Below, one piece after another: positions 1 through 64,000 of a stretch of 64,000 bases of DNA (position 1 is its first letter; the number at the start of each line of letters is the position of its first letter). The stretch is from contig OZ244802.1 in NCBI GenBank assembly GCA_965220135.1, forward strand, positions 2,464,164-2,528,163, written 5' to 3'. The notes beneath the pieces were generated by a model. That model worked only from the letters and a program-made list of their open reading frames with translations. It was not told the origin of the DNA and did not search any database. The DNA comes from Chloroflexota bacterium (GTDB taxonomy: Bacteria > Chloroflexota > UBA11872). The translations under genes were made by a program, and so were the position numbers.

Positions 1-1021
1 GTCTTCCGGGCAACCACCCCGGGGTTATGCAAAGGTCTCTCCGGACATCCCCGGCCCACGCCTCCAGCCTCCACCGGGCCGCGTCCCGCAAGCTGGCCGC
101 GCTGCCCGACGGCTCCGGCAACGCCAGCGCGAACCGCTGCACCGTGCCGTCGGACCGCTCGATCCGGCTGCCCACCTGCTGCGCCATCAGGCCCCGGCGC
201 GCCAGCCGCGCGGCCAGGCGCTGCGCCAGGGCCTGCAGCGCGAAGATCAGGCGGTCGACGTTGTGCTCTTCCCACTCGAAATCGATCGCTTCATCCAAGA
301 CGACCGCTTGCGTCCGACCCTTCAAGGATTGCGGGTCCTCACCACACGCCAGCCGCCGCGCCCGCGCCCCTTCCACCCCGTACCGCATCCGCACGGCGTT
401 CGCCGGCAGCTCGGCAAATGCGCCGATCGTGCCGATCCCCAGCATCCGCAGATGCCCCAGTGCCCGTTCGTCCAGCGGCAGCCGGTCGACCGGGTGGCTT
501 GCCAGGTAGGCCCGGTCCTCCCCGGAAACCACCGCCACGCCCGAATCCCCCGTCGTACGCGCCGCAACCTCCGCCGCCAGCCGTCCCGTCGCCAGTCCAA
601 CTTGGGCAACCTGCCCCGTGGCCGCTTCCACGTCCCGGCGGACCCGCGCCCCCAACGCTGCGTCCGGGCCGTACAGCGGCTCCAGGCCCGCTGCGTCGGC
701 AAACGCCAGCCCCACCCCGGCGTCCTCCACCACCGGCGAAAACCGCTCCAGCACGTCCAGCACCGCCCCGAACGCTTTGCCGTAACGCGGCGGATCGTCG
801 GCCACGTAGACGCCCTCCGGACAGCGCTGCGCCGCTTCCTTCACGGCCATCCCCGGCCGCAATCCCGCCTGCTGGGCGGCCTCGGAAACCTCGATCAGCC
901 GCCGCTGGTTAGCTTGCCGCGCGTAAATCGCCAGCGGCTGCGCCGACCACGACGGTTGCGTCTGCGCTTCCACCGTGGTTCGAAAGCGCGGAATCCACAG
1001 GCACAACGTCTTGCGGTCCAC
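1..1021 (-). CDS. imuB: Y-family DNA polymerase-like protein ImuB (3' end outside window)
   Basis: Not in ORF track. Hand translation from GTG 1021 (SD GAGGAGG ~1026-1032): MDRKTLCLWIPRF...VSEAAQQAGLRPGM...ERFSPVVE...LRMLGIGTIGAFAELP; frame open to position 1; follows RecA-like gene. Confidence 0.85.
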   Translation of the reverse strand, partial: MDRKTLCLWIPRFRTTVEAQTQPSWSAQPLAIYARQANQRRLIEVSEAAQQAGLRPGMAVKEAAQRCPEGVYVADDPPRYGKAFGAVLDVLERFSPVVEDAGVGLAFADAAGLEPLYGPDAALGARVRRDVEAATGQVAQVGLATGRLAAEVAARTTGDSGVAVVSGEDRAYLASHPVDRLPLDERALGHLRMLGIGTIGAFAELPANAVRMRYGVEGARARRLACGEDPQSLKGRTQAVVLDEAIDFEWEEHNVDRLIFALQALAQRLAARLARRGLMAQQVGSRIERSDGTVQRFALALPEPSGSAASLRDAARWRLEAWAGDVRRDLCITPGWLPGR

Positions 1022-1712
1022 TGGACCTCCTCGTGAACGGACACTCGATCACCAGCTGCTGCGCGCCCGTGTCGCTGCGCGACTTCAGCACCCGCACCTC
1101 CAGCGTCAGCCCTATGGGTGCCCGGGTCAGGCGGCTGCGCTGCCAGCGCCAGCCCCGGCAGGCCACGCCCAGGCGCAGCGAGGCCAGGTAAGGCAACCCG
1201 GCAACCCGCTGGCTCCCGGCCGCCGTCACCACCACCAGCCCGGCCGATCCCCGTCCCGCCAGGTCGGCCAGCTGCGACCACCGGTTGGCGCGCGGCCGTG
1301 CCGACTCCAGGTCCAGCAGCACCGCCTCGAAGGCATTGCTGCGCAGCAGCGTGGCGGCGGCTTGCAGCGTCGTCTCGGCGTCCGGCGGCTGCACCACCAC
1401 CAGCCGCGACAAATCCAGCCCCAGCGCCACCCCCGCGGTCGGCGCGAACGTCCCCGGCATATCCACGTAGGCCGCCAACCCGCCCCCATCCAGCGCGGCG
1501 CCCAGCACCCGCCACCCCAGCGTCAGCGCCCCGCTCCCCGCTGGCCCCGTCAGTTCGCTCAGTCGCCCCCTGGGAATCCCCTCGAACCCGGTCGCCTGGT
1601 CCAGCGCCCCGATCCCGGTCGAAAACCCGGCCTCCGGCGGGCTAACCCCAAACAACCGCCCCGCGGCATGCAACCCCCAGCGCTGTTCGATTTCATGCAC
1701 GGCCACCCGCAA
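909..1712 (-). CDS. imuA: RecA-like ImuA of mutasome cassette (true start probably upstream, CTG 1745/1775)
   Basis: STGIGALDQATGFEGIPRGRLSELTGPAGSGALTL (RecA N-terminus with degenerate Walker A), GLDLSRLVVVQP; directly upstream of imuB. Confidence 0.8.
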   Translation of the reverse strand: MRVAVHEIEQRWGLHAAGRLFGVSPPEAGFSTGIGALDQATGFEGIPRGRLSELTGPAGSGALTLGWRVLGAALDGGGLAAYVDMPGTFAPTAGVALGLDLSRLVVVQPPDAETTLQAAATLLRSNAFEAVLLDLESARPRANRWSQLADLAGRGSAGLVVVTAAGSQRVAGLPYLASLRLGVACRGWRWQRSRLTRAPIGLTLEVRVLKSRSDTGAQQLVIECPFTRRSSGPQDVVPVDSALSNHGGSADATVVVGAAAGDLRAAS

Positions 1713-1891
1713 CGCGGCGGGACGCTCGGTGTCGAGAAGAGCCAGCGGAACACCCTGGGGAGTACGGGACGTCAGGATACCGTACGAAAACCGAACAAAA
1801 GAAGCGTGCCATGCGGAACGATGTCCTGGCGGCCCGGTTTCTCCACGCCCCGTGGCAGACTGCCCACACCAGAATCCGAAGGGCTACGGGT

Positions 1892-3232
1892 ATGTCCGCC
1901 AGCGCCGATTTGAAAGAGCGCATCGCCGCCGTGGTGGAGTCGCACCGCGACGACATCGTCGAAGTCGGCGACACGATCATGCGCAACCCGGAACTGGGGT
2001 TTAAGGAATTCGAGACCGCGGCGCTGGTGCAGCGCAAGTTCGACGAGTTGGAGTTGGACTATCGGTCGGGCCTGGCCCGAACCGGGGTCAAGGCAAAGAT
2101 CGACACGGGGCGACCGGGGCCCACGCTGGCGCTGATTGGCGAACTGGACGCGCTGGTGGTGGCCGGGCACCCGATGGAGAACCCGGAAACCCACGCCGCC
2201 CACGCCTGCGGGCATAACGCGCAGATTGCCGGCCTGATGGGCGCGGCGGCGGCGCTGAGCGATCCCACCATCCTGCGGGACCTGTGCGGCTCCATCGTGC
2301 TGTTTGCCGTGCCGGCCGAGGAGTACGTGGAGGTTGAGTACCGCCACGGCCTGGTGCAGGAGGGCGAACTGGAGTTCCTGGGCGGCAAGCCGGAACTGAT
2401 CGCGCGCGGCGAGTTTGACGACGTGGACCTGGCCATGATGATCCACACCCATTCGCGGCCCGACGAGAACGGCATGGCCTCCGTCACCGCCTCCAACAAC
2501 GGCTGCGTGGTCAAGCAGATCAGGTACATCGGCAAGGCCGCCCACGCCGGCGGTGCGCCCCACCTGGGCGTCAACGCCCTCTACGCCGCCCACATCGGTC
2601 TGGCGGCCATCAACGCCGTGCGCGAGACCTTCCGCGACGACGACGCCATCCGCGTGCATCCCATCATCACCCGTGGCGGCGACCTGGTGAACGTAATCCC
2701 GTCAGACGTAACCCTGGAAACCTACGTGCGCGGCAAGACCACCGACGCCATCGACGCGGCGGCCGCCAAGGTGGACCGCGCGCTCAAGGCCGGCGCCCTG
2801 GCGCTGGGCGCGGAAGTGGAGATCATCACGCTGCCCGGCTACCTGCCGCTGATCAACGATCAGGACCTGGCCGAGCTGTTCCTGGCCAATCAGCGCGTCG
2901 TGCACGGCGAGCCGCAGGCGCGGCGACAGGGGCACCGGACGGGGTCGACCGACATGGGCGACGTGTCGCACATCATGCCGGCGCTGCACCCCTCCATGGC
3001 CGGAGCGGTGGGCAGCAACCACGCGGTGGACTGGGCCATCGAGGACCCCCAAATGGCCTACCTGGAACCGGCCAAGGCCCTGGCCTGGATGGCCGCCGAC
3101 CTCCTGGGCAACGGCGCGCAGGAAGCGCGACGCGTGCTGGACAACTTCCAACCGCGCATGAGCAAGGACGACTACCTGGCGTATCAGCGGAGCCTCAGCC
3201 AGGTCCACCGCTGGTCCGGAGCCGAGTCGTAA
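1892..3232 (+). CDS. M20 family amidohydrolase
   Basis: NPELGFKEFET, ELDAL, AHACGHNAQ, PAEE, GKAAHAG, GSTDMGDVSH motifs. Confidence 0.9.
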   Translation: MSASADLKERIAAVVESHRDDIVEVGDTIMRNPELGFKEFETAALVQRKFDELELDYRSGLARTGVKAKIDTGRPGPTLALIGELDALVVAGHPMENPETHAAHACGHNAQIAGLMGAAAALSDPTILRDLCGSIVLFAVPAEEYVEVEYRHGLVQEGELEFLGGKPELIARGEFDDVDLAMMIHTHSRPDENGMASVTASNNGCVVKQIRYIGKAAHAGGAPHLGVNALYAAHIGLAAINAVRETFRDDDAIRVHPIITRGGDLVNVIPSDVTLETYVRGKTTDAIDAAAAKVDRALKAGALALGAEVEIITLPGYLPLINDQDLAELFLANQRVVHGEPQARRQGHRTGSTDMGDVSHIMPALHPSMAGAVGSNHAVDWAIEDPQMAYLEPAKALAWMAADLLGNGAQEARRVLDNFQPRMSKDDYLAYQRSLSQVHRWSGAES

Positions 3233-3283
3233 GTGCGGGGCATGCCGCCGGCCTCACGCCCCCCTGCGCGCCGCGCCTGACCC

Positions 3284-5539
3284 GTGGGACGAGTTCTCTG
3301 GCTCGCGTTCGCGGCAGGCGCGATCTGGCTGTGGGCCAGCCTCGCGCCCCAACTCACCTACCCGACGGCTTCCAGCGGTGACCCCGCCGGCGATGTCCTG
3401 ATCGCCTGGCCCGGCTGGGCCGTGCAGCAAGACGTCGGCGCGCTGCGCGGAACCATTGGCCGGTTCGATATATGGGTTTCGACTGACCCCGATGGCGGCG
3501 AGCTCACGCTCCTGGCCTCACTTGTGGACGCCTTCACGAAGGACGTGGTGCGCCAGACACGCGTGCTCATCACCCCGGCATATACGCCGGTGGCTCGCAC
3601 CCTGACGTTTCCCAGCTATGCCGTGCCTGAAGGGCAACGGCTGCTCCTGCAACTGGAAGCGGCGCCGTGGGAAGGCCGGTACGTGGTGTACGGCCTCACG
3701 CTCGCTCAATCCACCTATGCCAACCTGGCGCTGAACGGCGTGGCGGACGCCGGGCGCGGACCGCTGGCGTTTGGGCACTACGTGACCACCAGCGGCCTGC
3801 GCGCCGCGTTGCACGGCCAGCCGGACGCCCGCAACAACCTGGCGCTGGCGCTGGTCATGAGCGGACTGACGGCGTTGACGTATCCGGGCGTGGCCGCGCG
3901 GATCGGCCTGCGGAGCGCCGCTCGTTCAGCGACTCGCCTTACACGGCGCGCGGCGCTCCTGATACAACGGCTCGCTGGACCACCGAACCACGCCTCCGCT
4001 GACCGCCCGACCCGGAGACACCTTGGCGCGCTATCGGCGCCCTGGCACCCCTGGCCGGCGGCGCTCATTCCCGTCCTGCATTTTCTCGCCAGCAATCCGC
4101 TGCATTTCACCGCTGGCCAGGCGCTCGTTCCCGCCGCCGGCGTGCTGCTTGCCGTGACCGTGGGCGTAGTCGGGCTGTGGCTGGTCATCCGAAACTGGCG
4201 TCAGGCCGCCGCGGCCATGACGGCCGTCACCATCGTTGTCTTTGCGTACGGGCATGTGGACCTCGCGCTGGACGGCCGATTTGATGACCGCGTCCTCTTT
4301 CCCAGCGCCGCCGTCCTGGCTGTCGCCGCCGTGTGGCTGGCTCTTCGATGCCGGAAACAGGCCTCCCGACTAACGCCGTTTCTCAACGTCACCGCAGGCG
4401 TCCTTCTTCTGTTCCAGGTGACTTCACTTGCGGGCACCACAGCCGACATATCCGTCCAAGCGCCCCAACAGTTCTCGCCGACGGATTCTGGCGTCAATAG
4501 CAATCGACCTGATATTTACTACATCATTCTCGACGCCTATGGACGCCAAGACAGGCTTGGCGAGTTTGACAATTCGCCCTTCCTGGATGAACTCGAAACG
4601 CGTGGGTTTTACGTGGCCAGAGAGGCCATCAGCAATTATCGAAACACAATTCAGTCTTTGGCCTCGAGCCTCAATCTCGACTATCTCCACAACCTTCCGC
4701 CGACTACCGGGAAAACCAAGAGCGACGGAATCGAGTTGATTCAGAACAGCGCGCTGGCGGCGACGCTCCAATCCCTTGGCTACACCTACATCCATCTCGA
4801 GTCGGGCAACGTCGTAAGCGATCGCGCGCCGACGGCGGACATCTCCGTCAGATTCACGCCCGCCGGCGTGGTCGTTTCTGGCGCCGGCGAGGAGGTCAGA
4901 CATTCGCCGACTCTCCGGGCCACGCAAAGTGAAGGAGTTCGCCACAACAGCTTTCTTCGCTCCCTCATCGACGCCACGGCCCTGCGCCCGCTGACCGGCC
5001 ATCAGTTTCGCCCGAGTGATGACAGTCCGTACGAATCCTGGGCACCTGAACGAGTGCTCCAGATGTTTGAGTTTCTTGCCCACGCACCGCCCGCGCCCGG
5101 ACCGACGTTTGTCTTTGCCCACATTCTCAAGCCTCACACCCCGGCGACCTTTGATCGCCACGGGAATATGCTCATTAGCCATCGCAAGCGAGATCAGTTC
5201 AGCGACGACCACGACCCCACGGTGCCGGATGCGTACATCGGTCAGTTGATATTCACAAATTCACTAGTGCTAAGGACGGTCGATCGTATCCTGGAAAGTC
5301 GCAGCGAAAAACCGATCATCGTCATTGCATCGGATCACTCCCACTACGAGCCGGACAAGCACGCGATTCTGGCAGCCTTTCACTTTCCAGACGGAGGAAA
5401 CTCTTTGCTGTATCCATCCATAAGCTCGGTAAACCACTTTCGTTCCATGCTGGACTATTACTTCGGGTTTAACCTTGGACTTCTGGAGGATATCCAATTC
5501 GAACACCATGACAATCAGTTTGATATCCCGTTACCCTGA
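3284..5539 (+). CDS. Multi-pass membrane protein with N-terminal extracellular domain and C-terminal sulfatase/LTA-synthase-like (alkaline phosphatase superfamily) domain
   Basis: TM segments then PDIYYIILDAYGR, SNYRNTIQSLASSLN, FVFAHILKPHTP, IVIASDH. Confidence 0.75.
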   Translation: MGRVLWLAFAAGAIWLWASLAPQLTYPTASSGDPAGDVLIAWPGWAVQQDVGALRGTIGRFDIWVSTDPDGGELTLLASLVDAFTKDVVRQTRVLITPAYTPVARTLTFPSYAVPEGQRLLLQLEAAPWEGRYVVYGLTLAQSTYANLALNGVADAGRGPLAFGHYVTTSGLRAALHGQPDARNNLALALVMSGLTALTYPGVAARIGLRSAARSATRLTRRAALLIQRLAGPPNHASADRPTRRHLGALSAPWHPWPAALIPVLHFLASNPLHFTAGQALVPAAGVLLAVTVGVVGLWLVIRNWRQAAAAMTAVTIVVFAYGHVDLALDGRFDDRVLFPSAAVLAVAAVWLALRCRKQASRLTPFLNVTAGVLLLFQVTSLAGTTADISVQAPQQFSPTDSGVNSNRPDIYYIILDAYGRQDRLGEFDNSPFLDELETRGFYVAREAISNYRNTIQSLASSLNLDYLHNLPPTTGKTKSDGIELIQNSALAATLQSLGYTYIHLESGNVVSDRAPTADISVRFTPAGVVVSGAGEEVRHSPTLRATQSEGVRHNSFLRSLIDATALRPLTGHQFRPSDDSPYESWAPERVLQMFEFLAHAPPAPGPTFVFAHILKPHTPATFDRHGNMLISHRKRDQFSDDHDPTVPDAYIGQLIFTNSLVLRTVDRILESRSEKPIIVIASDHSHYEPDKHAILAAFHFPDGGNSLLYPSISSVNHFRSMLDYYFGFNLGLLEDIQFEHHDNQFDIPLP

Positions 5540-5769
5540 CCGCGAGCGGCGCGTCTCAGCGGCTCAATGGCTCTGTCGAACGACCATGCGCTCGTTTGGT
5601 CCTTCGCGCTGGCGCCGGAGCGACATGCGGAAGGATCCAGGAGCGCGGTCCTTGGACGATTCCCATGCCGCCGACAGAGAACCGTGGGTGGAGGACCGCG
5701 CCGTGGCACCGGCGCCATGACAGATTGCGCCGCCTACAATGCCCGGCAACGATTCCCGAGGATGTTCGT

Positions 5770-6399
5770 ATGCGACGGCTCCTGGCAATTGGACTGCTGC
5801 TCATCGCGCTGGCGGCGTGCGGTGAAGCCGAACCCGCCGCCGAGACATCGGAACCTGCGGAGGGTGGTGTGAAACAGTATTCGTCTCATCCGGGCACGGT
5901 CATCGAGGCCGGCAAGAGCTACACGGCCGTCATCAAGACCAACCTGGGTGACATGTCCTTCGACCTGCTGGCCGACGAATCGCCGCTGGCGGTCAACAGC
6001 TTCGTCTTCCTGGCCCGCGAGGGGTATTTCGACGGCGTCATCTTCCACCGCATCATCCCCGGCTTCATGGGACAGAGCGGCGATCCCACCGGAACCGGCG
6101 GCGGCGGCCCCGGCTACAAGTACGACATCGAGACGCCCGGCCGCCCCTACATCCGCGGCTCCCTGGCGATGGCCAACGCGGGTCCCGGCACCAACGGGTC
6201 GCAGTTCTTCATCGTGTTCGACAACCTGACGGAGCAAGGACGGCTGAGCCCGGACTACTCGCTCTTCGGACAGATGTCGGACGGCGAGCCTGCGCTGCAG
6301 GCGCTGGAAAGCGTGCCGGTGACCGCGAAACCCAGCGGTGAACGCTCACAGCCGCTCGAAGAGGTCCGCATCTCCACGATCGAGATCATCGAGCGCTAG
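5770..6399 (+). CDS. Cyclophilin-type peptidyl-prolyl isomerase, lipoprotein
   Basis: Lipobox LAAC; FHRIIPGFMGQSGDPTGTGGGGPGY, LAMANAGPGTNGSQFFI. Confidence 0.92.
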   Translation: MRRLLAIGLLLIALAACGEAEPAAETSEPAEGGVKQYSSHPGTVIEAGKSYTAVIKTNLGDMSFDLLADESPLAVNSFVFLAREGYFDGVIFHRIIPGFMGQSGDPTGTGGGGPGYKYDIETPGRPYIRGSLAMANAGPGTNGSQFFIVFDNLTEQGRLSPDYSLFGQMSDGEPALQALESVPVTAKPSGERSQPLEEVRISTIEIIER

Positions 6400-6402
6400 C
6401 CG

Positions 6403-7344
6403 GTGGCCGTTGGCGCCGCGCCAGCGCTGCGCCTGGCGGTCGATCCCCCGTTCAGCCTGTGGACGGCGGCGCTTCTGCACGGCTGGTACGCGCTGGCCCC
6501 GTTCCGCTGGCTTCCCGAATCGGAGACGCTTGAACGTGTCGACCGGCTGCCGTCGGGGGCCGTCTACACCGTGCGCCTGCGGGCCGCACCAGACTTTACG
6601 GACGGGCGGCGTGCGCTCGAACTGGAGGCGCGCCCTACACCGTCCGCCGCGGATGCTCGAGAGCTCTCCGCCCGCGTCCGACGCATGCTGCGCCTGGACG
6701 AGGACCTGACCGACTTCCATGCCCGTTGCCGAGGTTCACGCACGTTGCAACCGGTGGCGGACCTGGGCGCTGGACGCCTGCTGCGCAGTCCGGACCTCTG
6801 GGAAGACGTAATGAAGGGCATCTGCACCACCAACGTCACCTGGGAGCGGACCAGGCGAATGGTGGAAGCGCTGACGATGCTGGGACCAACGCCGGTAGAC
6901 GGGAACGCCAGGGCGTTTCCCACGCCGACCGAAGTCCTGGAGGCCGGATCCGACTTCCTGCAGAAGCAGGCCGGCGCCGGCTACCGGGCGCGCTCCATGC
7001 TCAGGCTGGCCGAAGGCGTGGCCGACGGCACGATCGATCTATCGATTCCGGACAGCCCCGATGTGTCATCGGCCGAGCGCCTGGCCGCCTTGGAGGCGCT
7101 GCCGGGAATCGGCCCTGTCACGGCCGGCTACCTGGCCATGCTGCTCGGCTCCTACGACTTCCTGACCCTGGATAGCAGCACGCGGGCATTCGCCGTTCGA
7201 ACCTTCGGCGAGGCGGCTGCCGACCATCGGAAACTCGCCCGGCATTACTCGCGCTTTGGCCGCTGGCGGGCGCTGGCCTTCTGGTGCCAGCGTTGGGTCG
7301 GCGGGGCGCAGGTGCAAGCCCGACTGGCAACGGAACTGGCATGA
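6403..7344 (+). CDS. HhH-GPD DNA glycosylase (AlkA/Ogg-like)
   Basis: GRLLRSPDLWED, AFPTP, GAGYRA, HhH LEALPGIGPVTA. Confidence 0.85.
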   Translation: MAVGAAPALRLAVDPPFSLWTAALLHGWYALAPFRWLPESETLERVDRLPSGAVYTVRLRAAPDFTDGRRALELEARPTPSAADARELSARVRRMLRLDEDLTDFHARCRGSRTLQPVADLGAGRLLRSPDLWEDVMKGICTTNVTWERTRRMVEALTMLGPTPVDGNARAFPTPTEVLEAGSDFLQKQAGAGYRARSMLRLAEGVADGTIDLSIPDSPDVSSAERLAALEALPGIGPVTAGYLAMLLGSYDFLTLDSSTRAFAVRTFGEAAADHRKLARHYSRFGRWRALAFWCQRWVGGAQVQARLATELA

Positions 7345-7850
7345 AGGACCCTGAGACTCCAGCCACGCACTCGCCGACGCACAGCAACGAGCTATCGGCA
7401 AACCTGCGACGGCTGCTCACGTTTGGACTAGGCGCCGCGGTGGCGGTGCTGGACCAGGTCGTAAAGGTCATCGTGGACAACGTCCTGTCGCCTTGGGGTG
7501 GGACCGTGGGACCGCTCTTCGACTTCCAGCGCGTCTACAACCCGGGCGTCAACTTCGGCCTGCTGTCCGAATTCCCGGAGGTTGTAATCGTCGCAACGCT
7601 CATGATTGGCGTTGGCTTCGCCGTGTACGCCCTGCTGCGCCCGCCGGAGCGTTGGACAACCATCGGTGGCTTCGCGCTGCTTCTAGGCGGCGGCTTCGGC
7701 AACCTGATCGACCGGTTCCGCATAGGCGCGGTGTTCGATTACCTGAACATCACCCCGTTCGTGGGCTACCTGAACCTGGCCGACCTGGCAATCGGTGCCG
7801 GGGTGATCCTGCTACTACTGGACGCCATGCTTCGCCGCGACGCCACCTAG
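7341..7850 (+). CDS. lspA: Lipoprotein signal peptidase II
   Basis: DQVVK, YNPGVNFG, GGGFGNLIDR, NLAD; ATGA overlap with upstream gene. Confidence 0.93.
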   Translation: MKDPETPATHSPTHSNELSANLRRLLTFGLGAAVAVLDQVVKVIVDNVLSPWGGTVGPLFDFQRVYNPGVNFGLLSEFPEVVIVATLMIGVGFAVYALLRPPERWTTIGGFALLLGGGFGNLIDRFRIGAVFDYLNITPFVGYLNLADLAIGAGVILLLLDAMLRRDAT

Positions 7851-7881
7851 CAACCGTCTGCCGAAGCTGTGCGGCACAACG

Positions 7882-8337
7882 TCAGTCGGCGCCTTTCTCG
7901 TCAAGCCGGCGGAGACGGCGATTTGATTCACGCGATTGGAGAAGTCCCCGGTTGACGATGGCGGAGCCATGCTCGTCACCCTGCAGCCCGAAGCCCTTCT
8001 CGTCCAGGAGTCGCGACACCCGCTCGTTGCGCTCCCAGAACTCGTCTTCCAGCCGCGCATTCTCGTCGGGATCAGGTGACATGGGGCGCATCCCGTCCAG
8101 GCTCTCCAGCGATTCCACCCGCCCGTCCTCATGGACGCGCACGTGACTGTCGTTGGTCATCCGGTGCGAGGAGTAGTAGTCCAGGTACTCGCCATCGTCG
8201 TCGGATCCAAACTGGTACCAGATCGTCCACCCGGCCTCGAGGATTTTCCCGCGCTGCCTGTTATCGACGGCCTCGCGCGGGAGCTCAATGCGCCAAACCT
8301 GGAACCTCTGCCTGAAGTGCTCTTCGATTCGACGCAT
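7882..8337 (-). CDS. Hypothetical protein
   Basis: Protein-like composition (GWTIWYQFG, YLDYYSSHRMTND); GGAG upstream of ATG. Confidence 0.7.
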   Translation of the reverse strand: MRRIEEHFRQRFQVWRIELPREAVDNRQRGKILEAGWTIWYQFGSDDDGEYLDYYSSHRMTNDSHVRVHEDGRVESLESLDGMRPMSPDPDENARLEDEFWERNERVSRLLDEKGFGLQGDEHGSAIVNRGLLQSRESNRRLRRLDEKGAD

Positions 8338-8425
8338 GCTCCGCCCCCAAAAACGTCTCAGTGTCCTCGCCGATCCCCTGGCGGCCTCAGCCAACAACGA
8401 GAGCACGGTCGGACCGCATTACCGG

Positions 8426-8497
<72 letters not shown>

Positions 8498-8532
8498 TGA
8501 ACTGGACGCGCATTCTAATAAGCTGCGGTTCC

Positions 8533-9309
8533 ATGGAATCCTGGCGGCTGCTGGTCTCGCCCGCGGACCGCGGGGCGCGAAACCTCGCGACCGATCAAGC
8601 CGTGGCCGAACACGTGCGCGACGGCGCCTCGCCCCCAACCCTGCGCTTCTACACCTGGCGTCCCGCCGCCCTCAGCCTGGGCTACGGCCAGCCGCTGACG
8701 GCGGTGGCTACCGATCTGGCCCGCCAATACGGCATTGACCTGATCCGACGGCCAACCGGCGGGCAGGCCATCTTGCACAACGACGAACTCACCTACGCCC
8801 TCATGCTGCCGCGAACACACGCGCTGGCCGCCGGCGGCGTGCTGCGGTCGTACGAACGCTTGAGCGCCGGGTTCGAACGCGGGTTCGCCGCGCTCGGCCT
8901 GGACACGCGCCAGGGCGACTGGCAGTCCGACGCGGCCGACGGCGCGGGTCTCCTATGCTTCGCCTCACCCAGCACTCACGAGCTGTCGGCAAAGGGCGTC
9001 AAGATCATGGGCAGCGCGCAAACCCGGCTCCGAGGCGCGCTGCTGCAACATGGAAGCATCCCGTTCGCGCACGATCCGCGCATCTACGACCTGCTACGGC
9101 TGCCGCGCTCGCATACGCTCAACGCGCTGCGCGATCTCCTGGCCCCGGCCCCAACGGTCGGTGCGCTGATCGAAACGCTGGCAACGGGATTCAGCGACGC
9201 GTTGCAGGTCGCCCTGACGCCAGGCGGCCTCACCGGACCCGAGCGCAAACGCCGCGATGCGCTGATACGGAAACGATATGCCTGCGATGCCTGGCTTGCC
9301 CGACGCTGA
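8533..9309 (+). CDS. Lipoate-protein ligase family protein (LipM/LplA-like)
   Basis: NLATDQA, PTLRFYTW, RRPTGGQAILH, KIMGSAQ, QHGSI. Confidence 0.9.
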   Translation: MESWRLLVSPADRGARNLATDQAVAEHVRDGASPPTLRFYTWRPAALSLGYGQPLTAVATDLARQYGIDLIRRPTGGQAILHNDELTYALMLPRTHALAAGGVLRSYERLSAGFERGFAALGLDTRQGDWQSDAADGAGLLCFASPSTHELSAKGVKIMGSAQTRLRGALLQHGSIPFAHDPRIYDLLRLPRSHTLNALRDLLAPAPTVGALIETLATGFSDALQVALTPGGLTGPERKRRDALIRKRYACDAWLARR

Positions 9310-9850
9310 TCCACCATTGACCGAAGTCATGCAGCGCGCCCTGACCGTGCTGTGGGCGCTCGGTCCCAGGGTTGCGCTTGACCTTGGCTGCGGAACCGGC
9401 CGCGAAACGCTGGCCCTTGCCGCCCTGCCCGACGTGCGCGTGGTGGCCATCGACACGGATCGGGAAGCCCTGGCTGCCGGGCCGACGCAGGCCAACGTGC
9501 TGTACGTACAAGCGGATGCGACGCGTCTGCCGCTTGCCGACAACGCCGCGCAGGCCGCCTATAGCTTTGGCCTGTTGCAGGCGCTTGGTGGAAACAGCGA
9601 CGCGCCGATTCGCAACCTGATGCAGGAGTTGCAGCGCGTCATCGACTCCTCCGGCGTCGCCATCATGGGAACGCTGGCCGACTTCCGCGGCATCAAGCGG
9701 CCCGACCGCAGCCTGACCGGCGCCGAGGTTTCGAAAGCGCTGCGCGGGTGTTTTGTGCTCCAGGAACTCATCGGCTTGATTGACCGTGAGAATGACGGGC
9801 AGCGCTGCCGCTACTGGTATATCGCCGCGACGCCGTTCGCGGATGGGTGA
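9278..9850 (+). CDS. Class I SAM-dependent methyltransferase
   Basis: ALDLGCGTG, ADATRLPL. Confidence 0.8.
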   Translation: MPAMPGLPDADPPLTEVMQRALTVLWALGPRVALDLGCGTGRETLALAALPDVRVVAIDTDREALAAGPTQANVLYVQADATRLPLADNAAQAAYSFGLLQALGGNSDAPIRNLMQELQRVIDSSGVAIMGTLADFRGIKRPDRSLTGAEVSKALRGCFVLQELIGLIDRENDGQRCRYWYIAATPFADG

Positions 9851-9862
9851 TCGGCGGGTTCG

Positions 9863-10690
9863 CTAGCCGTAGTTGGAGAAAGGGTGCTCGCCCAGGTAGC
9901 GGCGTTGCCGCGGGGTGGCCTGAACCAGGATGTCCGGGTTGAAGCGGAAGTCCAGGTAGGGCGGGAACTTCTGCACCACCATCCGCCGGCCGTAGTGGAC
10001 CTGCAGCAGGTAGCGGATTCGCGAGCTGGTGTTGGCCGTGCCGCGATGCCAGACATCCGACCTGAACAGCACCACGTCGCCAGCGTTGCAGAGGATGTTC
10101 TGCCCTTCCACGCCTTGCCAACTCGTTTCGCCGTCCCTCGGCTTGCGGCCGGCGCGGTGACTGCCGGGAATGAAGTTGGTCGGGCCCAGCGCGTCGTCCA
10201 GATCATCCAGGTAGTAGTGAGCCGTGGCCGTAAACACCGGAATCTCCACGCGGGGATCGGCCATCACGTCGCTCGGGAGCTCTATCGGCTGGTAGTCCGA
10301 GTGAAAGTCCTGGTCCAGCCGCCCCGGCCCCGTCACCCAGCCCGTCATGCTGATGCAGTGGCAGTCCTCGCCCATCACCGCGTCGGCCACCTCGGCAACC
10401 GGCGCACGGTCCAGGAACTGGAGGAAGTAGGGGGAGCGGTTAAACAGCATGTTGACGACCTGCTGATAGAAGGTCGTTGCCTCGCCGCTGGCCGGATCGA
10501 TGCCGCGCCGCTGGCTTTGTTCCCGTCGATCGTTCGTGCGCGGATCGGGCTCGACGCTATCGATCCGGCGCCGTAACTCAGTGACCTCGGCCGCGCTCAG
10601 GACGCCCGGCATGTAGGCAAAACCGTCGCGGCGCACGGCCTCGGCCAGTTCCGCCACGGTGTCGTAAGCAATAAGCGCAAGGCCGGGCAT
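9863..10690 (-). CDS. Phytanoyl-CoA dioxygenase (PhyH) family Fe/2OG dioxygenase, copy 2
   Basis: DGFAYMPGVLS, FHSD, GPTNFIPGSH, AGDVVLF, WHRG. Confidence 0.9.
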   Translation of the reverse strand: MPGLALIAYDTVAELAEAVRRDGFAYMPGVLSAAEVTELRRRIDSVEPDPRTNDRREQSQRRGIDPASGEATTFYQQVVNMLFNRSPYFLQFLDRAPVAEVADAVMGEDCHCISMTGWVTGPGRLDQDFHSDYQPIELPSDVMADPRVEIPVFTATAHYYLDDLDDALGPTNFIPGSHRAGRKPRDGETSWQGVEGQNILCNAGDVVLFRSDVWHRGTANTSSRIRYLLQVHYGRRMVVQKFPPYLDFRFNPDILVQATPRQRRYLGEHPFSNYG

Positions 10691-10758
10691 CGTCTCCACC
10701 CTCCTGTTCAGGGCGTTTACTGTCGCAGCCGTCGGATCGGCTCAGGAAGCGACGCCCC

Positions 10759-11583
10759 CTAGTCGTAGTTCGAGAACGGATGCTCGCCCAGGTAGCGCCG
10801 CTGCCGCGGTGTGGCTTCGGCCAGGATGTCCGGGTCGAAGTGGAAGTCCAGGTACGGCGGAAACTTCTGCACCACCATCCGCCGGCCGTAATGAACCTGC
10901 AGCAGGTAGCGGGTCCTGGAACTGATGTTGGCCGTGCCGCGGTGCCAGACGTCCGAGCGGAAGAGCACCACGTCGCCCGCCTTGCAGAGGATGTTCTGCC
11001 CTTCCACGCCTTGAAAGCTGGTCTCGCCCTCGCCCGGCGGTCGCCCCGCGCGGTGGCTGCCCGGGATGAACTGGGTCGGCCCCAGGGCGTCGTCCAGATC
11101 GCTCAGGTAGTAGTGCGCGGTGGCGGTGAACACGGGAATTTCCACGCGCGGGTCGGCCATGACCTCGGTGGGTAGCTCGATCGGCTGATAGTCGGAGTGG
11201 AAGCTCTGGTCCACGCGGCCGGGACCGGTAATCCAGCCCGTCATGCCGATGCTGTGGCAGTCGTCGCCCATCACCGCATCCGCCACGTCCGCCACCGGCG
11301 CCCGGTCCAGGAACTGCAGGAACCAAGGGTGTCGGTTGAACAGCAGCTTGGTGTGGACTTCGTAGAAAAAGCCCTCCGAATCGGAGCCGTCCGGGGCCCG
11401 CGGGCGCAGGTGGCGCCGGTCGTTGGCACGGGGATTCGGTTCAATCGCCTCGATCAAGTCGCGCATCTGATCGACTTCGTCGGCGCTCAGCACGCCGGGC
11501 ATAAAGGCGAATCCGTCCCGCCGAACGGCCTCGGCCAGTTCGGCCACGGTGTCGTAGGTCGTGAGTTCCAGGGCCATCGCCAT
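10759..11583 (-). CDS. PhyH family Fe/2OG dioxygenase, copy 1
   Basis: Same motifs; C-terminal two thirds nearly identical to neighbour. Confidence 0.9.
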   Translation of the reverse strand: MAMALELTTYDTVAELAEAVRRDGFAFMPGVLSADEVDQMRDLIEAIEPNPRANDRRHLRPRAPDGSDSEGFFYEVHTKLLFNRHPWFLQFLDRAPVADVADAVMGDDCHSIGMTGWITGPGRVDQSFHSDYQPIELPTEVMADPRVEIPVFTATAHYYLSDLDDALGPTQFIPGSHRAGRPPGEGETSFQGVEGQNILCKAGDVVLFRSDVWHRGTANISSRTRYLLQVHYGRRMVVQKFPPYLDFHFDPDILAEATPRQRRYLGEHPFSNYD

Positions 11584-11590
11584 AGCGTTC

Positions 11591-12556
11591 CTAGCCTTCC
11601 CGCTCCAGCCGGTCCACCGCGGCCCTGGTGACATCCTGCGGGCCGCCAGGTGATCTTACCGAGACGGCCCCCGCGGCGTTGCCCCGCCGGCAGGCCGCCT
11701 CAAGATCCGCGCCGGCCAGCCAGGCGCTGAGCAGGCCGCCGGCAAAGGAATCGCCGGCGCCGATGGGGTTGATGGCGTCCACCGCAAAGCCGGCCACGTG
11801 TCGCAGCGCCGCGTCCGGGCCCGGATCCAGCAGGCTGCCGCCCGCGCCCTGCTTGACCACCACCGGGCCGCCGAACCGCTCCCGCAACCGGTCGCGTCCT
11901 TCCTCATAGCCGCAGCCCAGCGCCGCGGCGAATTCGGCCGTGCTGCCGATCAGCAGGTCCATCTCGGTGGCAATGGTGGCTATTTCGTCGAAATCCAGCG
12001 CCCCTGGCCCGCCCTGGCCGATGTCCAGGATTGCCCGCGCTCCAGCCGCGCGCGCCGCCCGGCCGAACGCGCGCGCGGCGTCCGTCAGCGGCCGTGGGAA
12101 GCAGAGATTGATCCCGCTCAGGTACACGTGCCCCGGGGTCCAGGCGCCCAGCAGCGCTTCGTGGTCCAGTGGCGGACCGGGGTACCAGTAGGCCTGCCGC
12201 CGTCCGTCCACGCCCAGGGCTATGGTGTGCGTCGCCGTACTGCCGGCCCGTTCTCCCAGTACTTCGACCCCGTGATCGGCGAGCCCCGCGGCCATGAAGT
12301 CGCCGAACGGATCGGCGCCCAGCACCCCGCCAAGCTGGCATGCGCCGGTCAACCCCGCGAACACCATGGCCGTATTGGCCGCCGTGCCGCCGAGCAGCAC
12401 GCGCGCCGGCTGCTCGTGGGACACGTCGCTGGCCTGGGTGAACTCCACGTCCGGCACGGGAAAGCGATCGAGACCCTGAATGCTGACGTCCACCACCGTG
12501 CTGCCGACGCACAGCAGGCGGGTTAGATCGCTGCCGCTTTCGGCCGGCGGGCTCAC
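11591..12556 (-). CDS. PfkB family carbohydrate kinase
   Basis: GGTAANTA, VVVKQGAGG, NPIGAGDSFAGG. Confidence 0.9.
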   Translation of the reverse strand: MSPPAESGSDLTRLLCVGSTVVDVSIQGLDRFPVPDVEFTQASDVSHEQPARVLLGGTAANTAMVFAGLTGACQLGGVLGADPFGDFMAAGLADHGVEVLGERAGSTATHTIALGVDGRRQAYWYPGPPLDHEALLGAWTPGHVYLSGINLCFPRPLTDAARAFGRAARAAGARAILDIGQGGPGALDFDEIATIATEMDLLIGSTAEFAAALGCGYEEGRDRLRERFGGPVVVKQGAGGSLLDPGPDAALRHVAGFAVDAINPIGAGDSFAGGLLSAWLAGADLEAACRRGNAAGAVSVRSPGGPQDVTRAAVDRLEREG

Positions 12557-12611
12557 AACAGTCCGTCGCGGTCGATGCGCTCGGGCGCGTATGTCTGACC
12601 CACGAACAGCC

Positions 12612-13595
12612 CTAGTAGCGCGCGACGATTTCGTCCGTGGACAGCGGCAGTCCGGCCGTGCTGGATATCACGTCGCCAAATGCCCAGCCGAAGACTCCGC
12701 GCACATCCTCGCGATGATCGTTCCGGCAGGCAGTCTCGGCCTGGTCGCCGAACGTGCGCTGATAGATACCCACGTTGCCGAGATTGCCCAGGTGGTTCTC
12801 CACGATATCGTTGAGATCCACGCAATCGGTCGGCCACGCCAGGTCTGGCGTTCCTGAGTCCGCGGACGGCCCCGTTTGATCGAAGGCCCAGCTAAACACC
12901 CCGCGCACGTCGTCCCGGTGGTCATTTTGGCAGCCCTGCTCGGCCTGGTCGCCAAAAACCCGTTGATAAATGCCCACGTTGCCATCGTTGCCCAGATGCG
13001 CCTCAACGATGTCGTTCAGATCGACACAGGTCGTCGGCCACTGCTGCGGCGCCGCCGTCGCGGTTGGCGTAGCCGCGGGCGCGGGCGACGCAGTTGGCGA
13101 TGCCGCGGGCGCGGGCGACGCGGTTGGCGATGCCGCGGGCGCGGGCGACGCGGTTGGCGTAGCTGCCGGAGCGGGCGCGGCCGTTGGCGTGGTCATGGTT
13201 CCGGCATGCAGCGGGGTATCGTCCAGCGTGGCCAGCGTCAGTTCCGCGTTGCCCGTAGCCTGGCCGCGCTGCGCCAGCATCCAGGCAATCACGTCCAGGT
13301 ACTGCCGCTCCGTCAACGACCCCTCGGCGGCCAGCGGCATGGTGGCGCTGGTGTAGCCGTACAACTCCCGCGTGGAGGCGAACCGCACCAACGTGCCGGG
13401 CCCCTTGAGCGGCGTGGCAAACCCGTCGTCGCCGCTGGATCCGTGACAGGTAGCGCATGACTGTTCAAACACGGCCGCTCCGCGCGTTACTTGCGCATCG
13501 GTCAACCCAAGCACCACGCCGGCCGCCAGCAGCATCGCGCTCAGCGCAACGGCGATCCCCAGGCTCGTGGTTCGACTCATGCGGCGGCCTCTCAC
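12612..13595 (-). CDS. Secreted c-type cytochrome with Pro/Ala/Thr linker and duplicated C-terminal domain
   Basis: Signal-like N-terminus, CATCH haem motif, distal TMP Met, two WPTxCVDLNDIV...CxNDHR repeats. Confidence 0.85.
   Translation of the reverse strand: MRGRRMSRTTSLGIAVALSAMLLAAGVVLGLTDAQVTRGAAVFEQSCATCHGSSGDDGFATPLKGPGTLVRFASTRELYGYTSATMPLAAEGSLTERQYLDVIAWMLAQRGQATGNAELTLATLDDTPLHAGTMTTPTAAPAPAATPTASPAPAASPTASPAPAASPTASPAPAATPTATAAPQQWPTTCVDLNDIVEAHLGNDGNVGIYQRVFGDQAEQGCQNDHRDDVRGVFSWAFDQTGPSADSGTPDLAWPTDCVDLNDIVENHLGNLGNVGIYQRTFGDQAETACRNDHREDVRGVFGWAFGDVISSTAGLPLSTDEIVARY
13061..13190. repeat. 30-bp tandem repeat (about 4.3 copies) encoding PTASPAPAAS linker
   Basis: CGGTTGGCGATGCCGCGGGCGCGGGCGACG-like units visible directly. 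Confidence 0.9.
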
Positions 13596-14143
13596 ATTCG
13601 CGACCGTAGTTCGGCGATCAACTGCTCGGGCTCGGCTACGCCCAGCCAGACGCGGTCCACCCGCAGGAAGGGGAACAGCCAGGGGGTCCCCATGCGCACG
13701 CGCCGGCGCAGCGCCACTTCCACCGCGCGCTCCAGCCGGCCCAGGCTGAACTCATGCCGCCGGTACGAGGGTGACACGCCATAGCTGGATCGTGGCCGCT
13801 GGATCGGTCCGCCCACCAGGTCAATGTCGGCGTAGGGTATCGCCGTGTCCACCAGGAACCCGACCCGCAGGTACAGATCGGTCGCGCGCACCTCCACAAA
13901 GCCGTCGCTCGCCGCCCGGTAGATCGCCACGATAAAGGGCACCACCGCAAACAGGGCCAGCGCCGTTGCCAGGTTGACGGAACGGCCCGGCGAGTCCGCC
14001 GGATTGCCCACGGCGCGCATGAGCGCAAAGCCCCCCAGCAGCGCCACGCCGCCAGCCAACAGGTAGAGCGCGTTACGGTCCACGCCGGTGCTCAGCCGCC
14101 AGCGGCGGCCGCGTGCGTCCAGCGGAGCCGGCTCACGTGCCAT
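13592..14143 (-). CDS. Hypothetical membrane protein (2 TM plus possible PH-like domain)
   Basis: Two hydrophobic helices; overlaps both neighbours as in an operon. Confidence 0.7.
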   Translation of the reverse strand: MAREPAPLDARGRRWRLSTGVDRNALYLLAGGVALLGGFALMRAVGNPADSPGRSVNLATALALFAVVPFIVAIYRAASDGFVEVRATDLYLRVGFLVDTAIPYADIDLVGGPIQRPRSSYGVSPSYRRHEFSLGRLERAVEVALRRRVRMGTPWLFPFLRVDRVWLGVAEPEQLIAELRSRM

Positions 14144-15089
14144 TCAGGGCCTCCATGCGTTCGATCGCCTGGGTGCCGAACAAACGCACGTTGTCGCGGA
14201 TGCCGGGGTCGCGAAGCGCCTCGCGGTCGAACCATCGCATTTCGCTGTGCTCGGACTCCGCCAGCCGCTGCCTGCCGCCGACCGCGCGGACGAAGTAGAC
14301 CAGGTCAACGAGCGTGTGGCCATCGCCGATTTCGTGCAGTAGGAGAGTCTCCGGCGCGGGCAGCACATGGACCCCCTGTTGGTCGATGGCGGGTCGCTCC
14401 GCCACGATCTCGATTTCGAATCCGGTTTCCTCGCGCGCCTCACGTCCCAGGGCCTGCACCGGGTCTTCATTCAGCCCGATGTGCCCGCCGAAGGGGAGCC
14501 ACATGCGGAATCTCCGGTGGTTGAACAGCAGAACCTTGCCATCACGCACCAGGTAGCCCGAGCTCGTGAATCGCTTGTGGACGGCCGCCGCCACCTGGCT
14601 GTTGCGTTCGCGCGCGGATTGTACGGATGACCGCGGTCGAGCGTGCTCCAGGCGGTCCAGCGCCCGGGTACCCAGCAGGCGCACGTCGTCGGTAATGGCC
14701 GGGTCCTTGAGCGCCTGGCGGTCAAACCAACGCATCTCGCTGTGCTCGGACTCCGCCAGCCGCTGCGCGCCGCCGACCGGACGGACGAAGTAGATCAGGT
14801 CGATGTGGACGTGTCCCGGCTCGATGTCCTCCAGCAGGATGGTCTCCGGCGCCGGCAGCACGTGAAGCCACGGCTGGTGGATCTCCGGTCGCTCCGCCAC
14901 GATTTCGATGTCGAACCCGGTCTCCTCGCGCGCCTCACGGTGCAGGGCCTCGACAGGATCCTCGTTGGGCTCGATGTGCCCGCCAAAAGGCAGCCACATG
15001 CGCAGCTTGCGGTGGTTGACCAGCAGGACCTTGCCGTCACGGACGAGGAACCCCGTGCTCGTGAAGTGTCTGTCGACGGCCGCCACCAC
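14133..15089 (-). CDS. Tandem double NUDIX hydrolase
   Basis: Two Nudix boxes (GGHIEPNEDPVEALHREAREETG; GGHIGLNEDPVQALGREAREETG). Start moved to GTG 15089 because the track start lies inside tmRNA. Confidence 0.88.
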   Translation of the reverse strand: MVAAVDRHFTSTGFLVRDGKVLLVNHRKLRMWLPFGGHIEPNEDPVEALHREAREETGFDIEIVAERPEIHQPWLHVLPAPETILLEDIEPGHVHIDLIYFVRPVGGAQRLAESEHSEMRWFDRQALKDPAITDDVRLLGTRALDRLEHARPRSSVQSARERNSQVAAAVHKRFTSSGYLVRDGKVLLFNHRRFRMWLPFGGHIGLNEDPVQALGREAREETGFEIEIVAERPAIDQQGVHVLPAPETLLLHEIGDGHTLVDLVYFVRAVGGRQRLAESEHSEMRWFDREALRDPGIRDNVRLFGTQAIERMEALNGT

Positions 15090-15145
15090 CTCAGTGCCGC
15101 GTGCGCGCGCGGATTGTACGGGCGGCGGCAGTCCCGTCGCCGCAT

Positions 15146-15501
15146 TGGTGGAGATGGGGGCGAGTTGAACGCCCCGTCCAGAACCTGTCACCCCGATGCA
15201 TCTACAGGTTTAGCCGGACTCTTAAGGTCTCGCCGCGGCGTCGCTATCCGGCCGCAACGGCGCACGACCAGCCCGCGTGCCTTAGTCGGTCTATGCGGGC
15301 GCCTTGACCGACGCACCCTAGATTCCTTGCGCCCGGAACGCCCCGCTAGGGACGGGCCGGCCGGACGTCGCGGGGCTTAAGCCGCGAGCGGGAGCTGTTG
15401 CTCTTCGCCAGTTACTTGATTGCCAGGGGGATTTACGAGCTCCCTAGCAGGCTCGACCTGCAGCATCGGACTTCGGGGCTCTGTCAAAACCCGTCATCCC
15501 C
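15146..15501 (-). ncRNA. ssrA: tmRNA; tag reading frame 15409-15377, (A)GEEQQLPLAA*
   Basis: 5' GGGGATG pairs with 3' CATCTCC-ACCA with G3:U wobble; T-loop GTTCAACT; tag ending LAA; immediately downstream of smpB. Confidence 0.95.
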
Positions 15502-15513
15502 GCTGTGAAGACC

Positions 15514-16005
15514 TCAGCGCACGTAGCGAGCGATCTGCCGCGCCGCTTCGCGCGCTCGAATCTTCTCCCGATTATCGTACCGTCGCAGGCCGCGCACCAG
15601 TCCAATTTCCAGCTTGGCCCAGCCGCGCGCCAGGAACAGCCGCAACGGAATGGCGGTGCGACCCTTCGCGTTGATGTGTCCGGCCAGCATGTCGATCTCC
15701 GCTCGATGAAGGAGCAAGCGGCGCGGCCGGTCGGGATCGTGGTTGGCATGCGCCGCCGGCTTGTAACGCGCGATATGCACGTCGCGCAGATACGCCTCGC
15801 CCTCCTCCACGGTGATGAACCCCTGCGCCAGGCTGACCGAGCCGTTGCGGATGCTCTTGATCTCGGACCCGCGCAGCTCAATGCCCGCGGTCAGCGTGTC
15901 CAGCACCTCGTAGTCGCGGCGCGCACGGCGATTGACGGCCACCGTGCGCTGGCCCGACGGGACCGGCTTGGGACCTGCCCGGCGTCTACGCCGCTTTCGT
16001 GCCAC
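15514..16005 (-). CDS. smpB: SsrA-binding protein
   Basis: NRRARRDY, AGIELRGSEIKSIR, NHDPDRPRRLLLH, YDNREKI. Confidence 0.96.
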   Translation of the reverse strand: MARKRRRRRAGPKPVPSGQRTVAVNRRARRDYEVLDTLTAGIELRGSEIKSIRNGSVSLAQGFITVEEGEAYLRDVHIARYKPAAHANHDPDRPRRLLLHRAEIDMLAGHINAKGRTAIPLRLFLARGWAKLEIGLVRGLRRYDNREKIRAREAARQIARYVR

Positions 16006-16091
16006 GTTTTCCTGGTGCGCGCTCCGCGCCTGCCAAAAGCCCAACGGCCTGGCACGCGCATTCTGCCGTGGCCGTCGGCGCTAGCGGCCGG

Positions 16092-16349
16092 TCAGACCGT
16101 CGCGAAGCCCCGTGCGGCCGGCGCCTCAACCATGTCGCTCATCAGCTTGGGCAGCGCCATCGTATGGCTGCACGTGCGCCAGCCCTGGAAGAACTCGCAG
16201 TCGCAGGTCCAGGATCCGTCAGCGTAGGTAACGATGTGACTACTGTTATCTCCCTCGAACCGGACACGGAGCGACTCAACGTGCACGCGCTCCGGCTCGG
16301 TGGCGTATTGATGCGCCTTTTGCACCTTGCTGATCAGGCTGGATTGCAC
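16092..16349 (-). CDS. Small SWIM-type zinc finger protein
   Basis: WTCDCEFF...TCSH (CxC...CxH); SD GAGGAGG before GTG. Confidence 0.8.
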   Translation of the reverse strand: MQSSLISKVQKAHQYATEPERVHVESLRVRFEGDNSSHIVTYADGSWTCDCEFFQGWRTCSHTMALPKLMSDMVEAPAARGFATV

Positions 16350-16386
16350 CCTGGAACCTCCTCGGCGGCATCGCCGCGCCGAAACC

Positions 16387-16481
16387 AAAAACGCCCGGCC
16401 GCACGGGCCGGGCGTATCACGCCACGAGAACCGACGCCCGCCCCCTCACAGTGTGGACTCTCGGTTCATATTTCGAGTATA
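16387..16481 (-). promoter_or_regulatory. Promoter (-10 TATACT), leaderless uORF MNRESTL* (16469-16446) and attenuator terminator (16415-16387)
   Basis: 10-bp stem ACGCCCGGCC/GGCCGGGCGT plus U tract; alternative pairings described in findings. Confidence 0.7.
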
Positions 16482-16509
16482 GCCCCGCCCGACCGGCGGG
16501 GCCGTCCGG

Positions 16510-17247
16510 CTACGAACCGTAGTGCAACCGGAATGCCAGCCGCTCGGGCAGTCCCGCCGCGAACATGGCGGCCTGGGTGGCGGCGATGTCATACGCCACC
16601 CGGTGAAACGTAAAGCGACCGGTCGCCGGCTCGTAGTGTGCGTAGGCCGCGCGCGGATCGCCGTCCCGCGGCTGTCCCACGCTGCCGGGATTGAAGATCA
16701 GGCGGTCGGCCTCAGCGTCGATGGCGTCCTTGTCATTGGGCACGGTCGCGGAAAAGGCGCCGACCCCGCGGGCACCTTCGTGCCAGCGAAACGTAATCGG
16801 CACGTGCGTGTGACCCACCAGGCAGACCTGCGTGCCGAAGTAGCCGAAGTTGATCTCCGCCAGGCGTACGTTCGTCAGGTACTCCCAGAGTGGATCGCGC
16901 GGGCTGCCGTGGGCCACGTGCACCGAGCCGAAGACCGACGAGGTGTCGAGCCCCATCAGGTACTCGCGGGTCTCGTGCTCCAGCGTCGCGTCCGTCCATT
17001 GACAGGCGGCGCGCGCGTCGGCGTTGAAGACTGCCAGGTCCGCCTGGCCGGTAGAGCCCCAGTCGTGATTGCCCGCCAGCGAACGAAACGGCAGCGATCG
17101 CAGCAACTGCACGACCTCGTTGGGATGCGGACCGTAGCCCACCAGGTCCCCCAGCGACCAAATCTCGTCCACCGATCCGGCATCCGCCAGCACGGCCTCC
17201 AGCGCCGGCAGGTTGCCGTGGACGTCCGCAATGATCAGCACGCGCAC
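16510..17247 (-). CDS. Metallophosphoesterase
   Basis: DVHGN, GDLVGYG, GNHD, HGSP, GHTH, NPGSVGQPRD. Confidence 0.92.
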   Translation of the reverse strand: MRVLIIADVHGNLPALEAVLADAGSVDEIWSLGDLVGYGPHPNEVVQLLRSLPFRSLAGNHDWGSTGQADLAVFNADARAACQWTDATLEHETREYLMGLDTSSVFGSVHVAHGSPRDPLWEYLTNVRLAEINFGYFGTQVCLVGHTHVPITFRWHEGARGVGAFSATVPNDKDAIDAEADRLIFNPGSVGQPRDGDPRAAYAHYEPATGRFTFHRVAYDIAATQAAMFAAGLPERLAFRLHYGS

Positions 17248-17307
17248 TGGCGAGCCTCCGCTGGCTGTGAACCGGCAGGCGCGCCGGCATGCCTCATTAT
17301 GCGGCCG

Positions 17308-18621
17308 TCACCTGCCGGGGGACTCGGACGTCGGTTGCAGTCCGCGATCCCGCAAACGGGCCACGAACTGATCGCCGCGGTCGAATTCGTTGCTGAAGAG
17401 CCCAAACGAGGCGCACGCCGGCGACAGCAGCACCGCGTCGCCCGGTCGGGCCAGTTTGAGCGCCCGGTCCACGGCCTCCGCCATGTCGTTCGCGTCCGAA
17501 ATCCGGCAGCCGGTCAGCTGCGGGCGCAACCGGTCGGTCCCGCGACCCGGCAGCAGCACCACCCCGCGTAGGCCGTCGGCCGCGCGCAGCCGCTCGGCCA
17601 GGGGCGCAAACTCCAGGCGCTTGTCCGATCCTCCCGCGATGAGCACCCATGGCCCGGGGATGGCGGCCAGCGCGGTCAGCGCGGCCTCCGGCGTCGTCGC
17701 CGTGGTGTCGTTGTACGCGCGCACGCCGTCGATGATTCCCACCAGTTCCTGCCGCGCCGCAACGCCGCCAAAGCCGCGCACGGCGCGTTCGATCGCGCTC
17801 TCGTCCACCCCCGCCTGCCGGGCGGCCGCCGCCGCCAGCGCCAGGTTGCCGCGGTTATGCCGACCCCCAAGGGGCGCGTTGGCCCATCCCGGCGGCTCCT
17901 GCTCAGCGTGCGGGCGTACCACGCGTCCACCGGCCCGCGCCGCGAACCAGTCCGGCCAGCCGCGTCCCTGCGGGATCACGGCCCAGTCGTCGGCGCGCTG
18001 GTTGGCCACCAGCGGCAACTTGGCCTGGGCGTAGGCCTGCATGTCGGCGTAACGGTCCAGGTGGTCGGCCATCAGGTTGGTAACGATGGCCCCGCGCGTG
18101 CGCAGCCCGGTGCCCGCCAGACCTTCCAGCTGCGCGCTGGAAAGTTCCAGCACCACCGTTGATCCGGACGGGATCTCGTGCATTTGCGCAAGCGCCGAGA
18201 CGCGCATGTTTCCGGCCAGGACCGACCGTTCCCCGCCGGCGGCCAGCATCGCGTGCAGCGCCGTGGCGGTGGTCGTCTTGCCGCGCGTGCCCGTGACGCC
18301 GATCACGCGCGCCTGCCGGCACCAGCGCAGAAACAGCGTGAATTCCATCTCGATGTGGGCGCCGGCGTCGCGAGCGGCTTGCAGGTACGGCGAGGCATCC
18401 CGCACGGCCGGGTTGCGTACCACGATCTCAGCGCGCCGGAAGTCGTCAAGTTCGTGCCGACCCAGCACATAGCGCACGCCGCGGTTACCCAGGGCGGCCA
18501 CGCTTGAGGACAGCTCGGACTCCGAACGTAAGTCCGTCACCACCAGCTCGGCGCCGTGGTCGCGCATGAAGCGCGCCACACCCAGGCCCCCACGCTGCAC
18601 GCCCAGACCCATGACCACCAC
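17308..18621 (-). CDS. murD: UDP-N-acetylmuramoyl-L-alanine--D-glutamate ligase (start may be CTG 18681)
   Basis: GVTGTRGKTTT, LELSS, DHLDRY, NDTTATT, IAGGSDK, LLSPACASF. Confidence 0.92.
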   Translation of the reverse strand: MVVMGLGVQRGGLGVARFMRDHGAELVVTDLRSESELSSSVAALGNRGVRYVLGRHELDDFRRAEIVVRNPAVRDASPYLQAARDAGAHIEMEFTLFLRWCRQARVIGVTGTRGKTTTATALHAMLAAGGERSVLAGNMRVSALAQMHEIPSGSTVVLELSSAQLEGLAGTGLRTRGAIVTNLMADHLDRYADMQAYAQAKLPLVANQRADDWAVIPQGRGWPDWFAARAGGRVVRPHAEQEPPGWANAPLGGRHNRGNLALAAAAARQAGVDESAIERAVRGFGGVAARQELVGIIDGVRAYNDTTATTPEAALTALAAIPGPWVLIAGGSDKRLEFAPLAERLRAADGLRGVVLLPGRGTDRLRPQLTGCRISDANDMAEAVDRALKLARPGDAVLLSPACASFGLFSNEFDRGDQFVARLRDRGLQPTSESPGR

Positions 18622-18893
18622 GCGTCGTCCGCGCAGCGCGCCAGGATCCTGCCCCCAGGCCGGCTGTGAAGAGTCGTTCAGGTCGATTCCGCCTGTTGAT
18701 CCAGCGTTAATCGCAGCGACAAACGGTTATGACAACTCGCGCCGGGAATATCAAGGATTTTGCCCTCGCGATCGCGAAAGGCCGAACGATCTACGGACGC
18801 TTTGTCCATGTTTTGAAGCAACAAAGAAGGCGGTCCCCCAGGCACTGAAACGAACCGGCGGCCCGCCCGCTGCGGGCGCTATCAGATTCAGTG

Positions 18894-19047
18894 TTGACGA
18901 AAGCCTACCGAGACTTACACTGGCCTCAGTGCAGCAACGGTTCGGACGTTGCTGCATAACGGGTTCAGGGAGGACGGTTTGATCGTGAGGCGCTGCCACC
19001 GTCGTCGCGATTAACTGAGACATACGCTCGCCCCTCGGGGCGAGCGT
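18894..19047 (+). promoter_or_regulatory. Promoter TTGACG-16-TACACT with structured leader and small uORF
   Basis: Hairpin 18930-18956; SD plus TTG uORF 18979-19014; hairpin 19024-19047. Confidence 0.5.
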
Positions 19048-19118
19048 TGTTGTGTCAAGGGGCCGAACCGTCTGCCTGGCGCTACGCAGGGACCACATGC
19101 ACGGCGGGGAGGCACGGC

Positions 19119-19529
19119 ATGGCATCGGACTGCTCAACGTTTCACTCGGCGCTTTCCTGGTACTCAGGCCGACTTTCGGAGAAACGGCGGTTCCCGCCCG
19201 CGGAAGTCAAACGCCACTTGCAGTGGCTGCGCGAATTCGGCGAGTCGTTCCCCCAGCGCATGGATCCCGCCAATATCGGCCAGCGCGAAGTGGTGCTCTA
19301 CTTCGCCGAGCACTGCGACGACTTTGGCGACCCGGTCGAGTGGTATTACCGCTATAAGGCCATCGAGACGTTCTACGAGGACATGTCCTCCGAGTTGGAC
19401 ATGCCCAATAACCAGATCAAGGGCCTGTACGACGAATCCGACCTCGATCCCGAACTGCTCGAGCGGATTCCCGATCGCCCGCGCATGGCTCCGGTGGACT
19501 GGTCGCGCGACGAACGCCACATGTACTAG
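19119..19529 (+). CDS. Hypothetical protein resembling a stand-alone integrase N-terminal (SAM-like/core-binding) domain
   Basis: SD GGGGAGG; helical pattern HLQWLREF...VVLYF...YKAIETFYE...PNN. Confidence 0.6.
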   Translation: MASDCSTFHSALSWYSGRLSEKRRFPPAEVKRHLQWLREFGESFPQRMDPANIGQREVVLYFAEHCDDFGDPVEWYYRYKAIETFYEDMSSELDMPNNQIKGLYDESDLDPELLERIPDRPRMAPVDWSRDERHMY

Positions 19530-19617
19530 CCGGCGTCGCCAGGCCGTCGGCCCGGCGACGTTCCATCCGGGGCCGCGCTACCATCCGGTCGCGCCGCGAC
19601 GCGCCCGAGTCTGACCG

Positions 19618-20439
19618 TTGACCGTTGCCGAGTTCCGTGCGCGCAAAGGCGCCGGAGGCTCTCTGGTCTGCGTCACGGCCTACGACGCCCCCTTCGCCCG
19701 GCTGGCCGAACGCGCCGGCGCGGATGCGCTCCTGGTTGGCGACAGCGTGGGTCGCACGGTGCTCGGTCACCCCAACGAGTTGCCCGTCACTGTCGACGAC
19801 ATCGTGCACCACTCCGCCGCCGTGACTCGCGCGGTCACGTCAACGCTGGTGATCGCGGACCTTCCCTATATGTCCTATGCCTCCGGCGACATCGCCCTGC
19901 GCAATGCCGCGCGGCTACTGCAGGCGGGCGGCGCGGACGCTGTCAAGCTGGAAGGCGGCGAGGAAACCGCGAACGTGACCGAAGCTCTCACCAGCCGGGG
20001 GTTTCCCGTGATGGCCCACGTGGGCCTCACGCCGCAGTCGGCCCACGCGCTGGGCGGCTATCGCGTCCAGGGCGTCAGGCTCTCGGCCGCCCAGGCCATC
20101 GTGGACGGCGCACGCGCCCAGGCCGACGCCGGCGCCTTCGCCATCGTGCTGGAGCTCATTCCCGCCGGGCTGGCCCGGGCGATTACCGAGCACATGCGCA
20201 TCCCAACCATCGGGATCGGCGCCGGCCCCTACTGTGACGGACAGATTCAGGTGATCTACGACCTACTGGGCTTCGCCGAGACCACCCACCGGCACACGCG
20301 CGTCTTCGCCGACATTGGCGGGATGGTCGAGTCCGCCCTGACCGACTACGCCCGCGCCGTTCGCCATGGCCTGTTCCCCGCGCCCGAACAGAACTTCAAA
20401 GGCAACCGAGGCGTGGTGGACCGCCTCAAGTTCGACTGA
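19618..20439 (+). CDS. panB: 3-methyl-2-oxobutanoate hydroxymethyltransferase
   Basis: TAYDA, LVGDS, ADLPYMSY, AVKLEGG, HVGLTPQS, TIGIGAG. Confidence 0.96.
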   Translation: MTVAEFRARKGAGGSLVCVTAYDAPFARLAERAGADALLVGDSVGRTVLGHPNELPVTVDDIVHHSAAVTRAVTSTLVIADLPYMSYASGDIALRNAARLLQAGGADAVKLEGGEETANVTEALTSRGFPVMAHVGLTPQSAHALGGYRVQGVRLSAAQAIVDGARAQADAGAFAIVLELIPAGLARAITEHMRIPTIGIGAGPYCDGQIQVIYDLLGFAETTHRHTRVFADIGGMVESALTDYARAVRHGLFPAPEQNFKGNRGVVDRLKFD

Positions 20440-20440
20440 T

Positions 20441-22114
20441 CTACTCCTCGATCGTGCCGTGCCGCGGCTCCTCGATGAAGAATCCGTGCTTCTTGGCCAC
20501 CAGGTCCCGGTAATGCTCGTTCCAGCGATGGTATGAGGGCGAATCGCCAACCACCGCTTCGGACGTGATAAGCATCGCCGCGGCGCTCCCGGCATTGCGC
20601 AAAGCCGATCTCGTCACCTTGAGCGGATCGATCACGCCGATCGCCACCAGGTCCTCGTACTCGCCGGTGGCGGCATTGAAACCCATGCGCCCGTCAAGCT
20701 GCAGAACCTCGTCCACCGCCACCGCGCCGTCGTAGCCGGCGTTATCGGCAATCACTTCCAGCGGCATCCGCAGCGCGTCGCGCACGATGCTGCGGCCGAT
20801 GGCTTCGTCGACAGACAGCGACGGGTCGTCCTCGATCGTCTCCGAGGCTCGGGCCAGGGCCGTGCCGCCGCCGGGCACGATCCCCTCCTCCAGCCCGGCG
20901 CGAGTCGCGGAAATGGCGTCCTCGATCCGATGCTGCAACTCAAACCGCTCCACCGCGCTGGCCGCGCCCACCCAGATTTCGGCAAATGACCCCGTCAGGT
21001 TGTTGGCGCGCTCCTGGTGCTTTTCGCGGTCGAAGTGATTCTTCATCCGCCCGTGCTGCATCCAGATGTACTCCACCCGTTCGCGGATGGCCATCGGATC
21101 CCCGTGGCCTTCCACAAAGAACGTCTGTTCCTTGGTACAGCGCACGCGCTCGGCGGTGCCCAGCACATCCAGGCCGATCGCCCGCCACGGCTCGCCGGTC
21201 TCATGGCCCACGATCGTTCCGCCGGTAAAGATCGCCAGGTCTTCCAGCATCCAGCGTTGTCGCTGCCCGAATACCGGCGCCTTGACGCAGATGACCTCCA
21301 GATTGCCGGCCTGCTTGTTGGTCGCCAGCATCGTCACCACTTCGCCAATGATCTGCTTGGCCACGATCACCAGCTTCTTGCGCCCGCTGGCCGCGTACTG
21401 CTCCAGGAACGGCAAAAAGTCGCGCAGATGCTCAATCTCCCGGTCGGTGATCAGGATGTCCGGGCTCTCGATCAGCGCCTCGGTCTCGGCCGTGTCGGTG
21501 GCAAAGTGCGACGACAGGAATCCGGAATCCAGGCGCATGCCGTCCACGTACACGACTTCGGTCTTCAGGCCCTTGCCCTCGTCCACCGTGATGGCGCCCT
21601 CGACGCCCTGACGTTCAAACACGTCGGCGATCAACTCGCCGACGAATTGGTCGTTCGCGGACATGCCCGCCATCCAGGCGACCTCTTGCCGTGACTCCGC
21701 CCGGATGGCTTGCTGGTAGAGCGCCGACTCGGCCTCGGCCAGCGCCGGGTCCATGCCGCGCCGAATCATCATGGGGTTGGCCCCGGCCACGATGGCCTTG
21801 AACGCCTCGCTGTACATCGCCTGGGTCAGTACCGCCGCGGTCGTGGTGCCGTCGCCGGCCACCGTGTTGGTCTGGCGACAGGCCTCGTAGACGATCTGCC
21901 CGCCCGTGTGGAGGAAAGTGTTCTCGACTTTGATGTCCCGCGCCACGGTCACGCCGTCGTTGGTAACCGTGGGCGGACCGAGGCTGGGCTTGTAGGCCAC
22001 GTTGCGACCCTTCGGCCCCATGGTCACCTTGACGGCATTGGCCACCATGTCCACGCCCTCGCGCAGGGCGAGCCGGGCTTCGAGGTCGAATACGACAGCG
22101 CGATCAAGTACCAC
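20441..22114 (-). CDS. groEL: Divergent chaperonin GroEL paralog
   Basis: TMGPKGRNV, TNDGVT, AGDGTTTA, EEGIVPGGG, IDPLKVTRSAL. Confidence 0.92.
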   Translation of the reverse strand: MVLDRAVVFDLEARLALREGVDMVANAVKVTMGPKGRNVAYKPSLGPPTVTNDGVTVARDIKVENTFLHTGGQIVYEACRQTNTVAGDGTTTAAVLTQAMYSEAFKAIVAGANPMMIRRGMDPALAEAESALYQQAIRAESRQEVAWMAGMSANDQFVGELIADVFERQGVEGAITVDEGKGLKTEVVYVDGMRLDSGFLSSHFATDTAETEALIESPDILITDREIEHLRDFLPFLEQYAASGRKKLVIVAKQIIGEVVTMLATNKQAGNLEVICVKAPVFGQRQRWMLEDLAIFTGGTIVGHETGEPWRAIGLDVLGTAERVRCTKEQTFFVEGHGDPMAIRERVEYIWMQHGRMKNHFDREKHQERANNLTGSFAEIWVGAASAVERFELQHRIEDAISATRAGLEEGIVPGGGTALARASETIEDDPSLSVDEAIGRSIVRDALRMPLEVIADNAGYDGAVAVDEVLQLDGRMGFNAATGEYEDLVAIGVIDPLKVTRSALRNAGSAAAMLITSEAVVGDSPSYHRWNEHYRDLVAKKHGFFIEEPRHGTIEE

Positions 22115-22471
22115 GCCAAGCCTCCTCGGTCAGCTTTCTGGGTAAGCGGCAAAAAAGGCGCGGCTCAATGGGCCGCGCGGGTTAATCATTGTCCGCTACT
22201 CGCGGCCTGCCGACAAGGACTCCTCGACCAAGGTTGCGGGGCGCGTCGGTCGCGTCCGCGGGGTGCTGAGGCGACCGCCCAACCCGGGCGGGCGGCGCGG
22301 TGCGCGTGGAACTCGCGTCCATCCGCACCTGGCGAGCCGGCGAGGCGAGCGGATTCCGGAAGGGGATCGGACGCCTCGCGCACCACGGGCCGGCGATGCC
22401 GGCGGCTAGAATCAAGGGAGGGTGGAAGCCGGGTTTCGGATCCCGCCTCGTACCTGGAACAAGGTCTGCCT

Positions 22472-23803
22472 ATGCGCCGGGGCATCGTCGTCGCCGCCGT
22501 TCTGGCCCTGGCCTGCCTCACCGGCTGGCAGACCGTCACGCCGGCCGCGGCCGACAGTCCAACCGTGTTGGTCATGGACGTCGAAGGCCCCATCAAGCAA
22601 CTCACGGCCGACCACATTGCCCGGGGAATAGACACGGCGCATACCGACGACGTTGACCTCGTCGTCATTCGCCTCAACACACCGGGCGGGCTGCTTGAGC
22701 CGGTGCGGACCATCGTTCAGACGCTCCTTGACTCCGAGATTCCGGTCGTCGCCTACGTCTCGCCTGCCGGGGCCCATGCCGGATCCGCGGGAACCTTCGT
22801 CGCGGCCGCCGCCAACTTCGCGGTCATGGCGCCAGCGGCCAACATCGGCGCCGCCTCATCGCAGGAGTCCGTCGGAGGCAAGATCCGGGGAACCGAGGCG
22901 TACCGGCTCAGCCAGGACTTGCGCGCCTTCATCCGCAGCATCGCCGAAGCGCGCGGACGCAACGCCGACGCCCTGGAAGACACGGTGAGCAACGCGACCG
23001 CGTTCTCCGCCCAGGAAGCCCTGAGTCTCGGCGTCGTTGACCTGATTGCCCCCAACCTGCCCACGGCTCTCAACCAGCTCGACGGACGTCAGACCACCAC
23101 CGCGGCGGGCGCGACGACCGTCGAATCCCGCGATGCTCACCTTCGCCACCTGGGACCCACCGTGCTCGAGTACCTCATGGGCTTGATCACCCGGCCCGAG
23201 GTCGTGTTCATCCTGTTTGTGACCAGTTGCCTCGCCTTGCTCGTGGAGGTGCTGTTTCCCGGTTTGATCATTCCCAGCCTCATGGGTGTGATTGGACTGG
23301 CTCTGGCGATCCTGGGCTTTCTGAACCTGCCCGGCAGTTGGCTGGGAGTTGTGTTTATCGTCTTCGCCGCCGCCCTGTTCTACGGGGAAACCACGGTCCC
23401 GGGTTTCGGTTTTTTCGGCGCGGGGGGCGTCCTGTTCCTGGTCCTCGGCGGGATCTTCCTCTTCGGCGACTTCTTCCGCCCGTCGGACCTGCCGGAACCC
23501 AGCTTCATGGTGAATCCCCTGGTGATCGCGGTGATGGGCGGAATCGCGGCGGTCGCGTGGCTCGTGTTCCTTCGTCTCGCTCGCGCTGACGGTGGGGAGG
23601 CCAGCGGCTTTCAGTCCGCCGCCGATGCGGCGCTCGTGGGGCGCAGGGGCGTCACGGTCTCCGATTTGCGACCATCGGGACGCGTGCTCATCGGCGAGAC
23701 GGAGTGGGTCGCCACGGCCGATTCCGGTGTGTTGATTCGCCAGGGCGAACAGGTCCGCGTCAGGGCCGTATACGGGCAGGTGCTCAAAGTCGAGAGAGCC
23801 TGA
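22472..23803 (+). CDS. NfeD family membrane-bound ClpP-class protease
   Basis: LNTPGG, AGSAG, NIGAA, AEARGRN, TM region, C-terminal LRPSGRV..W. Confidence 0.88.
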   Translation: MRRGIVVAAVLALACLTGWQTVTPAAADSPTVLVMDVEGPIKQLTADHIARGIDTAHTDDVDLVVIRLNTPGGLLEPVRTIVQTLLDSEIPVVAYVSPAGAHAGSAGTFVAAAANFAVMAPAANIGAASSQESVGGKIRGTEAYRLSQDLRAFIRSIAEARGRNADALEDTVSNATAFSAQEALSLGVVDLIAPNLPTALNQLDGRQTTTAAGATTVESRDAHLRHLGPTVLEYLMGLITRPEVVFILFVTSCLALLVEVLFPGLIIPSLMGVIGLALAILGFLNLPGSWLGVVFIVFAAALFYGETTVPGFGFFGAGGVLFLVLGGIFLFGDFFRPSDLPEPSFMVNPLVIAVMGGIAAVAWLVFLRLARADGGEASGFQSAADAALVGRRGVTVSDLRPSGRVLIGETEWVATADSGVLIRQGEQVRVRAVYGQVLKVERA

Positions 23804-23863
23804 GCGTCCGCACCGGATACCGTCGAGCACCCTGCGGCTGGCCGCCCGGCTGCACCGGATGCC

Positions 23864-24604
23864 CTACCAGTCGCTCGGCGGAAACTCCTTCATCAGCTCA
23901 CGCTCCTCGTCGGACGGAGCGCAGCGGTCCAGCAAGTCGGGACGCCGACGCTGGGTCCGGTGCAGCGCCTGCGCCCGGCGCCATTGCTCCACGCGCGCGT
24001 GGTGTCCGCTGAGCAGCACCGCAGGCACGCGCAGATCCCGAAACTCCTCAGGCCTCGTGAACTGTGGGTGGGAGAGACGCCCCCCGGCGTGCGACTCGCC
24101 AACCAGTGAGTCGGCGTCGCCGACGACGCCGGGCACCAGCCGGGCCGCCGCGTCGATCACCACCATGGCGGCCACCTCGCCGCCGCTGAGCACGTAGTCG
24201 CCCACGCTGATCTCCTCGTCCACGACCAGTGGGCGCACCCGCTCGTCCACGCCCTCGTAGCGTCCGCAGATCAGGATCAGGTGCGGCCGCGCCGCCAGTG
24301 CCGCCACGCCCGCCTGCCTGAGCGGCCGCCCCTGTGGGGACAGCAGGCCAACCCAGGCGTCAGGTCCGCGCAGGTCCTCGACCGCCGCAACAATCGGCTC
24401 GGCCTTCAGCACCATGCCGGGGCCGCCGCCATACGCGTAGTCGTCCGTGACTCGATGCGGCGGGTCGGCCCAATCCCGCAGGTTGTGTACCCGCACGTCA
24501 ACGGTTCCCGCCGCGCGCGCCTTCCCCAGCAGGCTCACGTCCAGGAAGCCCGCAAAGCTCTCGGGAAAGATCGTAATCACGTCCACCCGCCAGATCGGCG
24601 TCAC
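23864..24604 (-). CDS. trmD: tRNA (guanine-N1)-methyltransferase
   Basis: [37 protein letters not shown]. Confidence 0.97.
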
Positions 24605-25107
24605 GCGCGCAGTCCTTCGATCAGCTCAACCGTCAGTTCCCGGCGCTCGGGGTCGAACCGCTGCACCACGTCGGCAATTGCCGGAACAAGAACCTCGCCA
24701 TCCGGACCACGCACCACGTAGACGTCATTGCTGCCCGTGGCGATCACCTCGCGCAGGATGCCGATTGATTCGCCGGTCAGCGCCACCACGCGCACGCCAA
24801 TCATCTCGGCCTCGTAATAGCTGCCGTCGGGGAGTGGGACCGCCTCCGTCAGCGGCACCGCAATCTCGGCGCCGCGCATGTCTCGCGCCTCCTCGCGCGT
24901 CTCAATGCCCTGGAGCTTGAGCCGCGGTTTCACGCCCGAGTGGAAAGCCACAACTGCCGTGGGCGTTCGGCTCGGGCCGACGTACACGCGTCGGCCGGCC
25001 TCCAGGTTGGCCAGCACGTCGGTCTCCAGGCGTACTCTCACTTCACCACGAACCCCAAACGCCCCCAGCACAGTGGCGAGGACGATTTCCGTGGCCGTAT
25101 CCGTCAG
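24601..25107 (-). CDS. rimM: Ribosome maturation factor RimM (probable CTG start overlapping khpA stop)
   Basis: [35 protein letters not shown]; synteny. Confidence 0.92.
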
Positions 25108-25340
25108 CGGCTCTCCTGGATATCGAGCGCCAATCGCCGATCCCCGCCGACCGGCGCGGCGTGCATGACCGCCCGGATAGCCCGGGCCACACGCCCCTGT
25201 CGGCCGATGACTCGACCCATGTCCGATGGGTGAACGTAAAGCTTGTAAATGCTCAGATAATTCCGCTGGACCCGGTTTACGCGTACCGCGTCCGGCTCGG
25301 TCGCCAGGTTGCGAGCGATGAACTCAACCAGCTCGTCCAT
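25104..25340 (-). CDS. khpA: KH domain RNA-binding protein
   Basis: DMGRVIGRQGRVARAIR between rpsP and rimM. Confidence 0.92.
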   Translation of the reverse strand: MDELVEFIARNLATEPDAVRVNRVQRNYLSIYKLYVHPSDMGRVIGRQGRVARAIRAVMHAAPVGGDRRLALDIQESR

Positions 25341-25346
25341 GCGACG

Positions 25347-25622
25347 CTACGCGCCGGGTCCGGTGGCCGCGGCAGGCGGCTGCGGCATATTCCTGGCGAT
25401 CTCCAGCAGCTTCCGCACCCGCTCCGTGGGCTGCGCGCCCTTGCGGATCCAGTCCTCGGTCGCCGCCACGTCCAGCCGGATCGTGGAAGGGTCGGTCAGG
25501 GGATCGTAATAGCCCAATTCGGCGATGCGCCGGCCGTCGCGCGCCCAGCGCGCCTCGGCCACCACCACCCGGTAGCTGGGGCGCTTCTTGCGTCCGGTGC
25601 GGGTCAGTCGAATCTTCAGCAT
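25347..25622 (-). CDS. rpsP: 30S ribosomal protein S16
   Basis: MLKIRLTRTGRKKRPSYRVVV...RDGR..LGYYDP. Confidence 0.97.
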   Translation of the reverse strand: MLKIRLTRTGRKKRPSYRVVVAEARWARDGRRIAELGYYDPLTDPSTIRLDVAATEDWIRKGAQPTERVRKLLEIARNMPQPPAAATGPGA

Positions 25623-25922
25623 GTGGAAAAGACTCCAGAGAACTCGTGGGGATCACCGGCGGCGGGCCCTACACCCCTCAAGCGCGCCGGCTCCCCGATC
25701 ATACCCACGCCACCCGCCCCTGTCACCGGCGAATGCCCTGAAGTCGGCGGCTCAACGGGTGGGACCGTTCGACCGACGCGAGGAGCCGAGTGCCCGTGCC
25801 ATCCGTGTCTCCACCAACCCCGCTGGTGTTTGTTCTCTACTACCATGTCGTTGGGCGTTCTCGGGGTTTGGTCGTGTCGACCGTCCACGGCGCTCAGCCC
25901 GAACGTAGGAGACTTGATCGAA

Positions 25923-26114
25923 ATGGCAGCTCAAGAGGTAAGCGTCCGGGTAGCGAACGAACGGCGACGCGAGATCCGGTCGACGCTACGTGACCTGGCT
26001 CGGTGTCCGCTGGAGCAGCGCCACCGTGTGCTGCGCGATGCGCAGATCGCCGTGGACCCTGGCGAGACTCGCGCGTGGGACACGGCCCTGATTGACTTGG
26101 TTCATCAGCCGTAG
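25923..26114 (+). CDS. Putative antitoxin (63 aa)
   Basis: SD AGGAG, small ORF ending 8 nt before MazF-like gene. Confidence 0.55.
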   Translation: MAAQEVSVRVANERRREIRSTLRDLARCPLEQRHRVLRDAQIAVDPGETRAWDTALIDLVHQP

Positions 26115-26122
26115 AACCGTCT

Positions 26123-26483
26123 TTGGCCAACGATTCACCGACTCGGGGCGAGGTCTGGCTGGTTCGTCTGCCTCGTGCGGTCGGAGTCGAGGTGCAGCGC
26201 GATCGCCCCGCCGTCGTGATGAGCTTGCCGGCCCTTGACGCAGTACCCATTCGCATCGTTGATCCGCTGACAACGTGGCGCGACCAATACGGCGGCCGGA
26301 TTAACAGACTGCAAATAGAAGCAAGTGCCTGGACGGGGCTGCACGCGGAGTCAGCAGCTGACGTCCTCCAGATGCGGAGTGTACCCACGGAGCGATTCCT
26401 CAGGAAGATTGGCGTTCTGGAGGCTTGATGAGGTCGAAGAGATCGCGGCAGGCGTGGCTTTTGCCGTCGACTACATCGATTAG
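26123..26483 (+). pseudogene. PemK/MazF family toxin, frameshifted near 26425
   Basis: RGEVWLV, RPAVV, PLTT, ADVLQMRSV..ERF..KIG; C-terminal helix DEVEEIAAGVAFAVDYID* continues in the +1 frame. Confidence 0.8.
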
Positions 26484-26530
26484 CGGGGCCTGGGGCTAGA
26501 CTTCGTCGACTCTTCTGAGATCAAACGCCA

Positions 26531-27580
26531 ATGCCTGTTCGGATTGGAGTAATCGGAGCCGGGGCCTACGCCCAGCGTGCCCACCTGCCGCCGCTGCTGG
26601 AGCATCCCGACGCCGAGGTCGCGGCGCTCTGCCGCCGGAACCCGGTTCGACTGGCCGAAGCCGCCGACGCGTTCGGCGTCGCCGGCCGCTACACCGACTA
26701 CGCGGATCTGCTGGCCGACGACTCGCTCGATGCAGTCACCATTTCGCTGCCGCACAACCTTCACTACCCGGCCGCCCGCGCGGCGCTTGAGCGCGGTTTG
26801 CACGTGCTGGTGGACAAGCCCCTCACCCTGCGGACGGACCACGCCCAAGAGCTGATGACGCTGGCCGAACAGCGTGGCCTGACGCTGATGGTCGCCTTCA
26901 ACCGCCACTACGAACCGCCGTTCACCAGGGCGCGGGACCTGCTGGCCGACGGCGCCATCGGCGACTTACGGCTCATCCAGGCCTACATGGCCTACGACTG
27001 GGACCTCTGGATGCAACCGTCCGAGCGTCGCTTCACCGGCGCGGGCGCCGCCATGCTGGACGGCGTGTCGGACACCCAGGCCACGCTGCTCCACGAAACC
27101 AGTTTTCGGAGCGATGCCGCGGCCAACGGCGGCGGCTTCTTCGCGGATGGCGGCGCGCACGTGCTGGAGGCTTGTCTCTGGCTGGCGGACTCGCCGGCCT
27201 CCACCGTCTTCGCGCTGATGGACTCGCCGCACGCCGACCTGTACACCGCCCTGAACCTGCAACTCCAGTCCGGCGTGCTGTGCAGCCTCGCCTGTGTGGG
27301 CGACACCCCAACGCCGCGCGACTTCGGTTTCCACCTCTACGGGTCGACCGGCGCCATCCACATGCGCTGGGACCACCTGACCCTGGAACGTGAGTTGCGA
27401 GACGCCGAGACCTTTGACAACACGTCCATGCCGTTCATGGGCAGCGCCCCGGCCAATTTCATCGACGTAATCCTTGGGCGCGCCGAGCCGCGGGCGACGG
27501 CCCACGACGGCCTGCGCCAGGTCGCCGCTATGGAAGCCGCCTACCGCTCGGCCCGAACCGGCGCCCCAGTGCGCGTCTAG
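26531..27580 (+). CDS. Gfo/Idh/MocA family oxidoreductase
   Basis: IGVIGAG, HVLVDKP, GGGFFADGGAH. Confidence 0.92.
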   Translation: MPVRIGVIGAGAYAQRAHLPPLLEHPDAEVAALCRRNPVRLAEAADAFGVAGRYTDYADLLADDSLDAVTISLPHNLHYPAARAALERGLHVLVDKPLTLRTDHAQELMTLAEQRGLTLMVAFNRHYEPPFTRARDLLADGAIGDLRLIQAYMAYDWDLWMQPSERRFTGAGAAMLDGVSDTQATLLHETSFRSDAAANGGGFFADGGAHVLEACLWLADSPASTVFALMDSPHADLYTALNLQLQSGVLCSLACVGDTPTPRDFGFHLYGSTGAIHMRWDHLTLERELRDAETFDNTSMPFMGSAPANFIDVILGRAEPRATAHDGLRQVAAMEAAYRSARTGAPVRV

Positions 27581-29514
27581 CTCTGGCCGGCGCTCTGATC
27601 CGACCCTGACGAGCCCTCTGCCGGAGGCTGCTCGTCGGTTGGCGGCGAGCCGTCGCCTTGTGCCTCGGCCTCCGCCGCGGCCTGCGCCTCCGCGTACCCC
27701 GGCACTAGCGTCGGATCAAAGTTCCCGTCCTCGTCCTGCCCGACTTCCCAGCGCTCGGCCCATGGGAGGAATACCGAGGGGAAGCGGTCCTTGAACAGCA
27801 CCCGCCCGCCCAGCTTGACGTGCCGGGTAATGACGGTCCGCAAGCCGGGAATCGCGCTGTCGGTCTTTTCGATCTCGCCTGGCGCTAGCTCTGTACTGGC
27901 CTCCACCCGCAGCGGCGGCGGCTCGATCTCCTCGCCCCGCCACGAGTCCAACGTGACCTCGCGTTCGAGCGACGGTCCCAACAACCGAAACGACAGGGTA
28001 TTCCGGTGCAGGTCGAGGATGCGCCGAATGAGGATGTGGCTCGGCGTGTCGTTGGTGAACGCCAGGTCCTGGGCCGGCTGCCAGATCGCCGCGTCAAACC
28101 CGGGCGGATTGCCGGGGCCAAGTTCGTAGTACCCGACGCGGTAGGCATGTTGCCAGCGCTCGCTGATCGGCAACCCGGCCCAGAACGCCGCCCGAAACAG
28201 CGTGGTCGACACTTGGCAGATGCCGCCGCCGATGCCCGGCTCGGTCCGCGTGGGGGCGATCACCAGGCCCTCCACAAACCCGTTGCCCGGGGTGATTGGC
28301 CCCACCGTGGCGTTGAACGAAAACGTTTCGCCGGGCGGGATCACCGTACCGTCGATCAGCCGCGATCCGTTGTTGATGTTGTGGATGCGGTTGTCGCTGG
28401 ATCCGCTGAAGCGCGAGACGCCTTGCGCGATCAGGTTGTCGAACTGCAATTCGCTCGCGCTCAGCCGCGTAATGGATGGCTGGATGATCACGAGCGGTAC
28501 ATTCACCCGCCGCTGCCCGTTGTCGAAGGCCGTCCGAATGCCAGACCAGAGGCCCTCGGCGTCGATCGTGCGGCCCGGCGTGCCCTGCACCAGGGGGACA
28601 ATGTTGCCCTCGCGGTCCACCCTGATCTTCGGCTCCACGGCCGCAACCCGCAGCGTCTCGGCAATCTCCCGCGCCACCCGTTCAAACGCCCGATAGCTCA
28701 CGTCCACGGCGACATCGGGAGCGTCGGCCGGCCCGACCACGCGCATGTCCTCGGCCAGGTCCTCGCGCGCGATCGACCATCGTTGACCGGGTGCGACCAG
28801 CTCGATGTGGCCCTGCATCAACTCGCGTGCGCGTTCGGCGGCCGGCGTCACGTCGGCCGTGGCCACCTGGGGCGCCAGCGGGCGCGACTGCAGATCAACA
28901 ATCAGCCGCTGCGGCGTATCGAACCGTCGGCTCATCACCGCCAGCACGTCCGCCGGTACCAGTTCGCGACCTTCGCTCGACGGGTAGACCCGGGCCAGGC
29001 GTTGGCCGCCCTGAGTTTCGATCCGCAGTGCGGCGTCAGTCGGCGCCTGCGCAATCTCGGCGCCAATGCGCTCGACATACGCCATAAAGACGGGCGGATC
29101 AAAACTGACCGTCGTTCGCCAGTCCAGCGGCGCCTCCAGGGTCTGCTGCTGTTGTCGGAGACGCGCCTCCCAGCTACCCCGTCGTCCCCAGCCGTACGCA
29201 TGCGTAAGCGGGGTGGTGTAGTCGACCTCAATACCGACTTCACGTCCAGTGGGGTTCCACGTTCGCCCATCCAGCCGAAAGATGACCGGGGAATCGCGGA
29301 ACCCGTCCCAGCGCGCCGACAGCCTCGCCTGCGCCTCCGCCCAGGTCAGGCCGCCCACATCTTCGCCGTCCAGTTGCACACCCGGATAAAACCGGTCGGC
29401 GTAGCGCGCTTCCCCAATTGCCACGAATGCCGTGACGCCGGCGGCGGCCGCCGCCGCGCTGCCCAGTACGCCCGACCCGGCAGCCACCAGGATCGTGCGT
29501 CGGCTGATGTGCAT
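27577..29514 (-). CDS. VanW family protein with putative peptidoglycan-binding domains
   Basis: SRR Tat-like N-terminus, NRIHNI, PGETFSFN, GGGICQVSTTLFRAA, DLAFTN. Confidence 0.9.
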   Translation of the reverse strand: MHISRRTILVAAGSGVLGSAAAAAAGVTAFVAIGEARYADRFYPGVQLDGEDVGGLTWAEAQARLSARWDGFRDSPVIFRLDGRTWNPTGREVGIEVDYTTPLTHAYGWGRRGSWEARLRQQQQTLEAPLDWRTTVSFDPPVFMAYVERIGAEIAQAPTDAALRIETQGGQRLARVYPSSEGRELVPADVLAVMSRRFDTPQRLIVDLQSRPLAPQVATADVTPAAERARELMQGHIELVAPGQRWSIAREDLAEDMRVVGPADAPDVAVDVSYRAFERVAREIAETLRVAAVEPKIRVDREGNIVPLVQGTPGRTIDAEGLWSGIRTAFDNGQRRVNVPLVIIQPSITRLSASELQFDNLIAQGVSRFSGSSDNRIHNINNGSRLIDGTVIPPGETFSFNATVGPITPGNGFVEGLVIAPTRTEPGIGGGICQVSTTLFRAAFWAGLPISERWQHAYRVGYYELGPGNPPGFDAAIWQPAQDLAFTNDTPSHILIRRILDLHRNTLSFRLLGPSLEREVTLDSWRGEEIEPPPLRVEASTELAPGEIEKTDSAIPGLRTVITRHVKLGGRVLFKDRFPSVFLPWAERWEVGQDEDGNFDPTLVPGYAEAQAAAEAEAQGDGSPPTDEQPPAEGSSGSDQSAGQS

Positions 29515-29728
29515 GGAACTCGGGCCGTCCGCGCGGCCAACACTCGTAGCCGCGTCGATTCAACTATAGGCGGCGCAAGAGAAAACGCTACGAAATCACC
29601 GGCAAAATGCGACCGGCCGCCCTTTGCCCCTGTGCTATCGTCAACCCTGCCGACCGACCGGTTGGCGGCCCTTCGACCGACCCTATGTTCGTGGCGCCTC
29701 GCGCCGCTCGTTCACCGGCAAATCACCC

Positions 29729-30076
29729 ATGGCGACCTTGATCCAGGAACTCGAAAAAACCTACCTCAAGCCCGACGTGCCCGACTTCAGCGTCGGTGAC
29801 ACCGTGCGCGTGAATGTGAAGGTGCGCGAGGGTGAACGCGAGCGCGTCCAGGTCTTCGAAGGCACCGTCATTCGTCGCCGCGCCGGCGGCGTCAACGAGA
29901 ACTTCACGGTCCGGCGCCTCTCCGGCGGCATCGGCGTCGAGCGGACTTTCTTCCTGCACTCACCGATCGTCGACGACATTCAGGTCGTTCGCTACGGCAA
30001 GGTCCGGCGCGCCAAGCTCTACTACTTGCGCGACCGGGTCGGCCGCGCGGCGCGCGTCAAGGAGCGGCGCGCCTAG
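29729..30076 (+). CDS. rplS: 50S ribosomal protein L19
   Basis: [34 protein letters not shown]. Confidence 0.97.
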
Positions 30077-30145
30077 CCGGCGCGGGAGGCCAGACCAGTC
30101 CCCACCCTCCCGCTCAGGCTCCCACCGCCGCACCGGGAACGCCGG

Positions 30146-30772
30146 TTGCTGCGGGAGGGGCATCGCCTGATCGCGGGGGTGGACGAAGCCGGACGCGGCG
30201 CCTGGGCGGGCCCGCTGACCGCGGCGGCCGTCATCCTGCCGCCCGTGGCTTACGCCGACCCCCGGCTGTTCGCCGGTGTTGCCGACTCCAAGCAGCTCTC
30301 GCCCCGCGCCCGCGAACGCCTGGCCCTCCTGATTCACGCCCGCGCCGCCGCCGTTGGCGTGGCGCACACCTCCCCGCGTGAAATCGATGAGTCCGGCATT
30401 GCCGCCGCCGGACGCCTGACCATGCACCGGGCGCTCCGGCGCCTCGGGCTCGACCCCGACCACGTGATTGTGGACGCCTTTCCGCTGGATCCCACCAGCC
30501 GCTTCGCCGACCGTCAGACGGCGGTCATCCGCGCCGACGCCTCCTGCCTGGCCGTCGCTGCCGCCTCAATCTGCGCCAAGGTCGCCCGCGACCGCCTGAT
30601 GCGGCAGCTTGGCCGCCGCTTCCCGGACTACGCCTTCCAGCGCAACAAGGGCTACGGCACCGCCCGGCACCGCACCGCCCTGCAGTCGCTTGGCCCCATC
30701 GCCCTCCATCGACAGAGCTTCGCCCCGGTTCGAGAGGCCCATGCCGCGCATACCCTGGCCCTGGCGGTCTAG
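30146..30772 (+). CDS. rnhB: Ribonuclease HII
   Basis: AGVDEAGRG, DSKQL, AAASICAKVARD, NKGYGT. Confidence 0.95.
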   Translation: MLREGHRLIAGVDEAGRGAWAGPLTAAAVILPPVAYADPRLFAGVADSKQLSPRARERLALLIHARAAAVGVAHTSPREIDESGIAAAGRLTMHRALRRLGLDPDHVIVDAFPLDPTSRFADRQTAVIRADASCLAVAAASICAKVARDRLMRQLGRRFPDYAFQRNKGYGTARHRTALQSLGPIALHRQSFAPVREAHAAHTLALAV

Positions 30773-31145
30773 GCGCCTTGCGCCCACCGAGCGGGCCGAC
30801 CTGGGCCGTTGGGGCGAGGACATTGCCGCGCGCGAACTCAAACGGCGCAAATACAAGATCGTCGACCGCAACGTTCGCGTCGGCCGTGGCGAGCTCGATA
30901 TCGTCGCCACCGACCGCGACGAGTTCGTCTTCGTGGAGGTCAAGACTCGCCGAGACCAGGCCTTTGGCGGTGCTCGCGCCGCCCTCACCTACACCAAGGC
31001 TCGCCAGCTGGAGCGCCTCGCCCAGACCTATCTGCGCCAGCACGGGGACTGGTCCGGCGCGTACCGTATCGATGTCGTCGCCATTGATGTTGAATCCACC
31101 GGCGACTATTCCGTGGACGTAATCCCAAATGCCGTGCAGTTCTGA
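30741..31145 (+). CDS. yraN: YraN family (UPF0102) protein
   Basis: GRWGEDIA, GELDIVA, FVEVKTR, RIDVVAI. Confidence 0.9.
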   Translation: MPRIPWPWRSRRLAPTERADLGRWGEDIAARELKRRKYKIVDRNVRVGRGELDIVATDRDEFVFVEVKTRRDQAFGGARAALTYTKARQLERLAQTYLRQHGDWSGAYRIDVVAIDVESTGDYSVDVIPNAVQF

Positions 31146-31154
31146 CGCGCTGAC

Positions 31155-32786
31155 ATGACGGCCCCCGAGCTCGAAGGACCTGATCGCCGCATGTCCGATC
31201 CCGCGCGAACCCGGGCGCCAGGCGCCAGGCCTTCATTCGGGCGCTGGCTGCGGCGCGCGTCCCTCGCGGCGGTGCTGGCGCTCCTGGCGGTCGCGACCGT
31301 GGCGACGGCTGACGCCGACACCGGCGACTATCCGACCGAAGGCGGCCGCGTCTTCACCCAGGCCGCCGAAACCGACGTCCCCGACGCCGGCTTCGCCGTT
31401 ACCGACGCCGGCGGAATCCCCTTCTGGACCGAGTTTCAGCGCCTCGGCGGCATACAGGCGCTGGGTTTCCCGCTCTCGCATCGCTTCGAGTGGGACGGCT
31501 TCACCGTCCAGGTGTTCCAGAAAGTGGTCCTGCAATGGCGCCCGGAAAACAGCACGTTCATGTTTGTAAACGTCTTCGACCGGCTCAGTCTCGAGGGCTA
31601 CGACGACACCCTGGAAGATCTGCTGATCCCCCCATGGGAGCACTTCGAGGAAACCGGCTTCATCTGGGACCAGATCATCGCGAGCCGGCAGGCGCTGCTG
31701 GACGCCAACCCGGCGCTGCGCGATGCCTACTTCGCCGTCGACGACCCACTGCGCTGGTACGGACTGCCAACCTCGCGGATCGTCACCTACGACCACGTCC
31801 ATAGCATCCGGCTGCAGCGCGCGGTCTTGCACCATTGGCTGGTCGATCTGCCCTGGGCCTCGGCCGGCGAGGTCACGGTCGCCAACGGCGGCGATCTGGC
31901 CCGCGGCGCAAACATCTTTCCGGCCGACGTCCTGCAACCCCTGGTTTTCCGGCAAACCGCCGGACCATCGCCGCAGGCGACGCCCCAACCAACGGCCGCC
32001 CCGCCCCCGCTGCCCGACATGTACGGCCCCGTCACCGCCCTGCGGGCCGCTCTCGGGCTGCCGTCCCTGATCGAGAGTCCGGAACTCATGCAGGCGGCCC
32101 AGGGTCACGCCGACTACTTCATCGCCCACCTGGACGACCCCAACTCCGGCGGCCTGCACACGCAGGTGTTCGGCTATGCGGGCTTCACCGGCCGCACCAT
32201 CGGCGACAGGGCCCGCGCCGCCCGGTATCCGTTGGGCTGGGTTGACGAAGTGTTTGCCTTCTTCAATCCCGCCGACACGGTGGCCTGGGCCCTCGAAACC
32301 GTCTGGCACCGCTACATGTTCATTCACCCGTCGGCGGTACACGTCGGCTATGGGACCGCGACTGCGGGCGACACCACGGTGACCGTGTTCAACGTGGGCC
32401 TGTCGCCTCAGCACACTGCCGACGCCCCGCTGCCGGCCGTGGTTCCGCTTAACGGAGCTACCGACGTGCCGCTCAGTTGGGCCGGCTGGGAGTCGCCCAA
32501 CCCCGCCCCCGGCGCGCTCCGCCCCTTCGGACCGCCGGTCTCACTGCAATTCGGCTTGGACGACGAGGTGGCCTGGGGCGACGCCGCCCTCTACGGTCCG
32601 GACGATTCGGTTGTCACCACGGCCCGCACCACCAGCGAATGGCGGCGCGCCCTGTCAATCGTCCCGCACGATCCGCTGACCCCGGCCACGACCTACACAG
32701 TCCGCGTCACCGGAACTCGCAACGGCACAGCCTTCACCGTCGAATCCAGCTTTACCACCCGCCAGACTGGGCCACCACTACGATGA
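31155..32786 (+). CDS. Secreted CAP-domain protein with C-terminal Ig-like domain
   Basis: Signal peptide, GGIQALGFPLS repeat-like domain, AAQGHADY, PLTPATTYTVRV. Confidence 0.8.
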   Translation: MTAPELEGPDRRMSDPARTRAPGARPSFGRWLRRASLAAVLALLAVATVATADADTGDYPTEGGRVFTQAAETDVPDAGFAVTDAGGIPFWTEFQRLGGIQALGFPLSHRFEWDGFTVQVFQKVVLQWRPENSTFMFVNVFDRLSLEGYDDTLEDLLIPPWEHFEETGFIWDQIIASRQALLDANPALRDAYFAVDDPLRWYGLPTSRIVTYDHVHSIRLQRAVLHHWLVDLPWASAGEVTVANGGDLARGANIFPADVLQPLVFRQTAGPSPQATPQPTAAPPPLPDMYGPVTALRAALGLPSLIESPELMQAAQGHADYFIAHLDDPNSGGLHTQVFGYAGFTGRTIGDRARAARYPLGWVDEVFAFFNPADTVAWALETVWHRYMFIHPSAVHVGYGTATAGDTTVTVFNVGLSPQHTADAPLPAVVPLNGATDVPLSWAGWESPNPAPGALRPFGPPVSLQFGLDDEVAWGDAALYGPDDSVVTTARTTSEWRRALSIVPHDPLTPATTYTVRVTGTRNGTAFTVESSFTTRQTGPPLR

Positions 32787-32817
32787 CGACAATTCACCCT
32801 CGATTGGTAAACCCGCG

Positions 32818-33429
32818 ATGCACCTGATCTCCGAGCTTGGCCACTGGGTCCTGGCCTGGGGCGATTCCCCCTGGGGCGGCCTGGCGCTCTTCGTCCTGGC
32901 CTTTTGGGAGTCCAGCTTCTTCCCCATCCCGCCGGACGGCCTGATGATCGCGCTGGCTGCTGGAAACCTTCAGTTCGCCCTCGGTTTCTCGGCCATTGCC
33001 ACGGCGGGCTCACTGCTCGGCGCCATGCTGGGCTACTGGATCGGCCTGCGCGGCGGCCGCCCCCTGCTGAATCGGCTCTTCGCCGAGCAGCGCATTCTCT
33101 ACGTCGAGCGGCAATACCAGCGCCGCGACGTCTGGGCCGTCACCATCGCGGCCTTCACCCCGATCCCTTACAAAGTCTTCGCCATCGGCGCCGGCGCTTT
33201 CCGCCTCAACTTCCGACGCTTCATGCTCGCCTCGCTGGTCGGACGCGGTGGGCGCTTCTTCCTGGTCGGCATCCTGATGACGATTTTCGGCACGCAGGTC
33301 GAAGCCGTCATCGACGAGTACTTCGACGTCCTCGCCATCGCCTTCGTCGTGCTCCTGGTCCTCGGCTTCGTGGTAATCCGCTTCGTCATGCGCCCGCGCG
33401 CCTCGGCGGCCGACGCCTCGTCCGACTAG
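32818..33429 (+). CDS. DedA/YqaA family membrane protein
   Basis: ESSFFPIPPD, FTPIPYKVF, GRGGRFF. Confidence 0.92.
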   Translation: MHLISELGHWVLAWGDSPWGGLALFVLAFWESSFFPIPPDGLMIALAAGNLQFALGFSAIATAGSLLGAMLGYWIGLRGGRPLLNRLFAEQRILYVERQYQRRDVWAVTIAAFTPIPYKVFAIGAGAFRLNFRRFMLASLVGRGGRFFLVGILMTIFGTQVEAVIDEYFDVLAIAFVVLLVLGFVVIRFVMRPRASAADASSD

Positions 33430-33433
33430 CCCC

Positions 33434-33850
33434 ATGCCCGCGCCCAGCCGCTACGCCGTGGCGGCCGACGTGGTGGTCGTTGCCGAATCGCCGGAACCTT
33501 CGGTCCTGCTGATCCGCCGCCGCAATCCCCCGCTCGGCTGGGCCATCCCAGGCGGCTTCGTCGAACCCGACGAGGACCTCATCGACGCCGCCCGCCGCGA
33601 ACTCGTCGAGGAAACCGGCCTCGAACCCTCGGAACTCCAGCAAATCGCCACCTTCGGCCACCCCGACCGCGACCCCCGCGGCCGCACCATCTCCGTTGTC
33701 TACGGCGCCCGCCTGCAACACGCCGCCCTCCCCGCCGCCGGAGACGACGCAGCCGCCGCCCGCTGGTTCCCCCTCACCGCCCTCCCCTCCACCCTCGCCT
33801 TCGACCACGCCACCATCCTGGCCCACGTCATCGCGCAAATTACGGGCTGA
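33434..33850 (+). CDS. NUDIX hydrolase
   Basis: WAIPGGFVEPDEDLIDAARRELVEETGL, RDPRGR, LAFDH. Confidence 0.92.
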   Translation: MPAPSRYAVAADVVVVAESPEPSVLLIRRRNPPLGWAIPGGFVEPDEDLIDAARRELVEETGLEPSELQQIATFGHPDRDPRGRTISVVYGARLQHAALPAAGDDAAAARWFPLTALPSTLAFDHATILAHVIAQITG

Positions 33851-33914
33851 ATTCCAGCCGGGCCGCTTTCCGGGTTGCCGATAGATGGCTTCGCGCCGTA
33901 GCGTGCCTACCGTC

Positions 33915-35375
33915 ATGGCCGCAGTAACCGAGTCGCAAACCACCGCCCCCGCCGCCCTGCTGGCCGATCTGCGCCGCATCGTCGGCGACGCCTGGGTCCT
34001 GTCGGACCCCGACGACCTCCTCCTTTACGAGTACGACGGCTCCGTCGACCGCGCCCTGCCAGACGCCGTCGTCTTCCCCGACACCACCGAGCAGGTCCAG
34101 GCCATCGTCCAATCCGGGTTGCGGCACGGCGTGCCCGTTGTGGCGCGCGGCGCCGGCACCGGGCTCAGCGGCGGGGCCATCGCCCGTTGCGGCGGAATCG
34201 TGGTCGCCACCTCGCGCATGAACCGCATTCTCGAAGTCGACACCCGCAACCGCCGCGCCATCGTTGAACCGGGTGTCGTCAACGCCGACCTCAGCGCCCA
34301 CACCCATCGCTACGGCTTCCACTACGCCCCCGACCCCTCCAGCCAGTACGCCTGCACCCTGGGCGGCAACATCGCCACCAACGCCGGCGGGCCCCACACC
34401 CTGCTCTACGGCGTCACCACCAACCACGTGCTGGGCATCGAGTTCGTCACCATGGACGGCCGCGTGGTCACCACCAGTGCCCTGCCCGACGGCCCCGGCT
34501 ACGACCTCACCGGCCTCTTCTGCGGCAGCGAGGGCACCTTCGGCATCGTCACCCGGGCCGTCGTCCAACTCGTCCACACCCCCGCCGGCGTGCGCACCCT
34601 GCTGGCCTCGTTCGACTCGGTAGCCGCCTGCAGCGCCGCCGTTTCCGGCATCGTGGCTGCTGGCATCGTCCCGGCCGCCGTCGAGATGATGGACCAACTG
34701 GCCCTGGAAGCCGTGGCCGCCTTCATCCCGCGAGCCAACCTGCCGGTGGACGCCGCTGCCGTGCTCCTGCTGGACGTCGACGGCGTGCCCGCCGAACTGA
34801 ACGACCGCGAGGCTGAAATCCGCCGCGTGCTCCTCGCCAACGAGGCCCGCGACATCCGCGTCGCCCAGAACGATGCCGAGCGCAACCTCTTCTGGCTCGG
34901 CCGCAAGAGCGCCTTCGGCGCCATGGGCCGCATCTCGCCCGACTACTACGTGCAGGACGGCGTGATCCCTCGTACCACCATTGCCTACGTATTGGACGAG
35001 ATTCGCCGCATCAGCCGGACCTTCGACCTGCCCATCGCCAACGTCTTCCACGCCGGCGACGGCAACCTGCACCCCCTCCTGCTCTTCGACAATCGCGTGC
35101 CCGGCGAACTCGACCGCGTGCTCGACGCCGGCACCGCCATCCTGCAGGTCTGCGTGGATGTTGGCGGCATGCTCAGCGGCGAACACGGCATCGGCATGGA
35201 GAAACAAGCCGCCATGCCCCTGGTCTACGGCCCCGACGACCTGGACGCCATGCGCCGCGTCCAGCAGGTCTTTGACCCGCACGCCCTCTTCAACCCGAAC
35301 AAGATCCTTCCGGCCCCTGTCGGCTGCGCCGAGGTCACCAACCTGCGGCGGTCGGGCCCGGAGGTCTCCGGCTGA
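33915..35375 (+). CDS. glcD: FAD-linked oxidase, glycolate oxidase subunit GlcD-like
   Basis: RGAGTGLSGG, YAPDPSS, GSEGTFG, HAGDGNLHP, GEHGIG, NPNK. Confidence 0.88.
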   Translation: MAAVTESQTTAPAALLADLRRIVGDAWVLSDPDDLLLYEYDGSVDRALPDAVVFPDTTEQVQAIVQSGLRHGVPVVARGAGTGLSGGAIARCGGIVVATSRMNRILEVDTRNRRAIVEPGVVNADLSAHTHRYGFHYAPDPSSQYACTLGGNIATNAGGPHTLLYGVTTNHVLGIEFVTMDGRVVTTSALPDGPGYDLTGLFCGSEGTFGIVTRAVVQLVHTPAGVRTLLASFDSVAACSAAVSGIVAAGIVPAAVEMMDQLALEAVAAFIPRANLPVDAAAVLLLDVDGVPAELNDREAEIRRVLLANEARDIRVAQNDAERNLFWLGRKSAFGAMGRISPDYYVQDGVIPRTTIAYVLDEIRRISRTFDLPIANVFHAGDGNLHPLLLFDNRVPGELDRVLDAGTAILQVCVDVGGMLSGEHGIGMEKQAAMPLVYGPDDLDAMRRVQQVFDPHALFNPNKILPAPVGCAEVTNLRRSGPEVSG

Positions 35376-35422
35376 CCCAGGCCTGGCCTCCCGCGCGTCG
35401 CCTCCTCGGCTCGGCCGAAGGC

Positions 35423-36058
35423 GTGGGAATCGTGGTCGCTGCCGTGTTCGCGGCCGCCATCCTGCTGCTGGCCACCCTGTGGACCGTCGAAGTCGGAACC
35501 GGCCAGGAACTGGATCCCAACTTCGAACTCGGCCCCCTGGGACCGGACCGCGTGCTCGTGCAGGAAGTCACCGTGCGGCGCCCCGACATGATCGGCTTGC
35601 AGATCGCGGCCCGCGCCGAGGGCACCGTTCAACCGCTGACCGTACAAGCCGACCTGCTCGCCGAGAACACCCTTATCGCTACTCGCACGCTCCAGGTGTT
35701 CCCCTCCACGACGCTCCAACTCCAACGCTTGGCCTTCGACCGCCCCGCGCCCGTTGGCCCCGCGGCGGTGCGGTTGCAGTTCGAAGCGGGACAGTCTGGC
35801 GGCGTCGTCTACGGAGCCACGCGGGACGACCGACAACCGGGCGGCTTCTTGCGCCTGGATGGGCAGGTAGAGTTCGCCGACCAGGACCTCGCCCTGCGGG
35901 TGCTCCACCGCCGCTCGCTCTGGACGCATGTCGAAGCCCTGGTCGGCGAACTGCGCGCCGCCCGCGCGGTCGCCGCGCTCACCCTGGCGGCCATGGCGGC
36001 CGGCCTCGGCCTCATCGCAACCGCGACCACACGCGCCCTTCGCCCGGGCCAGCCATGA
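35423..36058 (+). CDS. Hypothetical membrane-anchored protein with extracellular beta-rich domain
   Basis: TM helix at each end; similarity to domains in genes at 3284 and 43185. Confidence 0.65.
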   Translation: MGIVVAAVFAAAILLLATLWTVEVGTGQELDPNFELGPLGPDRVLVQEVTVRRPDMIGLQIAARAEGTVQPLTVQADLLAENTLIATRTLQVFPSTTLQLQRLAFDRPAPVGPAAVRLQFEAGQSGGVVYGATRDDRQPGGFLRLDGQVEFADQDLALRVLHRRSLWTHVEALVGELRAARAVAALTLAAMAAGLGLIATATTRALRPGQP

Positions 36059-36696
36059 GCGCGCCGCCGCCCCGCCTGGCCGCCATCCTGCTCGCCGCCG
36101 GCGAGTCCACCCGCATGGGCCAGCCCAAGGCCCTGCTGCCCTGGGGCGGCGTGCCCCTGGTGCGGCACCAGGCGGACCTGCTGACAGCCCACCCGGCCAT
36201 CCGTCAACTCCTGGTCGTCGTCGGAAGCCTTCAGGACGAAGTGAGCGATGCGCTGAAAGACACCCCGGCCCGCGTCATCGTCAATCCCCGCTTCCGCGAA
36301 GGCCGCGCCACCTCCCTCGCCGCCGGCGCTCGCGCCTTCCAGGGCAGCCCAACCAGCATCCTCGTGGCCAACGTCGATCAACCACTCGACGCCACTCTCC
36401 TCGAACCCCTGGTCGCCGCCTGGCGCACCAATCCCGCCGCCCTCTGGCGGCCCAGCTACAAAGGCAGCGGCGGCCACCCCCTCATCATCCCCGCCGACGT
36501 CGCCCCCGAACTCGCCCACGTCACCGAGGCCACCCAGGGCCTTCGCGCCGTCGTTACCCGCCATCGCCCTCGCCTGCGCTCCGTCCCTGTGGACTCCCAG
36601 CTCGCCGTCCTCAACCTCAACACCCCCGCCGACTACGCCGCCGCCCAACCCTCCAGCGACCCCGCCCCATCGCCTAAACTGTCGGCGGGCCCATAG
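36055..36696 (+). CDS. MocA/MobA-like NTP transferase
   Basis: LLAAGESTRMGQPKALL, VDQP, GHP, NLNTPADY. Confidence 0.9.
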   Translation: MSAPPPRLAAILLAAGESTRMGQPKALLPWGGVPLVRHQADLLTAHPAIRQLLVVVGSLQDEVSDALKDTPARVIVNPRFREGRATSLAAGARAFQGSPTSILVANVDQPLDATLLEPLVAAWRTNPAALWRPSYKGSGGHPLIIPADVAPELAHVTEATQGLRAVVTRHRPRLRSVPVDSQLAVLNLNTPADYAAAQPSSDPAPSPKLSAGP

Positions 36697-36759
36697 CTCA
36701 GCTGGAAGAGCGCCTCAATGGCATTGAGGAGGTCGTCGGTTCGAATCCGATTGGGTCCA
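36687..36759 (+). tRNA. tRNA-Ala(GGC)
   Basis: GGGCCCATAGCTCAG; CCTCA-AT GGC AT-TGAGG; GGTTCGAATCC; G3:U70. Confidence 0.95.
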
Positions 36760-36904
36760 CCGACCGCCGGCGCCGCTGGCTCAGCCCCGCGCGAACACTA
36801 GCGAGCACAGGACCTCCGTTCACCCTCGGGTCGGGGGCACGCCCCGTTCCTACCATGAGCGCCGGCCGACCAGGCAAACCACGAGAGGCAGGTAGGACAC
36901 GACG

Positions 36905-37297
36905 ATGCGCGTAATGGTTCTGATCAAGGCAACCGAGGACAGCGAAGCCGGCGTCATGCCATCCATGGAACTCATCCAGGCCATGGGTGCCTACAACCAG
37001 GAACTAATCGACGCCGGCATCATGCGCGACGGCGACGGTCTCAAGCCGACGTCCCAGGGCAAGCGCGTGGCCTTTGACGGCGACAGCCGCACCGTCATCG
37101 ACGGACCCTTCGACGCCACCAGCGAGTTGGTTGCCGGCTTCTGGCTGTGGCAGGTCAGGGACATGGACGAGGCCGTCGAGTGGATCAAGCGCTGCCCCAA
37201 TCCCATGCTCGGCCCCAGCGAAGTCGAAATCCGCCCTCTCTACGAACCCGCCGACTTCATCGAGTCCATGACTCCCGAGTCCGGCGAAAGCGCGTAA
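36905..37297 (+). CDS. YciI/DGPF family protein
   Basis: DGPF, ELVAGFW, EAVEWIKRCP, EVEIRP. Confidence 0.9.
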   Translation: MRVMVLIKATEDSEAGVMPSMELIQAMGAYNQELIDAGIMRDGDGLKPTSQGKRVAFDGDSRTVIDGPFDATSELVAGFWLWQVRDMDEAVEWIKRCPNPMLGPSEVEIRPLYEPADFIESMTPESGESA

Positions 37298-37357
37298 AGC
37301 CCCCGCGACCAACCGGCCGGCGCACGGGTCCTTTGCCCCCCGCCCGTGGCACGCCGG

Positions 37358-37831
37358 TCAGTCGTCCTCGGCATACACGGCGATTTCTGCGTTTTCCAGC
37401 ATGCGCCGGATCGTCTGCAGCACGGATTCCTGCTCAGGCTCGTCAATACCGGCCAGAAACTTCGCGTTGTTGGACTGAACTCGCAGGGCCAATTCCGGCA
37501 CCAGGCGGTTTCCCGCATCTGTAAGGGACAGTCGCACGCGACGTCGATCCCGCGTGCTGCGCCGTCGTTGAACGAGTCCCCCCTGTACCAGCCTGTCCAC
37601 GTGTCGGCTGATGGATGCGGCGTCGAGAGGAATAACGCGCGACAGGCTTGTAAGCGTATCCGCCTCCCCTTCATGGCATGCATCCAGGATTGCCCACTGG
37701 GCGGACGAGATATTGAAGGAGGCCAACTCCCGGTCCAGCCCGGTTCGCATCGCGGAAGCCAGAGTGCCGACTAGATATCCAAGCTCCCGCTGGATGTCGG
37801 GGCGCCTTGATCTGGACCGCATGGCCCGCAT
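37358..37831 (-). CDS. MarR family transcriptional regulator
   Basis: SSAQWAIL, ISRHVDRL, DRRRVRLSLTDAG. Confidence 0.92.
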   Translation of the reverse strand: MRAMRSRSRRPDIQRELGYLVGTLASAMRTGLDRELASFNISSAQWAILDACHEGEADTLTSLSRVIPLDAASISRHVDRLVQGGLVQRRRSTRDRRRVRLSLTDAGNRLVPELALRVQSNNAKFLAGIDEPEQESVLQTIRRMLENAEIAVYAEDD

Positions 37832-37980
37832 CTTCCCCAACAGAAGATCGCTTGGCAGATCAATGATTGCAGCCGGGATTTTCAACCTCCCGGCCCGGAC
37901 GCCCCTGCCCTTCGAACCGCGCGCCCCGCTCCCACAGAGCCTCACCCAACCGCGCCGCACCCTCCCAACGCACCCCTTCC

Positions 37981-38024
37981 CAACAACCCCGTTGCCAACA
38001 AATCTGTTGCCAACAATCTTGTTG
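37981..38024. promoter_or_regulatory. Three tandem CAAC-N6-GTTG palindromes, 15-bp period (putative operator)
   Basis: CAACAACCCCGTTG / CAACAAATCTGTTG / CAACAATCTTGTTG. Confidence 0.65.
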
Positions 38025-38042
38025 ACATGCTACGGTCCACTC

Positions 38043-39302
38043 ATGACCACCCAACTCAGAAAAGCTGGCGCCAACTGGGTCGACGGCGACCGGTTCTTTG
38101 ACCGTGAGGCTGAACTCGAAGAACTACGCGAGCGCGTCCAGAACGGCGCCCACACGCTCCTGACCGCGCAACGTCGCATGGGCAAGACCAGCCTCGTCCG
38201 CGAACTCCTGCGTCAATTGGAGGACGATGGGCACTACGCCACCGTTTTCGTTGACCTGGAAGCGGCGAACGACCCGGCTGACGCGATTGCCGAGATTGCG
38301 ATTCGGGCGAAACCGGTTCAGGCCGTCTGGCGACGAATCCAGTCCTTCTTCGCCAACCACCTTCGAACTGTCGGCGGCCGCATCGACGAGGTTGCGTTGT
38401 CCGAACTGAAGGTGAGGCTCCGCGCCGGCATTGACGCCGGAAACTGGCAGCATCAGGGCGATCAGGTCTTCGCAGCCCTGGCGGCGAGCGAAAGGCCGGT
38501 CGTGCTCGCCATCGACGAACCCCCCATCCTGGTCAACCGCCTGCTGAAGGGTGCTGACTACCGCCTGACCGCGGAGCGGAGAGCCGCAACGGACGAGTTT
38601 CTCGCCTGGCTCCGGAAGACCACCCAGGAGCATCGCGATGCGGTGGTTCTGATCCTCTCCGGGAGCGTCGGCCTCGAACCGGTCCTTCTCCAAGCCGACC
38701 TCAGCGCCCACGCCAACATCTATCAGCCCCTTGAGTTGCACCCCTGGAGCCACGACACGTCAAGCCAATGTCTCGCCGCCCTGGCGCAGACCTACAGCCT
38801 GGACCTTCCGGACGAAACGCGAGCAGAAATCTGCCGACAACTGCGTTGCTGCGTCCCTCACCACGTCCAGCAGTTCTTCGACTACCTGCACCAGCATCTC
38901 CGCCGGAACCACAGGAACTCGGCGACGATCGACGACATCCGGCTGGTGTACGAACGCGACTTTCTCGGAGTTCGCGGACAAGTCGACCTCGAGCATTACG
39001 AGGGGCGGCTGCGCATGGTGTTAGGGGTCGAGGGCTACACCACGGCGCTCGCTCTGCTCACCGAAGCCGCAGTCAATGATGGCCTCCTGACTGACAACGC
39101 GATCCGCCTCTACCGCAACGCAATTGCCTCATCAGGCACCGACAACACCGTTCCCATTGAAGTCGTGCTCTACTCGCTGGAACACGACGGTTATCTCGAA
39201 GTCCGTCCCGACGGTTATAGGTTCGTATCCAGGCTCCTTGAGGACTGGTGGCGTGCCCGACACGGCCGGTTCTTCACTCCCATCCAGGATCGACCCATAT
39301 AG
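38043..39302 (+). CDS. P-loop ATPase (archaeal-ATPase/STAND-like)
   Basis: FFDREAEL, Walker A AQRRMGKTS, Walker B VLAIDE, SGS, C-terminal LEHDGYL..YRF..LLEDWW. Confidence 0.88.
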   Translation: MTTQLRKAGANWVDGDRFFDREAELEELRERVQNGAHTLLTAQRRMGKTSLVRELLRQLEDDGHYATVFVDLEAANDPADAIAEIAIRAKPVQAVWRRIQSFFANHLRTVGGRIDEVALSELKVRLRAGIDAGNWQHQGDQVFAALAASERPVVLAIDEPPILVNRLLKGADYRLTAERRAATDEFLAWLRKTTQEHRDAVVLILSGSVGLEPVLLQADLSAHANIYQPLELHPWSHDTSSQCLAALAQTYSLDLPDETRAEICRQLRCCVPHHVQQFFDYLHQHLRRNHRNSATIDDIRLVYERDFLGVRGQVDLEHYEGRLRMVLGVEGYTTALALLTEAAVNDGLLTDNAIRLYRNAIASSGTDNTVPIEVVLYSLEHDGYLEVRPDGYRFVSRLLEDWWRARHGRFFTPIQDRPI

Positions 39303-39317
39303 AAGGAATTAGCTGCA

Positions 39318-41420
39318 ATGGCGGTAGCAGTTAAGAAATACAATCCCGGCTTCCTGAGCGACGACGAGATCGTTGCGTCGTTCTGCGTCAGAACCGCGGA
39401 ATTCGATACGCTCGTCGAGTCCCTGCGCGAATGCGACGCCAGCTCCAGCCCACACTCGCTGGTCATTGGACCCCGCGGCAGCGGCAAGACCCACCTGCTG
39501 CTTCGGGTTGCCGCCGAAGTAAGGCGTAACCCTGCCCTTTCTGGACTCTTTCCAGTCTCATTTGCCGAAGAAAGCTACGAGGTCACGACCTGCGGCGAAT
39601 TCTGGCTGGAGTGCCTGGGCCGTCTGGCCGACCAGGGACCCAGCGAGGAGCGCGACAACCTGCGCCTTACGTATGACGAGCTTCGCACCGTCACCGACGA
39701 TCAATCATTAGCCGACCGCTGTATCGGCTCCCTGCTTGACTTCGCGGATCGTCATGAGACGCGCCTGTTATTGCTCGTTGAAAACCTCAACATGCTCTTC
39801 AACGACATCAGCGACCCCGATGTCGGCTGGCGGCTGCGCCAGCCCCTCCAAACCGAGCCCCGCTTCATCCTCTTAGGCAGCGCCACCAGCCGCTTCGACG
39901 AAATCGACAACCCCGACCACGCCCTCTACGACCTCTTCCGCATCATCACCCTGCACCCACTCGACACCGCCGAATGCCACGCTCTTTGGCAATCCGTTGC
40001 TGGCAGGTGCTCCACCACCGAGGCAGTTCGGCCACTTGAGATCCTCACCGGCGGCAACTCCCGCCTCCTGACCATCATCGCCCGCTTCGGCGCCGACCGC
40101 TCCTTCCGCGACCTCATGGAAAACCTCCTTCACCTCGTCGACGACCACACCGAGTACTTCAAAAGCCACCTCGAGGCCTTGCCTGCCCAGGAACGCCGTG
40201 TCTACCTAGCCCTCGCCCGCCTCTGGAAACCCTCCACCACCAGGGACATCGCCAATCTCGCCCGTCTCAACACCAGCACTTGCAGCGCCCAACTTAAGCG
40301 CCTCGTCGAACGTGGTGCCGTCACCATCGAAGGCGGCACTCCCCGCCGACGCCAGTACTACCTCACCGAGCGCCTCTACAACATCTACTACTTGCTCCGC
40401 CGAGGCACGGGCACTGACAGTGTCGTTCAAGCCTTGATCGAGTTTATGGTGTGCCTGTATTCGCCATCTGAGATTAGAGACATAGTCGCCAGTCTCCTGG
40501 AGTCATCGTATGACTTCAGTGTTCTTTCCGAGATGATTGGCCCGGAGATAGCCAGCACCCTGCTGAACGAGGCGAATGCACTTCAGGAGATGGGAAGGTA
40601 CGACGACGCTATCGCGCTCTACGACCAAGTGATTGAGAGATTTGGACCTGGTCGCGCCGGAAGCGAACTGCAGGTAGGTGTCGCCCTAACAAACAAATCG
40701 TCGCTTCTCATTCAGCTTGGTCGCAGCCACGAAGCTATCGTCACTTGCGAGGAAGTCATGGGCAAGTACCAAACTGACCGGGATGTGTCCTCAGCGGTGC
40801 TTTCGGTATCTGCGCTTTGGGTTAAAGGTTCGGCACTTTTCGTCGTGGACAGTCCTGCCATGGCTCTTGATTCCTTCAATCGCGCGTTGGCGCAAGTCGA
40901 CACTCTCGATGCTCCGATCCCTAACTTCATTTTGGCCGGCCTTCTTCATAGCAAGGGACTGGTTTTGGTTCGGCTTAGTGAGCTTGACAGTGCGCTCGCC
41001 ACATTCGACGAGGCGTTGACACGATACGGCATGGACGTGGAACTTCAGCAGAACGGCACGACAGCAATGATATTGATAAGCAAGGCCCTCGTCTTGGATC
41101 AATTCGGTCATACGATTAGCCTGACTGATTTCTCGTGGCTACTTGAGAGCCTGGCCAAGCACGGCAGCGTTCTGCCCGGCACTAGTGAGGCGCTGACTCC
41201 CTTGGTTGCCGCCCTTGAACCGTCTACGGCCCTCGGCCTCCTCCAGGCCTCACCCGCAGCTCACCTCCTTCTGCCTCTGATCACCGCCCTCCAACAGGAG
41301 CTCGGACAGACCTCCGAAGTCGCGAAGGAGGTCGCTGAAGTCGCTCGCGATGTGCGGGCCCGACTGGCCGAGGCCAGAGCCGAGCAGACAGAATCCCGGG
41401 CCGAAGAGGGTGCACCATGA
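39318..41420 (+). CDS. STAND-like ATPase with winged helix and TPR repeats
   Basis: GPRGSGKTH, LLLVENL, TGGNSR, wHTH SAQLKRLVERG, TPR-like GRYDDAIALYDQVI. Confidence 0.85.
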   Translation: MAVAVKKYNPGFLSDDEIVASFCVRTAEFDTLVESLRECDASSSPHSLVIGPRGSGKTHLLLRVAAEVRRNPALSGLFPVSFAEESYEVTTCGEFWLECLGRLADQGPSEERDNLRLTYDELRTVTDDQSLADRCIGSLLDFADRHETRLLLLVENLNMLFNDISDPDVGWRLRQPLQTEPRFILLGSATSRFDEIDNPDHALYDLFRIITLHPLDTAECHALWQSVAGRCSTTEAVRPLEILTGGNSRLLTIIARFGADRSFRDLMENLLHLVDDHTEYFKSHLEALPAQERRVYLALARLWKPSTTRDIANLARLNTSTCSAQLKRLVERGAVTIEGGTPRRRQYYLTERLYNIYYLLRRGTGTDSVVQALIEFMVCLYSPSEIRDIVASLLESSYDFSVLSEMIGPEIASTLLNEANALQEMGRYDDAIALYDQVIERFGPGRAGSELQVGVALTNKSSLLIQLGRSHEAIVTCEEVMGKYQTDRDVSSAVLSVSALWVKGSALFVVDSPAMALDSFNRALAQVDTLDAPIPNFILAGLLHSKGLVLVRLSELDSALATFDEALTRYGMDVELQQNGTTAMILISKALVLDQFGHTISLTDFSWLLESLAKHGSVLPGTSEALTPLVAALEPSTALGLLQASPAAHLLLPLITALQQELGQTSEVAKEVAEVARDVRARLAEARAEQTESRAEEGAP

Positions 41421-41455
41421 ATCACGCCGCGACTGACGAGGCAGAGAGCGTGGCC

Positions 41456-41779
41456 CTACTGCATCGGCGAAAATCCCGTCGGGGTCATATAGCTATTGAT
41501 CACCCGTGCCACGATATGCCCGCTGGCTTCCGTCTTGGCTCGGACTTCTAGCCACTCCGGGTCGGACTGGAACGCCGTCCACTTGGCCTCGCGGTCGGCC
41601 TGGCTGTCGAAGCGGGTGATGTAGACCAGCCGGTCGCTGCGCCCCACCACCTCCTGCCAGAACCCCACCACCTCGATGTCCAGGCGTTCGAAGATGCGCA
41701 TCGTGTGCTGGGAGAAGCGGGCCATGATGGCGTCCATCCGTCCGGGCAGGATTTCGTAGATCCGCAGTTCGTAGAGCAT
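41456..41779 (-). CDS. NIPSNAP family protein
   Basis: YELRIY..PG, VVGFW, WTAFQSDPEW, PTGFSP. Confidence 0.92.
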   Translation of the reverse strand: MLYELRIYEILPGRMDAIMARFSQHTMRIFERLDIEVVGFWQEVVGRSDRLVYITRFDSQADREAKWTAFQSDPEWLEVRAKTEASGHIVARVINSYMTPTGFSPMQ

Positions 41780-41891
41780 CGGCTGGCGTCCTCGATTAAC
41801 GAGCTTCGTCGCAGCATGCCCCACCGTCCCGCCGCTTGCGTACTATGGCCGCCCGGCACTTCGCCAGGAACGCACGGAGGGTCAGGTCGCG

Positions 41892-42329
41892 GTGTACGCC
41901 ATCGTCATCGGCTGCGGGCGCGCCGGCGCCGAAATCGCCAGCCGTATGTGCGAGCAGGGTCACTCCGTGGTGGTGATTGACCGCGACCGCGCGGCCTTCC
42001 ACCGGCTCTCGGACAGCTTCTCCGGCACCACCATCGTCGGCCATGCCATTGACGAGGACTGCCTCGTCTCCGCCGGTATCGAGCGAGCCGACGCCCTGAT
42101 CGCCACCACCTACGGCGACAACTCCAACCTCATCGCCGTCCAACTGGCCCGCAAGCGCTTCAACGTCCAGCGCGCCATCGCCCGCGTCAAGGATTCGGTG
42201 CGGGCCTCAGCCTTCGAACGGTTGGGCTTCGAGACCATTCCCTCTACCACCATCGTTGGCGACGCCTTCGAGCAGGCCCTGGGCTGGGAGCCGCATCAGC
42301 CCAACGGCTCCCCGGAGAACGGGAGTTAA
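41892..42329 (+). CDS. TrkA family RCK-N protein
   Basis: IVIGCGRAG, AGIERAD, GDNSN. Confidence 0.88.
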   Translation: MYAIVIGCGRAGAEIASRMCEQGHSVVVIDRDRAAFHRLSDSFSGTTIVGHAIDEDCLVSAGIERADALIATTYGDNSNLIAVQLARKRFNVQRAIARVKDSVRASAFERLGFETIPSTTIVGDAFEQALGWEPHQPNGSPENGS

Positions 42330-42335
42330 TTCCTC

Positions 42336-43010
42336 GTGTTCGTCATCATCGCCGGTGGCGGCAAGGTTGGCGGTCAGCTTGCGCGCGACCTTATGGCCGA
42401 GCGCCACGAGGTCGTGGTCATGGAATCCAACCCCGGCAAGGCGCGCGCGCTGCAGGACGAAATCGGCGACGCCGTCGTTCCGCACGACGCCTCCGAGGGC
42501 CGCTGGCTCATCGATGCCGGCATCGGCCGCGCCGACCTCCTGATCGCGGTCACCGGCGACGACGAGGACAACATCGTCATCTGCCAACTCGGCGAGGCTC
42601 TCTCCGAGGGTCGCGCCCGCACCATCACCCGCATCAACAACCCCAAGAACAGCGACACCTTCCGCACCCTCGGCATCGAAGCCATCGTCAACGCCACCGA
42701 CCTGGTGATGACCATGATCGAGCGCGACGTCAGTGTCGCCCCGGTCGTCCACCTCATGCGCCTGCGCAGCGCCGGCCTGGAGCTGGTGGAAATGACCGTG
42801 GCCGAAGGATCGGCGGCCGACGGCGCCACCCCGGAAGAGTTACGGCTGCCCGAGCAGGGCGGGCGTATCAGCGTCATCCTGCGCAATGGCGAGGCCGTGT
42901 TTCCCTCGCCAACCACCCGCCTGCACGCCGGTGACTCGATCGTGCTCGTCGCTCAGACCGAGTTCGAAGAAGCTCTCGGCCGCCAGTTCGCGGCCCCCAC
43001 CATCGTCTAG
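42336..43010 (+). CDS. TrkA family RCK-N plus RCK-C protein
   Basis: IIAGGGKVG, AVTGDDEDN, LHAGD. Confidence 0.9.
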   Translation: MFVIIAGGGKVGGQLARDLMAERHEVVVMESNPGKARALQDEIGDAVVPHDASEGRWLIDAGIGRADLLIAVTGDDEDNIVICQLGEALSEGRARTITRINNPKNSDTFRTLGIEAIVNATDLVMTMIERDVSVAPVVHLMRLRSAGLELVEMTVAEGSAADGATPEELRLPEQGGRISVILRNGEAVFPSPTTRLHAGDSIVLVAQTEFEEALGRQFAAPTIV

Positions 43011-43184
43011 CGCTAGCACCCGTACGCGCGGATCCGGCTGGCCGAGCGTCCATTCCTGCGATGCGTAGGCCCAGGCTGCATGGCCCGACTGGAGCCGTTC
43101 GTACGAACCGGGCGGCGGGACTCCCCGACGGAAGTCGGCCAGACGCGGGCTGGAACCCGCCGTAAGATCTTCCGCAGCAAAACA

Positions 43185-44585
43185 ATGTCCCTGTTCAACC
43201 GCTCCGGCTGGGCTGGCCGCCTGCTCATCGGCGCTGTGACCTTCTGGTGGGGCGGCGTCGTGGCGCCTCGTCTCATCAGTCTGGCGGCGCCGGCACGCCT
43301 GCCGCCCGAGGCAATTCCCGCATGGACTGACCCTCATTGGGACGGGCAACTCGCAGACCTGGTCTTGGCCGCATCCCTGCTCAGCGCGGCTCTCTTGTCA
43401 CTGGCGGCTTGCCTCCGACCAGGAACCCCGCGGGCCGGGCTTTTTGCGCGCGGCGGCTGGGCGACTCTCGCCGCGACCGTCCTGTATCTCAGTTGGGCGG
43501 AAATCTCGGACCTCCACCTGCTGGGCCTGGGTCGCCTGCAGCTGGAGGTGCTCGGAGCGCGCCTGTTCGAGTCGTCGCAAGCACGCGCCTCGGTCGCCGG
43601 CTTTTACCCGCTGATCCTCGTGTTTGTTCTGGGGATGAGCTTGTTCCTGTGGAAGGGAGTGCGTGACCGGTCGATTCGGTTCCTGCTGGCCGTTGGCCTT
43701 CTCGCCTGGTTTTTCGCCGTTGTGCTCGATGAGACCTATTACGGACTGTCTCAGGGCGCAGCCACCGATCTGGTCTGGCTCTGCGAAGAAACCTTGGAGT
43801 TCAGCGGAGCCCTGCTGGTTGGATGGGCCGCGGTCGTGGCCTTGAGACAAAGAGTCCGCCTGGCAGATCGTGGTGCTGCCGATTGCTGGCGCAAGCCCCT
43901 GCTTCTGTCGGCGCTCGTCGTCACCCTTCTCGGCAGCCTTGCGTTAGCGCTTCTCTTTCGGCCTCCGCTGGCCGACTCCAGGTCCCCGCCAAACTCCCGC
44001 GCCGGAGCATTTGACATGGTCCTGTCTGACGACGGTTCCGTTCTTCAGGAACTCGGCGTGCTTCCCGCGCCGCTCGGAGGCGTTGACTTGCGCATGTCGA
44101 GCAATGATCCGTCTGGGCGCGGGCACGCCATTTGGCGCGTAGCACGTGTCGGCACCGAAGGTCCCGGTCGCTTCGTGGTCCAGGGGCGAACGGAGTTGCC
44201 TGGCGGAACTATCCCCCGTGAAATCTCGCTTACCTTTCCGCCAATCGCGGATGCGACCGTGCGCTCGTTAGCCATTCAGGTCGTGGCCGACGTGGCGTTG
44301 GGTTCCGACCTACGAATCGGCGCCACGAACAGTGACCGTTACCGGGAAGGGATGCTCTGGATCAATGGCGAGGCTGTTTGGCCGGACCAGAACCTCGAAT
44401 TCGTAGCCTACGGTGCCCCTGAACTCTCGTTGGACAAGCTGCGCGCGCTCGGCCATCTGTTTGCACTGGGCTGGCGTTGGCCTTCGTTGCTGGCTCTGCT
44501 TTGGGCTTCCCTGATCCTGGTCTGTTTCGTCCCGTCCCTTCTAACGACTGAGGCACTCCGCCAAACTGGTGCCATCCGCGGCTAG
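43185..44585 (+). CDS. Hypothetical multi-pass membrane protein with C-terminal extracellular domain
   Basis: LYLSWAEISDLH and EETLEFSG membrane motifs; beta-rich C-terminal domain. Confidence 0.7.
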   Translation: MSLFNRSGWAGRLLIGAVTFWWGGVVAPRLISLAAPARLPPEAIPAWTDPHWDGQLADLVLAASLLSAALLSLAACLRPGTPRAGLFARGGWATLAATVLYLSWAEISDLHLLGLGRLQLEVLGARLFESSQARASVAGFYPLILVFVLGMSLFLWKGVRDRSIRFLLAVGLLAWFFAVVLDETYYGLSQGAATDLVWLCEETLEFSGALLVGWAAVVALRQRVRLADRGAADCWRKPLLLSALVVTLLGSLALALLFRPPLADSRSPPNSRAGAFDMVLSDDGSVLQELGVLPAPLGGVDLRMSSNDPSGRGHAIWRVARVGTEGPGRFVVQGRTELPGGTIPREISLTFPPIADATVRSLAIQVVADVALGSDLRIGATNSDRYREGMLWINGEAVWPDQNLEFVAYGAPELSLDKLRALGHLFALGWRWPSLLALLWASLILVCFVPSLLTTEALRQTGAIRG

Positions 44586-44688
44586 CGTCGCCGTACCTGC
44601 CAGCCCCGGGGCAGCGCGCCGCCCACCCGTTCGCTAACCGCGGCTCAATCGCGCCCTACGCTTGCCCACGGTAATCGGGGCGGGTGAA

Positions 44689-44881
44689 GTCCAGCGTCGC
44701 TCTCCGCTGTGCCCTGGACGCCGTCTGCCAGGGTTGAGCACGGCTGCAGGAACACACGTCAGGACTGTCGCCGCCTGCGCCAGCCCGCAGCTCGAGAGTT
44801 CAATCACCAACTGCGTGAACAACAGCCGCCACCCGGGTTCAACGGATGTGACACGCATTGGAGCAGTGCGCGCCGAAGGAC
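44689..44881 (+). ncRNA. ssrS: Probable 6S RNA
   Basis: About 190-nt rod: GTCC/GGAC, CTCCGCTGTG/CGCATTGGAG, TTGAGC/GGGTTCAA, CGGCTG/CAGCCG; G:U pairs favour + strand; intergenic. Confidence 0.5.
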
Positions 44882-44917
44882 CGGCGTCGTGAGGTAGCGC
44901 GGCACTGGCCGCAGTTT

Positions 44918-45670
44918 CTACGAGCTTCCGGCCTCGGTCGGGGTCTCGACGGCGCCCTCCGGCGCTTCCTCGGACGGCTCGGCGCCTTCCTCCAGCGGAA
45001 TCTCCTCCAGCTCGTCCACTTCCTCGTCCTCTTCCACGGTGCGCGCCGCCGTCACCTGAACAACGATCACATCCGGATCGTCCAGCGGCTCGTAGGTGCC
45101 GTCCTCGGCCCTCAGGTCTCCCACGACCACCTCGTCGCCCACGTCAACAAGATCGGACACGTCGGCGATCAGGCTTGACGGAATCTCGATAGGAAGGGCT
45201 GAGACCTCCACCTCTTGCAGGTGATGAATTACCACCAGCTCCGAGTTATCGCTAGCCGGCGCGCGACCCTCCAGCGTCACCCGCACCATCACGTTGATCG
45301 CCTTCGTGAGGTCAACCTTGCGCAGCGTCAGATGCACCAGGCGGTTCGTCAGGGTGTCGATCTCCACCGAATCCATCAGCACCGGCTCGCTGATATCCGG
45401 CGACTCCAGGTCCACCAGGTGGCCGGTCGCCTGGGCGCGAACCAGGTCGGCCAGCTCCCGCTCCGACACCTGCATGGCAATTGATGCATGCCCCGCCTGC
45501 ACCAGGTTGGCCGGAATTACGCCTTCCCGCCGCAGGCGTCGCACTTTCTTGCCCAGGACGGTGCGGGGTTCCGCCGCCAGGCGATGACGTTCGGGCACGG
45601 CTGACTGCTCCTCGGATCGGGCGGCGGCGCGACCTCGCGAAAAAACTCTGGGTCGGCGCGGAAACGACAC
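44918..45670 (-). CDS. rplY: 50S ribosomal protein L25 (Ctc); start uncertain
   Basis: GKKVRRLRREGVIPA, EVEVSALP.EIP, acidic tail. Confidence 0.92.
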   Translation of the reverse strand: MSFPRRPRVFSRGRAAARSEEQSAVPERHRLAAEPRTVLGKKVRRLRREGVIPANLVQAGHASIAMQVSERELADLVRAQATGHLVDLESPDISEPVLMDSVEIDTLTNRLVHLTLRKVDLTKAINVMVRVTLEGRAPASDNSELVVIHHLQEVEVSALPIEIPSSLIADVSDLVDVGDEVVVGDLRAEDGTYEPLDDPDVIVVQVTAARTVEEDEEVDELEEIPLEEGAEPSEEAPEGAVETPTEAGSS

Positions 45671-45760
45671 GCAGCGCCGCTACCGGAGAGTCTAGAAAGG
45701 CGCCCCGCCGGGCGTCAACGGTTCGTATGGCGTCGCGCGGGCGTGGCGAGATTGTGGACA

Positions 45761-46021
45761 ATGGGCCGCCGGCGCTTCAGAAGCGCCCGCTTGCCGCAAG
45801 AAACTGGTGACCACTTGGCTTCCCGACGACGCGTATCGCTCAGCGACCTGTATGCCGATGCCTGCCGGCGCATGGACATCACGCCGGAGGAGGCGCTCGG
45901 CTGCGAACGCCAGCCTGACCGCCTGCGCTTGATGATCACCCAGGACCGCTGGGTGGACTTCGAACTGGTCGACGACCCGGAAAACGACCGCTTGGTGCTC
46001 GGGGCAACCCTGGACTCGTAG
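45761..46021 (+). CDS. Small hypothetical protein
   Basis: Fills the gap between rplY and the UbiA gene; protein-like C-terminal half. Confidence 0.5.
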   Translation: MGRRRFRSARLPQETGDHLASRRRVSLSDLYADACRRMDITPEEALGCERQPDRLRLMITQDRWVDFELVDDPENDRLVLGATLDS

Positions 46022-46090
46022 CAGCGTCACGCGTGGGGCCTGCTGCGGCCCCGCCACCGCGAACCCTCCGGGTTCCCGTCCGTTCCGACC

Positions 46091-47008
46091 CTACGCCCCG
46101 CCAAACTGAAGAATCGCCCAACTCACGGCGACCCACACAACCACCGACGCCAGGATCCCCGGGTCGCCTAGCAGCACCCGCTCGGGCTCCTCGCCGGATC
46201 CGTTGTTCTGCAACAGATAGACGTAGCGCAAGATCCCGTACAGCACGATCGGAACCGTAATCATCATCAGGTGGTTCGCCGGCAGGTTGGGTGCCGAAAA
46301 CGTGTACAGGGCGTAGCTGAGCGGGGCCGCCGCGGCCGTTATCACGACCAGCGTGTGCAGAAACTCCGCCGTGTATCGATCCAGCACCGGTCGGGCCGCG
46401 GAAGACCGCGCTTCACCGGCTAGCTCGGCCCACCGCTTCCCCACGGCCAGGAACAGCGCCAGCAGGAAGGTGCAGGTATAAAGCCAGGGCGAAACCGGCA
46501 CCTCGATCACCAGGGCGCCGGCCACCGCCCGAATCACGAAACCGATCGCGATGGCCAGCAAATCCAGAATCACCAGGTGCTTGAGCACCAGCGAATAGCC
46601 CACTTGTAGGCCCAGGTACACCGCCAGCGCCACGCCGAACGGCCAGGCCAGCACGGCCGCCAGCGCCACCGCCGCGGCCGAGACTACGATCCCGGTACCC
46701 ACGGCCAGGCCAACCGGCACCAGCCCGGCCGCGATTGGACGATGACGCTTCACCGGGTGCTCGCGGTCGCGCGTCGCGTCAATAGCGTCGTTCAGCAGGT
46801 ACAGGCCCGCGGTGGCGAGCGTGAAGATGGCCGCCGCCGCCACGGCCGCCAGCAAGCTGGAACTCTGGTGGTACTCGCCCGAAAACAGCACGGCCGCCAG
46901 CACCAGCAGGTTCTTCGGCCACTGCCGCGGCCGGCTGCTGCGAGCCAGCCCGATCAGGCGAGCCGGCAGCCCCGGCCCTGGTTCACGGGTACCCGAGGTC
47001 GATGTCAT
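46091..47008 (-). CDS. UbiA family decaprenyl-phosphate phosphoribosyltransferase-like protein
   Basis: RPRQWPKN, YLLNDAID..DREHPVKRHRPIAAG, GKRWAEL. Confidence 0.92.
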   Translation of the reverse strand: MTSTSGTREPGPGLPARLIGLARSSRPRQWPKNLLVLAAVLFSGEYHQSSSLLAAVAAAAIFTLATAGLYLLNDAIDATRDREHPVKRHRPIAAGLVPVGLAVGTGIVVSAAAVALAAVLAWPFGVALAVYLGLQVGYSLVLKHLVILDLLAIAIGFVIRAVAGALVIEVPVSPWLYTCTFLLALFLAVGKRWAELAGEARSSAARPVLDRYTAEFLHTLVVITAAAAPLSYALYTFSAPNLPANHLMMITVPIVLYGILRYVYLLQNNGSGEEPERVLLGDPGILASVVVWVAVSWAILQFGGA

Positions 47009-47024
47009 GAGCGGATCGCTCGCG

Positions 47025-48008
47025 TCAACCGCCGAACCGGCGGTCCAGCACCGCGTTCGCCGCCCGCACCACGAGGGCAAACGCCACCAGCAGCCCGATC
47101 AGCGTGCCGGCCGTGCCCCAGGCCTCACCCTCCGCCGCCCAGGTGATCAGGGCAAACACCCCCCAGGCCGAGCCCACCAGGCCCAGGATGATCAGCGGGA
47201 AAATCACCCCGATGGCCATCACCGTATAGCCAACCGTCTGCCGCTCCAGGCCGTCGTCCACGACCCGAAAGGCGCGCCGGCTGGCGCGGTCCAGGTGATA
47301 CGCCGCCGTAAACCAGAAGACCCCCAGCACCAGCGGCGCGCCCACCCAGGCCGCCGCCACCAGGCTGGTCGATCGATGCACACGCGGATCGTCGGGCGCC
47401 GGAATCGCCGGCCAGCCCACGTCCAGCGTCAGCGCCGCCTGGACCGACTCCACGATCCCGCCCGACCATGGCATCGCCACCGAAACCAGCCCCCAGGTCA
47501 GCGCCCCCATCACCACGACGCCCAGAATCGTCAGCCCCGTCCCTCGCCACGTCCCCTCCAGGCGCCGCAGGCGGTCTTGGATCATGTCCAGGGTCTCTTG
47601 CAGCGTCAGTGGACGGTACGGATCGGCTGAAGCGGTCGACCCCGGCGCCTCAACCGGAGCCGATATCGGTCCGGCACGCTCGCCTGCGTCGCGGTCCCCA
47701 TCCGCCTCCGACCCCCGCACACGCCTGATGACCAGCGACGGCGACTCCGTCGGTGGCTCGTCGATGGCGTCCTCGCCAGACTCGGCGTCGGACCCGCGCC
47801 CGGGAACCGGTGCCGCCATTGGTTCCGCCTCGGCGCGTTCGACGGGCGGCTCTTCCGACGGCTGCCCGGGGCGCGCGTCAGCATCGCGGTCAGAAGAGGC
47901 CTCGGCAGAACCCCCGCGTCCCCCGAGCTCTGGCCGCTCTTCCTCCGTCTCCCCCTGGGAGAGGGTTGGGGTGAGGTTCTTCCGGGCAACCAAGCCGGGG
48001 TCAGGCAA
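47025..48008 (-). CDS. Hypothetical membrane protein with disordered N-terminus (start uncertain)
   Basis: Four or more TM helices in C-terminal half. Confidence 0.6.
   Translation of the reverse strand: MPDPGLVARKNLTPTLSQGETEEERPELGGRGGSAEASSDRDADARPGQPSEEPPVERAEAEPMAAPVPGRGSDAESGEDAIDEPPTESPSLVIRRVRGSEADGDRDAGERAGPISAPVEAPGSTASADPYRPLTLQETLDMIQDRLRRLEGTWRGTGLTILGVVVMGALTWGLVSVAMPWSGGIVESVQAALTLDVGWPAIPAPDDPRVHRSTSLVAAAWVGAPLVLGVFWFTAAYHLDRASRRAFRVVDDGLERQTVGYTVMAIGVIFPLIILGLVGSAWGVFALITWAAEGEAWGTAGTLIGLLVAFALVVRAANAVLDRRFGG
47948..47976. repeat. REP-like element inside a CDS
   Basis: TCTCCCCCTGGGAGAGGGTTGGGGTGAGG, read as LTPTLSQGE. Confidence 0.5.
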
Positions 48009-48167
48009 CGGTCTCTCGCGAGAGACCGGAGGCGGGTCCTCCGTCGGCCGGTCGGCTTCGCTGCCGGATGACCGGTCTCGACGCGGACGCGGCGGTCGCG
48101 GACGGCTGGGGATAGGTCGGTCCTCTGGTCCATGCGCTGTGGGCCGATTCTACGGAGACGCGCAGGC

Positions 48168-48824
48168 GTGACCGGCGCCTCGCCCCCGCCGGAGCGGCCT
48201 CCCGGCGATCCCGACGCCTGGGTCCGCACCCATCGCGCCACCTACGAGCGCATGGCCGTGGACTACGCCCGCCGCATCGACGACTACGCCGCCGCGGACG
48301 AAGCCGAACGCTTTGTCGACTTGGCAGCCCCCTCCGAATGGACGGGTCCGCGCGTCCTGGACGCCGGCTGCGGCCCCGGACGCGACGCCGCCCTGCTCCG
48401 GCTCGCCGGCGCCGAGGTCGTGGGCCTCGACCTCGCCCGCGCCATGCTCCGGCAAGCCCGTTCGCTGGACGACTCCGGCCATGTCTGCCAGGGCGACCTC
48501 CGCCGCCTCCCCTTCCGCGCGGCTTCGTTCGACGCCGTCTGGTGCTTCGCCGCCCTCGGCCACCTGCCGCCCTCGGCCATACCCATAGCGCTCGCCGAAT
48601 TCCGTCGCGTCCTCAACGGCGGCTGGCTTTACATCGTCGTCCGCCAGGGTTCAGGCGTCCGCACCGCCTCCTGGCAAGGCTCCCTCCCCCGCTACTTCAC
48701 CGACCTCACACCCCAAACCCTCACCACCGCCCTCCACGCCGCCAACTTCACCATCCACCACCAAACCACCTGGCCCGCCCCCACCCAAACCCCCTGGCTC
48801 CACACCATCGCGAGAGTTGGCTGA
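48168..48824 (+). CDS. Class I SAM-dependent methyltransferase
   Basis: VLDAGCGPG, GDLRRLPF, FDAVW. Confidence 0.88.
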   Translation: MTGASPPPERPPGDPDAWVRTHRATYERMAVDYARRIDDYAAADEAERFVDLAAPSEWTGPRVLDAGCGPGRDAALLRLAGAEVVGLDLARAMLRQARSLDDSGHVCQGDLRRLPFRAASFDAVWCFAALGHLPPSAIPIALAEFRRVLNGGWLYIVVRQGSGVRTASWQGSLPRYFTDLTPQTLTTALHAANFTIHHQTTWPAPTQTPWLHTIARVG

Positions 48825-48831
48825 GGGACGA

Positions 48832-49292
48832 TCAGTCGTTCAACCAGGCCTCGTCCGTAGCCCGGCAAACGTGGTTCTGCCTCAGATCCAGACCGTGGTC
48901 GTCAACCGAAAGTCTGAATTACGACGGCGGCGGCCCGTTCCGGCTGCTGAGCACGCCCTCGATCACGCCCTCGATCCTGGCAACGCGCTCGGTGAGTGCA
49001 GTCACGTCGCGCCAGAGCGCCATGATCATGGTGCCGAGAATTCCACCCAGCGCGACACCAACGCTAAGAATCCCTATCAGTTCTGGCGACATTCCGTCAG
49101 CTCCCTGTGTGGTCGTCCTGGTCCGCCGCCCACTAAATTCTAACCGCAGCGAACTCGCATGCCATTTCAGCATTTACATTGACACTAGTCAGACACCCTG
49201 CGAACAGAAGACTACCGATCTGATCTCGCCGCGCGCCACTACCCACGAAGGTCCCAGGCAATTGCCTCAGTCGTTCAACCAGGCCTCGTCCG
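48832..49292. mobile_element. Mini-cassette bounded by a 26-bp perfect direct repeat (48832-48857, 49267-49292)
   Basis: TCAGTCGTTCAACCAGGCCTCGTCCG occurs twice and equals the 3' end of gene 49267-49935. Confidence 0.65.
48919..49092 (-). CDS. Small single-TM plus coiled-coil protein (57 aa)
   Basis: MSPELIGILSVGVALGG...ERVARIEGVIEG; SD AGGGAG. Confidence 0.75.
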   Translation of the reverse strand: MSPELIGILSVGVALGGILGTMIMALWRDVTALTERVARIEGVIEGVLSSRNGPPPS

Positions 49293-49935
49293 GCGCCTCG
49301 CGCGGGCGCCCGCCGGCGGCGCTGTGGCGCTCGATGGCCGTCACCACAGCCCGCAGAAACCCGTCCAGTTCCTCCAGGTGCCCGCGCAACGCCTCGGCCA
49401 CCGGCGCGCGACCGATCGGACCCGGCACTCGATCCGATTCACCCTCCCGAAACGTCACCGGCGACTGCGCCACCCGCCGCCCGATGCCCGAAATATCGCC
49501 CAGCCAGACCCGTCGCTCCTGCAGCGCCGACCCCAGCGCAGGGTCCAGGAACATCAGGCGGCCCACCAGCTCACGACCGCCGGGATCCGGACGCACGCGC
49601 GGCGACAGCCGCAGGTCAAACGCTTCGGCCAGCCAGCGGCCCGCTTGCCAGACGTTGTCCGCCACGTGCCGCAGAGCCGCCCCTGCCAGCAGATCGAACT
49701 CCGCGGTGGCCGGATCGGCCTGGGCCGCCCGCGCCGCCGCTACGGCTGCCAGCCGGTAGTGCCCAAACACGCTCCACGCGCAATCCGAAACCGTGGTACC
49801 AGCCTCGCCCGCATACGACTCCAGCAGCGCCCAGCCGAATTCCAGATCGACTTCGACGCCACCAGGCAACGGCCGCCGCAACGCCCCCAAATCAGGCGGC
49901 GCAGCCGCCGGTCGACTCCCGAACAGATTGTCCAC
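49267..49935 (-). CDS. Hypothetical protein
   Basis: Protein-like ORF of 222 aa downstream of NYN gene. Confidence 0.6.
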   Translation of the reverse strand: MDNLFGSRPAAAPPDLGALRRPLPGGVEVDLEFGWALLESYAGEAGTTVSDCAWSVFGHYRLAAVAAARAAQADPATAEFDLLAGAALRHVADNVWQAGRWLAEAFDLRLSPRVRPDPGGRELVGRLMFLDPALGSALQERRVWLGDISGIGRRVAQSPVTFREGESDRVPGPIGRAPVAEALRGHLEELDGFLRAVVTAIERHSAAGGRPREAPDEAWLND

Positions 49936-49963
49936 AAGACGGCCCGTCCTTCTTATCCGATCG

Positions 49964-50593
49964 CTACCAACCGGGCGGTTTGGCGATCACGCCAGTCTCG
50001 TCTGTCAGCGTGTCGGGGAGTTGGCTTCGTCGCAGGTGGCTGACCCAGAGCCGCTTCACGTAGGTCGCGGCATCCGCTAGTTCTCTGGGGCTGGTGTTAC
50101 CGGGGTCAGGATTGACCAGGACGACCCGAAGGTCCAGGTTGTCTCGCACATATTGCATCGCGCCGGCAAAGTCGGCGTCGTTGGACACCACGACCGCCTG
50201 TTCGTACTCCCCGTTGAATCCGTCCACCAGCAGTCGCGTGGCCAGATTTACGTCCGACCCCTTTTCCTCCGAATCCTTGAACAGCATATGGGTCGGCAGG
50301 CCCGGCGCGGGCTCCGCCAGCGGACGCCGCTTGACCCCGGATCGAAATCTTCCGTAGTAAGTGTCCAATCCAGGCAGCGTCGCCAGCGCTCTCAAGTACA
50401 CGAGTTGACGACGAGGTTGATTGGGATTCCCCGGCCGGGCGACGAGCCGGGCGGTGAAGTAGCAGACTCTATGGATGGAGTCCTGCGGAAAGAGAATCTC
50501 GGCCAGCTTCCGCAGATCCAGCCACCTGAACGGTGTGTCTTTGAGAGCGCGGTAGTAAAGATTGAAGCCGTCAACGTAGACGTTGGTGACCAA
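49964..50593 (-). CDS. NYN domain (PIN-fold) ribonuclease-like protein
   Basis: VYVDGFNLYY, EEKGSDVNLA, VSNDADF acidic active-site residues. Confidence 0.92.
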   Translation of the reverse strand: MVTNVYVDGFNLYYRALKDTPFRWLDLRKLAEILFPQDSIHRVCYFTARLVARPGNPNQPRRQLVYLRALATLPGLDTYYGRFRSGVKRRPLAEPAPGLPTHMLFKDSEEKGSDVNLATRLLVDGFNGEYEQAVVVSNDADFAGAMQYVRDNLDLRVVLVNPDPGNTSPRELADAATYVKRLWVSHLRRSQLPDTLTDETGVIAKPPGW

Positions 50594-50615
50594 CCGCTAG
50601 TCTCTCGCAATGACA

Positions 50616-50666
50616 GAGACCGCCCCGAAGGACGGTCTCGACCCTACCGGCGAAGCGATAGGGGTG
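50616..50666 (-). ncRNA. Putative structured RNA (two adjacent hairpins) upstream of NYN gene
   Basis: ACCCCTATCG-CTTCGC-CGGTAGGGT then GAGACCGTCC-TTCG-GGGCGGTCTC, after TTGACG-18-TAGGGT. Confidence 0.5.
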
Positions 50667-50891
50667 GTACGTGACCCTACGGCGAGCCCCATGCGGCCGT
50701 CAACTGGTGTTTCTTTTGCGGGGTCGTTGCCAGATTCCCTCAACGCCTCCACATAAGGCGCAGCAGCCTTCCGCGGTCCTCCGAACAGATTCATGAGACT
50801 CCAACGCAGCCCCCGTCGGTCGTCCGCAGCCTAGCCGCGACCGCCCGGCCCGGCGAGCGAGACAGACCGACGCCTCACGACCACTGCCGGA

Positions 50892-50907
50892 TGTTTCACG
50901 TGAAACA
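50892..50907. promoter_or_regulatory. parS: parS centromere-like site
   Basis: Exact TGTTTCACGTGAAACA; palindrome extends to 24 bp (50888-50911). Confidence 0.9.
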
Positions 50908-50997
50908 TCCGCCGCCACCAACCACCAGCCACTGAAGCGCTACCTCCCACGGCTACACTGAGCGGTCTCTCTCGCCCCCACTCCTGGCCCTATCCCC

Positions 50998-52761
50998 ATG
51001 CAACGCATGTCGCGGCTCTTTGCCCGCACGCTTCGCGACGATCCCGCCGAGGCGTCGATCGTCTCCCACCGCCTGCTCCTGCGCGCCGGCTACATCCGGC
51101 CCTTGGGCGCCGGCATCTACAGCCTGTTGCCGCTGGGCTGGCGGGTGCACTGCCGCGTGGTGCAGATCGTGCGTGAGGAGATGGACCGCATCGGCTGCCA
51201 GGAACTGCTGATGCCCGTCGTCCACCCTTCGGACCTCTGGGAGCGCACCGGCCGGTTCCACACGGTCGGCTCCGAGATGGCCCGCCTCAAGGACCGCTGG
51301 GGCCGCGACATGGTCCTGGCCATGACCCACGAGGAGGTCGCCACCGAGCTTGGCCAGTGGGTCGCCTCCTCCTACCGCCAGCTGCCCGCCTGCATCTACC
51401 ACTTCCAGACCAAGTTCCGCGACGAACCGCGCCCCCGCGGCGGCCTGCTGCGAGTCCGCGAGTTCACCATGAAAGACGCCTACAGCTTCGACACCGACCT
51501 GGAGACCCAGGAGGCCACCTACCAGGACTTCATGGAGGCCTACCTGCGCTCCTTCCGCCGCTGCGGCATCGAACCCGCCATCGTCGAGTCCGACGCCGGC
51601 GCCATGCGCGGTTCCGGCGCCCACGAGTTCCACTGCCTCACCGAGGCCGGCGAGGACACCCTGGTCGTCAGCGCCTCGGGCGACTACGCCGCCAACATCG
51701 AGATCGCCAAGGCCCAGAAGCCCGTCTTCGACCACGGCGAACCGCAACCCGTCGAAAGGGTCGCCACGCCCGGCCAGGAAACCATCGACGACGTGGCCGC
51801 CTTCCTGGGCGTGGAAACCCACCAGACCCTCAAGGCCGTCTTCTACTGGACCGGCGACGCCCTGGCCTTCGTCGCCATCCGCGGCGACCTGCAGGTCAAC
51901 GAGGCCAAACTCCGCACCCTCCTGCAAGCGCCTGACCTGCGCCTCGCCGCCGACCAGGAGCTTGAGGCCGCCGGCCTCGTCGCCGGCTACGCCTCACCCG
52001 TCGGTCTGTCCAACGTCACCGTCGTAGTCGACGACTCGGTCGAGTCCGCCACCAACCTCGTCGCCGGCGCCAACGAGCCCGGCTACCACCTCACCAACGT
52101 CAACTTTCCGCGCGACTTCCAGGCCGACCTGCGCGGCGACATCGCCCAGGTGCGCTCCGGCGACCGCAGCATTGATGGCGACGAGCCGCTGCAGCTGATG
52201 ACCGGCATCGAGATCGGCAACACCTTCAAGCTCGGCACCTTCTACAGCGACAAGCTGGACGCCCAGTACCTGGGCGCCGACGGCCGCCGCCACCCCTTCG
52301 TCATGGGCTCCTACGGTATCGGCATCGGTCGCCTCGCCGCCTCGGTGGTGGAGCGCTACCACGACAGTGACGGCATCGTCTGGCCCGTCAGCGTCGCCCC
52401 CTACGACGTCCACATCGTGCAACTGGGTAAAGGCGACGTAGCCGCTGACGCCGAGCGCCTGGCCGGGGAACTGGAAGAAGCCGGCCTCTCAGTCCTGTTG
52501 GACGATCGCGGCGACAGCGCCGGCGTCAAGTTCAACGACGCCGACCTCATCGGCCTGCCCTTCCGCTGCACCGTCAGCCGCCGCACCCTGGCCGCCTCCG
52601 CCGTCGAGTTCAAACCCCGCGCCGCCAGCGACCGCCAGTCCATCCCCCGCGACCAGATCGTCAGCACCGTGCTTGAGGCCCGCGCCGAGGCCCTAGCCGC
52701 CTTGACCCCGGACGCACCCGTATCGATGCCCCCGATCAGCACATCCGGAGGCAACCCCTAG
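50998..52761 (+). CDS. proS: Proline--tRNA ligase with editing domain
   Basis: THEE, KFRDEPRPRGGLLRVREFTMKDAYSF, GIEIGNTFKLG, MGSYGIGIGR. Confidence 0.97.
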   Translation: MQRMSRLFARTLRDDPAEASIVSHRLLLRAGYIRPLGAGIYSLLPLGWRVHCRVVQIVREEMDRIGCQELLMPVVHPSDLWERTGRFHTVGSEMARLKDRWGRDMVLAMTHEEVATELGQWVASSYRQLPACIYHFQTKFRDEPRPRGGLLRVREFTMKDAYSFDTDLETQEATYQDFMEAYLRSFRRCGIEPAIVESDAGAMRGSGAHEFHCLTEAGEDTLVVSASGDYAANIEIAKAQKPVFDHGEPQPVERVATPGQETIDDVAAFLGVETHQTLKAVFYWTGDALAFVAIRGDLQVNEAKLRTLLQAPDLRLAADQELEAAGLVAGYASPVGLSNVTVVVDDSVESATNLVAGANEPGYHLTNVNFPRDFQADLRGDIAQVRSGDRSIDGDEPLQLMTGIEIGNTFKLGTFYSDKLDAQYLGADGRRHPFVMGSYGIGIGRLAASVVERYHDSDGIVWPVSVAPYDVHIVQLGKGDVAADAERLAGELEEAGLSVLLDDRGDSAGVKFNDADLIGLPFRCTVSRRTLAASAVEFKPRAASDRQSIPRDQIVSTVLEARAEALAALTPDAPVSMPPISTSGGNP

Positions 52762-52821
52762 GCACTGGCATCGGGCGGCACATCGGCCCCCGTTTCCAAG
52801 CCGCGGCTCGGAGCGTACGAT

Positions 52822-53649
52822 TCAGCCCTGCGGCTTGTAGGCGATGCTCTCGCCGTAGGCCACGGCGCCAAACGCGCCCGGGTGGCTCATCCACCGCTTC
52901 AGCGCCTGCTCCAGGTTATCCAGCTGCTGCTGCGTCGCCACGCCGTACGCCGTCGCCGAGGAGCGAACGTCGGCCGAGAAGAACCAGTTTTCGATGACGC
53001 GGGAGAAGTAGCCAATGTCTGCTTCTGTTGTGTAACACGTGAACGAAGCCGTCGCCCTTATGTCGGTGAACCCCGCGTCCAGCAGATGGCGCTTCAGGTC
53101 CCGTCCGATATTGGGGTGCCCGTCATCGGCGGTCATGAGCTCTGCCAGCGTGAGCCACGCGTCGTTGATGACTTCGAAGTCCGGCGCCAGAAACGAATTC
53201 TCGAGGATCCACTCCCGCACGGAAATCAGCCCGCCGGGCTTCAACACCCGCTTCGCCTCGGCAAGCACGGCCTCGGTATCGGGAACATGGGCAAGGATCG
53301 CGTGGCCGTGAACGACATCGAATCGGTCGTCGTCGAACGCGAGCCCGGTCACGTCGCCAACCCGGAACGTCGCGTTGTCGTGCCCGCCCGCTTCAGCGAC
53401 CGACCTCGCCAGGTCCACCTGCGACGGCTCCATGTCGACGCCGTACAACGCCCCGGGGGCTATCGCCTCGGCCAAGCCAACCGACAGGGTGCCCGGTCCA
53501 CATCCCAGGTCAAGTACCCGCAGGCCGGGCTTCAGGTGCGGGAGCAGATGCGCGGCGTGGGAGTGCACCGTGTGCCGCCGGAGATGCTGGAGCATGCTCT
53601 CACTGAAGCCGAACGTGTAATACGGCGTGCCGGACGTCTCGTCGGTCAT
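52822..53649 (-). CDS. Class I SAM-dependent methyltransferase (UbiE-like)
   Basis: LKPGLRVLDLGCGPG, FDVVH, RVLKPGG. Confidence 0.9.
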   Translation of the reverse strand: MTDETSGTPYYTFGFSESMLQHLRRHTVHSHAAHLLPHLKPGLRVLDLGCGPGTLSVGLAEAIAPGALYGVDMEPSQVDLARSVAEAGGHDNATFRVGDVTGLAFDDDRFDVVHGHAILAHVPDTEAVLAEAKRVLKPGGLISVREWILENSFLAPDFEVINDAWLTLAELMTADDGHPNIGRDLKRHLLDAGFTDIRATASFTCYTTEADIGYFSRVIENWFFSADVRSSATAYGVATQQQLDNLEQALKRWMSHPGAFGAVAYGESIAYKPQG

Positions 53650-53960
53650 CAGTGCTCTCAGACCCTGCGGGGGTCGACTCGCAACCCTCCGGGCAGCCCG
53701 CGATTGTCAAGCCGCCGCCGCCCACGGGTCAAATCCACCGGCGCACCCTGGCCGCTCTGACTCCGGCCGCACCCGGGTGGCCACCCCTCCACTCGAAGCC
53801 ACGGCCGTTGTCCGCCAACGATTCGTCCTTGGGGCGGCCTGGACCGAGCATCCGTCAGTTCATTCCGAGTCGCGGGCCTGGCCCCATTCGCCGGATGTCA
53901 CCCCGCGCCTAGAATGTCCCCGATCCCGCCACCTGACGCGGCGGCTGATAGGGCGTGGGC

Positions 53961-55073
53961 ATGTCGTGGATTAGAGATCCGCAACGCGATTCGCGCGAAG
54001 ACATTCGCGCGGCTCAGCAGGCCCTGGTGTACGCGGGCTATCCGCACGGCGATGCCGTGGCCGCGGTCACGACCCACCTCCATCGCGTCCGCGCCGCCCT
54101 GGCCGCCCCGCGCCATGCCGCCGTTGCCGGATTCCTGACCGGCGCGTCCATGGTATTCGGCGCGTTTCTGGTGCTCACCCTGGCGCTGGGTGGCCTTGGC
54201 CTGGTGATGGGCGCTACCGGAGATTCAGGGACTCCCGGCCAACTCGTTCCCGCCCCACCCGCCGCGCCCTCAGCCCCGCAAGCCGACCCGGACCCCGGAT
54301 CGCCGCTTGGGGTCCTGCCGGCGGTGGCGTTGGCCGCGCCGGTCCTGGGCCTGGCCGGCGCGGGCATGTCGCGCGTCACGCGCAACCGCTGGCGCCGCGC
54401 CGGCGTCCTGCAAACCTTCGGCGACCTGCGCCAGCGCCGCCGATATCTCCTGGAAACCGCCGTCGTCTGGCTGGCCGTGGCCGGGCTCATCGTGCTGATC
54501 GTCTGGGCCATGGCCGGCCCTGAATTGGGCGCCACCGTGGCGCAGATGCTGGCCTTCTTTGGAGTGCCGGTCGGCGCGGCCGCCTTCGCCGCCTGGTTCC
54601 CCAAGCTCTATGCCTGGATCCTGCCGCGGGTGAGCCCGGTCGACGCCGCCGCGGCCGCCCGGCCAATCATCGAACGCGAGGCCGCGCGACAGATCAAGAC
54701 CGAGCGCGACTTCTACGGCGCCAGCGGCTACGACCGCACCGCCTACGACCGCAACCGCTGGGCCGACGAGATCCTGGGGACGGAATCCCAGGGCTACTTC
54801 GCCGAGGCCCAGCGCCGCGAAGACAGGGCCCGCGACATCGCCCAGCGTTCCGGGTCGTATTCGTACGGCATGTCGGTCGGACGCCGGCTCGCGCGCTACG
54901 CCCTGATCACGGGCGTGACCACGCTGGCCATGTGGTTCTTCATCAGCCGGCTCCTCTGGATCATGCTCGTAGATGAGCCTGGCCCCGGGGCGGGCGTCCT
55001 GGCCCTGTTCCTCGGCGCCGTCATAGGCCTCGGCCTCACCTGGCTCTACGCCCGCTACTTCGAGGGCCTATGA
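53961..55073 (+). CDS. Hypothetical membrane protein, paralog A (module A plus module B)
   Basis: DPQRDS.EDI, PRVSP.DAAA, YDR..WADE shared with gene at 56071; ends YARYFEGL. Confidence 0.75.
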   Translation: MSWIRDPQRDSREDIRAAQQALVYAGYPHGDAVAAVTTHLHRVRAALAAPRHAAVAGFLTGASMVFGAFLVLTLALGGLGLVMGATGDSGTPGQLVPAPPAAPSAPQADPDPGSPLGVLPAVALAAPVLGLAGAGMSRVTRNRWRRAGVLQTFGDLRQRRRYLLETAVVWLAVAGLIVLIVWAMAGPELGATVAQMLAFFGVPVGAAAFAAWFPKLYAWILPRVSPVDAAAAARPIIEREAARQIKTERDFYGASGYDRTAYDRNRWADEILGTESQGYFAEAQRREDRARDIAQRSGSYSYGMSVGRRLARYALITGVTTLAMWFFISRLLWIMLVDEPGPGAGVLALFLGAVIGLGLTWLYARYFEGL

Positions 55074-55104
55074 TCGCCCGGTCGGCACCGCCACCCCGGT
55101 CACC

Positions 55105-55557
55105 ATGAGCTCCAGGCGCCGAGCGGACCGCGATCGCGTGCATCGCCCGTTTGCCGATCCGCTGGAAACCTTCAGCGAAAATTCAAGCCGGCCGTCTCGA
55201 ACCCAGCGTCACCGTGCGGAGGCGGAACGCCGGCAGCAGGCGGAACGCGACGTCGATCGCCTCGCCGCCGGCCACGATGCGCCGCGCGGCCAACGGCTGC
55301 TGATCTACGGGCTGCTCACCGCCCTGATCACCATCATCGGCTGGCGCATGCTGCATTGGTTCGTCCACTTCAGCTCCGTCAAACCCCTCAGCGGCGGAGG
55401 AGCCATCGTGGGCCGCAGCGGCCGCGACATCATCGCCTCCGGCTTCGAGACCCCACCGCCGCCGCCCGCCTGGATCGATCCCGTCGGCCTCGCCCTCGGC
55501 CTGGCCCTGGGCCTCCTCGTCACCTGGATATACGCCCGCTACTTCCAAAACCTGTGA
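55105..55557 (+). CDS. Hypothetical 2-TM protein (module B paralog)
   Basis: Ends GLLVTWIYARYFQNL, similar to the C-terminus of the upstream gene. Confidence 0.7.
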   Translation: MSSRRRADRDRVHRPFADPLETFSENSSRPSRTQRHRAEAERRQQAERDVDRLAAGHDAPRGQRLLIYGLLTALITIIGWRMLHWFVHFSSVKPLSGGGAIVGRSGRDIIASGFETPPPPPAWIDPVGLALGLALGLLVTWIYARYFQNL

Positions 55558-55649
55558 GCGCCCGGGATCGCCGGCGGCGGCGTAGCCCACATCGCGGATT
55601 CTCAAGGCTTTGCCACCGTTCTCGTCTCGCCCGGCGAGAGAGCTAGCTC

Positions 55650-56054
55650 GTGCAGCTCGACTTCGCCTTCATCTGCGACTACGCCGACAGCACCTCCAAG
55701 GTTGTGGCCATAGGCATCGGGTTCGACCGGATTCATGCCCCCAGCCTCCCCACCCGCCATCCCCGCCTCTGCGTCGTCGCCCGTTTCCGCGCGCACAAGA
55801 CTGAAATCGGCTGCAAGCAGGCACGGGTCGTCATCATGGACGCCGACGGCTCCGAAACCGCGGCGGTCCAGGGCGACGTCGAGTTCACCGACCCGATCGC
55901 CCGCCTCGAAACCACCGCCACCCTGGTCGTCAACTTCGACAACCTCACCTTCGACCACTACGGCCCCTACTCCGCCCACGTCCTCCTCGACGGCAACGAT
56001 ATGCACCGCATGCCCTTCGAAGTCTCCGAACCTCCGGCCAGGGACGACCCGTAG
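55650..56054 (+). CDS. DUF6941-like beta-sandwich protein
   Basis: MQLDFAFICDYA, FDRI.A..LP..HP, LTFDHYGPY. Confidence 0.7.
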   Translation: MQLDFAFICDYADSTSKVVAIGIGFDRIHAPSLPTRHPRLCVVARFRAHKTEIGCKQARVVIMDADGSETAAVQGDVEFTDPIARLETTATLVVNFDNLTFDHYGPYSAHVLLDGNDMHRMPFEVSEPPARDDP

Positions 56055-56070
56055 CGGGGGAGTTGAGTTC

Positions 56071-56916
56071 ATGCCCTGGCTCTCCGACCCCCAACGCGAC
56101 TCGCTTGAGGACATCGCTGCCGCTCACCGGGCGCTGGCATTCGCCGGCTACCCGCGTACCCAGGCCACCGCCGAGTACGAGACGTACCTTTATCGCGTGC
56201 GGGCGGCCTTGGCCTCGCATCGCCACACGCTCAGGGCGGGCTTCCTGGCAGGCGTCGCCATTGCCGTTGCCCTGATGCTGACGGCGGGCGTGATGTCGTT
56301 TCTGTTGGTTGTGCTCTTCGGTTCCGGCGTCCTCATCAGAGGTCCAGCCGGACCGATGGTCGTGCCCGTGACAGGCGATCCCGGGGCTCCGGACAGGTCG
56401 CCGCTCGACCTGGTTCTGCCGGCGGCGACGTCCATGGTCATCCTGGCAGTGGCCGGGGCGGCGACCGCGCTCGTCACGCGCGGCCGCTGGCGGAGTGCGG
56501 GTGTGCTGGTTACGTTCAGCGACGTCGCCCCGCGCCAGACCTCTCTTCTGCAGACCGTGGCGGTCTGGCTGGGGATCGGCGCCCTCATGGTCCTGGCCGT
56601 CCGGTGGCGAGGCGACGAAGAGATGGTCACCGGGGCAATCGTGATGCTGTCCTTTGCCGGGATTCCACTGCTGGCCTTCTTCTTCACCTCCGTGTTTCCA
56701 AGCATCTACCGCTGGCTCCTCCCCCGCGTGAGCCCGCTCGACGCCGCCGCCTATGCACGTCCGATCATCGAGCTTGAGGTGGCGATGCAGATCGATTCAG
56801 AACGCGAGACGCACGGGCGCGGCACATTTCACCGCGCCTTCTACGACCGCAGCACCTGGGCCGACGAAGTCCTGGCCCGACTCGACACTTCCAGGCGCGG
56901 CCGACGCAGGCGCTAG
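56071..56916 (+). CDS. Hypothetical membrane protein, paralog B (module A only)
   Basis: Aligns by eye along its length with the first ~275 aa of the gene at 53961. Confidence 0.75.
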   Translation: MPWLSDPQRDSLEDIAAAHRALAFAGYPRTQATAEYETYLYRVRAALASHRHTLRAGFLAGVAIAVALMLTAGVMSFLLVVLFGSGVLIRGPAGPMVVPVTGDPGAPDRSPLDLVLPAATSMVILAVAGAATALVTRGRWRSAGVLVTFSDVAPRQTSLLQTVAVWLGIGALMVLAVRWRGDEEMVTGAIVMLSFAGIPLLAFFFTSVFPSIYRWLLPRVSPLDAAAYARPIIELEVAMQIDSERETHGRGTFHRAFYDRSTWADEVLARLDTSRRGRRRR

Positions 56917-57053
56917 GCCAAACGCCGCGCCTGAGACACCAGGGCCGATCGGATCGCTGCTCCACGGTTTCGGCGTCGTAAAGTAGCGAGGGCAAACTGG
57001 TTCGCCGCTCTGAAGAACTAGGGCGCGCGGCCCGACCGGCGGGGATTGGCTGC

Positions 57054-57101
57054 ATGCCCTGGTTCTCCAAGTTCTACGCCCGCTACCTGGAAGGCCTGTG
57101 A
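57054..57101 (+). pseudogene. Internally deleted third paralog, mini-ORF MPWFSKFYARYLEGL*
   Basis: N-terminus matches MPWLS (56071), C-terminus matches YARYFEGL* (55073). Confidence 0.65.
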
Positions 57102-58552
57102 ACACCCGCCCCCTGCGCCTCAACCGCCGCCAGGCCCTCGCCGCCGGCGCGGCCTCCCTGGGCGCGCTCGCCTTGGCTGCCTGCGGCGAAACGCCCGCGG
57201 AGAGCGCCGTCGGCTCCCTGCCGCATGGCCTCCAGGCCGAGTTGCAACGCAACCTGGAACGCGCCCGCTCCGAGGCCCGCAACGTCACCGCCGCCGCGCC
57301 CCGATCCGCCGTCAAACTGCCCACCTCCGGCGCCAAGCATCCCGTCACGGTCGCCATGTACCCCACCAACCGTATCGGAGGCAGTCTGTTCGGCCAGTTC
57401 GTCAACGGCCTGGCCGCGGCCCGCGAGCGCGGCGAGGACCGTTACACCTATGAGGAGGCCTCTCTCGACTACGGGCGCAACGCCTCCACCTTCAGCATCA
57501 GTACCTCACTGGACGCCCTGCAGAACCAAAAGCCGGATCTGGTCATCTTCTTTAGGGCCGACCAGGCCGACCTGCTGGCCAACGACCGGCTGGCGCCGCT
57601 GGACGACCTTCTCGTTTCGGACCCCGACTTCAACGCCGCCGACTTCTGGCCGGGACTGCTGGAGACCGGCAAACACGAAGGCGTGCAGTTCGGGATGCCG
57701 GTGGCGGTCTCGCCCCATGTGCTGTTGTTCAGTCGCCAGTGGGCGCTCGAGCAACAGGTCGAACCGCCCGCCCCCGATCCGCAGACCTTCGACGCTGAAG
57801 TCTTCCTCGACACCGTGCGCGCCCTCCACGTGGAGCCGCCGCCTTCGGGCGGCTTGGGCGGCATGGGCTACATCTCGCGCTTCACGCCGGAGCCCGATGG
57901 CCAGGGCGACTACTCGGCCTCGCCGTCGCCATACGAGTTGTTGCAGTCGGCCGTCGGCGACCTTCGGGGACCCGACAACGACTTCGCGCCCCTCACCTCG
58001 CCGCCCGCCGTCCAGGTCGCCGAGTTCCTGCGCGCCTGGGTGCACGACCACCGCCTGGCCATCACCGATGGCCGCTCCACCCGCTCATTCCAGCGCACCG
58101 GCCAGTTCGGCTTCGCCGGCACCATCCTGGCCTTTATCCCGCCAAGCCGGCTTATCGGCAGCAACATTGATATCTATCCGCTGCCCAACATGGGCACAGG
58201 CCGCAGCCCCGTCTTCGTTCACGCCATGCTCGGGGTGCTGGCCGATTCGCCGAACCCCGAACTCGCCTACGACGCCATGCGCCACCTTGCCGCGGGCCTT
58301 AGCGCCAGTTCGATCCTCCCGGCCACCCGCATCTCGGCCGAGGGCGTTGCCGCCCGCGCCACCGAACTGCCCCCCGAAGGCGCCAACCTCGTCGAGCAAC
58401 TCATGAGAAACGCCACCTACTCCACCCTCAGCCGCCGCCAGGCCGGCCTCATCACCAACGCCATCGTCGGCAACATCATCTTCGGCGACCAACACCCCCA
58501 GGACACCCTCCAAGCCCTCACCGACCAGCTGCGCGCCGACGAATCCTCATAG
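57098..58552 (+). CDS. Extracellular solute-binding lipoprotein (Tat signal)
   Basis: NRRQAL..LAAC, PDLV, LAPLDDL, FGMP. Confidence 0.82.
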   Translation: MNTRPLRLNRRQALAAGAASLGALALAACGETPAESAVGSLPHGLQAELQRNLERARSEARNVTAAAPRSAVKLPTSGAKHPVTVAMYPTNRIGGSLFGQFVNGLAAARERGEDRYTYEEASLDYGRNASTFSISTSLDALQNQKPDLVIFFRADQADLLANDRLAPLDDLLVSDPDFNAADFWPGLLETGKHEGVQFGMPVAVSPHVLLFSRQWALEQQVEPPAPDPQTFDAEVFLDTVRALHVEPPPSGGLGGMGYISRFTPEPDGQGDYSASPSPYELLQSAVGDLRGPDNDFAPLTSPPAVQVAEFLRAWVHDHRLAITDGRSTRSFQRTGQFGFAGTILAFIPPSRLIGSNIDIYPLPNMGTGRSPVFVHAMLGVLADSPNPELAYDAMRHLAAGLSASSILPATRISAEGVAARATELPPEGANLVEQLMRNATYSTLSRRQAGLITNAIVGNIIFGDQHPQDTLQALTDQLRADESS

Positions 58553-58827
58553 GAGAACGATTCCGCTATAGCCTGCTAGACAGCGGGCAAAGACGTCCCC
58601 AAGCCTTCGTATCACTTGCAGTCAGTTATTCGCCGCTACTGTGAGATGGATCGTCACAGCCACGAATGTCGACTGATTCGAGAATGGAAGGTCGTCGTGA
58701 GAACCATGGTTCATTGCCTAGGCTCCTGAAGCGTTAACAGCCTGTCTCAACACATATTTGATCGCCCGTATTCGGTCTGGTAAAGTCCGCGCTTCGTGCT
58801 GCCAAGTGGCACGTATTTCTCAGGGCG

Positions 58828-59400
58828 GTGAGAAATTTGCGTAAGATATCAGTGGTCCTCGGCTTCTTGGTACTAGCTGCGTCGGCCAGTCTTGTGTTCG
58901 CACATGGAGGCGGTTTGAATGCTGACGGCTGCCACCGCGAGACGCGCACTGGCGGATATCACTGCCATCGTCCACAACGTCAATCCGTACGATCAACACC
59001 AAGACCTACACCGTTTCCTACTGGAGCCTACCGTACCTGTGAGCTGGTTCCCAATAGATATCTTCAATTGGATACCCAGGGTCGGGTTGCGGTTCGCCGG
59101 AGCCGTGCACCAACTCAGCCAGACGGCGATAACGATGGTTTTGCTTGTGGTGGACAGCTTGAACATAAAAGACCAATCCTCAATAGAATGCTGACGCCCA
59201 CGGCAACCCCGAGGCCAGCACCAACGCCAAGGACTCCAGATCGACTTGTTGTGGTTCCACGCGCTGGAGACACCGTGCGCTACACACCATCAAATGAAGT
59301 CTACGGCGCGTGTCGCGCGAAGTTTCCCTATACACACATGGACGATTGCAATGTGGACTACGATTTTCTAATGCTGTTCTGGTTGAGCAATGCGCCCTAA
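58828..59400 (+). CDS. Secreted YHYH-motif protein with Excalibur-like Ca-binding motif
   Basis: AHGGGLNADGCH...YHCH; DGDNDGFAC. Confidence 0.75.
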   Translation: MRNLRKISVVLGFLVLAASASLVFAHGGGLNADGCHRETRTGGYHCHRPQRQSVRSTPRPTPFPTGAYRTCELVPNRYLQLDTQGRVAVRRSRAPTQPDGDNDGFACGGQLEHKRPILNRMLTPTATPRPAPTPRTPDRLVVVPRAGDTVRYTPSNEVYGACRAKFPYTHMDDCNVDYDFLMLFWLSNAP

Positions 59401-59606
59401 GCGACAGCCAGATTGCTCAGGAGCCCGTGCTAGCGCAGGCGGGTCCGACTCCCGCTCGCACCACCCGGGATCGTTGGAGAACTCTGTAAGGGCGATGCGA
59501 GCACTTCCGACTGTGTATCGCAACCCCTTCGTTTTGATTCAAGCTCGAGCCGTGTCCATGAGCAAGGCCGCCGAGTGGACTGTGATCTTCAGAAAGGTGG
59601 GATGCG

Positions 59607-59945
59607 ATGGAAGTCTCTGAATTCACGACACCAATCCTCATAATTGTGCTCGTAGGTTACGTTGCTGGAGTAGGGACGCTGAGTGCAGTCTTGGCTCATG
59701 ATAAAGGGCGTGACGTAGTTGGTTGGTTTATTCTTGGTGCGATCTACGGCCCACTCGCCCTGCTTGCCCTTGTCGGGCTGTCCAGACGAGGATATACGGT
59801 GCCCACTCCGCAAACATCATCCTCAGCGTCATCCGCCGCACCCCGCCCCGCAAGCCGCATTGGGGACCCCAGCCGACAATATTCGCGTGAGGAATTCAAC
59901 AACAGCCCGGTCGGCCAATTCATCAAGGGTGGTAAGAAACGGTGA
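59607..59945 (+). CDS. Small 2-TM hypothetical protein
   Basis: KGRDVVGWFILG..GPLAL. Confidence 0.7.
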   Translation: MEVSEFTTPILIIVLVGYVAGVGTLSAVLAHDKGRDVVGWFILGAIYGPLALLALVGLSRRGYTVPTPQTSSSASSAAPRPASRIGDPSRQYSREEFNNSPVGQFIKGGKKR

Positions 59946-60129
59946 ACCACGCCAAGAACCCACAACCTTAAATGAGTAAGGCTGGATTTCAGCAGGCGCG
60001 GCTAGCCGTTCACAATATCTCCCAACTAATACCAGCAGCTGGCCACGCCCACTTTGACATTGGTTGTCAGTGGCACCGCTAGGCAACTAGGCAGTGTTGT
60101 TATGGCGAGCGTGCGGAAGGCGGCACAGT

Positions 60130-60290
60130 CTGCGCCTCCGCTTGCGATGCCTGTGCTGCAGCGGTTCACCATCTCCGACCAGCGATGGGACCGGTTCGCG
60201 CCGGAAACCGGCAAGACGTTCAAGCGGCCGAACCTCCCGTAGATGTCAGAGGCTGCACCATGACGAGAAACGCATGGCTGCCCGAGCCGC
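60130..60290 (+). pseudogene. Relic 3' end of a PIN toxin paralog
   Basis: DQRWDRF...RPNL matches DQRWDRY...RPNL of 61194-61673; downstream DNA also similar; ends approximate. Confidence 0.7.
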
Positions 60291-60445
60291 CCCGCGCCCG
60301 AAAGTGGCCGGGTCGAGCCGAGCGCCTCGCCGGACCGAATCAGGCGCGTCCGCGCTGAGAACACCTCTGGAAGCACACGCGGGCTATAGTTCAGAGCGTT
60401 GCCAGCTACACCGCGCAACGGCTTGTCGCGTCGAAAGAGGCTGAG

Positions 60446-61204
60446 GTGGGGGACAACACCATTGCCCTCGAAGTGCACGGTTCCGACTTCGTCTTAGACG
60501 ATCTGAGCTCGGTCGTCGAGCACTTTCACGGGCTGCTGAGCAATTTGGCTGAGGAAGTGGCCGAGGGTGCCGAGGTTGCGTGGCGGCTTGGACGCTTCGG
60601 AACCGGGAGTATCGTGGCCGAGGTTCACTGCGAAGCCGATGACCCCGCCGTCGTAGACCAGGTCGTTACCGCATACGATCGCGTCGGCGCGGCCCTTGCC
60701 AGCGACAGTCCTGTTCCGTACGCAAACGCAGTTCTCACGCACACCGACCGGCTAACGGGCTTGATCAACGGACGAGTCTCGTCGGTTCTATTCAGAACCG
60801 AGCGCCGAGTGCATAAGGTTCAGCGGCCAACGCTGGGAGCGCTTGTGGAGCACGCCCGCTACGTGGAGTCGTACGGGTCCGTCGAGGGCGTGGTGGAGAC
60901 GCTGGCGCGGCGTCATGGGACCCGGTTCGTCGTCTACCCGGACGATGGACAACGCAGCGTTTCTTGTTACGTACGTACCGAGCAAGAGGCCGCGATGTTG
61001 AAGCTCTGGGGCAAGCAAGTCCGCGTCGAGGGTCTGCTCCGGCGCGATCCGATCACGGGCGCCCGGTTGTCTATCCGCGATATCTCGAACATCGAGGAGC
61101 TTGGCCCCTCGGCCACCAACCCTTCGGACCTGTGGGGCATATTGCCCTCGCGGACCGACAGGAAGCCTGAGGAGATGATCCGGGCGGCATGGGATGGCGT
61201 CTAG
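60446..61204 (+). CDS. Hypothetical protein, probable partner/antitoxin of the PIN gene
   Basis: Overlaps PIN start; C-terminal OB-fold-like YGSVEGVVE...WGKQVRVEG. Confidence 0.7.
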   Translation: MGDNTIALEVHGSDFVLDDLSSVVEHFHGLLSNLAEEVAEGAEVAWRLGRFGTGSIVAEVHCEADDPAVVDQVVTAYDRVGAALASDSPVPYANAVLTHTDRLTGLINGRVSSVLFRTERRVHKVQRPTLGALVEHARYVESYGSVEGVVETLARRHGTRFVVYPDDGQRSVSCYVRTEQEAAMLKLWGKQVRVEGLLRRDPITGARLSIRDISNIEELGPSATNPSDLWGILPSRTDRKPEEMIRAAWDGV

Positions 61205-61673
61205 TCGTCCTGAGCTCTATTGGGATTCGTGCTGTTTCCTTTCCTTTCTGGAGGGGGATTCAACACGTACAGAGCTGCAGACGCTCATGGCCGATGCCGA
61301 GGCTGGTGGGGTACTGATCGTCACCTCCATCATCTCAGTCGCCGAAGTGGCATACCTTGCGCCGGAAGGTCCCGGCCTGCCGCTCGACCCAGACGTCGAG
61401 CGGCGAATCGAAAACTTGTGGCGCTCGCGGCAAGCTATCCGGTTTGTGGAAGTCAACGCCGGAGTCGCGGCGCGCGCTCGAACCCTGCTGCGCCACGCGC
61501 TCACCCAGGGCTGGGAGCGCAACCCGCGCGACGCCCTCCATCTCGCCTCCGCTCAGCAAGCGCCCGTCTCGACAATCCATACCTACGACCAGCGCTGGGA
61601 CCGCTACGCCCATTTGATCGGGAGAGCTGTAGAACGACCGAACCTGCTATATGTGTCGCAGGCCGCGCCATGA
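61194..61673 (+). CDS. PIN domain (VapC-like) toxin
   Basis: YWDSCCF, SVAEV, DALHLASA, TYD. Confidence 0.9.
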   Translation: MASSRPELYWDSCCFLSFLEGDSTRTELQTLMADAEAGGVLIVTSIISVAEVAYLAPEGPGLPLDPDVERRIENLWRSRQAIRFVEVNAGVAARARTLLRHALTQGWERNPRDALHLASAQQAPVSTIHTYDQRWDRYAHLIGRAVERPNLLYVSQAAP

Positions 61674-61947
61674 CGCGAAACACACAACTGCTCGAGGCGC
61701 CCCGCGTTCAATAGTGGCCGCTCGGGCCGCCTGCGCCGTCGGTCAGGGTGAACACATCGGGAGCGGAAAGCGGCGGAAACTGAACACTTCGACGCCAACA
61801 CGGTGAACACCCCTTGCTCTCGCGTCGCCGCCCGACGCCAAAGCCTTCGTCGACCACCTCCGCACGGAAACCCGCCTGATTTCCACGCCAATACCGCCCC
61901 GGACCCTCCGCGCTGCGGCCGCCGGAGCGAAGGCGTCATCAACCCCG

Positions 61948-62070
61948 ACTGGACACATTCGGACGCAGACTGGACACATTTGCCCGAAAAGTGGACACAT
62001 CCGGGTGAAAACTGGACACAATGACGCCGAAACTGGACACATCGGCGGCAAACAGTGGACACCTGTCCAC
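61948..62070. repeat. Phased array of six A(C/G)TGGACAC(A/C) units, 21-bp period
   Basis: TGGACAC at 61950, 61971, 61992, 62013, 62034, 62056; ends in inverted TGTCCAC. Confidence 0.85.
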
Positions 62071-62703
62071 CCCCACCTCGACCTGGCCGCCCATAGGAGT
62101 GTCCCGGCCAGCCCGCTTCAATACGCCCAAGTTGGCGCCGCCTCCGTTCTCCCTCAGCTTCTCGAAGTGCCGGCCTGCGTCCACCGAAATCCTGCCCAGA
62201 GCTTGCCGAAGAGCCTGTCGAAGAGGGGACCTCACCACGACCACCACCCTCCCTGCCTCCCACTTGCCTGCCGTAACCACTCGGTGTACAATGGGCGCGC
62301 CCGCCTCCTGGCCCCTTCCCGGAAGTCCCCGTGCCCGCCCGCCTCACCCGCTCGCGTCCCCTCGCCACCCTCGCTCTCGGCCCGCCAACCCGGAACCGCC
62401 AACACCGCCCTCGCCCCGGCCGCGTCGCCGCCGTAACCTCGCCCGCCTAGCCGCAACCGATCCATGCGCCCTCGAGTGTGCTCGCGTAGCGCGTCCACTC
62501 ACGGCGCCGAATCTCTTCGCCGTCCACCCCAAAGGCCGGCCCAAACTGTCTCCGGCCAGCCCGACCGCTATTGGGTCGGGCTGGCCGGAGACAGTTCCCC
62601 CATCACCTCCAACCAAATCGCGCCCCGCGCTCGCCGCACGCGCACTCCCCAAACCGCCGATAATGCAGGCAGACACTGACAGCACGCCCACCAGGGAGCA
62701 CGA

Positions 62704-64000
62704 ATGACTACCACCGCCACGGCGCCGAGCAGTAGCGCGGACGGGGTGACCTGGGACCTCAGCATCCTCTACGACAACCCCGACGACCCCAAGGTCGTGG
62801 CGGACCTGGACGCCGTAACCGAGCGCGCCGAAGCGTTCGAGAAGCGCTACCGCGGCCAGGTCGCCGGGCTGGATGCCGCCGGCCTGCGCGACGCCGTGAC
62901 CGAACTGCAGGACATCCACGAGGCCATGGACCACCCGGCCATCTATGCCCACCTGCTGCACGCCGGCAAGACCGATGAGCCAACCCACGGCCGCCTGGTG
63001 GCCCTCACCCAGGAACGCGGCACCGCCATCAACCGCCACCTGATCTTCTTCGACCTGGAGTGGATCGAGGTGGACGACGAGCGCGCCGAGGAACTGCTGG
63101 CCGACCCGATCCTCAAGGACTTCGCCTACCTCCTCCGCCTCGAGCGCCGCTACAAGCCCCACCGGCTGTCGGAGGGCGAAGAGCAGCTGATGGACGAGAA
63201 GGCCAACACCGGCAGCCGCGCCTGGAGCCGCCTCTTCGGGGAGCTCACCAGCCGCCTGACCTGCGAGGTCACGATGGAAGGCGAGACCCGCACCCTCACC
63301 GAAGCCGAAACCCTGGCCCTCAGCTACCACCCCGACCGCGACACCCGGAGGTCCGCCGCCGACGGCATGACGCAAGCCCTTCGCGACAGCCTCCACCCCC
63401 TCACCTACGTCTTCAACGTCCGCCTCCAGGACCACGCTACCGACGACCGCCTGCGCAGCTACCCCACCGCCATGGCCTCCCGCAACCTGGCCAACCAGAT
63501 CACCCAGGAGTCGGTGGACGCCCTGGTGGCCGCTTGCGTACGCGGGTTCCCGATCGTCGGCCGCTACTACCGGCTCAAGCGCCGCCTGCTGGGCCTGGAC
63601 GAATTGTTCGACTACGACCGCTACGCCCCGCTCAGCTCCGACCTGCCGTCCTACGACTGGAAAACCGGCAAGGAAGTCGTGCTGGAGAGCTACCACGCCT
63701 TTTCCGAAACCCTCGGCGGCATCGCCCAGCGGGCCTTCGACGAGCGCTGGATCGACGCCGAACTGCGCCCGGCCAAGCGTGGCGGCGCCTTCAGCATGGG
63801 CGGCACCCCCAGCACCCACCCCTACATCCTGGCCAGCTACACCGACACCGTCCGCGACGTGATGACGCTGGCCCACGAGCTCGGTCACACCGTCCACCAG
63901 TACCTGTCCTACGGCGTCGGCTACCTGCAGGCCCACACGCCGCTGACCACGGCCGAGACCGCCTCGGTCTTCGGCGAGATGATCGTCTTCCGCCGACTGC
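62704..64000 (+). CDS. pepF: M3 family oligoendopeptidase F (3' end outside window)
   Basis: Not in ORF track. Hand translation from ATG 62704 (SD AGGGAG): WDLSILY, KRGGAF, HPYIL, TLAHELGH, TAETASVFGEM. Confidence 0.92.
   Translation, partial: MTTTATAPSSSADGVTWDLSILYDNPDDPKVVADLDAVTERAEAFEKRYRGQVAGLDAAGLRDAVTELQDIHEAMDHPAIYAHLLHAGKTDEPTHGRLVALTQERGTAINRHLIFFDLEWIEVDDERAEELLADPILKDFAYLLRLERRYKPHRLSEGEEQLMDEKANTGSRAWSRLFGELTSRLTCEVTMEGETRTLTEAETLALSYHPDRDTRRSAADGMTQALRDSLHPLTYVFNVRLQDHATDDRLRSYPTAMASRNLANQITQESVDALVAACVRGFPIVGRYYRLKRRLLGLDELFDYDRYAPLSSDLPSYDWKTGKEVVLESYHAFSETLGGIAQRAFDERWIDAELRPAKRGGAFSMGGTPSTHPYILASYTDTVRDVMTLAHELGHTVHQYLSYGVGYLQAHTPLTTAETASVFGEMIVFRRL

Follow-up and report, generated by a model that had tools for sequence, protein, structure and literature searches.

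The minus-strand segment 16481-16381 of the window (the whole 64,000-nucleotide stretch of DNA analysed) is probably a ribosome-dependent leader-peptide transcription attenuator that gates a small SWIM-like zinc-finger gene. Attenuators of the leader-peptide type are a known class; this leader is a recurrent cis-regulatory element lacking in Rfam. Every element listed in an earlier sequence-only reading of the same DNA was found in its place on the minus strand. The features of the locus, from upstream to downstream, are as follows.

16510..17247, minus strand: metallophosphoesterase gene, calcineurin-like, the upstream neighbour (Pfam Metallophos_2, 1.4e-17); stop TAG at 16512-16510
16482..16503, minus strand: G+C hairpin GGCCCCGCC / GGCGGGGC without a U tract, seen by folding, located past the phosphoesterase stop and ahead of the -10 box
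16476..16481, minus strand: -10 box TATACT, at 24/24 genus loci, with no -35 match in the genus
16446..16469, minus strand: uORF1, encoding MNRESTL, probably leaderless; ATG 6 nt past the -10 box, TGA stop
16428..16467, minus strand: hairpin P1 (hairpin 1:2 of the sequence-only reading); 5' arm in uORF1 codons 1-5, uORF1 stop in the loop
16434..16443, minus strand: segment 2, GGGCGGGCGT, which might pair with the terminator 5' arm as an antiterminator
16417..16449, minus strand: candidate uORF2, encoding MRGRASVLVA; its GTG overlaps the uORF1 stop (GTGA) and its TGA ends 1 nt before the terminator stem
16381..16415, minus strand: intrinsic terminator; stem 16415-16406 with 16400-16391, 5-nt loop 16405-16401, tail TTTTGGTTTC
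16357..16377, minus strand: small hairpin 16377-16365, then Shine-Dalgarno GAGGAGG 16363-16357, read from the sequence and conserved in the genus alignment
16092..16349, minus strand: SWIM-like zinc-finger gene, 85 aa, GTG start, CxC...CxH motif (Pfam SWIM E = 0.021, below the cut-off)
15514..16044, minus strand: smpB (Pfam SmpB, 1.1e-49), longest ORF from 16044
15146..15501, minus strand: tmRNA gene (Rfam RF00023, 134.7 bits), overlapped by RNA contigs

Promoter, first upstream ORF and terminator

The TATACT of 16481-16476 is separated from the ATG at 16469 by CGAAAT. This spacing is kept at 23/24 genus loci, and 20/24 have the full arrangement of TATACT-N6-ATG followed by seven codons ending in TGA, so that the uORF of the sequence-only reading is conserved within the genus. 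For want of a -35 match, the -10 box was missed by the consensus promoter scan; relatives have complete promoters (TTGACC/TTGACT-17/18-TATACT) at the leader position. Among the long ORFs of this genome, ∼26/2938 (8.8 per 1000) have a TANNNT that starts 12 nt upstream of their first ATG, compared with ∼2 per 1000 at neighbouring offsets. The leaderless RNA would probably start at or beside the A of the ATG at 16469.

The codons of uORF1 are ATG AAC CGA GAG TCC ACA CTG TGA. Its peptide varies within the genus, where six other versions are found (for example MNRGSAL and MNRWWAL). The lack of an amino-acid run remarked on earlier extends to all six, none of which has a repeated residue, and no residue is enriched in the leaders of other families. 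A search of the genome gave no further copy of the leader, which is single-copy. Rfam, named earlier as a check for a known family, gave no match to the leader at the gathering or the E-value threshold (best score 16.7 bits, E = 0.16, where the gathering score is 49.5); its three matches in the whole window are the tmRNA and two tRNAs.

The terminator stem has 10 pairs, nine of them G-C (-21.9 kcal/mol), and was recovered independently by a consensus scan, which called six terminator-like sites in 15000-19000 compared with 2.3 ± 1.4 in shuffles. It is kept in 19 of the 20 genus loci with the conserved uORF, with 100% of cells paired; in L013 it has been deleted. Terminator and SWIM-like gene are 41 nt apart, a spacer in which the consensus scan found no promoter-like site and which is too short for a promoter of the gene's own. 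Because the terminator precedes the gene and such a promoter is absent there, RNA polymerase would enter it only via read-through, on which, judging from the sequence, the gene depends. An RNA-library contig from a relative spans the terminator (16435-16125). The RNA support consists of two low-depth contigs from relatives, in two libraries with small shares and possible DNA carry-over; the tmRNA and the SWIM-like gene have contig cover, whereas uORF1, smpB and most of the phosphoesterase gene have none, and contigs cannot show starts, ends or absence.

It is hardly credible that the terminator simply serves the phosphoesterase gene, the hairpins and the ORF having arisen by chance. The phosphoesterase gene is indeed co-oriented, ends 95 nt upstream and precedes the leader throughout the order, but the conserved -10 box intervenes, relatives have a full TTGACC-17/18-TATACT there, and no room is left for the SWIM-like gene's own promoter. 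The unit also persists with other upstream genes and orientations in most of the phylum. At L019 it is retained after a 283-nt insertion, and the 16482..16503-type hairpin stays with the leader although the phosphoesterase gene is 283 nt further off. The arms of that hairpin co-vary among genus members, as judged by eye from the alignment.

Hairpin P1 and the candidate antiterminator

Pairing in P1, in the 2:3 duplex and in the terminator was scored on a 19-sequence genus alignment with hand-written structures. This replaced an RNAalifold analysis of a MAFFT alignment with three divergent genus members, which gave a poor consensus and a split terminator. In P1, GAACCGA (16467-16461) is complementary to TCGGTTC (16434-16428) on the minus strand. 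Across the 19 sequences 94% of the cells of its 12 pairs are paired, and two pairs show compensatory changes (G-C to A-U in two sequences, C-G to G-C in three); the loop, CTGTGAGGGGG, is nearly invariant in the genus. The minimum free energy fold of 16475-16380 consists of exactly hairpin 1:2 and the terminator (-43.5 kcal/mol). Its stability is modestly unusual for G+C-rich DNA (z = -1.94; 9/200 shuffles equal), and it is conservation, not folding energy, that places these features beyond chance.

Segment 2, GGGCGGGCGT (16443-16434), can also pair, with one bulge, with ACGCCCGGCCC (16415-16405). Such a duplex would allow the trp-like scheme of the sequence-only reading, in which a ribosome held on the first uORF1 codons masks segment 1, leaving segment 2 to pair with the terminator 5' arm, so that the polymerase reads through. 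A ribosome at the stop codon, or none, would give termination, and the gene would be induced by early stalling. This mechanism is unproven and we consider it unlikely. It is favoured by the strength of the 2:3 duplex in this genome (-21.4 kcal/mol, z = -2.2, 2% of composition-matched shuffles as good), and by simulated blocking of nt 1-16, upon which the nascent RNA folds segment 2 onto the 5' arm in most genus members. Direct occlusion by a ribosome on uORF1 is, furthermore, unlikely, since 30 nt separate the uORF1 stop from the stem, and in E. coli, according to the part of PMC4824070 available to us, a ribosome at a stop codon represses terminators only up to roughly 27 nt away.

The comparative evidence weighs against the duplex. 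In register, 84% of the 2:3 cells are paired in the 19 genus sequences as against 32-58% in slid controls, a comparison that is inflated because the structure was derived from the window sequence itself. No compensatory changes were found, and pair 35-60 occurs in 1/19 sequences, the window genome only. The duplex energy beats composition-matched shuffles only in the window's own sequence and is no better than them in the other 18/19. In L018-L020, which represent three species, segment 2 has undergone a G-to-C change for which 1:2 carries the compensating change, whereas 2:3 is broken by it. Of the three-stem layout read from the sequence earlier, hairpin 1:2 and the terminator are thus supported, whereas the case for the 2:3 antiterminator is weakened; covariation, a check named in the earlier reading, separates them in the same way, with two compensatory pairs in 1:2 and none in 2:3.

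Survey of the leader across the Chloroflexota

The SWIM-like gene is present in 320/401 Chloroflexota genomes (318/399 without two unpublished genomes). A search for relatives found 519 loci, of which 80 were listed; the survey loci are related and partly hand-chosen, so that the counts below overstate independence. To count as a terminator, a hairpin had to reach -12 kcal/mol or lower, carry a T-rich tail and end 12-135 nt upstream of the gene. Such a structure is found at 117/149 unique Chloroflexota loci and is absent from 32. The gap between terminator and gene has a median of 37 nt, and is ≤45 nt in 88/117.

Upstream ORFs were counted if they began with ATG, had 4-40 codons and were preceded by a TANNNT box 4-11 nt upstream or by a Shine-Dalgarno sequence, and were compared with 200 shuffles. 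An earlier test without start signals was too lenient (85/117 versus 68.7 ± 5.4 in shuffles) and was replaced. A start-signalled uORF precedes the terminator in 89/117 loci, as against ∼23 in shuffles, while 28/117 have no uORF passing the filter (shuffles 93.6). In 42/117 the uORF stop falls between 13 nt before the stem and the end of the loop (shuffles: mean 4.7, maximum 9). At 19 loci the ORF crosses the terminator (shuffles 11.4) and at 28 it stops before the terminator zone (shuffles 7.3); in 61/117 altogether the uORF reaches the terminator 5' arm or goes past it. Leaders were clustered at 70% identity, clustering at 60% having collapsed into one cluster, and 30 of the resulting 75 clusters have a stop-at-terminator uORF.

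Among 41 stop-at-terminator uORFs, the stop codon overlaps the stem or lies ≤5 nt away in 40, and it is TGA in 22, TAA in 10 and TAG in nine. Fourteen stop-at-terminator uORFs have Shine-Dalgarno starts, for instance GAAGGAGG-N7-ATG in L149, L150 and L200; because of this canonical signal, the uORF of these other families is very probably translated. The most common leader ORF length is 10 codons. What is conserved between families is not the leader sequence but the start codon, open frame and stop position. The internal hairpin of leaderless uORFs is stabler than shuffles (mean z = -1.6), whereas leaders led by a Shine-Dalgarno sequence are not unusually stable in this respect (mean z = +0.2). 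Sequestration of the AUG in a hairpin was considered as a general rule and dropped (10/28 leaderless leaders versus 6.6 expected, not significant).

These data also bear on the direction of the response. In the nearest relatives of the genus (L022-L025 and L053-L060), as in most of the phylum, the ORFs reach or cross the terminator, which predicts the opposite logic to that of the trp-like scheme: with a uORF stop that abuts the terminator stem, read-through is expected from translation of the leader and not from an early stall. As to whether ‘translation gives read-through’ is the logic of the whole phylum, we put the chances at about even.

It is improbable that the element instead produces a small RNA in its own right, or a trans-acting terminated leader of ∼85 nt, with the ORFs incidental and the gene served by leaky read-through. 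Two hairpins with their own -10 box and a terminator do resemble many small RNAs, and compensation is seen in the RNA pairs although the peptide is not conserved. Trans-acting RNAs derived from attenuators have, moreover, been reported, according to the part of PMC6614838 available. Against this, families that differ in sequence share the start codon, open frame and stop position, and all three stop codons occur at the same place. The excess of start-signalled uORFs (89/117 versus ∼23) and the 14 with a Shine-Dalgarno sequence also count against it, and the leader is single-copy and without an Rfam match. A small RNA of this kind would be compatible with attenuation.

A proposed model of read-through driven by leader translation

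In the attenuator model that we favour, the first 42 nt of the RNA would fold into P1, with the terminator following 12 nt later and ending 41 nt before the gene. A ribosome loading on the nascent leader would open P1. If it stood beside the terminator 5' arm while the 3' arm was being transcribed, the hairpin would be blocked. Prompt, coupled translation would then turn the gene on, and late-loading or lagging ribosomes would leave it off. In E. coli, as far as the available part of PMC4824070 goes, a ribosome at a stop codon prevents the terminator hairpin from folding, and a terminator 5 bp behind the stop works at <10% as against ∼90% at 28 bp. The same text reports efficient terminators within the first 100 bp of coding regions, so that on a short leader the ribosome may not catch the polymerase unless the polymerase pauses.

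In most other Chloroflexota one uORF would suffice, thanks to a stop codon that overlaps the foot of the terminator stem. In the present genus uORF1 ends 30 nt before the stem, too early for this, and the same geometry would need uORF2, for which the spacer is 1 nt. Ribosomes would re-initiate at GTG 16449 and translate the 10 codons of uORF2. We offer this relay as a tentative hypothesis, with the odds clearly against it. The uORF2 frame is kept in 16/19 terminator-bearing genus leaders, with an ATG start in L011 and a TAA stop in L014; in 3/19 a 1-nt insertion causes the frame to run through the terminator. An NTG that overlaps TGA is start-like by chance for three of the four possible preceding bases, and a test for stop-start overlap gave 11 clusters versus 4 and 7 in shifted control windows, a weak signal. 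Read-through or recoding of the UGA into the SWIM-like ORF was considered and rejected: the frame past TGA 16446 is open, but 3/19 sequences have 1-nt insertions, and the SWIM-like gene's own stops in the genus comprise TGA, TAA and TAG.

The SWIM-like gene and its neighbours

The SWIM-like protein scores 14.8 bits against the Pfam SWIM model (PF04434), for which the cut-off is 19.6. The CxCxnCxH motif is present, and C49, C51, C60 and H62 are invariant in 50 sequences, which have 21 invariant columns. The Atlas clusters of the protein are named SWIM, and 26-41% of their members carry PF04434. Searches for its function gave nothing meaningful in NCBIfam and a best E of 0.49 in the PDB by sequence; structure searches gave a best E of 0.4 with Foldseek and a best Z of 2.7 in the wide VIA search, with ZSWIM8 at Z 2.3. 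Nothing was found in the literature on the SWIM-like protein or the leader in Chloroflexota.

SWIM domains are nucleic-acid or protein binding modules, which lends some appeal to a protein- or ligand-binding leader, either through autoregulation by the zinc-finger protein on P1 or as a small riboswitch at the terminator. P1 is under selection as a structure, and its loop CTGTGAGGGGG is nearly invariant in the genus. We nevertheless regard a binding leader as quite improbable: the families share no sequence or loop motif despite the 21 invariant columns of the protein, Rfam gives no match, and the invariant loop is equally well explained by the uORF1 stop and the start that overlaps it.

Downstream lie smpB, whose start is likely GTG 16005 from the genus alignment of the spacer, and the tmRNA gene. 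The sequence-only reading had suggested that the SWIM-like gene may form a ribosome-stress module with them. This is not supported by the wider survey, in which smpB is downstream in only 53/83 loci, and 25 loci retain the leader with no smpB within at least 1.7 kb; the leader thus travels with the SWIM-like gene and not with trans-translation.

A broader proposal, which we regard as speculative and doubtful as a whole, is that of a Chloroflexota ‘coupling sensor’. The SWIM-like protein, near-universal in the phylum, would be made only if the first ribosome matched the pace of RNA polymerase on a leader of ∼10 codons with its stop codon at the foot of the terminator, and would itself be a translation or coupling factor, with a relay in this genus from uORF1 through GTGA to uORF2. 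Such a role would explain its position beside smpB-tmRNA in some orders.

The attenuator would provide a testable handle on the gene, as factors that shift read-through would show what the cell tunes the SWIM-like protein to. Leaderless initiation and transcription-translation coupling, on neither of which we found anything in print for Chloroflexota, are processes for which the leader would make a natural reporter. For annotation, the gain is a recurrent cis-regulatory element that Rfam does not contain.

Comparison with known attenuators

The attenuators of the trp, his and leu type have a three-stem 1:2 / 2:3 / 3:4 layout. The present leader resembles them in its short ORF, in a hairpin 1:2 that overlaps the ORF and could cause pausing, in the terminator 3:4 and, in this genome, in a possible 2:3 pairing. 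Unlike them, it has no regulatory codon run, its gene is not biosynthetic and 2:3 is without covariation support. Leader-peptide attenuators of this type are treated in the available part of PMC1183508.

Leaderless uORFs in Actinobacteria share with the present leader a 5'-terminal AUG and a very short ORF controlling a downstream gene. Leaderless leader peptides are known in Corynebacterium. The actinobacterial uORFs sense a specific amino acid through codon runs, whereas here no residue is enriched and the peptide is free to vary. For mycobacteria, the accessible part of bioRxiv 10.1101/834739 reports polycysteine leaderless short ORFs.

Antibiotic- or stall-sensing attenuators before ribosome-protection or rRNA-methylase genes, such as those of vmlR and lmo0919, are like the present leader in that a short uORF without codon runs precedes an intrinsic terminator and responds to how translation is going in general. 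The yxjB attenuator of B. subtilis belongs to this group as well, according to the part of PMC6851288 available. A growth-rate attenuator is known for ampC. Members of the group are induced on stalling via an antiterminator, an element that lacks support in the present leader, and they regulate genes tied to the ribosome, a tie not known for the SWIM-like gene.

For the pyrBI attenuator of E. coli, the available part of PMC4824070 cites Roland et al. The present leaders differ from it in having no evident U-rich pause region or nucleotide-level link; they are much shorter, many are leaderless, and uORF1 of the window ends 30 nt too early. In pyrBI, as is generally known, the leader ORF extends as far as the terminator, and a translating ribosome physically keeps the hairpin from forming. 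This arrangement fits the 42 loci with the stop at the terminator and the 19 in which the ORF crosses it, and since the ribosome itself would block the hairpin, read-through would report how closely translation trails the polymerase.

Layout of the leader

Re-reading the minus strand bore out every coordinate of the sequence-only reading, which had proposed a trp-like, leaderless-uORF attenuator before a SWIM zinc-finger gene (the SWIM-like gene).

Features of the leader, 5' to 3'
16512-16510, minus: stop codon TAG of the metallophosphoesterase gene (Pfam)
16503-16482, minus: G+C hairpin without a U tract, directly abutting TATACT (sequence)
16481-16476, minus: -10 box TATACT (sequence)
16469-16446, minus: uORF1, ATG at 16469 six bases after TATACT, MNRESTL then TGA (sequence)
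16467-16461 / 16434-16428, minus: outer arms GAACCGA / TCGGTTC of P1, the 1:2 hairpin, lengthened by inner pairs (sequence)
16449-16417, minus: candidate uORF2, GTG at 16449 overlapping the uORF1 stop (GTGA), 10 codons MRGRASVLVA, TGA (sequence)
16415-16406 / 16400-16391, minus: terminator (3:4) stem, 10 bp with 9 G-C pairs, 5-nt loop (sequence and consensus scan)
Start 16349, minus: SWIM-like gene, GTG, 85 aa, CxC...CxH motif (sequence)

The terminator, which was recovered independently by the consensus scan, lies 12 nt beyond P1 and has the tail TTTTGGTTTC (minus strand). It is followed after 41 bases by the SWIM-like gene, whose GTG is preceded by GAGGAGG, and then by smpB and the tmRNA gene (identified by Rfam, 134.7 bits). 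The 96-nt leader, single copy in the genome, folds as exactly P1 plus the terminator (-43.5 kcal/mol; z = -1.94), with 9 of 200 shuffles equally stable in this 66% G+C genome. TATACT was not called in a promoter scan because it has no accompanying -35 box. Rfam gave no match on the leader at gathering scores, and the best at a permissive threshold scored 16.7 bits, where the gathering score is 49.5. Given the modest z score and the lack of a promoter call or an Rfam match, the case rests on the comparison across genomes.

Leaderless initiation is plausible for this organism, since TANNNT is in excess at the spacing seen in the window: it begins 12 nt ahead of the first ATG in 8.8 per 1000 long ORFs (about 26 of 2938), compared with about 2 per 1000 at neighbouring offsets. 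Across the genome, TANNNT thus shows a small peak exactly 6 nt before the first ATG of long ORFs, besides a broader peak at 29-33 nt, a pattern suggesting that a minority of mRNAs are leaderless. RNA contigs of relatives from two libraries cover the SWIM-like gene: one of 311 nt with 27 differences extends from 16435 across the terminator to 16125, and one of 303 nt from 16395 to 16093. Both are compatible with read-through, although such contigs cannot show transcript starts or ends and DNA carry-over is possible.

Two further hairpins were observed. The arms of that at 16503-16482 change in step among genus members, and TATAAT of the sister genus (L053-L060) likewise has a similar hairpin directly against it; stabilising the 3' end of the upstream mRNA and forming part of the promoter are candidate roles. 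A genus-conserved 5-bp hairpin (GCGGC gat GCCGC, 16377-16365, minus), which ends one base before the GAGGAGG (16363-16357), may influence translation of read-through transcripts.

Conservation within the genus

The SWIM-like gene is present in 40 of 41 related genomes. TATACT occurs in all 24 genus loci, with an ATG six bases behind it in 23, and the seven-codon uORF1 closed by TGA is kept in 20, so that the uORF of the sequence-only reading is indeed conserved. Its peptide is MNRGSAL (10 loci), MNRGSTL (3), MNRESTL (2), MNRWWAL (2), or MNRESAL, MNRWSAL or MNRWWAQ (one each). The terminator is retained in 19 of these 20 loci. It was lost from locus L013 through a deletion between two GGCGT repeats (window equivalent 16418-16392) that removes the entire stem but spares uORF1 and P1; either this variant reads through constitutively or the assembly is in error here. 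Elsewhere, both the ATG and the terminator are absent from L021, the leader ORF of L022 has 8 codons, and in L023 and L024 the leaderless ORF crosses the terminator, TGG replacing the TGA of other loci. In L019 the phosphoesterase gene is 283 nt farther off, and the hairpin, -10 box and leader remain together.

Tests of the three pairings

The pairings were tested on a 19-sequence genus alignment. The 12 pairs of P1 are formed in 94% of cells, and covariation was found at two of them, G-C to A-U in two sequences and C-G to G-C in three; the covariation score was matched by none of 500 column shuffles, a control that ignores relatedness. The compensated changes alter the uORF1 peptide (e.g. Ser to Trp), which argues that selection acts on the RNA structure and the presence of an ORF rather than on the peptide sequence. 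In the terminator, 100% of cells are paired.

The sequence-only reading had read-through controlled by an antiterminator (2:3) between segment 2, just behind uORF1, and the 5' arm of the terminator. This helix is 84% paired in register, against 32-58% in slid controls, and in the window the duplex is strong (-21.4 kcal/mol, z = -2.2). However, the 19 sequences contain no compensatory change in it, one of its ten pairs is unique to the window genome, and in L018-L020 it is disrupted by a G-to-C substitution for which P1 shows compensation. In the other 18 sequences the duplex energy, -9.4 to -16.8 kcal/mol, does not surpass that of composition-matched shuffles (z +0.1 to +1.5). As a G-rich segment will always pair somewhat with a C-rich arm, the antiterminator appears possible but unsupported, and we consider control of read-through by it improbable.

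Leaders across the phylum

Relatives of the SWIM-like gene are encoded in 519 of 540 candidate stretches from the species-level genome collection. The gene was found in 320 of 401 sampled Chloroflexota genomes (the only tally to include two unpublished genomes; 318 of 399 excluding both), in 268 of 334 high-quality genomes and in 159 of 214 genera; in some families no copy turned up (e.g. 0 of 18 and 0 of 12 genomes). The phylum sample comprised 149 unique upstream regions (83 from one set of 110 loci and 66 from another of 90), and it is not random, since 60 regions of the second set were hand-picked for family spread. A hairpin of -12 kcal/mol or below, followed by a T-rich tail that ends 12-135 nt ahead of the gene, was present at 117 of the 149 loci. 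The median gap to the gene is 37 nt, and in 88 of the 117 it is at most 45 nt, too short for a separate promoter. To be accepted, a short ORF needed an ATG preceded by a Shine-Dalgarno core or, for the leaderless type, by TANNNT at 4-11 nt.

Leader ORFs at 117 mutually related, partly hand-chosen loci, by crude start-context filters and thermodynamic terminator calls; the 75 clusters are at 70% leader identity
Class 1, ORF of 4-40 codons with its stop between 13 nt before the stem and the loop end: 42 loci (200 shuffles: mean 4.7, maximum 9); 30 clusters
Class 2, ORF crosses the terminator: 19 loci (shuffles 11.4); 10 clusters
Class 3, ORF stops earlier, window's genus included: 28 loci (shuffles 7.3); 10 clusters
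Class 4, no uORF by the filter: 28 loci (shuffles 93.6); 25 clusters

Six class 4 loci (L026, L027, L145, L154, L197 and L183) have start contexts missed by the filter, yet by eye a uORF ends at the stem. For 41 class 1 uORFs (L013 left out), the stop codon overlaps the stem or lies within 5 nt of it in 40, most commonly with its final two bases inside the stem (18 loci). TGA (22), TAA (10) and TAG (9) all occur in this position. Lengths range from 7 to 29 codons, 10 being the most frequent, and the starts divide into 27 leaderless and 14 Shine-Dalgarno ones. Translation of Shine-Dalgarno-led leaders, such as GAAGGAGG-N7-ATG...TAG in L149, L150 and L200, is in little doubt.

The ORFs of ten leaders from several distant families (L145, L155, L156, L198, L199, L167, L192, L093, L106 and L108) start alike, with ATGCGAGT or ATGCG(T/G)(T/G)T, encoding Met-Arg-Val/Leu/Ile, and a second large group has ATGGATGTG...GGCATCCA (MDV..GIH) in common; the two sets may represent leader types of ancient origin. 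In another family (L177) the terminator stands directly behind an apparent tRNA 3' end (…GGTTCGAGTCCC…CCA), and the gene may be read through from the tRNA gene in that lineage.

Stop codon position and probable mechanism

As judged from these sequence comparisons, the SWIM-like gene can be transcribed only through a conserved terminator, which in most lineages is preceded by a translated or translatable short ORF. An E. coli study bearing on this geometry (PMC4824070) reports that a ribosome at a stop codon keeps a terminator lying a few bases downstream from folding: termination stays below 10% when the terminator is 5 bp from the stop, reaches about 90% at 28 bp, and is unaffected past about 27 nt. 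Translation has to be coupled to transcription for this to happen, and the study relates the phenomenon to the pyrBI attenuator. Where the uORF stops at the terminator or runs across it (61 loci), read-through would occur when the first ribosome matches the pace of the polymerase, and termination when ribosome loading is late or the ribosome lags.

The same paper notes that terminators placed within the initial 100 bp of coding sequence work well (PMC4824070); so short a leader would therefore need a polymerase pause. The hairpin within leaderless uORFs is more stable than shuffles (mean z = -1.6). The 1:2 hairpin of the trp attenuator is a pause signal; by analogy, the leaderless-uORF hairpin and P1 in the window are candidates for such signals.

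The window's genus is the odd case in the phylum, as uORF1 ends 30 nt before the terminator stem, just beyond the range of direct occlusion. There are two ways out, the 2:3 antiterminator or a relay through uORF2, whose TGA (16419-16417) ends one base before the stem and which would restore the stop-at-stem geometry of the phylum. The uORF2 frame is retained in 16 of 19 genus leaders, with an ATG start in L011 and a TAA stop in L014, and crosses the terminator in the other 3 through a 1-nt insertion. An NTG overlapping TGA, however, results from three of the four bases that can precede it, and at this G+C content many frames are open; when such relays were looked for throughout the phylum, the count was 11 clusters, compared with 4 and 7 for shifted control windows. 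We regard the relay as tentative and rather doubtful. The general reading, that the leader is a ribosome-dependent attenuator, is probably correct.

Gene neighbourhood and the SWIM-like protein

The association with smpB and tmRNA, put forward earlier as a possible module, holds in some lineages only. smpB lies downstream in only 53 of 83 loci (the order of the window and a few other lineages, occasionally with an intervening gene) and is missing in 25 loci with at least 1.7 kb of downstream DNA, which argues that the leader travels with the SWIM-like gene and that the trans-translation link is lineage-specific. A Peptidase_M50 + CBS membrane metalloprotease is downstream in 7 of 12 loci examined without smpB, one or two genes on at 0.3-2 kb (L092, L096, L091, L082, L069, L103 and similar).

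In the window, the spacer between the SWIM-like gene and smpB (16091-16006, minus) carries a near-invariant GGCAGAATGC motif between co-changing arms and a second small hairpin ahead of the likely smpB start (GTG 16005). Both RNA contigs stop before this spacer or at its beginning; the spacer might serve smpB as a promoter of its own or as a structured 5' leader.

The Pfam SWIM match of the protein is below the cut-off (E = 0.021) and NCBIfam gave no meaningful family; its Atlas clusters are named SWIM and consist of Chloroflexota. The AlphaFold model is confident (pLDDT 87.7), and no significant solved relative was found by Foldseek (best E 0.4), VIA (best Z 2.7) or PDB sequence search (best E 0.49).

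Relation to known systems

By three of four defining features, the leader would be classed as a leader-peptide transcription attenuator. From the proposed trp-like layout the uORF, P1 and the terminator proved to be conserved; since there is no codon run and the antiterminator is unsupported, it does not appear to be an amino-acid attenuator of the trp type. We found no description of the leader or the SWIM-like protein in the literature, and none in Rfam. What stands out is the phylum-wide conservation, the precise placing of the stop at the stem and the near-universal regulated gene. The three closest mechanistic relatives are the pyrBI-type coupling attenuator, the leaderless uORF attenuators of Actinobacteria (bioRxiv 10.1101/834739) and the stall-sensing uORFs before ribosome-related resistance genes.
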